Shown: piece by piece, positions 1 through 32,786 of the stretch
Numbering within the stretch: position 1 is the stretch's first letter
How the letters are laid out: every line of letters begins with the position of its first letter
IMG/VR virus record: IMGVR_UViG_3300039076_000025
Location: 1 to 32,786 of that record
Source of the DNA: a virus
Taxonomy: Duplodnaviria; Caudoviricetes
DNA length: 32,786 nucleotides
Reading direction: 5' to 3' (one strand)
Position numbers and translations under genes: made by a program
Notes under the pieces: model-generated
Told to the model about the DNA's origin: nothing
What the model saw: the letters and a program-made list of their open reading frames with translations, nothing else
Database searches by the model: none

Positions 1-107
1 CAAGAATTAACAATATTTTCAGCAGTCCATAATTGGTCATAAGCATCAGAAAAATGACCAAACATATCAGGTTCATTTAATAGCTTATTACCTATTGCGG
101 AGGCAAA
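1..107. repeat. Terminal direct repeat (copy 1), circular assembly overlap
   Basis: 1-107 (caagaattaac...gcggaggcaaa) is identical to 32680-32786. Confidence 0.97.
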
Positions 108-497
108 TCCACCTAACTCCCCAAAAACTGCGCATTGATATTCTATTACTCCGTTTTGAATTGTTATCTCCAAAAGCCGAAGAACTCCCTTAAAAACTTG
201 AATCTTATTGACAAATATCTGACAATTTGCTTGCTTGGTCGGGTCAAAATTATAACCCACATTTGGTAACTCTTCTTCAGGAGGTTCAGGAGCAAGTTTA
301 ATATTACCACTGGTAAAATTATAGATATGACCAAACACTTTATTATTGTTTGCGTTACCAGGTATGTTAATCGTTTTTGAATAATTTGTATTCCTCGAAG
401 AAAAATCTTTGATGTCATCTATTGCGTAGTTTAATTCAGCTCCTAAATCCTCAAATAAATCGAGCCTTTGTTGTTCAATTATTATTTCGGTTATCAT
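1..497 (-). CDS. N-terminal part of a tail tip/baseplate hub-like protein; continues across the circular junction into 30957..32744 (about 739 aa in total)
   Basis: ATG at 497-495 overlaps the TAA of the upstream gene. Reads MITEIIIEQQRLDLFEDLGAELNYAIDDIKDFSSRNTNYSKTINIPGNANNNKVF... and joins MFGHFSD in frame (432 nt = 144 codons). The YSKTINIPG...NNKVF motif is typical of siphovirus tail proteins. Confidence 0.8.
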   Translation of the reverse strand, partial: MITEIIIEQQRLDLFEDLGAELNYAIDDIKDFSSRNTNYSKTINIPGNANNNKVFGHIYNFTSGNIKLAPEPPEEELPNVGYNFDPTKQANCQIFVNKIQVFKGVLRLLEITIQNGVIEYQCAVFGELGGFASAIGNKLLNEPDMFGHFSDAYDQLWTAENIVNS

Positions 498-1645
498 TAT
501 CTAAATTGGCTATATTGTTTTTGACCTAAATCAAATTGGAGTTGGTAGTTAAATAATTTGTCCGAAGTGCTAACTTTCTCTTGATAGTTTGTATCCTTCA
601 TAATGATAGGATAATAGTCGCTTGTACCTCCAGTAATTAAATGTAAATAAACCTCGTTAGATGCAAGCAATTCAGAGCCAAGTGCATAATCTATTGCTGA
701 TATATAATCACTTGTTACAAGGTAACTCCAATCGATTTGAGTGGCTAATGCTTGCACTCCCCCGTAATGAACTCCCGAACTATTTTCGTGTGTCATTGTA
801 GCTCCACTCCTTTGATATTCAGCAGTCTGATAAGTCGTTCTTTTAAAATTCTTTTGTTGGCGATTAAGTAAGCGAAAAGCAAAAGTGTCATATCCTCCAA
901 ATTGATTTTGAAATACTAAATTGATGGGAGTAAATCTTGGAGCGCATACTTGTTTAATAGTCATTGTATCTGAGCCAATCGTTACCTTATAACCATACGT
1001 TGCATCGGTAATAAATGAACTACCTAAATAAGTATTTATTGCCGTAGGACTTAAATCTAAAAGCAAAGAAGAAAGACTTGACAAAGTTGCACCCGTTGAT
1101 GGACTTCCGCTATTACTTCCATCTTCATTTATCTTTTGAATCGTTGCCGTTACCGCTGATAAATTAGCATTAAAATAAGTAATATAAAACTTCTCTCCAC
1201 TTATTACTTCGCCAGCAGTTCTATCCCTTGTCGTTAAGAACTTATTTGTGTAAGTAGAAATTGAAGTCCTAAATGGATTTAAAGAATAGTTCCATCCCTT
1301 AGCAGTATCTGAACTTAAATTTAAATATGTTGTACCTCCGTATTCTTCTCCGTAAGCAACTGTGTAGTCAACGAATAGGAATGAGCCAGCATACTGTAAG
1401 ACTGAACTTCCTGATGGGTTAAAACCGCTTCCAAGATAGTTTCGGACAATGGGAGCGACATCAAGTACACCATAGTTTCCTGAGTCGGGATAATTTTTAA
1501 GTGTGGCAACGGTTGAGCCACTAATTTGTATATCAAATACATATTTAAAAGAAGATTGTGCTACATTGCCCGAAAGAATTATATGCCATAAAGCATCGTG
1601 TGCCGATGTATATGATTCTGGAGGAGTCTTAGTTGTAATTGCCAT
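497..1645 (-). CDS. Structural tail protein (distal tail/baseplate-like)
   Basis: 382 aa, S/T/G-rich, beta-strand-like, with a FQNQFGGYDTFAF motif; sits among tail genes. Confidence 0.6.
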   Translation of the reverse strand: MAITTKTPPESYTSAHDALWHIILSGNVAQSSFKYVFDIQISGSTVATLKNYPDSGNYGVLDVAPIVRNYLGSGFNPSGSSVLQYAGSFLFVDYTVAYGEEYGGTTYLNLSSDTAKGWNYSLNPFRTSISTYTNKFLTTRDRTAGEVISGEKFYITYFNANLSAVTATIQKINEDGSNSGSPSTGATLSSLSSLLLDLSPTAINTYLGSSFITDATYGYKVTIGSDTMTIKQVCAPRFTPINLVFQNQFGGYDTFAFRLLNRQQKNFKRTTYQTAEYQRSGATMTHENSSGVHYGGVQALATQIDWSYLVTSDYISAIDYALGSELLASNEVYLHLITGGTSDYYPIIMKDTNYQEKVSTSDKLFNYQLQFDLGQKQYSQFR

Positions 1646-2334
1646 TATTTCTTTTGTTTAACATTTATTGTTTCTACAATATTTATTTTAATATCTTTCC
1701 CTAATGCTTTAGCAAGATTCTTAAAAAACTGCTCATTAAAAGCAGCATCGTATCCAGCTTTAGAAAATCCGATTGTTGGTAAGCCTTCTCTTTTAATTTT
1801 TAATCCAGTTGCATAAGCAATACCCTTAACTTTGTTTTCAGCAATGTTTCCAAGTTTTGCTCTCTTTTTTTGAAGACCTCTTAAATTCTTTTTTTGGTCT
1901 TCGTTTTTAATATAATTCCTATGGCTTGCATACCATTCAATTAATCTTTCTAAGAACTCGCCACCAACGGTTAATTTTTTATAAGCATAAGGACTACTTG
2001 ATGGTTGACCACTTGTAACTCCTTTAACTCCTTTGTCTTGGAATGCCCAATATTCACTTGCTGGATTTGATTGCTCGTATCCAATATCATATCTATATTT
2101 ACCATTAGAGAACTCTCTTCGAATTACCCTAATATCTTGCATATTGCCTTTATCAATCCTTTTCTTTTGATTGATTTTAGCGATTGCCCTTCTAAGAAAT
2201 ATCTCAACTGACTTATCTAATAATTTACCAACTGAATCTAAGGCTTTAGGAGTACCATAATAACTTGCATCTTTGCCCGTTATTTCAAGTACATCTAAAT
2301 TGGCTAATTGTTCCTTAGTTATATTTGTTGCCAC
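1645..2334 (-). CDS. Putative neck/tail-completion protein (HK97 gp10-like)
   Basis: Basic 229-aa protein with YWAFQDKGVKG and IKREGLP..GF motifs; position in the structural block. Confidence 0.5.
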   Translation of the reverse strand: MATNITKEQLANLDVLEITGKDASYYGTPKALDSVGKLLDKSVEIFLRRAIAKINQKKRIDKGNMQDIRVIRREFSNGKYRYDIGYEQSNPASEYWAFQDKGVKGVTSGQPSSSPYAYKKLTVGGEFLERLIEWYASHRNYIKNEDQKKNLRGLQKKRAKLGNIAENKVKGIAYATGLKIKREGLPTIGFSKAGYDAAFNEQFFKNLAKALGKDIKINIVETINVKQKK

Positions 2335-3076
2335 TTATCTTTTTTCTTTGTTCGTTATCGTAATTTATTTTAGCGGATATATAACTTAAATCATTTAAAA
2401 ACTGAATCGCTGGTAATTCAAATACATCTTCAAGTTTAATCTTTTCATGTTCACTAATCAATGAAGCTTGATATATCCACCCAAACTGATTCATAAAACT
2501 ATTTTTAACTTGCCTTGAATCTTCAACTTCTCCTTTCCCTTCGGAATTAAATAATCCTTTAAATCCTGAATCAAGGTTTTTAATATTAGTAATCCAATTC
2601 ATTACACTTCCAAAGACTTGTTCAAATGGCGCTGATAATAAATCCTCCGCATAATCAATATGGTATTTAGATTCGTATTTATCTTCTTTCCATCCTCGCC
2701 AAGTAGGTCGCATAGGTAAAATCATTGATGCGCCTATCTTATGTAAGTTTGCTTTTATATCGTTTAAGAAATATTTAGTTTCAATGTATCTACCAGCTGG
2801 ACTAAACTTAGCATCGTAATTACATTTATACTTTTTCTTTCCTACCCTTATAAAACTAACCGCCTTAATTTCAGGATTTGAATTATTTAAAAACTCAATA
2901 TCCTTTACTATTTGGTTTATTTTATTTTTATCTAATGCAAGAATTTCTTGCTTTGTTTTATGTTGTAAAATTGCAACCGTTTCAAGAATTAAATCATAAT
3001 CTTTGATTGAATCCTTTTTATCGGATAAAACTTGAATTTGTTGCCATTGCCATACCGTGACATCTTTCCAGTTCAT
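2315..3076 (-). CDS. Hypothetical protein, possible tail assembly chaperone
   Basis: 253 aa, helical; C-terminal FGWIY...EDVFELPAIQFLNDLSY segment resembles GT-type chaperones; late motif just upstream. Confidence 0.4.
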   Translation of the reverse strand: MNWKDVTVWQWQQIQVLSDKKDSIKDYDLILETVAILQHKTKQEILALDKNKINQIVKDIEFLNNSNPEIKAVSFIRVGKKKYKCNYDAKFSPAGRYIETKYFLNDIKANLHKIGASMILPMRPTWRGWKEDKYESKYHIDYAEDLLSAPFEQVFGSVMNWITNIKNLDSGFKGLFNSEGKGEVEDSRQVKNSFMNQFGWIYQASLISEHEKIKLEDVFELPAIQFLNDLSYISAKINYDNEQRKKISGNKYN

Positions 3077-3080
3077 ATTT

Positions 3081-3104
3081 ATAAATAGCTAATTAAACAA
3101 AGTT
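3081..3104 (-). promoter_or_regulatory. Putative late promoter motif
   Basis: Minus strand AACTTTGTTTAATTAGCTATTTAT; recurs at 17433, 26081 and (variant) 28361. Confidence 0.55.
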
Positions 3105-4259
3105 GTATCTGCCCGTTCCTGACTTAAAATCAAACTTGCGCCATGCTAATGCTAAAGCGCATACGCAGTCATCCGTAAAACCAGTTGGTGCGGAATACTT
3201 TACTCCGTGTGATGTGTATTGATACTCGAAAACTTCTAATTCATTCTTAATCATTCCTTCGGGATAATGCACCCGTTCCTGATGTATTGCCACTTGAAGT
3301 CCAAGCATTAATTCTTGCTTGCTTTGTGATGTAAACTTAAAGCCTTCAATGTCCATGCCTTCTCGTTGTAATTGTTCGACTATCGGGTCACCTACTCCAG
3401 TACTATCAATTAACATCGGTGCTTTTGGACAATTGCGTAAAATGTTCTGAGTTGATGCCCAATCTTTCTGAAATCGGTCATAGTAAGCCACATTGCCACT
3501 ATTATCTAAACCGATAATGACCGTCCAATCTGAATACTTTGCCAAATCGACTCCGTAACATTTAACAATATTAGTAGAAATGTCCGATGTACATTTACTT
3601 ATTGCCTCGCTTCCAAAAGGATTTGCAGCGTTCTCAGCTGGGTTAGCCATGTACTCTTGCTCGAATACTACGGGAATTGCTGACTTCTTAATTGAATCGA
3701 CTTCGGAATTTGCAATATATGGATTATCGTAAGTCGAATATTTAAACGATTCCCATTCTCCGTTTGCTTCTAATCCTTTTAAATATAAAGAATAGAAATA
3801 ATTCTTGCCTCTCGGAGTCGATAGAAATAGCGCCTTGCCTTTATAATCGGTTAAGGTAGGTCTTATAGCATTATTCCAACCGTTCTCTAAATCGGGAATA
3901 TATGAAGCCTCATCAATAATCACATAGTGAAATCGCATACCTCGAAGATTGTCTAATCTTTCGCCCGTATAAAATCGAATGACTCCACCCGTAGACAATT
4001 TGAAAGTTAAATCTGATATGTTAGAAGTTGCTACTTCGGGCGGAAGTATTAAAGCAATATCGTCAAAAAAGACTTTGGCTAATTTATAAGTCGGAGTTAT
4101 ATAAGCAACTGACTTGCCTTGTAATGCCTCTACGCAAGTTATGACCTGGCTAATCAATGACTTGCCAAATCTTCGCCCGCACATAAGCACTCTAAACCTC
4201 GCCTTGCTCTGTAATACTTTCTTCTGCGCCTCGTGTGGAGTCGGTAGGATAATCTCCAT
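3093..4259 (-). CDS. terL: Terminase large subunit
   Basis: Walker A GRRFGKS, Walker B VIIDEA, coupling motif STP, nuclease GVD..., C-terminal DDCVCALALA; likely start is MEIILPTPH at 4259. Confidence 0.95.
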   Translation of the reverse strand: MEIILPTPHEAQKKVLQSKARFRVLMCGRRFGKSLISQVITCVEALQGKSVAYITPTYKLAKVFFDDIALILPPEVATSNISDLTFKLSTGGVIRFYTGERLDNLRGMRFHYVIIDEASYIPDLENGWNNAIRPTLTDYKGKALFLSTPRGKNYFYSLYLKGLEANGEWESFKYSTYDNPYIANSEVDSIKKSAIPVVFEQEYMANPAENAANPFGSEAISKCTSDISTNIVKCYGVDLAKYSDWTVIIGLDNSGNVAYYDRFQKDWASTQNILRNCPKAPMLIDSTGVGDPIVEQLQREGMDIEGFKFTSQSKQELMLGLQVAIHQERVHYPEGMIKNELEVFEYQYTSHGVKYSAPTGFTDDCVCALALAWRKFDFKSGTGRYNFV

Positions 4260-4602
4260 TGGCAAATTTTATGGTTATTTCAGTATCTTGTTTTATGTCA
4301 GCTGATTCTTTTGGCTTTCCAAATACTCTACTTAATAAAGTTTCTATTGAATATAAAGAGCCGTTCTTTAAAGACTTGTTCATTGCTCCAGCAATTGTCT
4401 TTTCTAATATTGAACTTTCAGGATTATCAAATATCTCTTTAAGTTGGTCAATATTCATAGCAAGCATTTTCCGAATCGTTATCCCAATCTCGGTCATATT
4501 ATAACCCGATTCTTTTAACAAAGTAACGTACTTCTTTGGTCGACCATTTGGATTGCCTGATTGACCTTTCTTAAAACTTACTAAATTTTGTTCGTTTGCC
4601 AT
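4192..4602 (-). CDS. terS: Terminase small subunit (DUF5681-like N-terminus)
   Basis: [14 protein letters not shown] motif; immediately upstream of and overlapping terL. Confidence 0.8.
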
Positions 4603-5699
4603 ATCTCTCCGTTTCTTTTTATTGTTAATGTTGGGTCTAACTTAATCATTCGGTCAACTATTACCTGGCAGTACTTAGGGTCGTATTCCATTAAATACGA
4701 TTTTAAATTTAATTGATGTGCAGTTACCATTGTCACTCCGCTACCACCAAAAAAATCTGCAATTGTCTTTATTTTATCTTTTGTTTTATCAATACACCAT
4801 TTAACTAATGTAACTGGTTTTTGTGTTGGATGAACACGATTTGTTTTTTCAGATGCTTGAGTAAATTGTCTTACAACTGACCTAATATTTGTCCATGCAA
4901 GTTCACAATCAGTTTGGTCACTTCCTCCATTATTTTTATCCCATACTAACCAACATTCGCTATCAGGTAATGATGAAGAATAATAATTTGCACCCCACCA
5001 AATGTGATGTGATTTTGGGTATAATGAATAAATTAAATTAAACGAATCTCTTGCTACATCTGCATTGTCATCTCCTAATATATCAGTTCCATAATTTTTT
5101 TTTAATACTCCGCTTTTACTTACTGCATTCATTCCGTAAGGTGGGTCAGTATGAATTAAATCAGGATTAATCCCAATCACAAGTTTGTCAATATCTTGTA
5201 TTGATGTTGAATCTCCACAAAGTAAACGATGCTCTCCAATCTCAAATAAATCTCCAATTACAATATCCGTTTCTATTCCGCCATCAGGTACTTCAAAATC
5301 ATCTTCCTCCGCAGTTCCTAAATCTTCAATTACAAAATTTGGAATATCTAATCCCCATTCAACTAATTCTTCGGCATCCCATTCGTTTGCAAGCATATCC
5401 CAATCCCATTCTCCGTAACCAACATTGTCCTTAATAATAAATTGCTTTTGTTGTTCTTCGTTTAATTCGCTTGCTTTTATTATTGGTACTTCTTTTAGTC
5501 CAGCTTCCTTGCAAGCCTTCAATCTCATATTGCCTCCAAGTACAATCATATCATCGTTAACGACAATAGGTCTCAAAGATAACATCTGAGGAAATTCCTT
5601 AATCGATGCGACTAACTTTTTAAATTTGTCATCCTTAATTATTCTTGGATTGTTTGGATTCGACTTTATGTCGGTCAGTTTGGTTGTTGTGATATTCAT
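4581..5699 (-). CDS. ParB/Srx-like domain fused to an N6-adenine/N4-cytosine DNA methyltransferase (beta class)
   Basis: N-terminal NPNNPR...RPIVV...GGNMRLKA; catalytic DPPY precedes HPTQKP and the SAM-binding DFFGGSG. Confidence 0.9.
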
Positions 5700-6232
5700 T
5701 TTTTAAATAGTAATGACCACTCGGTCGGTAATGTTAATTTCTTTTCTAATGTAAATCCAAATTGAGCAAAGAACTCAATCCACTTTTCTTCGGACTTTAT
5801 ATTTATGTGACCCCAAGCCTCATCTTTCTCAGGAGTTGTAAAATAAGGAGTTGAAGAAAATAAGAAATATTGACAATTAATATTGTTCATATAATCTTTT
5901 ATTTGCTCATCGGTTAAATGCTCCATCACTTCAATGCTAACAACCATTTGACAATGGTCGGGATAGTCGGTAATTTCTTGTAATATAACTCCTCTTTTAT
6001 AAGCAAATTCTTGATGATATTTATTAGGCTCAATGCCGTAATAATTAACTCCTTTTTTTTGCAAGCATTCTCCAAGCGTACCCATGCCAGAGCCTATCTC
6101 GATTATGTCTTTAGCATATTCGATAATTATGTCAGCCGTTGCATCCATCAAATTATAATAATCAGGATTCTCGGGAGTTATTCCGTTTTGTACTTCAATA
6201 TCAAAAAATTCTTTGTCGCTTACACGGCTCAT
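5696..6232 (-). CDS. Class I SAM-dependent methyltransferase
   Basis: [23 protein letters not shown] and GHIN motifs; likely start MSRVSD at 6232 (ATGA overlap). Confidence 0.85.
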
Positions 6233-6876
6233 ATTATTGTTTCTTTTGGTAAAAATTGATTGCAATTTGTATGCCCTTCAGCTTGGCTCATTCTATAATC
6301 TCTACCAATTCCTTGAGCAACTGCCATAAAACTTGATTGATTGCCACTAACATATTTTGCACCTAATTGTAATTGCGCCAATTCTAAATAATCCTTTATT
6401 TCGTATCTCTCAATTAAATGCTTATACGGCTCATATTCAGATTCTAAACCAATGAAATAAACGTTATCTGAATTGTCTTTTAAAAAATTAATTTCTTTAA
6501 TCCAATCCGTAGTTAGAGATTGATATCTTGGAGTTATATTAATAAAACTATTATTTGATTTTATTGGCTCAACTTTTAACCATCCTTGTTTCCAAGTTTC
6601 ATCTATAATCTGAAAACTTTGCAAATGCAATTGTACTAAATGAGTTAAATGTAAATCTATATTTGAACGGAATAAATCTAAATTATATATTGTACCAGTC
6701 AATTCTCTGCCTTTTTTAACTTCGTGAATATATTCCTGAGATTCTAATAATGGCAAAATCGTGTCATATAAATGGTCGGGTAATTGTACATTAAAAATAC
6801 CTCCGCCTAATGCCTTAATAGTGGGCAAAGAATAAATGACATCTCCAGTAGCGCCACTATGATAAAAGTTATTCAT
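6229..6876 (-). CDS. GT9/heptosyltransferase-like glycosyltransferase
   Basis: N-terminal HSGATGDVIYSLP and C-terminal LELAQL..GAKYVSGNQSSFMAVA resemble GT9 signatures. Confidence 0.65.
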   Translation of the reverse strand: MNNFYHSGATGDVIYSLPTIKALGGGIFNVQLPDHLYDTILPLLESQEYIHEVKKGRELTGTIYNLDLFRSNIDLHLTHLVQLHLQSFQIIDETWKQGWLKVEPIKSNNSFINITPRYQSLTTDWIKEINFLKDNSDNVYFIGLESEYEPYKHLIERYEIKDYLELAQLQLGAKYVSGNQSSFMAVAQGIGRDYRMSQAEGHTNCNQFLPKETII

Positions 6877-6887
6877 ATAAAATTTAA

Positions 6888-7907
6888 TTATGATTCTATT
6901 AGTTTAGAATAAATAGCAAATCTATCCTCATTAATTTTAAATAGGTCATAATGCTCTCGGACATATTCAGCGTTTGCCTCGCCAAAATCCGTTCTCATTT
7001 GTTTTGAGAATACCATTCTTTTAATATCTCGTTCCCAATTATCTACATAGCATACCGTTGGAATATCATCATAAGGCGCTCTCTTTATTGCCATAAGAGG
7101 AATCCTTTTAGCGCCAGCCTCTAATGCCTTTAGATTAGATTTTAATCCGTTAAATTTATTGTCAAGTAATGGCGCAAGTAATATGTCAGCTTCGATATAA
7201 AAGTTCATATACAAATCTACGGGCATAGATTCTAAAATTTTATAGTTAAGTTTCTCCTTTGCAGTAAACCATTCCGCCATTTGCTTCCAATGAAATTCGT
7301 TTGCTTTATTCCAACCGCAAAGAAGCATCCGTGTAGACTCCTTAAAAGATTTAGATTTAGATAATTCATAAATCGGATTCTTTAATTGCCTCATATCAGG
7401 GTAATGAGTTATGCTACCCGTGTGCGCAATGTTAACAAATTCGTTTACATTTCTTGTTGCAGTAAATTGGTCACGGTCAAACGGCAAAGCATTCGGCAAA
7501 ATAAAGCAATTAGGATTTATCTTAATAATCTCAAGCCTTAATCGGTTATGAGTTGTCGTAACCACATCAGCCACTTTAATATAATTCTTAATTACTTGAG
7601 TGACTCCTAAAGACCGATATGTTGGCGCAGATAAATGCTGAGAAAATAATTCCCAATAGTCATCAATATCTACAACTAATTTAAACCCTAACTTAGCCTT
7701 CCATTTTAATAAATCGGGCAATGGTATTAACTCGCAAAAACGATTAACTACAACCACGTTTATGTTCTTCTCAATAAGCATCTCTTCGGTCATTGTATCC
7801 GTGATAATGCAGTATTCTTTTTTCATTACCGATAATGGTAACGCAAGGCGATGGTAAGTGACTCCCGAATGTCTACTTCCGACTGCGCAAATTCTTAGTT
7901 TGGACAT
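6888..7907 (-). CDS. GT-B fold glycosyltransferase (GT4-like)
   Basis: YHRLALP, VVDIDDYW, ADVVTTT, ILPNA, DILLAPL..NKFNGLKSNLKALEAG; likely start MSKLRIC at 7907. Confidence 0.85.
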   Translation of the reverse strand: MSKLRICAVGSRHSGVTYHRLALPLSVMKKEYCIITDTMTEEMLIEKNINVVVVNRFCELIPLPDLLKWKAKLGFKLVVDIDDYWELFSQHLSAPTYRSLGVTQVIKNYIKVADVVTTTHNRLRLEIIKINPNCFILPNALPFDRDQFTATRNVNEFVNIAHTGSITHYPDMRQLKNPIYELSKSKSFKESTRMLLCGWNKANEFHWKQMAEWFTAKEKLNYKILESMPVDLYMNFYIEADILLAPLLDNKFNGLKSNLKALEAGAKRIPLMAIKRAPYDDIPTVCYVDNWERDIKRMVFSKQMRTDFGEANAEYVREHYDLFKINEDRFAIYSKLIES

Positions 7908-8157
7908 CGTTTGGTTTTGGTTGGTTGAGTTTTGCAATATACTTAATCCCTTCGTAATGTGCGGATAATCTTTTAATCATATCAAAGACACAAGACCCAC
8001 ACCATGAATTGAAGTTAAAATCTTTGTTGACATATTTACGATATAAGCTCGCATATTCTTCAAGCACTTCTCGGTCAATGTTTTTAGTAAAGCCTAAAGC
8101 GACTGCCTCAAAGTTTATAATATTAGCCTCTATAAATGCTATCTCTTGCTCGGTCAT
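7873..8157 (-). CDS. Hypothetical protein with CxxC (WCGSC)
   Basis: ORF coupled to both neighbours. Confidence 0.6.
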   Translation of the reverse strand: MTEQEIAFIEANIINFEAVALGFTKNIDREVLEEYASLYRKYVNKDFNFNSWCGSCVFDMIKRLSAHYEGIKYIAKLNQPKPNDVQTKNLRSRK

Positions 8158-8381
8158 AGTTTGTTTATTAATCTAAAAATGACTGCTCCCAAAACTCCCG
8201 AACTAAACACGATTGCAATCCATTCTTGAAACTGCATAGGTACGACAATTAAAACGATAGCACTCCAGGTACTAAGACAAGGAGTGCAACTAAATGGTTT
8301 AAAGTTTAGTCCAAATGACTGATACAAATTAGTCATCGTAAAAAAGACTGCAAAAGAAACGGCTGCGATTATAGTTATCAT
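8154..8381 (-). CDS. Small membrane protein with CxxC (KPFSCTPCLSTW)
   Basis: Two to three hydrophobic segments flank CTPC; overlaps both neighbours. Confidence 0.65.
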   Translation of the reverse strand: MITIIAAVSFAVFFTMTNLYQSFGLNFKPFSCTPCLSTWSAIVLIVVPMQFQEWIAIVFSSGVLGAVIFRLINKL

Positions 8382-8560
8382 TTGTTTGTTTGGTAAATTT
8401 CATCTTGGACAACACTCCAGTAAGCACGGTCATCTGCCTTTAGTTTTTGCTCAAGAATTAATGAACAAAAGTACAAAGCTAATTCGAAAGCAAATGCTTT
8501 ATTGCCACAAAAATAAAGGGCATTAATTAACAAACTTTTAGCTTTCTCATCAGGCTTCAT
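8378..8560 (-). CDS. Hypothetical protein
   Basis: 60-aa ORF, translationally coupled. Confidence 0.55.
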   Translation of the reverse strand: MKPDEKAKSLLINALYFCGNKAFAFELALYFCSLILEQKLKADDRAYWSVVQDEIYQTNK

Positions 8561-9062
8561 CCCTTATTTTCTTTTTAATGTTTGAAATCGTTTTGACAAT
8601 AGACATATACGGAATGCCAGTCTTTCTTGAAATCTCGGTTTGATTAAAATTTAATTCGACATAAGTATCGAGCAACATATCTTCGTACCAGCTTAATCCT
8701 TTCCTTGCCTTTTCTACCTTGTTGTAAAGACCTTCTTTGTAATCCTTAGAGTAATCCTCTATTTGAACCAATTCTTCAATGCCATCAAGACATTCATACT
8801 TTGCTCTAAAGTGCCTAAAGAATGGCTGATTCATGCCAGTGCTATAAATCATATTAAGCATACACCTGACTAACCAATATTTTAAACCACTCGTTCCGTT
8901 GTTATTATAAATAGACCAAAACTTCTCATCTGAAATCGAGCAAAGATTCACAAACATTTCTTGTTTTAATTCTTCCCTTAAATTTGCTGGGTGCATTTTC
9001 ATCAAGGCTTGCTTAATCTCCTTTGAATTATAAAGTTCCTCAATGATTTGCGACCTGGTCAT
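8550..9062 (-). CDS. Sigma-70/ECF-like transcription factor, probable late-gene regulator
   Basis: Region-2-like REELKQEMFVNL...YWLVR and region-4 HTH NQTEISRKTGIPYMSIVKTISNIKKKI. Confidence 0.75.
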   Translation of the reverse strand: MTRSQIIEELYNSKEIKQALMKMHPANLREELKQEMFVNLCSISDEKFWSIYNNNGTSGLKYWLVRCMLNMIYSTGMNQPFFRHFRAKYECLDGIEELVQIEDYSKDYKEGLYNKVEKARKGLSWYEDMLLDTYVELNFNQTEISRKTGIPYMSIVKTISNIKKKIRDEA

Positions 9063-9157
9063 TCCTTTGATTTTCTGATTATCTCAAAAATAAAATAAAC
9101 GATAAAAGCCACCTCGATAATTCCTACCGCAATAGCTTCCCAAATTAACCTTTCCAC
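9059..9157 (-). CDS. 32-aa single-pass membrane protein (not in ORF track)
   Basis: GTG start; MERLIWEAIAVGIIEVAFIVYFIFEIIRKSKE*; stop overlaps the ATG of the sigma gene and the ORF fills the gap. Confidence 0.55.
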   Translation of the reverse strand: MERLIWEAIAVGIIEVAFIVYFIFEIIRKSKE

Positions 9158-9381
9158 TTTTCAAGTTCCCGATTCAAATACCAAACCGCTTTATCTAAAT
9201 CTTTCTTTTTGTATCCCTTCTTGTCAGCTCGCAATATGTACTTGATTGAATTGCCAAGATTAAAATTAAGGTCGAAAGCATCAATTATGTCAATGACCTC
9301 AATGCCATTACCCTGATAATGCTCAGGATGATTGACCTCTTCTTTTATAACTCCTTGATAATTAATCTTTTCCATTTGCAA
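9145..9381 (-). CDS. DUF3310 (SaV-like) protein
   Basis: VNHPEHY...IEVIDII...FNLGNSIKYILRADKK...DLDKAVWYL. Confidence 0.85.
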   Translation of the reverse strand: MQMEKINYQGVIKEEVNHPEHYQGNGIEVIDIIDAFDLNFNLGNSIKYILRADKKGYKKKDLDKAVWYLNRELEKWKG

Positions 9382-9389
9382 AGTTTACA

Positions 9390-9602
9390 TTAAAGATTGT
9401 GCTTTTCCAAATAATCCTTTATTTTTTTTGTTTGTCGGTAAGCTGGGTATGAAGCACCGCTTTTCATTTTGATTCGATTTAGGTTTACTTCCAGGCTATA
9501 ATTTAAATCGTAATAGGTTGCGCAATCGATAACTACTTGAATCGTAGGTCGTTGTAATCTCATTGTAATCCATTTGATTGCATTTAAATGATTATCCTTC
9601 AA
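9390..9602 (-). CDS. Hypothetical protein
   Basis: 70-aa ORF coupled to VRR-NUC. Confidence 0.55.
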   Translation of the reverse strand: MKDNHLNAIKWITMRLQRPTIQVVIDCATYYDLNYSLEVNLNRIKMKSGASYPAYRQTKKIKDYLEKHNL

Positions 9603-9949
9603 ATCTCATCCAATCTAAATCTTCGAATTAAACTCTCGCAGTCCTCAATCGACCTAACTATTGCATAATAATACCCGTGATTAATTGCTATTTGCTCAAA
9701 TGCTTTTTGATTTGGTTGCTGAGTTCCCTTATCAATCTTAACCTCGACAAACAATCCTTTCCATTTCTTATTTGAAACCATCCAAAACATATCAGCCACT
9801 CCAGCCTTTGCGCCTTCCATTTTTAATTTGATTGCAACCAGTCTATGCCTTGCGCCTCCGTTTGGTATCGCATAATAGTAAAAGTCCTGAGTCCAATCTA
9901 ACCATTTGCAAATGGCTACCTGAAGTTTATGCTCGTGTTCGTTTCTCAT
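9599..9949 (-). CDS. VRR-NUC domain nuclease (PD-(D/E)XK)
   Basis: EHKLQ, AIPNGG, GAKAGVAD, FVEVK, Q..NQ..F motifs. Confidence 0.88.
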   Translation of the reverse strand: MRNEHEHKLQVAICKWLDWTQDFYYYAIPNGGARHRLVAIKLKMEGAKAGVADMFWMVSNKKWKGLFVEVKIDKGTQQPNQKAFEQIAINHGYYYAIVRSIEDCESLIRRFRLDEI

Positions 9950-9952
9950 TTA

Positions 9953-10004
9953 CAAGTTATAGATTTACTTTTTATCTAAATTTGTCAAGTTATAGATTTA
10001 CTTT
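9953..10004. repeat. 19-bp direct repeat in a non-coding island
   Basis: caagttatagatttacttt at 9953-9971 and 9986-10004. Confidence 0.85.
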
Positions 10005-10111
10005 GTTAAATTATTTGTCGGATATATGCCTCACTATGTGACATTTTCTTATTTAATGTCGGATTTTCCCAACAATAACATTAAACATATTTTACATTTT
10101 ACTGCAAATTG

Positions 10112-10321
10112 TCAATTTTCTTTAACGTTATATTTTAGTCTTCCGTGACTTGTGTATAACCTTAAATCTATCGTATCGGTGTAAATATCCTCAGATTCGG
10201 AAATTCCGAATACCCACTTTGGCTTATTATTTTTTTGTATTGTCTGATTATTTTTCAGCGCATAATAATAAGCATAGCAAATTAATGCCAGCGCAGTTCC
10301 GTAAATTAGTTTTCTTTTCAT
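10112..10321 (-). CDS. Hypothetical protein with N-terminal membrane anchor
   Basis: MKRK followed by hydrophobic LIYGTALALICYAYYYAL. Confidence 0.55.
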   Translation of the reverse strand: MKRKLIYGTALALICYAYYYALKNNQTIQKNNKPKWVFGISESEDIYTDTIDLRLYTSHGRLKYNVKEN

Positions 10322-11067
10322 AATTCGTTTGGTTTAATAGTTCCATCATTATCGATATGACAATCAAATGTAACTAAAGAATTGATAAATTTAATATACC
10401 CTTGAGTTTTGCAGTGCATTTTTCGTTCTTTAACATCTTGAATATTAGAATATTTATTCCAAAGTTCAATTCGTTCTTCTTTTGATATGGTTGGAATCTT
10501 AAATTGTTCCATGTAATCGAATAAGATTGACAAACCTCCAGCAATAAACGTAAATTTCTTATCGTTCTTCTCGCAGAATCTTATCTGATTTGCATATTCA
10601 TTGGCAGTATCAATTGCTTGCTTCATTAATTCTTGGTCACTTGGTTTTTCTTTCACTGGCTCTATTGGTTTAGGTAAATATTTAATCTCTTCTTTTACAT
10701 AATCATTATAAGCATTCATAATCCTTCCAAAGTATTCACATGAGAAATTCTCATAACATTTAGAATCAATGTTTAATTTCTGAGCGACTGCCATTTCAAA
10801 GGCAAGTTTTATTTCTTCGCAAGTATTATTTCCAAAATTAAATTTTACAAAATTAGTTAAAACAAATTTTTCTTCTTCAGTCGGTAGATTGCTTCCTCGT
10901 AAGCCAACCAAAAGCATAGAGTAGCGTAATGCTTGCTTTATATCTTCTTCGTTCCTTACACGCAAAGTAATGGCGCTTTGTGCTTGTTTTATTGCTAAGG
11001 CATTACCACTTCCGTAATGCTTCCATTCTTGCGGCACTTGTTCCAAGTTTCTCAGTTGTATTTCCAT
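10318..11067 (-). CDS. Hypothetical replication-associated protein (possible helicase loader)
   Basis: Follows the initiator; EEIKLAFEMAV...YENFSCEYFGRIMNAY motif; start uncertain. Confidence 0.45.
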   Translation of the reverse strand: MEIQLRNLEQVPQEWKHYGSGNALAIKQAQSAITLRVRNEEDIKQALRYSMLLVGLRGSNLPTEEEKFVLTNFVKFNFGNNTCEEIKLAFEMAVAQKLNIDSKCYENFSCEYFGRIMNAYNDYVKEEIKYLPKPIEPVKEKPSDQELMKQAIDTANEYANQIRFCEKNDKKFTFIAGGLSILFDYMEQFKIPTISKEERIELWNKYSNIQDVKERKMHCKTQGYIKFINSLVTFDCHIDNDGTIKPNEL

Positions 11068-11659
11068 TGTTGTTAAATTTGGTTTTATTATTTATCCAAG
11101 TATTTATTCTTCTTTCAATATTAAAGAATTTTTCTAACTCCCATCTTTCCTTTCCTGATTTATTTTGTTCAGTCCAGTAAGAATAAAAATTATCGTATTC
11201 ATCTCCTAAAAGAAAAATGTGAGGAGTTATTATATCTATTAACTTTACTTTACTTTCATTTACTTTACTTTCTTTTACTTTATCAGCGTTACGAACAAGT
11301 TCTGAACGTGTTACATTTTCGCTAACTAATTGATTTTCACGCCATTCTAAAATTCGTTTTGCATTTTTTTCTTTTGAAACTTGATACTTTTTGCTAAAGT
11401 TTAGCAATTGTTTGTTAAAAGTTTCTCCATTATTTGAAGAAATCAAATCAATTTGCTCAATAAACTCCCAAACTTTGTCTAATTTTTTGCCAACATTTAA
11501 CTGATGTTTAAGAACTTTTGTCTTAATTGGCTTCTCTTGTAAAGCAAGTTTTTCTAAAATAGTATAGAATAATCCAAGACCTTCATACCCATACTCAAGA
11601 TACAATTCAGTTATCTTTTCGTCATTGAATGAATTAGAATCGTGTAGGTAATATTTCAT
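11003..11659 (-). CDS. Replication initiator-like protein (Lin1244/DUF4373-type N-terminus)
   Basis: YYLHDSNSFNDEKI..L...YGYEGLGLFYTILEKL; KVKESKVNESKVK linker; C-terminal FYSYW...W..ERRINTW domain. Confidence 0.75.
   Translation of the reverse strand: MKYYLHDSNSFNDEKITELYLEYGYEGLGLFYTILEKLALQEKPIKTKVLKHQLNVGKKLDKVWEFIEQIDLISSNNGETFNKQLLNFSKKYQVSKEKNAKRILEWRENQLVSENVTRSELVRNADKVKESKVNESKVKLIDIITPHIFLLGDEYDNFYSYWTEQNKSGKERWELEKFFNIERRINTWINNKTKFNNNGNTTEKLGTSAARMEALRKW
11242..11281. repeat. TTTAC-rich tandem tract inside the initiator gene, possible origin element
   Basis: actttactttactttcatttactttactttcttttacttt; lambdoid initiator genes often carry their own origin. Confidence 0.4.
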
Positions 11660-11669
11660 TTTATAAAAT

Positions 11670-11709
11670 AAAAAAAAGCCAGTCTGCGTCGGAGTGCAAA
11701 ACTGGCTTT
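11670..11709 (-). terminator. Intrinsic terminator/attenuator just upstream of the initiator start
   Basis: AAAGCCAGU-UUUGC-[ACUCCGAC]-GCAG-ACUGGCUUU followed by a U run. Confidence 0.8.
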
Positions 11710-11760
11710 GGTTATTTAACCTATTAAATTACCCAAGAACTCCGACCCTCTTGGTTAATT
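11670..11760 (-). ncRNA. Structured leader RNA with predicted kissing loops
   Basis: Hairpin 11727-11760 has loop GUCGGAGU, the reverse complement of terminator loop ACUCCGAC (11688-11695). Confidence 0.65.
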
Positions 11761-11766
11761 ATATCA

Positions 11767-11796
11767 CAATATATAAAATTTAATTTGACTTACAAA
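11767..11796 (-). promoter_or_regulatory. Possible Bacteroidota -33/-7 promoter
   Basis: TTTG-N19-TATATTG (imperfect TAnnTTTG); puts +1 at the start of the leader hairpin. Confidence 0.4.
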
Positions 11797-12046
11797 GTCT
11801 TTTAAGAAAATAACCAGCATAAATCGGATGGTCGTTTTCAAATAACCTGGCATAGTCAGAAGTATAATTATTATTGACCTTGTAGCCATCATTTCCTTCG
11901 ACCATTGTGTGCCATCGGATAACTTCAAAGATTTGTTTTGCTCCAAGCCTTACATATCCTCGATTGATTAGTTGGTATGCCAAGCGCTTAAACTCCCGAT
12001 AAATTTCGGGATTCTCTTCGTGATACTTTTTGAAACTTGTTTTCAT
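11780..12046 (-). CDS. Conserved phage hypothetical protein
   Basis: FKKYHEENPEIY..F...GAKQIFEVIRW...KVNNNYTSDYARLF pattern. Confidence 0.65.
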   Translation of the reverse strand: MKTSFKKYHEENPEIYREFKRLAYQLINRGYVRLGAKQIFEVIRWHTMVEGNDGYKVNNNYTSDYARLFENDHPIYAGYFLKRLCKSN

Positions 12047-12143
12047 TTGGGGTATATTTTGAGGTTTGATACAATTTTTTGTAATCCTTTTGCAATTGCT
12101 TGCTCAAATGGTCTTGCCATTGGTTGAATGTTAGTTCTTTCAT
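11988..12143 (-). CDS. Hypothetical protein
   Basis: Likely start MKELTFNQW at 12143 (ATGA overlap with the preceding small ORF). Confidence 0.5.
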   Translation of the reverse strand: MKELTFNQWQDHLSKQLQKDYKKLYQTSKYTPNENKFQKVSRRESRNLSGV

Positions 12144-12259
12144 CTTAATATATCTACGATTAAATAAAATATCCATACTGCTATTATTCCAGCGATGCCC
12201 ACCATTGTTAGAAATTCTGCCGTTTTAGTTGAATTATTCGACTTGCCCTGATTTTTCAT
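12140..12259 (-). CDS. 39-aa single-pass membrane protein (not in ORF track)
   Basis: MKNQGKSNNSTKTAEFLTMVGIAGIIAVWIFYLIVDILR*; overlaps both neighbours. Confidence 0.55.
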   Translation of the reverse strand: MKNQGKSNNSTKTAEFLTMVGIAGIIAVWIFYLIVDILR

Positions 12260-12464
12260 CGTACATTTGTTTAGCTATTGTTTCAACTTCTTTCATTACT
12301 TCAGGATACCTTACATATCCTTGTTCTCTATTCCTGGTATTCCAGTAGACCACTTGCTGAACGTTTAAAACGTTCCATTCTCTTGCGGAGAAAGGCAAAA
12401 TACCTTTCTTGTTTAAGCTATCGGCAACTGCCTGATGTATATTACTCTTTTTTATCTTAATCAT
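12234..12464 (-). CDS. Hypothetical protein, possibly DNA-binding
   Basis: VADSLNKKGI.PFSAREW resembles recombinase-type DNA-binding helices. Confidence 0.5.
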   Translation of the reverse strand: MIKIKKSNIHQAVADSLNKKGILPFSAREWNVLNVQQVVYWNTRNREQGYVRYPEVMKEVETIAKQMYDEKSGQVE

Positions 12465-12961
12465 TATAGTATTGTTTTTTTAATTGATGTTGTACTTGAT
12501 TTAGCTGGAGGAAAAAACTCAAAGGATTCGCCCGTTATCTCATCCACCGTGATTGTTTTATTCTTGATTGACTTACAAAACTTCTCGACTTCCTTTTGCT
12601 TCTCTTTTAACTCATCGATTTGGTCTTGTAAATCTACCCATTGCTTAGTTGCACTAAAGTCGTATTTAGTTCCAACCTCAGCCACTTGCATCTCAACGTT
12701 GTGAACTTCAAATCGACCTTTGTCGTATTTTAGTAATTCATCGACTGCGCTTTCCTTTAAAGTCTTCTCCAGTTCTGAGAATAGCAACTGATACTTCGAT
12801 GCGATTGCAAGCAAAGACTTTATGTCCTTGCCACCTTCTTTGACTCCCTCGTTAATCAAATGAACCAAGTGATTAATCTGAGCCTTGCTCATGTCTTGAA
12901 TCGGATTATGCCCAAATAAACCTATCTCAAATTGTTGGGGATTAAATTGTATCTCTTCCAT
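12464..12961 (-). CDS. Hypothetical protein in the recombination module
   Basis: 165 aa, with a coiled coil and YDFS and VDEITGE motifs. Confidence 0.65.
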   Translation of the reverse strand: MEEIQFNPQQFEIGLFGHNPIQDMSKAQINHLVHLINEGVKEGGKDIKSLLAIASKYQLLFSELEKTLKESAVDELLKYDKGRFEVHNVEMQVAEVGTKYDFSATKQWVDLQDQIDELKEKQKEVEKFCKSIKNKTITVDEITGESFEFFPPAKSSTTSIKKTIL

Positions 12962-12963
12962 AA

Positions 12964-13260
12964 TTAAAAAGGTAAATCGTTCTCGACTAATGTAGCACTT
13001 GGAATATCAAAAACGGGCGCTGGCTTTGAAGATTGAGCGCTGAAGCCTTCCGTTCCTTTAATCTTAAAGTTGCCCAAGATTGGAGCATTACTTTCGGGAG
13101 TCTTAACTCCATCTTGCGTTACGAAACCAAAGTTTCCGTAGTTGTCAGCATCCTCTTTTAAGAATCCGCTGATATTTAGGTAAGTACCTTTCTTACCTTT
13201 GTACAATTTAGACTTGTCTAACAAATCTACGTTAATTGAAATGCTTACTAACTTGCTCAT
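12964..13260 (-). CDS. Putative single-stranded DNA-binding protein
   Basis: Short beta-rich protein ending in acidic ENDLPF; follows ERF. Confidence 0.6.
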   Translation of the reverse strand: MSKLVSISINVDLLDKSKLYKGKKGTYLNISGFLKEDADNYGNFGFVTQDGVKTPESNAPILGNFKIKGTEGFSAQSSKPAPVFDIPSATLVENDLPF

Positions 13261-13817
13261 GCGATTGGTTGTTTAATTGTGAAACTTAATTTTTTAGTTG
13301 AAAATAAACTGATAATATCTTTATTGCCATTGATTGATTGTTGGGAGTTAGCATAATAGCTATTTAACTCATCGACTGATTTACATTTGTCAATCTCTTG
13401 TTTCCATATTTGTAAACTTTTAGCCTCCTCTTTTCCGTGAGTATTTGTAGCATCTGAGTCTTTCGTATCATCCAATGCAAATAATCCGTTAAGTGCGTAC
13501 TTCCTGGCATAAGAACTACTCGCTCCAGTTACCTGGCTTCCATCCATTCCTTTCTTGCTTTCTTCTTCTCTTGCATATCCATCCGTTGTATACGTTTCCT
13601 TGCCGTTTGAGAGCGTTGCGGTTGCCTTGATGTAATATCTATCTCCCACGTTAATTATCGTGTCGGAAATCGTAATAGAATAACCCATTGGATTAACTAC
13701 TTGCTTGACCGCTTCGAGTATATCTTCGGCACTTCGGTAGTTGTATTTCCCAAATGAATTGAATTGACCTTTAGGTGCTTTGACCTTTGCTTGAATTTCT
13801 GCTAATTTGTTTTCCAT
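13257..13817 (-). CDS. erf: ERF-family single-strand annealing recombinase
   Basis: KAPKGQFNSFGKYNYRSAEDIL...SQVTGASSSYARKYALNGLFALDD.KD.D. Confidence 0.92.
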   Translation of the reverse strand: MENKLAEIQAKVKAPKGQFNSFGKYNYRSAEDILEAVKQVVNPMGYSITISDTIINVGDRYYIKATATLSNGKETYTTDGYAREEESKKGMDGSQVTGASSSYARKYALNGLFALDDTKDSDATNTHGKEEAKSLQIWKQEIDKCKSVDELNSYYANSQQSINGNKDIISLFSTKKLSFTIKQPIA

Positions 13818-13818
13818 T

Positions 13819-13965
13819 TTAGTCTAAGATTAATTTTTGAAATTTAGATTTGTAAACTCGTTCTTCTCTGCAAACTGCTGCCCAAAAATCTTCGAGTTCA
13901 TCGAAAAACCAGGTGCAAGAATAGAACCCAGCTTCATCTTTAAATTTTGCTTTATACTTTTTCAT
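13819..13965 (-). CDS. 48-aa early hypothetical protein (not in ORF track)
   Basis: MKKYKAKFKDEAGFYSCTWFFDELEDFWAAVCREERVYKSKFQKLILD*; ATGA overlap. Confidence 0.6.
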   Translation of the reverse strand: MKKYKAKFKDEAGFYSCTWFFDELEDFWAAVCREERVYKSKFQKLILD

Positions 13966-14093
13966 AGTCCTAAAATTATTGGGAAAATGTGCCATAATAA
14001 AACATATGCAAAAATTGCAATAAAAATACTTGCTATAATACCTTCAAGGTCTTGATGGTAAAAGTCTTTGATGTACTCGATAATTTTTTTCAT
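13962..14093 (-). CDS. 43-aa early membrane protein (not in ORF track)
   Basis: MKKIIEYIKDFYHQDLEGIIASIFIAIFAYVLLWHIFPIILGL*; A-rich leader. Confidence 0.6.
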   Translation of the reverse strand: MKKIIEYIKDFYHQDLEGIIASIFIAIFAYVLLWHIFPIILGL

Positions 14094-14113
14094 TTTATTG
14101 TTGGTTTAAGATT

Positions 14114-14140
14114 GCCGAAGAATCCGCTTCGGCTCGGATT
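14114..14140 (-). other. Overlapping hairpins/pseudoknot-like element
   Basis: AAUCCG A GCCGAAG CGGAUU CUUCGGC. Confidence 0.5.
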
Positions 14141-14363
14141 ATTTTAATAAATAAAGTCTTCTATTATTTTCAATTATTAAATTTGAATTATCTCCACAAA
14201 TATGAAAATAAATAATAAATCCATTAAATGGTTGTTCGCTACATTGAGTCAAATATCCATTATCTAAATAAGCCGTCCATCTTAAAGCATTTTTATAAAT
14301 ACTTTTATGATTTAAAAAATTTGCAATATTTATTATTTCTTGAATTTTAGATATTTTTTTCAT
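14139..14363 (-). CDS. First early gene, hypothetical
   Basis: 74 aa, very AT-rich, directly after the TATATTTG promoter. Confidence 0.55.
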   Translation of the reverse strand: MKKISKIQEIINIANFLNHKSIYKNALRWTAYLDNGYLTQCSEQPFNGFIIYFHICGDNSNLIIENNRRLYLLK

Positions 14364-14385
14364 TGTTTTATTGTTTAAGTGTTTA

Positions 14386-14393
14386 CAAATATA
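14386..14393 (-). promoter_or_regulatory. Bacteroidota-type -7 promoter element (early promoter)
   Basis: TATATTTG matches TAnnTTTG; AT-rich upstream region; 22 nt before the ATG. Confidence 0.7.
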
Positions 14394-14469
14394 AATATAA
14401 TTATTAAATAAAAAAACTTTTTATAAAATTATTTTAATAATATCCCAATTATTTATTTAACGGTCGTAT

Positions 14470-14506
14470 AAAACAAAAATCCCCACCGATATGACCGATA
14501 GGGATT
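14470..14506 (-). terminator. Intrinsic terminator ending the late region
   Basis: AAUCCCUAUCGGU-CAU-AUCGGUGGGGAUU followed by UUUGUUUU. Confidence 0.8.
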
Positions 14507-14543
14507 CTATTACTTAAACCTATTTAACTATGAAAACACAAAC

Positions 14544-15536
14544 CTACAAAATTTTTCCCTCTTTAATTTGAATATTTTTAACTTTTGATTTTCCGTTCTC
14601 AATTTCTACAATTGCAAAGCCGTGATTGTGCATAGAGAATGGCATATACTTTGGACTTAATAAAGTTAAACACCCAGTACTATAAGTATTTATAAACTCC
14701 TTAAATCCAGTCTTCTTCTGAGTTGCTGAAGTTCTATGAACGTGACCGATTAACGTATTGCAAATAGTCTTATTAAATAAGTTTTGACTTGGATTTACTC
14801 CGCCTCCACCATATAATTCATGGCCGTGTAATACAAGCAAGTCTGCCATTTCCATCCCTTGCCAATCTTCAATCATTGTGATGCCTAATTTATCTAATCT
14901 AAAAAATACATCGAATTGAAGGTCGTGTATTTGAGCAAACTCCTCAGCTTGTAATTGTAATGACCTGGCAAATCGATTCTCGTGGTTGCCAAGTTTATAA
15001 TAAATTGGAATCGTTCTAAATAAATCCCTTAACCTCTGCAAGAAATCCCTATTCATATCTACTTCACGCTTAAAATCTCGCATATCCTTTTCCTTTTCAT
15101 GCCGAGAAATAGAATAGAAATCTTGGATGTCTCCATTAAGATACAAGCAGTCAATCTCTTGCTCCTTTAAATGCTTAATAGCGCAAGTCAAAGCCTGAAG
15201 GTCGTGATAAGGGAAATGTATATCTGATAAGATTCCAATCTTTTTTAAATGCGGAGGCAGTTTAGCAGATACATATTCCTTGCCAATGCTTTCTTCGATG
15301 CCAAAGTTGTCCAAAGTTTCAAGATTATAGTTTGCGACTACTGGCGGAATGATTTTATTTATTTCTTGAGCCGACCTATCCTTTGAAGTTATATTCTTTT
15401 TAATCATAAACTTTCTCAGGGAGTCAGCATTTTGATAGCCATACATTTCAAAAAATTGTTTATGGAAATCGGTTTTACTCAGATTTGTAGCATAGAAATG
15501 CTCTCTAATCTTGATAATCTTATCTTCCATTTTCAT
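14544..15536 (-). CDS. Calcineurin-like metallophosphoesterase with N-terminal extension
   Basis: SDIH, NGDIQD, GNHE, HGH and GHVH motifs. Confidence 0.9.
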   Translation of the reverse strand: MKMEDKIIKIREHFYATNLSKTDFHKQFFEMYGYQNADSLRKFMIKKNITSKDRSAQEINKIIPPVVANYNLETLDNFGIEESIGKEYVSAKLPPHLKKIGILSDIHFPYHDLQALTCAIKHLKEQEIDCLYLNGDIQDFYSISRHEKEKDMRDFKREVDMNRDFLQRLRDLFRTIPIYYKLGNHENRFARSLQLQAEEFAQIHDLQFDVFFRLDKLGITMIEDWQGMEMADLLVLHGHELYGGGGVNPSQNLFNKTICNTLIGHVHRTSATQKKTGFKEFINTYSTGCLTLLSPKYMPFSMHNHGFAIVEIENGKSKVKNIQIKEGKIL

Positions 15537-15711
15537 ATTCTTCCATTAAAACATCGACTAAAAATTCGATATTGTTTAGCACTTTCATTCTTAAAACGTA
15601 TGCAGCATCATCAACGTGTTCGATGTTCTCCATTACATCCATCATGGTATCAAGTAAATCCTTTGCCCTTGATTTTGGCTTGTCCATCGGTTCGATGTCA
15701 ATTTTATACAT
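15520..15711 (-). CDS. Acidic hypothetical protein
   Basis: 63 aa, overlaps both neighbours. Confidence 0.55.
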   Translation of the reverse strand: MYKIDIEPMDKPKSRAKDLLDTMMDVMENIEHVDDAAYVLRMKVLNNIEFLVDVLMEEYENGR

Positions 15712-16153
15712 GAAATATTCTTAGATATAAGTAACCAAAGATTATAAGTCCTTGAAATAGGATGGTTAATAAGCACCATGTAGGTATGATATTTGTAATT
15801 TTTTGTTTATCTGATACCACCTTCTCGGAAAAATTCCGATTTATGTACATATTTTTATACACGTTTTCGATTGAATCGATATTAACGGTTGCTTGAATAT
15901 TGCCCTTGTAAGACCTGATAATTATCTTGCCTTGTGGAACGGTTATCTTAGAGTAAAAAGTGTTTAAGATGCCCGTAGAATCGCAAGGATTCTCAATGAT
16001 TAGCGTATCATATACCGCATTGAATCGAGTAATTACTTTGTAATCACGAATCGTATCAATACGAATCTTTTCTTTTTCAATTATAATCGACTTTTGTGGC
16101 CGACACGAAATAAAAAAGTTTGCAATTAGCAAACTGAGAATTAATTTTTTCAT
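15704..16153 (-). CDS. Putative spanin (lipoprotein with C-terminal TM helix)
   Basis: Signal peptide with lipobox FISC; C-terminal hydrophobic helix; follows the endolysin. Confidence 0.65.
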   Translation of the reverse strand: MKKLILSLLIANFFISCRPQKSIIIEKEKIRIDTIRDYKVITRFNAVYDTLIIENPCDSTGILNTFYSKITVPQGKIIIRSYKGNIQATVNIDSIENVYKNMYINRNFSEKVVSDKQKITNIIPTWCLLTILFQGLIIFGYLYLRIFHV

Positions 16154-16605
16154 GAAAAGTAAAGTTCTGATTCAGCGTTTCTTCGAAGTGTCAATCCATT
16201 TAAGACTTTGCCTCCACTCTTATTCCATTTTAAAAATTCTAATTTAATTAACTCATCATTTGGGTCGGCATTTACTTTTTTAAGTAAGGTGCTTTTCTTT
16301 AAAGACCCAGCGCCCAAGTTATAGCAAAATGATACAAGGGCATCGAATTGGTTCTGATTAATATCGTCACGGCAAAATGAGTCAACGCTCCTCTCATAAT
16401 GTTTAATTACATTTAAAAAAATATCGGTTGCTCTTGCTTCACTAATAGGTGCATCGGTCATTCTAACCTTTGTGCCATCTTCGTAATAAGTGCAACCGAT
16501 TGATATTGTTGGAATACCAGCTGGACATAAGTAAGGCTTGAGTTTAACTCCCTCAAACTTCTTTATTAGGCTTAGTCCTTTTTGGCTTATTTGGTTGATT
16601 TTCAT
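16150..16605 (-). CDS. Endolysin, GH24 phage lysozyme
   Basis: IKKFEG..LKPYLCPAGIPTI.IG, NQFDALVSFCYNLG, GLTLRRNAE. Confidence 0.95.
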   Translation of the reverse strand: MKINQISQKGLSLIKKFEGVKLKPYLCPAGIPTISIGCTYYEDGTKVRMTDAPISEARATDIFLNVIKHYERSVDSFCRDDINQNQFDALVSFCYNLGAGSLKKSTLLKKVNADPNDELIKLEFLKWNKSGGKVLNGLTLRRNAESELYFS

Positions 16606-16867
16606 CTAATTTTGCTCTTAATTCAATGTTTTCACTTCTTAAATTATGAATCTCAGTAGTTAAAGTTTCAACTTTTTCTTTCAAATCAGCAACCTCTGCC
16701 TTTAAATCAGTTGCCATCTCTCTCCAAATTTTAATTGCTTCTTGAACGTTTGTAATTTCAGAAGATTCAACTTCTATTTTTTCTTTTTTGCGACCAAATA
16801 GCCATGTAATTAATGAACCAAATAAACCCGTTGCGCCTGGTATTATTACCTCTTCCCAATCATTCAT
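16553..16867 (-). CDS. Holin-like protein (N-terminal hydrophobic segment plus coiled coil)
   Basis: IIPGATGLFGSLITWLFG then a heptad repeat; directly precedes the endolysin. Confidence 0.5.
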   Translation of the reverse strand: MNDWEEVIIPGATGLFGSLITWLFGRKKEKIEVESSEITNVQEAIKIWREMATDLKAEVADLKEKVETLTTEIHNLRSENIELRAKLDENQPNKPKRTKPNKEV

Positions 16868-16869
16868 TA

Positions 16870-17136
16870 TTATTCTGAAATTGGAGTTATAACTTTCTTT
16901 TCAAGACCTAATGTTTCCAATGCCCAATCCACAATAAAAGAATCATCGACTCCCCATTGCGAAACGATTGGCTCAGGGATAATCAGATTGCCTTCTTCAA
17001 TCATCGGATTAAATTGGCTCATTAATTTAAAATACAAAGTTTGCTCAGGATTCTGAAGAGCGTAATTAACGACCTTGATTTCCACTCGGTCTGCTATTTC
17101 TCTTAATCCTTTAATTGGCTCAATGAATACTATCAT
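16870..17136 (-). CDS. Hypothetical protein, tail-fibre associated
   Basis: WGVDDSFIVDWALETLGL motif; position after the fibre genes. Confidence 0.55.
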   Translation of the reverse strand: MIVFIEPIKGLREIADRVEIKVVNYALQNPEQTLYFKLMSQFNPMIEEGNLIIPEPIVSQWGVDDSFIVDWALETLGLEKKVITPISE

Positions 17137-17137
17137 A

Positions 17138-17407
17138 TTAGTCTTTTATAAATATCTCTAATAACTGTGCTTTTGCTAACACGGTAAACGACTCTGAATC
17201 TTTTACAAATCCTTTTAAAGTTTCTTGGTCTGACTTGTCTAAATCTAAGACCTCGCCTTTAAATAACTTCTTTGCCCAATCCCAAAATTTAAGTGCATCT
17301 CCTTTAGATGCGGAGGCTAATGCGCCAGCCAACATTTTACCAGCGTTACCGCCCTCAAATACTTGGTCATCAAGACCAATAAAGTCAAAGTTAAAATCTA
17401 ATTTCAT
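17138..17407 (-). CDS. Hypothetical protein
   Basis: 89 aa, preceded by the late motif. Confidence 0.6.
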   Translation of the reverse strand: MKLDFNFDFIGLDDQVFEGGNAGKMLAGALASASKGDALKFWDWAKKLFKGEVLDLDKSDQETLKGFVKDSESFTVLAKAQLLEIFIKD

Positions 17408-17432
17408 TTGGTTGTTTGTTTAGTTTACAATC

Positions 17433-17456
17433 ATAAATAGCTATTATACAAAATTT
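17433..17456 (-). promoter_or_regulatory. Putative late promoter motif
   Basis: Minus strand AAATTTTGTATAATAGCTATTTAT. Confidence 0.55.
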
Positions 17457-19591
17457 TACCAAAATGAATAAGTGCCATTTGAATTAACAACTATTTCAAA
17501 TGTTGTATTTCTATATTTAGGTTCATTATTTGCTCGATTAATTGTAATGCCATCATAGGGATTATAATCTCCGCTTTTTGATACTATTAAATTTCCTTGA
17601 TAATAAATTCTATAATAAATTCTTATGCCAAAATTGGTAGCATCTTGATAAGGGTAAGAAGTATTTAATGCACCATTTGTTGTATCTCTTGGCGGATTGA
17701 CTACATAAATTTCTTGAGTTGCAAAGAATTGTTGATTAATAAATCCGATTGAATACTGCTGGCTATAATTAGCCTGGTTATTTACTGAGAATGAATATGT
17801 CAATCCATTAACATCATTAGGAATACGATTATTAGTCGTTTGAAATATTGGTAAAAACGTATAATTATTAGACCAAATTGTCGTTATGTTTCCTGATTCA
17901 ACTAAGTTATTATTTACATAATTTTTATTTAACGTAACTCGCTTTCTTGGTACGGTAATGTTAAGTGCATCAATAACTAAATTATCTTCAGGTCTTAAAT
18001 TTTCATCTTGGCTTACCGTTGACATACGATAATAAGTAATTGGTAAACTAAAGAATATATAAAATCCATATTGCCCAACGGGAACGGTCACATTATCCTT
18101 TTGAGTAAAGACAACAATATTAAATGCCGACCCTTGAGAAAATGTAAAGTAGTCAGTATTAAAATTAACTTGTACATCATCAACTACTCTAAAAGGAACT
18201 GGCAGTTCAAACTCAATTTTAACCTTTGAATTATTTGTACTTGGAAAACTATTGATTGTTAAAACATTTCCATTATAAATTAAATCCGTTGGCGCTGCAT
18301 TATTATTTAAATTATTGCCATTAGAATAAGTTTGGTTATCTATTACTCTTGTAAATGAAAAACTTGGATTGGCAAAAACAAAAGTTGATACCGTATTACT
18401 TGTCGCATTATTATTTAAAATACTGCCACCAAAAGCCGAAGCAAAGTTTGTATAATTGCCAACCGTAATTCCTCTAACTAAGAATTTAAAAGAAGCAAAG
18501 TATCCAGCTGGTAAGGAAGCGTTAGTTGTAAAAGTTACTGACCTACCATAAATATTTAAATCAAAAATATCAGGCTTAGTAATTAAACTCACATATTCAA
18601 AGCCACTTGCTAAGTCATCAAACATTGTAATTTGCCCCGAAGTCGCAGCGCCTAAAGTTCGCATTACAATTTCAATCTCTCCTGAAGTATTTATATTAAA
18701 AGAGCCAGGCATTGTCTTTGATAATGTCATTTGTGGATAACCATATTGACAAGTTCCCGAACTATTTGCTGCCGCTTGCCCATTATCATCAAACCATTGA
18801 TTGCATAAAGCCGTTGCGTTATTGTTTGCGTTTGTATCCGCATCAGGTTGGCTTATTGTACTTGTGTAAGTAGCCGTAAAGAATGGAGAATAAACCTCTT
18901 GAAATGAGCCTATCCCGTAAGCATCACAATTATTTTTTTGGATTGTACGAACTAATCGTTTAGTTACCGAACTTGTAAAGGTTGGAACTCCACCGACTCC
19001 CGTATTGACAATATTTGAAGTCTTAGTTATTGTTTCGCCTCCACCTTCAACACTTGCAAAATTTGAGTAAGTTCCTTGAGTATTGGTAGTAACGTAAATC
19101 GTTATTACTGCCCCAAATCCTACGGGTAAAGTAGATGAAAAGTTTGCCGTTACTTGTTGCCCTGATATGCTAAATCCCCAAGCGGCAGTATCACTTTCAT
19201 ATCTTACAAAAGATAATCCATTTGGAATGTAATCCCGAACTATTATGTCTCCTGAGGAATTGACTTGACCATTGTTTGCAATCGTTAATCGATAAGCAAA
19301 TTCAACTCCTGAGTTTACACTTGTAGGCGCAGTCTTTGAAATAGTTATGTAAGGCGCTGGTACATTACACCTTTGGCAGTAAAGATACCATTCAGTTGGG
19401 AATACCGTTGGAAGATTGCCGTCAGGTCTTGGAGTATAATATTGATTTAATGGAATAGTTTGACCGCTTGAGTTTTGGAGTTGTCCAAGTTCAGCAACGG
19501 AAATAGATATAGTAGGATTAACCAACGATTCGCCAGTAATCTCATTATAGACCTGAGTAAAGGTCATCTCTCCATCTGCTTGTAATGGCAT
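17456..19591 (-). CDS. Adhesin/receptor-binding protein with two DUF11 Ig-like domains and a DUF5977-like domain
   Basis: ITISKTAPTSVNSG..FAYRLTIANNG...IIVRDYIPNGLSFV; second copy MTLSKT...FDDLASGFEYV; QKNNC...YTSTISQ.DAD..A...NGQAAAN..GTC. Confidence 0.7.
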   Translation of the reverse strand: MPLQADGEMTFTQVYNEITGESLVNPTISISVAELGQLQNSSGQTIPLNQYYTPRPDGNLPTVFPTEWYLYCQRCNVPAPYITISKTAPTSVNSGVEFAYRLTIANNGQVNSSGDIIVRDYIPNGLSFVRYESDTAAWGFSISGQQVTANFSSTLPVGFGAVITIYVTTNTQGTYSNFASVEGGGETITKTSNIVNTGVGGVPTFTSSVTKRLVRTIQKNNCDAYGIGSFQEVYSPFFTATYTSTISQPDADTNANNNATALCNQWFDDNGQAAANSSGTCQYGYPQMTLSKTMPGSFNINTSGEIEIVMRTLGAATSGQITMFDDLASGFEYVSLITKPDIFDLNIYGRSVTFTTNASLPAGYFASFKFLVRGITVGNYTNFASAFGGSILNNNATSNTVSTFVFANPSFSFTRVIDNQTYSNGNNLNNNAAPTDLIYNGNVLTINSFPSTNNSKVKIEFELPVPFRVVDDVQVNFNTDYFTFSQGSAFNIVVFTQKDNVTVPVGQYGFYIFFSLPITYYRMSTVSQDENLRPEDNLVIDALNITVPRKRVTLNKNYVNNNLVESGNITTIWSNNYTFLPIFQTTNNRIPNDVNGLTYSFSVNNQANYSQQYSIGFINQQFFATQEIYVVNPPRDTTNGALNTSYPYQDATNFGIRIYYRIYYQGNLIVSKSGDYNPYDGITINRANNEPKYRNTTFEIVVNSNGTYSFW

Positions 19592-22500
19592 TACTTAGAA
19601 GCTAAAATATCCCTTAATTCTTCTAATTCTTTCTTTTGTTCTTTTACTGCCTCAATTAATACGGGAATAATTTGATTGTAAGAAACTCCTTTAATTCCAT
19701 CGTTACCAGTACTAACGGCATACGGAAGTATTTTTTCAACCTCTTGCGCAATTACTCCATATTGGTGCGAATCATCTTCTTTCCATTGATAAGCATAACC
19801 GTTTAATTGCATTAATTTATCAGTTGGATTATCAATAATTGTAAGGTTTTTCTTGAGAGTTAAATCAGAATTTGCAGTAATGTTTCCCGTAGCGTAAATA
19901 GTACCAGCAACATAAAGTTTATAACCATTATCAGTAGTATTATTTATTCCTACATTACCTGACCCAAATAAATATAAACTCGTAACGGTATTAGCGGTAT
20001 AAAATCCTAACTCATTAGTAGAAGATATATATGGATTCCCACTTGTTGTGCTTAATTTAATCCATCCATCGGTTGAATTACCTTTTACTTCCAATTTTGC
20101 GCCTGGAGTAGAAGTATTAATTCCAACTTTTCCATCAGAAGAAATACGCATACGTTCTGTAGTATTACTTGCAAAAGCTAAGTAACTATTTATTGCGTGA
20201 TTTTCTAAGCCTGCTTCAATAAAAGCAGAATTTACTGATGTGCTACTTGCATTTATGGTTTGGAAAAATAATCTACCTGCACTTGTATTAGAAACATTTG
20301 TACATCTTATTGTTAATATATTTACGGCATTTTGTGCAACAATTAAATTACTACCAACCGCAACATCCGTTGTACCAATTGCTACGTTGCCCGTACTAAA
20401 TAAAGACATAACAGTTGTATCTGGTGTATTTGTGCCACCATTAGTTAGTCTAATATCAAGTTGAGTATTTGAATTTAATGCTGCTGCATAAGTACCTATA
20501 TTAAAGTCAACTGCTTGATTATATTTTGCACCGCTTGTTCCTGCTCTAACTAAACGTAAAACCGCCTCAGTACCTACTGTTGCTCCACCTGCTTGTGTAG
20601 GGGAAATAATATTTACAATAGTATTAGCTACACTTCCTGCTGCTACACCACCAAGAGAAAAATCTCCAAATGTTGACCCTCCTTGTACGGCTAATTTTGT
20701 AGAACCATGATTTGTTGTTGTTCCGATTAAAGTATTTCCTGCTAAATAATTATTAGCAGTACCACCCATATAAAGATTCCACCTTCCAGTACCAGTTGCT
20801 ATATCTCCAAAGAAACCATAAGTATTTGTAGCATTAGCATTTGACAAGCTACTGGTAGCCCAATATCCATAATGGTTTGTTATTGCGGAACCTGCCCCTA
20901 ATGTTCCAAATCCAGCTCCAAAATGATATAAAGTTGTTAATGTAAAAGAAGATGCTGGTGTAGATATATTACTTCTAAAGGATGCTACATTTGATACGTT
21001 GGTACTTTGTAAAGTATATTGACTTAAAAATTGGTCTACATTATTATTTGATGAAGAATATGCACCATAGAAACCTACTGCTGAAGATATAGTGCCACCA
21101 TTCCCCATATATGTGCCAACAGTAAATTGTGTTTGCACCCTCGCAGTACCGTTGACATCTAATTTAAATCCTGAGTCGGTGGTTGTTCCGATTAAAGTAT
21201 TTCCCGATATTGTTAATCCATTCGCAGGAGCAGCAGTACTTGCACTATAACCTATGGCTGCATTTCCATTTACTTGTATTTGACTACCAATTGTAAGTGT
21301 ATTGATTCCCGTATTTCCCGATGAATTAACTATCAATTTAGCACCCGTATAATTATTAGGGTCACCTGACATACTACCACCTATACCAACTGTACCATCA
21401 ATATTCATTTTAAATGGAACTAAACCAAAGCCTGTACCATTATTTACAACTGAACCAGCAGTGCTTGAATTTCCAAATCTAAATTGGCCTTCTCCTGTAA
21501 AAAATAAAAATTGCCCTGTATATCCTACCGCCCTTCTTACAAAATTTGAACCATTCCAATAAATATTATCCCCAAACCAACAATTATTTACTGCATAGCC
21601 TTGTATTTCTAATGAACCCGTTTTAATAGATGAATTTGTAGTTGAACTTAAAACTTCTAATTTAACCAATGGATTTGTTAAACCAATCCCAACATTTGTG
21701 CCATCATCATAAATTAAACTATTACCTATTGCACTTGAAGAAATCCATTTTGCATGATAATTAGTAGTTCCAGTACCCGTTACTGGATTAGTTAAAACTG
21801 CTTGATATTGAGGAACATTTAAAACTCCCGTTGTAGAATTATAAGTACTTGCTCCCGAAGTTCCCGTTGTTGTAAGGCTTATCGATGCTCTTGCTAACGC
21901 ATCAGTGTACTGAGTAATAGATGAACTTATAACTCCCGTAGAACTATTGTATGAAACGCTTCCGCTTCCACTAAATAATGCTCTTACACTTGCATCAGTA
22001 TAAACCGTACCTGAGTAACTAATCGCACCCGTAGTATTATTATAAGTAATCCCCGTGCCTCCACTTAATGAAGTCAAAGAAATACCACCTAATCCAGCAA
22101 GAGTGTAATTAGGTACGTTTATTACTCCCGTTGTATTATTGTAGGTAGATGCGCCACTCGTTCCCGTAGTTGTCATTGAAATTAATGCCCTAACCGAAGC
22201 ATCCGTATAAACCGTGCCACTATAAGAAATTGCACCCGTAGAACTATTGTAAGTTATTCCCGTGCCTCCGCTAAACAAAGCACGAATCGAAGCATCGGTA
22301 TAAACCGTCCCCGAATACGAAATAACCCCCGTCGCTGAATTATAAGAAATGCCCGAAGTTCCCGATAAGAAAGTTGCACTAATTCCACCAAGACCAGCAA
22401 GCGTGTAAGTAGGCACATTTAAGACACCCGTTCCACTTGAGTAAGTAGATGCGCCTGAGTTACCCGTTACCGTTAAGCTAATAGCACCTCTCGCCCTTGC

Positions 22501-22731
22501 ATCCGTAAAGTACTTATTTGTTGGAGTTGCAAGTTCTTGAATGTCATCCGTATCTAAGACAACCGTTCCAACTAATCCGTTAACCGAAATTACTGCTCCA
22601 CCAATTGCAGCTTGTAACTCAGCAATAGTCTTCTTAAATAGTTGCCCCGTAGTTGCATCGCCAATACCAAAAATATCGGTGCTTAAAATTGCAGTCTTAC
22701 TGACTAATTGATTTATTTTCTTATTTGCCAT
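19591..22731 (-). CDS. Tail fibre with C-terminal peptidase S74 intramolecular chaperone
   Basis: GN(V/T)GI(G/N)T repeats; SDLTLKKNL...L.QLNG..YQWK...GVIAQEVE..LP.AV...VSYNQIIPVLIEAVKE. Confidence 0.9.
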   Translation of the reverse strand: MANKKINQLVSKTAILSTDIFGIGDATTGQLFKKTIAELQAAIGGAVISVNGLVGTVVLDTDDIQELATPTNKYFTDARARGAISLTVTGNSGASTYSSGTGVLNVPTYTLAGLGGISATFLSGTSGISYNSATGVISYSGTVYTDASIRALFSGGTGITYNSSTGAISYSGTVYTDASVRALISMTTTGTSGASTYNNTTGVINVPNYTLAGLGGISLTSLSGGTGITYNNTTGAISYSGTVYTDASVRALFSGSGSVSYNSSTGVISSSITQYTDALARASISLTTTGTSGASTYNSTTGVLNVPQYQAVLTNPVTGTGTTNYHAKWISSSAIGNSLIYDDGTNVGIGLTNPLVKLEVLSSTTNSSIKTGSLEIQGYAVNNCWFGDNIYWNGSNFVRRAVGYTGQFLFFTGEGQFRFGNSSTAGSVVNNGTGFGLVPFKMNIDGTVGIGGSMSGDPNNYTGAKLIVNSSGNTGINTLTIGSQIQVNGNAAIGYSASTAAPANGLTISGNTLIGTTTDSGFKLDVNGTARVQTQFTVGTYMGNGGTISSAVGFYGAYSSSNNNVDQFLSQYTLQSTNVSNVASFRSNISTPASSFTLTTLYHFGAGFGTLGAGSAITNHYGYWATSSLSNANATNTYGFFGDIATGTGRWNLYMGGTANNYLAGNTLIGTTTNHGSTKLAVQGGSTFGDFSLGGVAAGSVANTIVNIISPTQAGGATVGTEAVLRLVRAGTSGAKYNQAVDFNIGTYAAALNSNTQLDIRLTNGGTNTPDTTVMSLFSTGNVAIGTTDVAVGSNLIVAQNAVNILTIRCTNVSNTSAGRLFFQTINASSTSVNSAFIEAGLENHAINSYLAFASNTTERMRISSDGKVGINTSTPGAKLEVKGNSTDGWIKLSTTSGNPYISSTNELGFYTANTVTSLYLFGSGNVGINNTTDNGYKLYVAGTIYATGNITANSDLTLKKNLTIIDNPTDKLMQLNGYAYQWKEDDSHQYGVIAQEVEKILPYAVSTGNDGIKGVSYNQIIPVLIEAVKEQKKELEELRDILASK
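21810..22512 (-). repeat. Degenerate coding tandem repeats in the fibre shaft
   Basis: Repeated YTDASVRAL.SG..GI(S/T)YN..TG.ISYSGTV and ISLTTTGTSGASTYN..TGV.NVP.Y units. Confidence 0.85.
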
Positions 22732-22734
22732 TTC

Positions 22735-23193
22735 TTAACTTGGATATGTAAAGTCGGTTGGTATTTGACACCTATTTGAAAGCATCGGATAAATGATTGA
22801 TATATCAGCCTTAACTCCAGCCAAATAATCTTTCTCGTTTTCAGTAAAAAATTCTAAGGTAATCCCTTCGCCTACCTCCCAATCAAATTTTGGATGCTTG
22901 CACATCGAAATAATATCTTGGCAGATAAGTAATTGGTCAGACAAAACCTCCGTTTCATTAGTTTCATCTTGCAGTTGCCTATCAAGAAAGAATAAACTAA
23001 ATGACATAGTCAATTCTTTGCCGTTTATTTGGCTTCCAGTCAACGAATAAAACATTGAAGGATAAACATTATCAGTTTGAGAAAGAAACTCCCATACATC
23101 GCCAAAATAGACCGTGTTAATTTGGTCGTGGCTTTGGGCAATATCCCTTATCAGCTTGATTGTTTGATTTAATGTCAGTTGTTTTATTGCCAT
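22735..23193 (-). CDS. Putative tail terminator protein
   Basis: YPSMF, acidic EVLSDQLLICQDII and F.E...DYLAG motifs. Confidence 0.55.
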   Translation of the reverse strand: MAIKQLTLNQTIKLIRDIAQSHDQINTVYFGDVWEFLSQTDNVYPSMFYSLTGSQINGKELTMSFSLFFLDRQLQDETNETEVLSDQLLICQDIISMCKHPKFDWEVGEGITLEFFTENEKDYLAGVKADISIIYPMLSNRCQIPTDFTYPS

Positions 23194-23251
23194 TTGTTGT
23201 TAAATAAACAATTAGTTTGTTTATGTTTTTGGTTGAGAATGCTTTTGGCAT
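23117..23251 (-). CDS. Possible 44-aa small ORF
   Basis: MPKAFSTKNINKLIVYLTTNG...; starts 1 nt after the upstream stop. Confidence 0.35.
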   Translation of the reverse strand: MPKAFSTKNINKLIVYLTTNGNKTTDIKSNNQADKGYCPKPRPN

Positions 23252-23252
23252 A

Positions 23253-23837
23253 TTAATAATTATAATTTTTTTTGCTCTTTAAAACGTGTTGAGGATAACT
23301 CATTCCAAATAAACTATTCTCATCGCCTAAAAATATGCTTGATTGATAACCATCTTTCTCAGGATACATCGTATCGATGCCCGTGCCAGGATTGATATAT
23401 TCAGGGAATAAGTTTGTCGTGCTTACCTCTTGCAAATACTTAATCATTCTTTGCTTGTAAAACTCCGCTCTTGAACGATAACGATTTGCAACATCAATTA
23501 AATCTTGCATATTAGGCTGGTCGCTATTATCTGAAGTTTTACGAATCAATCCTTTGTTGTAGAATTGAAACGATAAGCCAACTGGTAACTCAGATAAAAC
23601 GTAATAAACAAGCGCATCGGTCACATAGTCATTCAATAAAGACGTTTCTAAATTACTTAACGTAGCATTTTCAATACCCGTTTGAAGTTTAATGTATAAA
23701 GCCGTTCCTAAAGCTGGCAAGATATACATATCCTGAGCCGTTTTTATTTCGGGCATTATTAACTTGTCATCAATATTAGAATGAACTGCCGTTCTTTCCT
23801 TGATTGCGTTTGCTCCTATAAATAATGTATTCTTCAT
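23253..23837 (-). CDS. Putative head-tail adaptor
   Basis: IKTAQDMYILPALGTALY...FYKQRMIKYL...FPEY; follows the portal. Confidence 0.6.
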   Translation of the reverse strand: MKNTLFIGANAIKERTAVHSNIDDKLIMPEIKTAQDMYILPALGTALYIKLQTGIENATLSNLETSLLNDYVTDALVYYVLSELPVGLSFQFYNKGLIRKTSDNSDQPNMQDLIDVANRYRSRAEFYKQRMIKYLQEVSTTNLFPEYINPGTGIDTMYPEKDGYQSSIFLGDENSLFGMSYPQHVLKSKKNYNY

Positions 23838-23838
23838 A

Positions 23839-25692
23839 TTATCCTTTCTTAATTACCGTTTGAGCAAACCAACGATGTCTGCAACTTGGCGAAGCTTGAC
23901 CGTTTGGTTTTGTCCACCAACCACCTCGCCTATCAAATACCGAATAGCCTAATCTTGCTGATATGGATTCAATTTCTGCTCTTGAATATAACCTATCTAA
24001 CTGCATTAATCTTGCGCAGAATGCACGGCTTGGATGGTCTGCTGAATTTCTTTCGTTACCTGGTATATCTGACCTCCATTCGTATGAATACCTAACCATA
24101 AAACTTGTGGTAGATGGCTTCGGTGCATTCAATTCCGATAATGGCTTTGATAGTTTTCTTTCGGTTATTCCCCTTGAAACCGAAGTACCTAAAATACCTC
24201 GTTTTTCTAACCCCTCCAAAACACGATTAATAATAACAATGTCAACACCAATAGTTCCAGCAATAACTTCAGCCGTTACTCGCTTATCCTTTTGAATTAA
24301 GTCCAATACGTTAGACTCTAATCCGCTCAATGCTTGCTCGGCAAATTCTAAATGCAAAGCCTCCTCTAATTCATTTGGCACTTGGCTAAATACCTCTCTT
24401 GATTTAAAGATTGAATAGTCTTCTTTTGAAACACCAAACTCTTCGAATACTTTTACAACATCATCCTCGCTAAATTGTACTTTTGATTGTTGTATTTCTA
24501 CGGGTGCTATCTCAGGTGCTACTTCAGGTTGTTGATATTGAGTCATATCAATCCCTAACTTTTCAAGAATCCATTGTTTAGGTGCAACTTGTAAAATTAT
24601 TGCTTCGCTAAAATCTATGCCAATCGGCTCGCAAGGTATTATTTGAAGTTCACTATTACATCCGTGTAATTTGGCAAGTAAACTGAATACTTGCTCAAGA
24701 AATATTTGCTTATCATTAACGTAAGTATTTTTAAAAATCTCATAAGAATCTCGCATTTGTTGGCGAGTTCCTAATTGACCTGGAGTACTAATTCCAAATA
24801 AATCGGGAGCAGTAATTTGATGCCCAGCAAAGATGTTCTGCTGAATCATTTTATCTACATTACCAAAATCTTCTTTAGTAATATCACTTGCCCCTAAATC
24901 CTCAATGACTGGCTTTCTTGAAGCATCGTTTACAAATGAAAGAATAAACTTCTTGCCATCACTACCCGTAAACCTATCAGTAAACTTGCGTTCAATTTGG
25001 CGCTTCTCATCATCCGATGGCTCGCCATTTGGTAAGGTAATTAATTTGCTTGCACTAAATCCCGTTTGGGCATTACCTAAAACGTGCTTAGATATTTCAA
25101 TATCTGATTCAACGTAATTTAAAGCACCGAAATAACCTGGTAATGCGTAAGCATTTAAGTTAGGTCGATACTCCTTTAAATACATTATCTGAGTGCCTTG
25201 TCTTAACTGAGAATTAAATCCATTGTAAACCTCCCTTTTGTACTTCCTATCTTCCCAATTCTCCGAATACCAAAACTGAGTATTATCAGCATTGGTTCTA
25301 ATCTTAGTATAATCAACGTGATACACCTCAGCAAGATTCTCGCCCGTTACACTCCATATAATTTGTAAGTAAGCGCCTCCAAATAATTCAATATCAATAG
25401 AAGCCTTTCTTAATACTTCGGTCAACGACTCCACTCGGTTAGCTTGTGCGATGAATTGTTCACCAATAGGGTCTACCCCCTGTTTGATTTTGAAGCCATT
25501 CCCAGTTATGTAGTTGACCTTACCTTTAATTATCGCATTATGCTTGGCAGACTTATTAAATAAATCGACCAAATAGTTAGGATAATCATTCTTTTTTCCG
25601 AACTCAATGTAACCTTCTCCTTCGCCTTTCTTCTCCCGATATTCAGGTTGTCTTGCCTCCGCAAAAGTTAAAACCATTAATTGATTGCTCAT
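23839..25692 (-). CDS. Portal protein with C-terminal wHTH-like and MuF-like extensions
   Basis: FGKKNDYPNYL..LFNKSAKHNAII.GK...I.GNG, DIELFGGAY and IFAGHQITAPDLFGI motifs; C-terminal SRAFC...CRHRW. Confidence 0.85.
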   Translation of the reverse strand: MSNQLMVLTFAEARQPEYREKKGEGEGYIEFGKKNDYPNYLVDLFNKSAKHNAIIKGKVNYITGNGFKIKQGVDPIGEQFIAQANRVESLTEVLRKASIDIELFGGAYLQIIWSVTGENLAEVYHVDYTKIRTNADNTQFWYSENWEDRKYKREVYNGFNSQLRQGTQIMYLKEYRPNLNAYALPGYFGALNYVESDIEISKHVLGNAQTGFSASKLITLPNGEPSDDEKRQIERKFTDRFTGSDGKKFILSFVNDASRKPVIEDLGASDITKEDFGNVDKMIQQNIFAGHQITAPDLFGISTPGQLGTRQQMRDSYEIFKNTYVNDKQIFLEQVFSLLAKLHGCNSELQIIPCEPIGIDFSEAIILQVAPKQWILEKLGIDMTQYQQPEVAPEIAPVEIQQSKVQFSEDDVVKVFEEFGVSKEDYSIFKSREVFSQVPNELEEALHLEFAEQALSGLESNVLDLIQKDKRVTAEVIAGTIGVDIVIINRVLEGLEKRGILGTSVSRGITERKLSKPLSELNAPKPSTTSFMVRYSYEWRSDIPGNERNSADHPSRAFCARLMQLDRLYSRAEIESISARLGYSVFDRRGGWWTKPNGQASPSCRHRWFAQTVIKKG

Positions 25693-26075
25693 ATATCTCT
25701 TACTTTGTAAGTGTTTGTTTGGTTGCTATAAGTAGTAAAACTAAATTGACTTGTGTCGTTTAAACTTGCTTGCCCACTTTCAAGCAATGAAGTCGCTTGC
25801 GATGGGATTAAATTGGAAGTTGAAGTTTGCTCATAAATTTGATATGACCATTCGCCAGGTAATTTAGTTGCAAAATAAGAACTTACCGTAATATTAAAAG
25901 CATTGAATCTTTCAGGGTAAGTTGATAAATCAGCATTGTTTAAAATCACAAATGCCACCGTTTCATTTGTATTCCTTGACTTAAAATAGAATAAATAATT
26001 AGGCGATGTAAGAGTTGCCTTCTCGCTTAATGTTAATATTATTTTATTGACTTGACCTTTGATTAAATGTATCAT
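25689..26075 (-). CDS. Hypothetical structural protein
   Basis: Beta-rich, GEWSYQIYEQ...LLESG; likely start ATG at 26075. Confidence 0.6.
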   Translation of the reverse strand: MIHLIKGQVNKIILTLSEKATLTSPNYLFYFKSRNTNETVAFVILNNADLSTYPERFNAFNITVSSYFATKLPGEWSYQIYEQTSTSNLIPSQATSLLESGQASLNDTSQFSFTTYSNQTNTYKVRDI

Positions 26076-26080
26076 CAAAT

Positions 26081-26102
26081 ATAAATAGCATTAACAAAAT
26101 TT
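26081..26102 (-). promoter_or_regulatory. Putative late promoter motif
   Basis: Minus strand AAATTTTGTTAATGCTATTTAT, directly after a terminator. Confidence 0.6.
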
Positions 26103-26109
26103 CTTATAT

Positions 26110-26139
26110 AAAAAAAGGGGAAGCATCTGCTCCCCCCTT
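26110..26139 (-). terminator. Intrinsic terminator after the tail tube gene
   Basis: GGGGGGAGCAGAUGCUUCCCC followed by U7. Confidence 0.85.
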
Positions 26140-26162
26140 ACCCGTCAACCAAACGACTATCT

Positions 26163-26684
26163 TTAAGCGCCTGGAGTAGTCAATGCAGTAAATACACCAT
26201 CTGCAACCGTTGGCGCTAATTCCTTCTCTTGAGCAGAGAAAGTCAAAGTGTAACCTGAACGGTCTCCTTGAGCCGTACCCGTTGCACCATTGCCACCAGT
26301 TAGATTTGTACCTTGTACCCGACCTAACAACCAGGTTTTATCGTTATTGTCTTTTACAACACATAACAATGTATTTTGAGCCAACAAAAGAATTTCGTTT
26401 CTTGTTGACACTTGTAATTTGTTCAATACTATCGATAGTTCTTGAGCATAGAAAACCGTACCATTTTGCACATTAGCATTAATGTTTTCAGTCAAAGAAG
26501 CAGTACCTGGAACTAATTCATATTTATAGAATCTTTTACCAGCTACTTTAGTTATTGCAGATACCGAACCCGAAGCAACGGTAATAGCACTAACATTTCC
26601 TTTTTCAATAAAATACACTTCTGTAATCCCACCTAATGAGTCACGACAATCTAAAGAATATCCTTGAGTTAAAGCGCAAGCCAT
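26163..26684 (-). CDS. Major tail tube protein (putative)
   Basis: MAC.LT.G..LDC.DS.GGI..VYF...NGTVFY.QEL...GDRSGYTLTF..QE; follows the capsid gene. Confidence 0.7.
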   Translation of the reverse strand: MACALTQGYSLDCRDSLGGITEVYFIEKGNVSAITVASGSVSAITKVAGKRFYKYELVPGTASLTENINANVQNGTVFYAQELSIVLNKLQVSTRNEILLLAQNTLLCVVKDNNDKTWLLGRVQGTNLTGGNGATGTAQGDRSGYTLTFSAQEKELAPTVADGVFTALTTPGA

Positions 26685-26713
26685 AATTATTTTTCTTTAA
26701 AGTGTTAAAATTA

Positions 26714-26741
26714 GGGGAGTCGCATCCAAGCGATACTCCCC
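26714..26741 (-). terminator. Stem-loop after the capsid gene (weak terminator or stabiliser)
   Basis: GGGGAGUAUCGC-UUGGAU-GCGACUCCCC then UAAUUUU. Confidence 0.6.
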
Positions 26742-26761
26742 GAACTTATTTGTAAGATTTA

Positions 26762-27724
26762 CTAAGTTAAGATGAAATCAACTAACTCATCTGCAAAAGC
26801 AAATTGTACACCGAATTTAAACGCTGCCATGAACTTGATGTTCATTGCATAAGGGTCATGTAACAATTCAAATTGCTCTTCTTCGTTCAATAAGTCAGTA
26901 CCGATGAACAAGTTAGAAATACGACCAGCATATATCTTAGAAGTTCCGTTCAATCCTTGAACTGCGATAACCTTAATTGTAGTTCCTGGCAAAGTTAATT
27001 CGCCAGTTGCTTGACCATCAAAAGTATAATTAAATAAATTTGAATTTTTTAATGCGATAGTGTAAGTACGGAAAACATCGTTTCCTACAAATATTGCAAC
27101 GTCATCCTTATCAACGATTGAAGCTGGGATAGCCTTGTAAACTGCATCTAAAACCGCAACAACAACACCACTTGTAATACCAGCAGAAGCAGCCAAAGCA
27201 GTTCCGTAATAAGTAGTTGTATTTGCGTGGATAACTGAAGCCGAAGCGGCAGCAACTAACTTCGCAAAACCATCAAACTTATTCAAGTTACCATTTGCTG
27301 AAGCAGAATCTCCAGTCCAAATAGCAGTTTCTAATTGAGAAGCAATTCTTGCTGCTTTCTTAGAAGTATAATCAGCAGCGAAAGCGATTGAATCATACAT
27401 AGAACCAGCTGATAATGCTTTTTGTAAGTACTTAGACTCTAATCCTTTTGGACAAAGCGCCTCTTGTACTTTAATTTTACCAACCGTTACACTTCTTTGA
27501 GTGAAAGTAGTTGTACCTGATGCGTTGAAACCGCAATCGCTATCATCTTGAAAGAAAGCATCAGTATCCATGATACCAATTTTCTCAGAAGATTTTACTC
27601 CAACTAAAACGTTTCCTTGAGATTTAATCAAAGTAGCAGTTTTAGAGCCAAGAACTGAAGATGTTACTAATAAAGCTTCGTTTTCTTTGGCGTAATCCGT
27701 TAATGTACTTACAACAAATGCCAT
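26762..27724 (-). CDS. Major capsid protein
   Basis: 320 aa; LETAIWTGD...FDGFAK motif; follows protease and scaffold. Confidence 0.85.
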   Translation of the reverse strand: MAFVVSTLTDYAKENEALLVTSSVLGSKTATLIKSQGNVLVGVKSSEKIGIMDTDAFFQDDSDCGFNASGTTTFTQRSVTVGKIKVQEALCPKGLESKYLQKALSAGSMYDSIAFAADYTSKKAARIASQLETAIWTGDSASANGNLNKFDGFAKLVAAASASVIHANTTTYYGTALAASAGITSGVVVAVLDAVYKAIPASIVDKDDVAIFVGNDVFRTYTIALKNSNLFNYTFDGQATGELTLPGTTIKVIAVQGLNGTSKIYAGRISNLFIGTDLLNEEEQFELLHDPYAMNIKFMAAFKFGVQFAFADELVDFILT

Positions 27725-27745
27725 AATTTTTCTTTTTTAAAATTT

Positions 27746-28336
27746 TTAATTTAAAGTTTTAACTCTTTCCAAGAATCGCTCTATCTTGTCAGCCTTTGGC
27801 TCAACGATTCTAAAATTGTTTTTTGGATTTTGGATAGGGTCAGCCACTGGAGTTTTTGAAAATCCTTCCAATACGCTTAACATTTCACTAAATCCTTGAT
27901 TAAACTTGCTTTCTAATTCTCCCAACTTGTTTTTCAAAGCCTCATTCTCGGCTTGCAAGTAAGTGATAGTAGCATTCATTTCATCAAATTTAGATTCATT
28001 CTCCATTTCTTTTTCTTTTGGAGTTTCATCTTTAGATGTTTCTTCAGCTTGTGGAGTTTCTATTGCTTCCACTTTGCCTTCAACAACGGTCATCATAGTA
28101 CCATCAGCAAGTTCATACTCTCCATCGGGAGCAGATACTGAGTTACCTGATTCATCAACAAGCATAGCATCTGCGCCAATCTCTAAAGCTGATAAATCAA
28201 TCTTACTTCCATCTTTAAGGTCGTAAGTTTCAAATACCAATTGAGTCGCTGGCTCAGGTGCAATTTCTTCAGTTTGCTCAACGGAGTTATCCGATAACAA
28301 AACTTTAATTTTTTCAATTGCTTCTGAAACGTTCAT
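27746..28336 (-). CDS. Capsid scaffolding protein (putative)
   Basis: Acidic; APDGEYELADG...V.EGKV..I motif plus coiled coil; directly upstream of the capsid gene. Confidence 0.65.
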   Translation of the reverse strand: MNVSEAIEKIKVLLSDNSVEQTEEIAPEPATQLVFETYDLKDGSKIDLSALEIGADAMLVDESGNSVSAPDGEYELADGTMMTVVEGKVEAIETPQAEETSKDETPKEKEMENESKFDEMNATITYLQAENEALKNKLGELESKFNQGFSEMLSVLEGFSKTPVADPIQNPKNNFRIVEPKADKIERFLERVKTLN

Positions 28337-28360
28337 AAATTGTTTTACTATTGTTTGATT

Positions 28361-28369
28361 ATAAATACT
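28361..28369 (-). promoter_or_regulatory. Variant late promoter motif
   Basis: Minus strand AGTATTTAT, upstream of scaffold/capsid. Confidence 0.45.
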
Positions 28370-28390
28370 GATTAATTAATACTTTATCAT

Positions 28391-28981
28391 TTAGACTTGT
28401 TCTAAAATCGAACATATCTCCGACCATAGCGATTCCTCTACGCTCATTGGTTGCTTTCCTTTCTTGTAATTAAAAATGCCTTCAACACTAAATCCTTTAA
28501 ATTCGCCCGATTTAATCTTATTCCAAACCGATTCGTTTTCAACTTTAAAGCTACCAAACCAAGAGCCTTCGGGTGCATCCTCAAATCCTTTCATTGCCAT
28601 AACTCCTCTTGAAGAATCCACGATAAACGATTCGTACATCGTTACCCCTTCAACTGCCAAAGCCTCATCGTGCATCAAGTTTACGTTTGACTGATAACCT
28701 TTCTTAAAGAACTTTTGTGCTATCTTCTCAATCGTGTCTTTAGTAAACGTAACATAGTACTCGCCATTTTGGTCGTTCCTATAAATAGGAGTATCGGCCA
28801 ACATTAAAGCGCCTGAAACAATTCTCCTATCTTCTGACTGAATAACAAAATTAGCCTTTGCTTCTTTAAACATTAAAAAGTCTTTTTCAATTGCTGGTCT
28901 ATCTACCAAAGCAACGAAGTCAACTTCAACATCATCGTTTAAATCTTCACTAATTTCAAGTTGATAAATTGGTAATTTCAT
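28391..28981 (-). CDS. Prohead protease (XkdF/peptidase S78-like)
   Basis: VALVDRPAIE, NVNLMHD, GSWF...VWNKIKSGEFKGFSVEG. Confidence 0.85.
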   Translation of the reverse strand: MKLPIYQLEISEDLNDDVEVDFVALVDRPAIEKDFLMFKEAKANFVIQSEDRRIVSGALMLADTPIYRNDQNGEYYVTFTKDTIEKIAQKFFKKGYQSNVNLMHDEALAVEGVTMYESFIVDSSRGVMAMKGFEDAPEGSWFGSFKVENESVWNKIKSGEFKGFSVEGIFNYKKGKQPMSVEESLWSEICSILEQV

Positions 28982-28992
28982 ATTATTTGTTT

Positions 28993-30954
28993 TTAAATTC
29001 TTGCGGAGTTTTCAATTCTCCTTATTCTTTTTTGACTTCCCGTAATATCTGACTCAACAACGTATGCCCGTGCCGCCACATTTCCAATTGCATTTAAAGA
29101 AGTTTGGTCTAAAGCAGTTGGCGCATTAGGAGTAAATCTTGGTGCTATTGGCGCTTCTGCCGTAGGCACTGAAATATTTGTACTTGGTGCAGAGCCTCCA
29201 CCTGGAACACTATTTAACAAGTTTTTAGCTTGAGCCAAATTTGCAAGTATTCTAATAATACCAGTAGCATATTGAGCAATACCAGCACCTCCAAAAGTTA
29301 AAGTATTTAATGGATTTGCTTCTGATACTGCCATTAAAGAAGAAATAGAAGTTGCCGTATCAATTCCTACTTGAGCAAAAGCTAATCCTTTTTGCAATGC
29401 AGTTCCTTGCTCTGCCAATCCTGATAATGCGCCAAATATACCTCCGATTGCAGTTGCATTTTCTTCTTTTTGAAGTCGCTCAGCCTTATCAATTTCTTTT
29501 CTTGTAAGACTTAATTCTTTTACTCTTTTATTATAATCTCTTTCAACAATTAACTTATCTTTAAATTGTTTTTTTAATAATTCTAATTCATCATCAACTG
29601 CTTTACGTTTAGCATCAAATTTAGCAAGTTCATTATCTTGAATGAATTGTAAATCTTCTAATTGCCTATTATAAGTAATTGTTCTAATCTCATTATCTGC
29701 AATTAATTTATTTACCTCAATTTCTTGTTTCTTATTTGCAAATTCTATTTCAGCATCAACTCTTGCCTGAGTACCTAAACCAGCTATGTTAATATTATCT
29801 TGTAATCTTTTTAACTCAAGTTCTGCCTCCTCATCTAAAATCTTTCTTTTTTGTTGAGCCTTATCTAATTCATCAACTATCAAATCTGCATTTGCTTTTT
29901 TTTGAGCAATCAATAAAAGACTTTGATTTTGTATTCTTGTCTTTTCAAGATTTTGTTGCTCTAATAATAAACCAGTTTGATTAATTAATTGCTCTGACCT
30001 AAATCCTTCTACTTGTGCTAAAACTGCTGCATATTGATTTTGTGCTTCAATCTTTGCTTTTTGAAATGCTATTGACCCAGCATCTTTTTTTAAGTTAGCA
30101 TCTGCCGCTTGAATTAATAATCCTGCTTGGGCTAATTGTGCTTCTTGTGATTTTTCTAAAACTTTCCCTAATTCTTCATTAGCCTTAATTCTATCCGCTA
30201 CCGATTTAGTAGTATCATCTCTAACTTGCCTTTGTTTTTCGGCTTCCCTATCAAATTTTTCAATTAATCCACCTAATCTCGCTGCGGCTAATTCTGCATT
30301 ATTTTGTAAGTCAACATTTGCCTTTGCAGCCTTTACTACATTCTTTGTATAATCAATTACCTTTTTACCAGCCTCAACTAATTTATCTCCAGTATCATCA
30401 ATACCCGTTACTACATCTAAAGATTCTTTTGCCGCATCTTTTACGTTAGTTAACGCTTTGTCAAATTCACCAGCAAATAAGTTTTTAAATGCGGAGGCTA
30501 AAAACCCACTTACTTCTAATAAAGAATTAAATCTTTCAATTAAATTATCTTGTATATTTTTAGCTAAAGTCTTAACAAATTCGCCAGGTCTTTCAAAAGC
30601 ATCTTTAAAGAAATTAACTACCTTATCAGTATTGCCAACAATAAAACCAACAAAGTCACTAACTATTATAGAAAGCGACTCGGTTGCAACTGCTAAAATA
30701 TTTGTAATCTTAGAATTGCCTGAAAGTATTTCTCCAAACTTTTCAAATACCTTTAATATAATAGATGCGCTTGCAAGTGTCTTAACCGCTTGACCTAAAG
30801 AACTAAATGCACCTTTACTTCCTTCTGCTTTTTTACCAGCTTTCTCGGCACTTTCGCCAGCTTCGTCAATTTTGTCTTTTAATTCCCCTACATTCTTAGC
30901 TGAATCTCCAGTCTTTGCTTCAACGGTAATTATTACATTTTCTTTTTGAGCCAT
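28993..30954 (-). CDS. Tape measure protein
   Basis: 653 aa, Ala/Lys/Glu-rich coiled coil with hydrophobic patches; ends RAYVVESDITGSQ. Confidence 0.75.
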   Translation of the reverse strand: MAQKENVIITVEAKTGDSAKNVGELKDKIDEAGESAEKAGKKAEGSKGAFSSLGQAVKTLASASIILKVFEKFGEILSGNSKITNILAVATESLSIIVSDFVGFIVGNTDKVVNFFKDAFERPGEFVKTLAKNIQDNLIERFNSLLEVSGFLASAFKNLFAGEFDKALTNVKDAAKESLDVVTGIDDTGDKLVEAGKKVIDYTKNVVKAAKANVDLQNNAELAAARLGGLIEKFDREAEKQRQVRDDTTKSVADRIKANEELGKVLEKSQEAQLAQAGLLIQAADANLKKDAGSIAFQKAKIEAQNQYAAVLAQVEGFRSEQLINQTGLLLEQQNLEKTRIQNQSLLLIAQKKANADLIVDELDKAQQKRKILDEEAELELKRLQDNINIAGLGTQARVDAEIEFANKKQEIEVNKLIADNEIRTITYNRQLEDLQFIQDNELAKFDAKRKAVDDELELLKKQFKDKLIVERDYNKRVKELSLTRKEIDKAERLQKEENATAIGGIFGALSGLAEQGTALQKGLAFAQVGIDTATSISSLMAVSEANPLNTLTFGGAGIAQYATGIIRILANLAQAKNLLNSVPGGGSAPSTNISVPTAEAPIAPRFTPNAPTALDQTSLNAIGNVAARAYVVESDITGSQKRIRRIENSARI

Positions 30955-30956
30955 TA

Positions 30957-32786
30957 TTAACTTGGATAAAATAATTCAATTACTCTTAACAATTCACATT
31001 TGGTTGTTTTAGAAATACTCGGATTAAAATCAATTACTTTATTTAATCTCCATAATGCGCCATCAATATAAATCAGTTGAGCAAAGTCAAGTGAATAAAT
31101 ATCTTGTACGGTTAAGTATAAATAGCAACTTAATAGCTTACTATCTTTGTTTATAATTTCGGCTAAATATTCATCCCACCAAGAATTAAATAAATTAGCC
31201 GTTGGATATGGATTTAATAAAGTAAAATAAAATTCATTTGGCACTCCAAAATTAATGTCAATTGTTGGTAGTTCAGGGTCATCTAAATGCCCAGCATATC
31301 CGTAGCTTGTTCTTACCCCTCCGTAATTACCATTGCCTGGATTGCCTAACTCTGGGTCATAATAATGTTTAATATTATAATTTGGACTTGAAACACTTTT
31401 AAAAATCATTATTCGGATATTGTTATCCTTTCGTTCTTCAACTCCGTTAGATTCTTTAAATAAATTTGCTCTTAATTTTGTATCAGTTGCATCTTTAGTT
31501 AATACGCTTGGACTAAAAATTACTTTTATTTCCGTTCTATCCTCAGCAAATTGGAAACCCGTATCTTCTTTTCTATCGCCATACGATTCATTGTATTTTT
31601 TTCTATATGCCTCGTTATAATAATCATCATCCTCAGTATAAACATAATCGTAATACCTTGCATTTAATTCCGACATTGGCTTAATAGAAATCTCTTTTGA
31701 ATAATCTAATTTATTCGACCAATCAATTGAAGAAGCAACTGGGTCAGATAACAAAAGTAAACCCGTAGCATCTCCAGTTTCCCCATGCAATAGTAATTCG
31801 CCAACATCATTTACTTTTAAGAACCCAGCACCTTTACGATAAAATTCTATGTATGGCTCAATTAATAAATGAGTCGTAATTTGTGGGTCTTCATAAACAT
31901 ATAAATTAAACATTCGACAAATTGAAGCAAAAAAGTCTTTTTGTTGAATGCCTTTAGGTAAACAATTCCCCATTGAAATTAAAACTCCTTCGGTTGCTAA
32001 TGCAACTTGGGGATAATCAGAAATAAATGATAAATATAAATTAGGGTCTAAAGTAACATATGTTTCGCTTGCCGTAAATGAAGCATCAATATTAATAATA
32101 TTGCCTACTCCTAATGTAGCATCAATAAGCCAATCAATATTATAAATTTGATTATCAACGTCAGGTTCAAAAGTTTCCGTATATAATAAAGTTGCGGACT
32201 GATAAACCGATAAAATAAAAGTACCTGGTCTTGATAATGATATTGTTCCATTAAGCCTTATTTTACCAAGTGTTGAAACTGTGCCAGCAAAAGTAAAAGA
32301 CTGATTTGTTGAATCTTTTGTAAAATTTATTAAATTAATTATTGTATTAAAAGCTAAAGTACCTCCAGCACTTGTATTTGCTCCGCCATCTAAAGCATTA
32401 TTACCATAAACTAATAATAAATCCTTAGTCAATTGCTCAAGATTAGCCTTATTATTAGGTATTATTAAACTTCTAAAATAAGGCGTGTCAAAAAAGGCAG
32501 AAGTATACGTGTAACCTGAAAAATCAATTATTTTATCAATTAATTCGTGAACGAAAAATGCTGGTCTAAAAGCATTTAAATGCCAATCATCTCCTGAATA
32601 ATTAGCTGGATGTCTACATAGTCCGTAATCAATTAAAGGATATACAATACCTACTCCACTTGCCACACCTGAAGCAGTCCAAGAATTAACAATATTTTCA
32701 GCAGTCCATAATTGGTCATAAGCATCAGAAAAATGACCAAACATATCAGGTTCATTTAATAGCTTATTACCTATTGCGGAGGCAAA
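30957..32786 (-). CDS. C-terminal part of the junction-spanning tail tip protein
   Basis: Continuous frame from 497; YPLIDYG, MFNLY and WRLNKVIDFNP...KCELLR motifs. Confidence 0.8.
   Translation of the reverse strand, partial: FASAIGNKLLNEPDMFGHFSDAYDQLWTAENIVNSWTASGVASGVGIVYPLIDYGLCRHPANYSGDDWHLNAFRPAFFVHELIDKIIDFSGYTYTSAFFDTPYFRSLIIPNNKANLEQLTKDLLLVYGNNALDGGANTSAGGTLAFNTIINLINFTKDSTNQSFTFAGTVSTLGKIRLNGTISLSRPGTFILSVYQSATLLYTETFEPDVDNQIYNIDWLIDATLGVGNIINIDASFTASETYVTLDPNLYLSFISDYPQVALATEGVLISMGNCLPKGIQQKDFFASICRMFNLYVYEDPQITTHLLIEPYIEFYRKGAGFLKVNDVGELLLHGETGDATGLLLLSDPVASSIDWSNKLDYSKEISIKPMSELNARYYDYVYTEDDDYYNEAYRKKYNESYGDRKEDTGFQFAEDRTEIKVIFSPSVLTKDATDTKLRANLFKESNGVEERKDNNIRIMIFKSVSSPNYNIKHYYDPELGNPGNGNYGGVRTSYGYAGHLDDPELPTIDINFGVPNEFYFTLLNPYPTANLFNSWWDEYLAEIINKDSKLLSCYLYLTVQDIYSLDFAQLIYIDGALWRLNKVIDFNPSISKTTKCELLRVIELFYPS
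32680..32786. repeat. Terminal direct repeat (copy 2)
   Basis: Identical to 1-107. Confidence 0.97.

Follow-up and report, generated by a model that had tools for sequence, protein, structure and literature searches.

What is the role of a short RNA with two mutually complementary hairpin loops that is encoded directly before the putative replication initiator gene of a freshwater phage? A preliminary description, made from the sequence alone, proposed that pairing between the loops controls read-through into the replication genes. Here, the leader was examined through its genomic context, its predicted fold, its conservation in homologous leaders and its likeness to known RNA control systems.

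Genomic context of the leader

The window, which denotes the whole analysed stretch of 32,786 nt, represents an entire phage genome, which was assembled as a circle and has a 107-nt terminal direct repeat (positions 1-107 and 32680-32786). All of its long genes lie on the minus strand, and Pfam and PHROG searches identified terminase, lysozyme, ERF and tail genes. The promoter type points to a host among the Bacteroidota. A search of genome contigs yielded seven loci, of which the two that fit the phage clade were both binned in Bacteroidota MAGs, a weak form of host evidence. Neither the 218-aa protein encoded after the leader nor the leader itself was found among the annotated phages searched.

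The preliminary description had placed the leader before a replication initiator. The genes that follow it, in the window and in relatives, are indeed initiator-like, while the identity of the 218-aa protein comes from family and context and not from a strong match. Besides its Pfam assignment (Table 1), this protein weakly matched PHROG 2562, annotated as 'replication initiation protein' (E 5.5e-5). Its structure model had a pLDDT of 66 and a pTM of 0.35, and a fold search with this model gave weak winged-helix matches, none at E<=0.001. Within the gene, A-rich repeats with a 15-nt period (KVKESKVNESKVK) were located at ~11238-11276 and are a candidate replication origin. Based on the protein family, these internal repeats and the gene context, the 218-aa protein is likely the replication initiator. 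The next gene encodes a 249-aa protein whose Atlas clusters consist of viral hypothetical proteins, with DUF6633 on 11% of one cluster; its position suggests that it is possibly a helicase-loader-like partner. Further downstream, a 170-aa protein (8550-9062, minus strand) weakly matched a phage sigma-factor family and is a possible late-gene activator, judging from this match.

In the loci examined, the leader heads the replication operon, and it keeps to this operon despite a change of initiator type or the insertion of HNH or small open reading frames. The genes after the leader in relatives encode Lin1244_N, HTH_36 or other initiator-like proteins, HNH proteins or small ORFs, and are not metabolic. 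Of 49 near-complete relatives, 39 had the leader as a single copy. Many relatives (L025, L034, L038, L073, L077 and L170) carry HNH endonuclease genes and small ORFs of unknown function between leader and initiator, which suggests an insertion hot spot.

Upstream of the leader, an exact TATATTTG box was observed at the head of the early operon, directly after a terminator-like hairpin (window 14386-14393 and 14476-14508, minus strand). A simple terminator scanner detected no further minus-strand terminator between the head of this operon and the leader; therefore, upstream transcription probably also reaches the terminator of the leader.

Architecture of the leader RNA

The leader RNA is ~90-93 nt long and is encoded on the minus strand directly upstream of the putative initiator gene. 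The two hairpins, the mini-hairpin between them and the gap of 10 nt from the U-tract to the initiator ATG (11659) were all recovered with the letters and coordinates first reported. The features are listed in Table 1.

Table 1. Features of the leader and its flanking genes in the window, with the swapped-word leaders of related loci.
Feature	Position	Strand	Description
Upstream ORF	11780..12046	-	phrog_13625, unknown function; last gene before the leader
-33 element TTTG	11793..11796	-	Bacteroidota-type, read from sequence; within 3' end of the upstream ORF
-7 element TATATTG	11767..11773	-	Degenerate
Hairpin 1	11727..11760	-	5 bp, conserved mismatch, 6-7 bp, 8-10 nt loop; from fold and alignments
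Hairpin-1 loop word GTCGGAGT	11746-11739	-	8 nt
Loop-1 word GUCGGAG	11740..11746	-	5' strand of the loop-loop helix; family pattern GU-N-R-N-AG
Mini-hairpin in linker	11710..11721	-	From fold
Hairpin 2	11675..11709	-	Terminator-type stem, internal loop, 3-bp apical stem, 8-nt loop; from fold and alignments
Hairpin-2 loop ACTCCGAC	11695-11688	-	8 nt
Loop-2 word CUCCGAC	11688..11694	-	3' strand of the loop-loop helix
U8 tract	11670..11677	-	Eight T, overlapping the stem base of hairpin 2; predicted termination site
Lin1244_N/DUF4373 protein	11003..11659	-	218 aa, putative replication initiator; Pfam PF14297, E 1.1e-5
Next gene	10318..11067	-	249 aa; no Pfam match
Swapped-word leaders	L443:1095-1189, L446:1091-1184, L460:1094-1187, L544:1101-1196, L633:1444-1536		

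The claim of a structured RNA of ~90 nt was corroborated by folding computations, in which the 91-nt RNA adopted the described fold at -28.9 kcal/mol (z -4.1) and none of 200 shuffled sequences was as stable. The G-C stem of hairpin 2 had a pair probability of ~1.0. With a G+C-rich stem that runs directly into a U-tract, this hairpin has the form of an intrinsic terminator, at which termination is predicted. The simple terminator scanner made no call at hairpin 2, which we attribute to its loop limit of 3-8 nt and to the internal loop of the hairpin. An architecture detector was positive at one of the 92 promoter-like boxes of the window, namely that of the leader, and at one of 300 shuffled leaders.

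The Bacteroidota promoter consensus is TTTG/TANNTTTG, and its -33 element is called weak, as outlined in PMC6847099. The degenerate promoter proposed at the base of hairpin 1 is present in the window as TATATTG, and an exact TAnnTTTG box lies 4-7 nt 5' of hairpin 1 in 48 of 86 homologues, so that the claim stands with the exact box in part of the family. Relative to hairpin 1, the columns at -37..-33 are T-rich and then G-enriched across the 86 homologues. Following the G-5 numbering as outlined in PMC6847099, the predicted +1 falls near 11762, at or just before hairpin 1.

Hairpin 2 carries the loop ACUCCGAC, to which GUCGGAGU in loop 1 is the reverse complement. The 8-nt loop-2 word has a further exact copy at 4090-4097 (minus strand), inside the terminase large-subunit gene; as a single extra copy in 33 kb, it may be due to chance.

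Conservation and covariation of the loops

Homologous loci were gathered with four initiator-type proteins and with DNA patterns. Generic terminator patterns returned mostly unrelated terminators, and the leaders of the family were sorted out afterwards. The first alignment comprised 38 leaders that were selected by motif and not by loop complementarity. In this alignment the loop-loop helix was 100% paired, with three of its seven pairs changing on both sides, compared to 35-53% in controls in which the words were slid. The stem of hairpin 1 was 98.5% paired, with 9 of 11 pairs changing on both sides. A covariance model was then built without the loop-loop pairs and gave 119 matches in 198 further loci and the window, among which the loop helix was again 100% paired; slid controls across three alignments reached 33-53%.

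Pooling yielded 157 rows, from which two truncated ones were removed and duplicates were collapsed to give 86 distinct cores. The 7-bp Watson-Crick helix between the loops is perfect in all 86. The loop-1 words fall into seven types, i.e. GUAGGAG (36 cores), GUGAGAG (31), GUGGUAG (6), GUCGGAG (5), GUCAGAG (4), GUGGAAG (3) and GUCGUAG (1). All 57 cores outside the training alignment are complementary, one new type being among them. Loop-loop covariation in homologous leaders, which the preliminary description had set as a test, was thus observed. That description had also reported complementarity over the entire 8-nt loop. This is exact in the window; only 39 of the 86 cores have a complementary eighth pair, and the conserved helix therefore amounts to 7 bp, of which four pairs are invariant and three vary. 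The ordinary stems are 96-98.5% paired compared to 100% for the loop helix, the terminator stem accounting for 96-98%.

Could the matching loops be a coincidence in an ordinary leaky terminator? The loop words are short, and under random re-pairing 31% of them would match. Against this figure stand 86 complementary cores in seven types, the slid controls given above and the shuffled controls of two detectors (1/300 and 2/270). On a tree built from the leaders with the loop words removed, which is short and partly unresolved, the loop type changed at least 11 times (the minimum possible being 6), and no mismatched intermediate was seen. Initiators identical at 215 of 218 aa carry different loop types. 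A chance origin is refuted for this leader family by the covariation, and we give it practically no credence; judged from the aligned sequences, the loop complementarity is beyond chance and the leader is a covarying RNA element.

Other features were also conserved. The mismatch in hairpin 1 is G.G in 65 of the 86 cores and A.G in 8, the GGT..ACC pattern of the mini-hairpin is kept in the linker of 80, and in 80 the 8 nt that follow the G-C stem include 7-8 T. The two loops are separated by 43-49 nt. All seven loop-1 words read GU-N-R, which is a weak lead towards a U-turn (YUNR) in loop 1. The purine in this pattern was forced by the first search pattern, a bias that the covariance model inherits, and a three-site leader family described below breaks the rule.

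Other leaders before related initiators

The leader family of the window was found at 168 of 272 initiator loci. At 77 of the 104 loci outside this family the first layout detector was negative; leaders of other families are visible at some of these, and others have none. Before related initiators, unrelated leaders of the same layout were identified that have swapped words, different words or a third copy of the word. In the swapped-word family, a CU..AC-type word comes first, in a 14-nt loop, and a GU..AG-type word occupies the terminator loop. Swapped-word leaders that were not selected for complementarity were complementary in 8 of 8 cases and represent two types; Rfam gave no match for the swapped-word loci scanned.

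In the three-site leaders (L062, L671, L691, L706 and L722), the loop-1 word occurs again 0-5 nt before the start codon. Within the 150 nt before the initiator ATG, this third word changes together with both loops. Further unrelated leaders (L044, L064, L047, L583, L595, L714, L715 and L696) combine a promoter, complementary words of 7-10 nt and a U-tract. In the metagenome set, a second detector was positive in 25 of all 54 leaders and in 22 of the 27 that have a -7 box, compared to 2 of 270 shuffles.

Searches for further pairing partners and a resident state

The preliminary description had suggested that the terminated RNA could act as an immunity RNA, an idea that lost ground. Tyrosine integrase was found in 0 of 49 genomes, and resolvase and ParA-type ATPase each in 0 of 50; HTH_3 occurred in only 5 of 50. 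With no integrase, resolvase or ParA found in ~50 genomes, a resident state to be regulated is not obvious, and a classical immunity role of the leader RNA is doubtful. A carrier state that does without these functions is possible.

For an antisense transcript, the primary-sigma boxes of Bacteroidota were searched from hairpin 1 to +60 after hairpin 2, and an antisense -7 box was found in only 3 of the 86 cores. A third pairing site was sought within -600/+900 nt of the leaders of the window's family, where no matching word was enriched; near the start codon, even a 5-mer of the own loop word was present in only 2 of 86. A downstream second target resembling seqC of phage P4 was found in the other, three-site family (L062, L691, L706 and L722).

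Comparison with known systems

Rfam 15 returned no match at the gathering threshold in the window and 24 related loci, in agreement with the initial view that the leader belongs to no described family; the best match by e-value at the locus scored 21.8 bits against a threshold of 70, which is at chance level.

The closest topology is that of the guanidine-IV riboswitch (GGAM-1 / mepA motif), in which the partner of the hairpin-1 loop is likewise the apical loop of the terminator hairpin. As outlined in PMC7736828 and PMC11611296, the kissing loop of guanidine-IV hinders the terminator stem from forming in full and gives read-through, and extension of the stem shortens the linker and displaces the kissing interaction. 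In contrast, the loop letters of the present leader vary and form no conserved pocket, and there is no Rfam match. Phage replication genes lie downstream here, whereas guanidine exporters (sugE-type) do so there.

In phage P4, the CI RNA derives from the leader of the replication operon and pairs with seqA and seqC of the same strand, which prematurely stops transcription of the replication genes (PMC4825925, in outline). The present leader shares with it the encoding of an RNA in the leader of a replication operon and the complementarity to an upstream site of the same strand. It differs in having two sites in the window's family rather than three, in being a putative primary terminated transcript rather than a processed RNA, and in lacking both an Rfam match and, in this phage clade, an integrase. 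The three-site relatives, which are outside the window's family, recall seqA/B/C of P4 with their third covarying site at the start codon.

In the IncI/IncB/IncK plasmids (ColIb-P9 pseudoknot versus Inc RNA) and in pT181, pairing of a leader loop governs initiator expression and the loop letters set the specificity, according to the outline in PMC10724649. Those systems require an antisense transcript, whereas no conserved antisense promoter was found here; moreover, IncI control is translational, and the pairing here is limited to 7-8 bp.

Among the RNA candidates of Fremin 2023 (PMC10690425), DNAVirus_4859, _704 and _187 from freshwater phages are tabulated within 25 bp upstream of DUF4373. 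DNAVirus_4859 is given as 106 nt long with 40 sequences and also occurs before HTH_36 and Phage_rep_O; 1-3 covarying bases and no terminator call are listed for the three candidates. The main text of that paper holds neither 'kissing' nor 'DUF4373' nor a loop-loop model. By its table description, one of these candidates, notably DNAVirus_4859, may be the same element. The alignments of Fremin 2023 and the supplement of Weinberg 2017 (PMC5737381) may bear on novelty. A literature search at abstract level, which covered few subscription journals, returned no description of the element and nothing on RNA control of replication genes in Bacteroidota phages. Taken as a whole, the leader is a real covarying RNA at the head of a phage replication operon and an apparently uncurated variant of known RNA attenuation mechanisms, with a well-supported structure and a function that we infer.

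Proposed mechanism and alternative explanations

On balance, the leader is probably a kissing-loop transcriptional attenuator placed before the replication genes. Loop 2, on leaving RNA polymerase, would pair with loop 1, and this kissing interaction would impede the closing of the terminator stem, so that read-through could proceed into the putative initiator and the genes downstream. In transcripts that miss the interaction, the U-tract would end transcription and a short RNA would be set free. Loop 2 of the released RNA could then occupy loop 1 of new transcripts and restore termination, and occupation in trans would thereby exert a type-specific negative feedback on the expression of the replication genes. 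What was observed is the sequence, the covariation and the gene context; promoter use, termination, the direction of the switch and trans action are our inferences.

The spacing of the elements bears on the direction of the switch. RNA polymerase has a footprint of ~14 nt. In all 86 cores, 9-12 nt lie between the end of loop 2 and the U-tract, so that loop 2 would emerge at the moment of the terminator decision, before the 3' arm of the terminator is free. With all stems formed, the unpaired linker measures only 3-8 nt in 84 of 86 cores, which by a rough estimate is too short for the kissing interaction and the full terminator to coexist; an opened terminator base would add, by a similarly rough estimate, ~11 nt of slack. 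Due to this linker limit and the arrangement known from guanidine-IV, the kissing interaction is read as the antiterminating state. Energetics count against the attenuator, as the terminated fold (~-29 kcal/mol) exceeds the loop-paired intermediate (~-19) in stability by ~10 kcal/mol, and so do the weak matches on which the identity of the initiator rests. For the partial transcript, the loop-paired structure ranked first in 48 of 86 cores, with variable inner helices. A dedicated antiterminator helix, formed by the 3' arm of hairpin 1 with the ACC-AAG stretch, was plausible in the window and was rejected, its register not being conserved in the 86 cores; the lack of a conserved helix of this kind also counts against the attenuator. 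Four of six RNA runs were inspected, and they consist of assembled contigs, few pieces of which cover the leader.

Within the attenuator model, the released terminated RNA is the likeliest input, with about an even chance; alternatively, the setting of the valve would be fixed, or would depend on transcription speed or on a protein. The variable loop letters make a metabolite input unlikely, and so does the lack of shared sequence among other leaders of the same slot. The dedicated promoter at the hairpin base, the switching of types and the three-site relatives were counted in favour of trans action. Two types make up 67 of the 86 cores, a modest diversity for an incompatibility code, and the 43-49 nt between the loops leave a short time window for binding in trans; both count against it, as do the missing third site in the window's family and, for classical immunity, the empty integrase, resolvase and ParA searches and the rarity of HTH_3.

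A different reading holds that the leader is a stand-alone stable small RNA, in which the kissing interaction compacts, protects or dimerises the molecule or even favours termination; the RNA would bind a protein or another RNA, and the initiator would be expressed by leakage through the terminator. The promoter at the base of hairpin 1 and the strong U-tract do delimit a discrete unit, the terminator fold prevails at equilibrium, and the G.G mismatch, the invariant G/U/A/G letters of the loop and the mini-hairpin are not accounted for by attenuation alone. However, the leader occurs once per genome and, in the loci examined, heads the replication operon; unrelated sequences of the same layout fill its slot, and no target word is enriched within -600/+900 nt. 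These points speak against a stand-alone RNA, and we regard this reading as unlikely, although it deserves to be kept in mind.

Two readings borrowed from known systems fare worse. Under control of the IncI/pT181 type, a countertranscript from the opposite strand would bind loop 1 and block the intramolecular pairing. The replication initiator downstream would suit such control, the variable loop letters recall incompatibility determinants, and competition between a pseudoknot and an antisense RNA is known for ColIb-P9 (PMC10724649, in outline); yet the near absence of an antisense -7 box of the Bacteroidota primary-sigma type (3/86), compared to the sense box in most cores, makes a countertranscript very improbable. 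The odds are similarly slim for a ligand-sensing riboswitch of the guanidine-IV kind, in which a small molecule or ion would stabilise the kissing interaction. Its topology is equal to that of the leader, and the four invariant loop pairs and the conserved G.G mismatch also speak for it, but three of the seven loop pairs vary freely, the other leaders of the same slot share no letters or swap their words, the downstream genes are not metabolic, and no Rfam riboswitch matched.

Implications

Little has been described on the RNA control of replication genes in Bacteroidota phages. The element is small and frequent in a clade of freshwater phages, and its natural compensatory variants make the mechanism directly testable. 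If the kissing interaction blocks termination without a ligand, the mechanism of guanidine-IV would be extended to a switch addressed by sequence. Should the terminated RNA act in trans, the leader would represent antisense-free copy control or phage-phage exclusion, and would further offer Bacteroidota genetics a ready-made set of orthogonal RNA valves. A broader proposal, which we put forward tentatively and consider rather less than probable, is that of a self-addressed RNA feedback widespread in Bacteroidota phages, in which kissing in cis turns the replication genes on and the terminated copy blocks it in trans via a 7-base address. If true, this circuit would give these phages copy-number control and type-specific interference during co-infection without a repressor, an integrase or an antisense gene.
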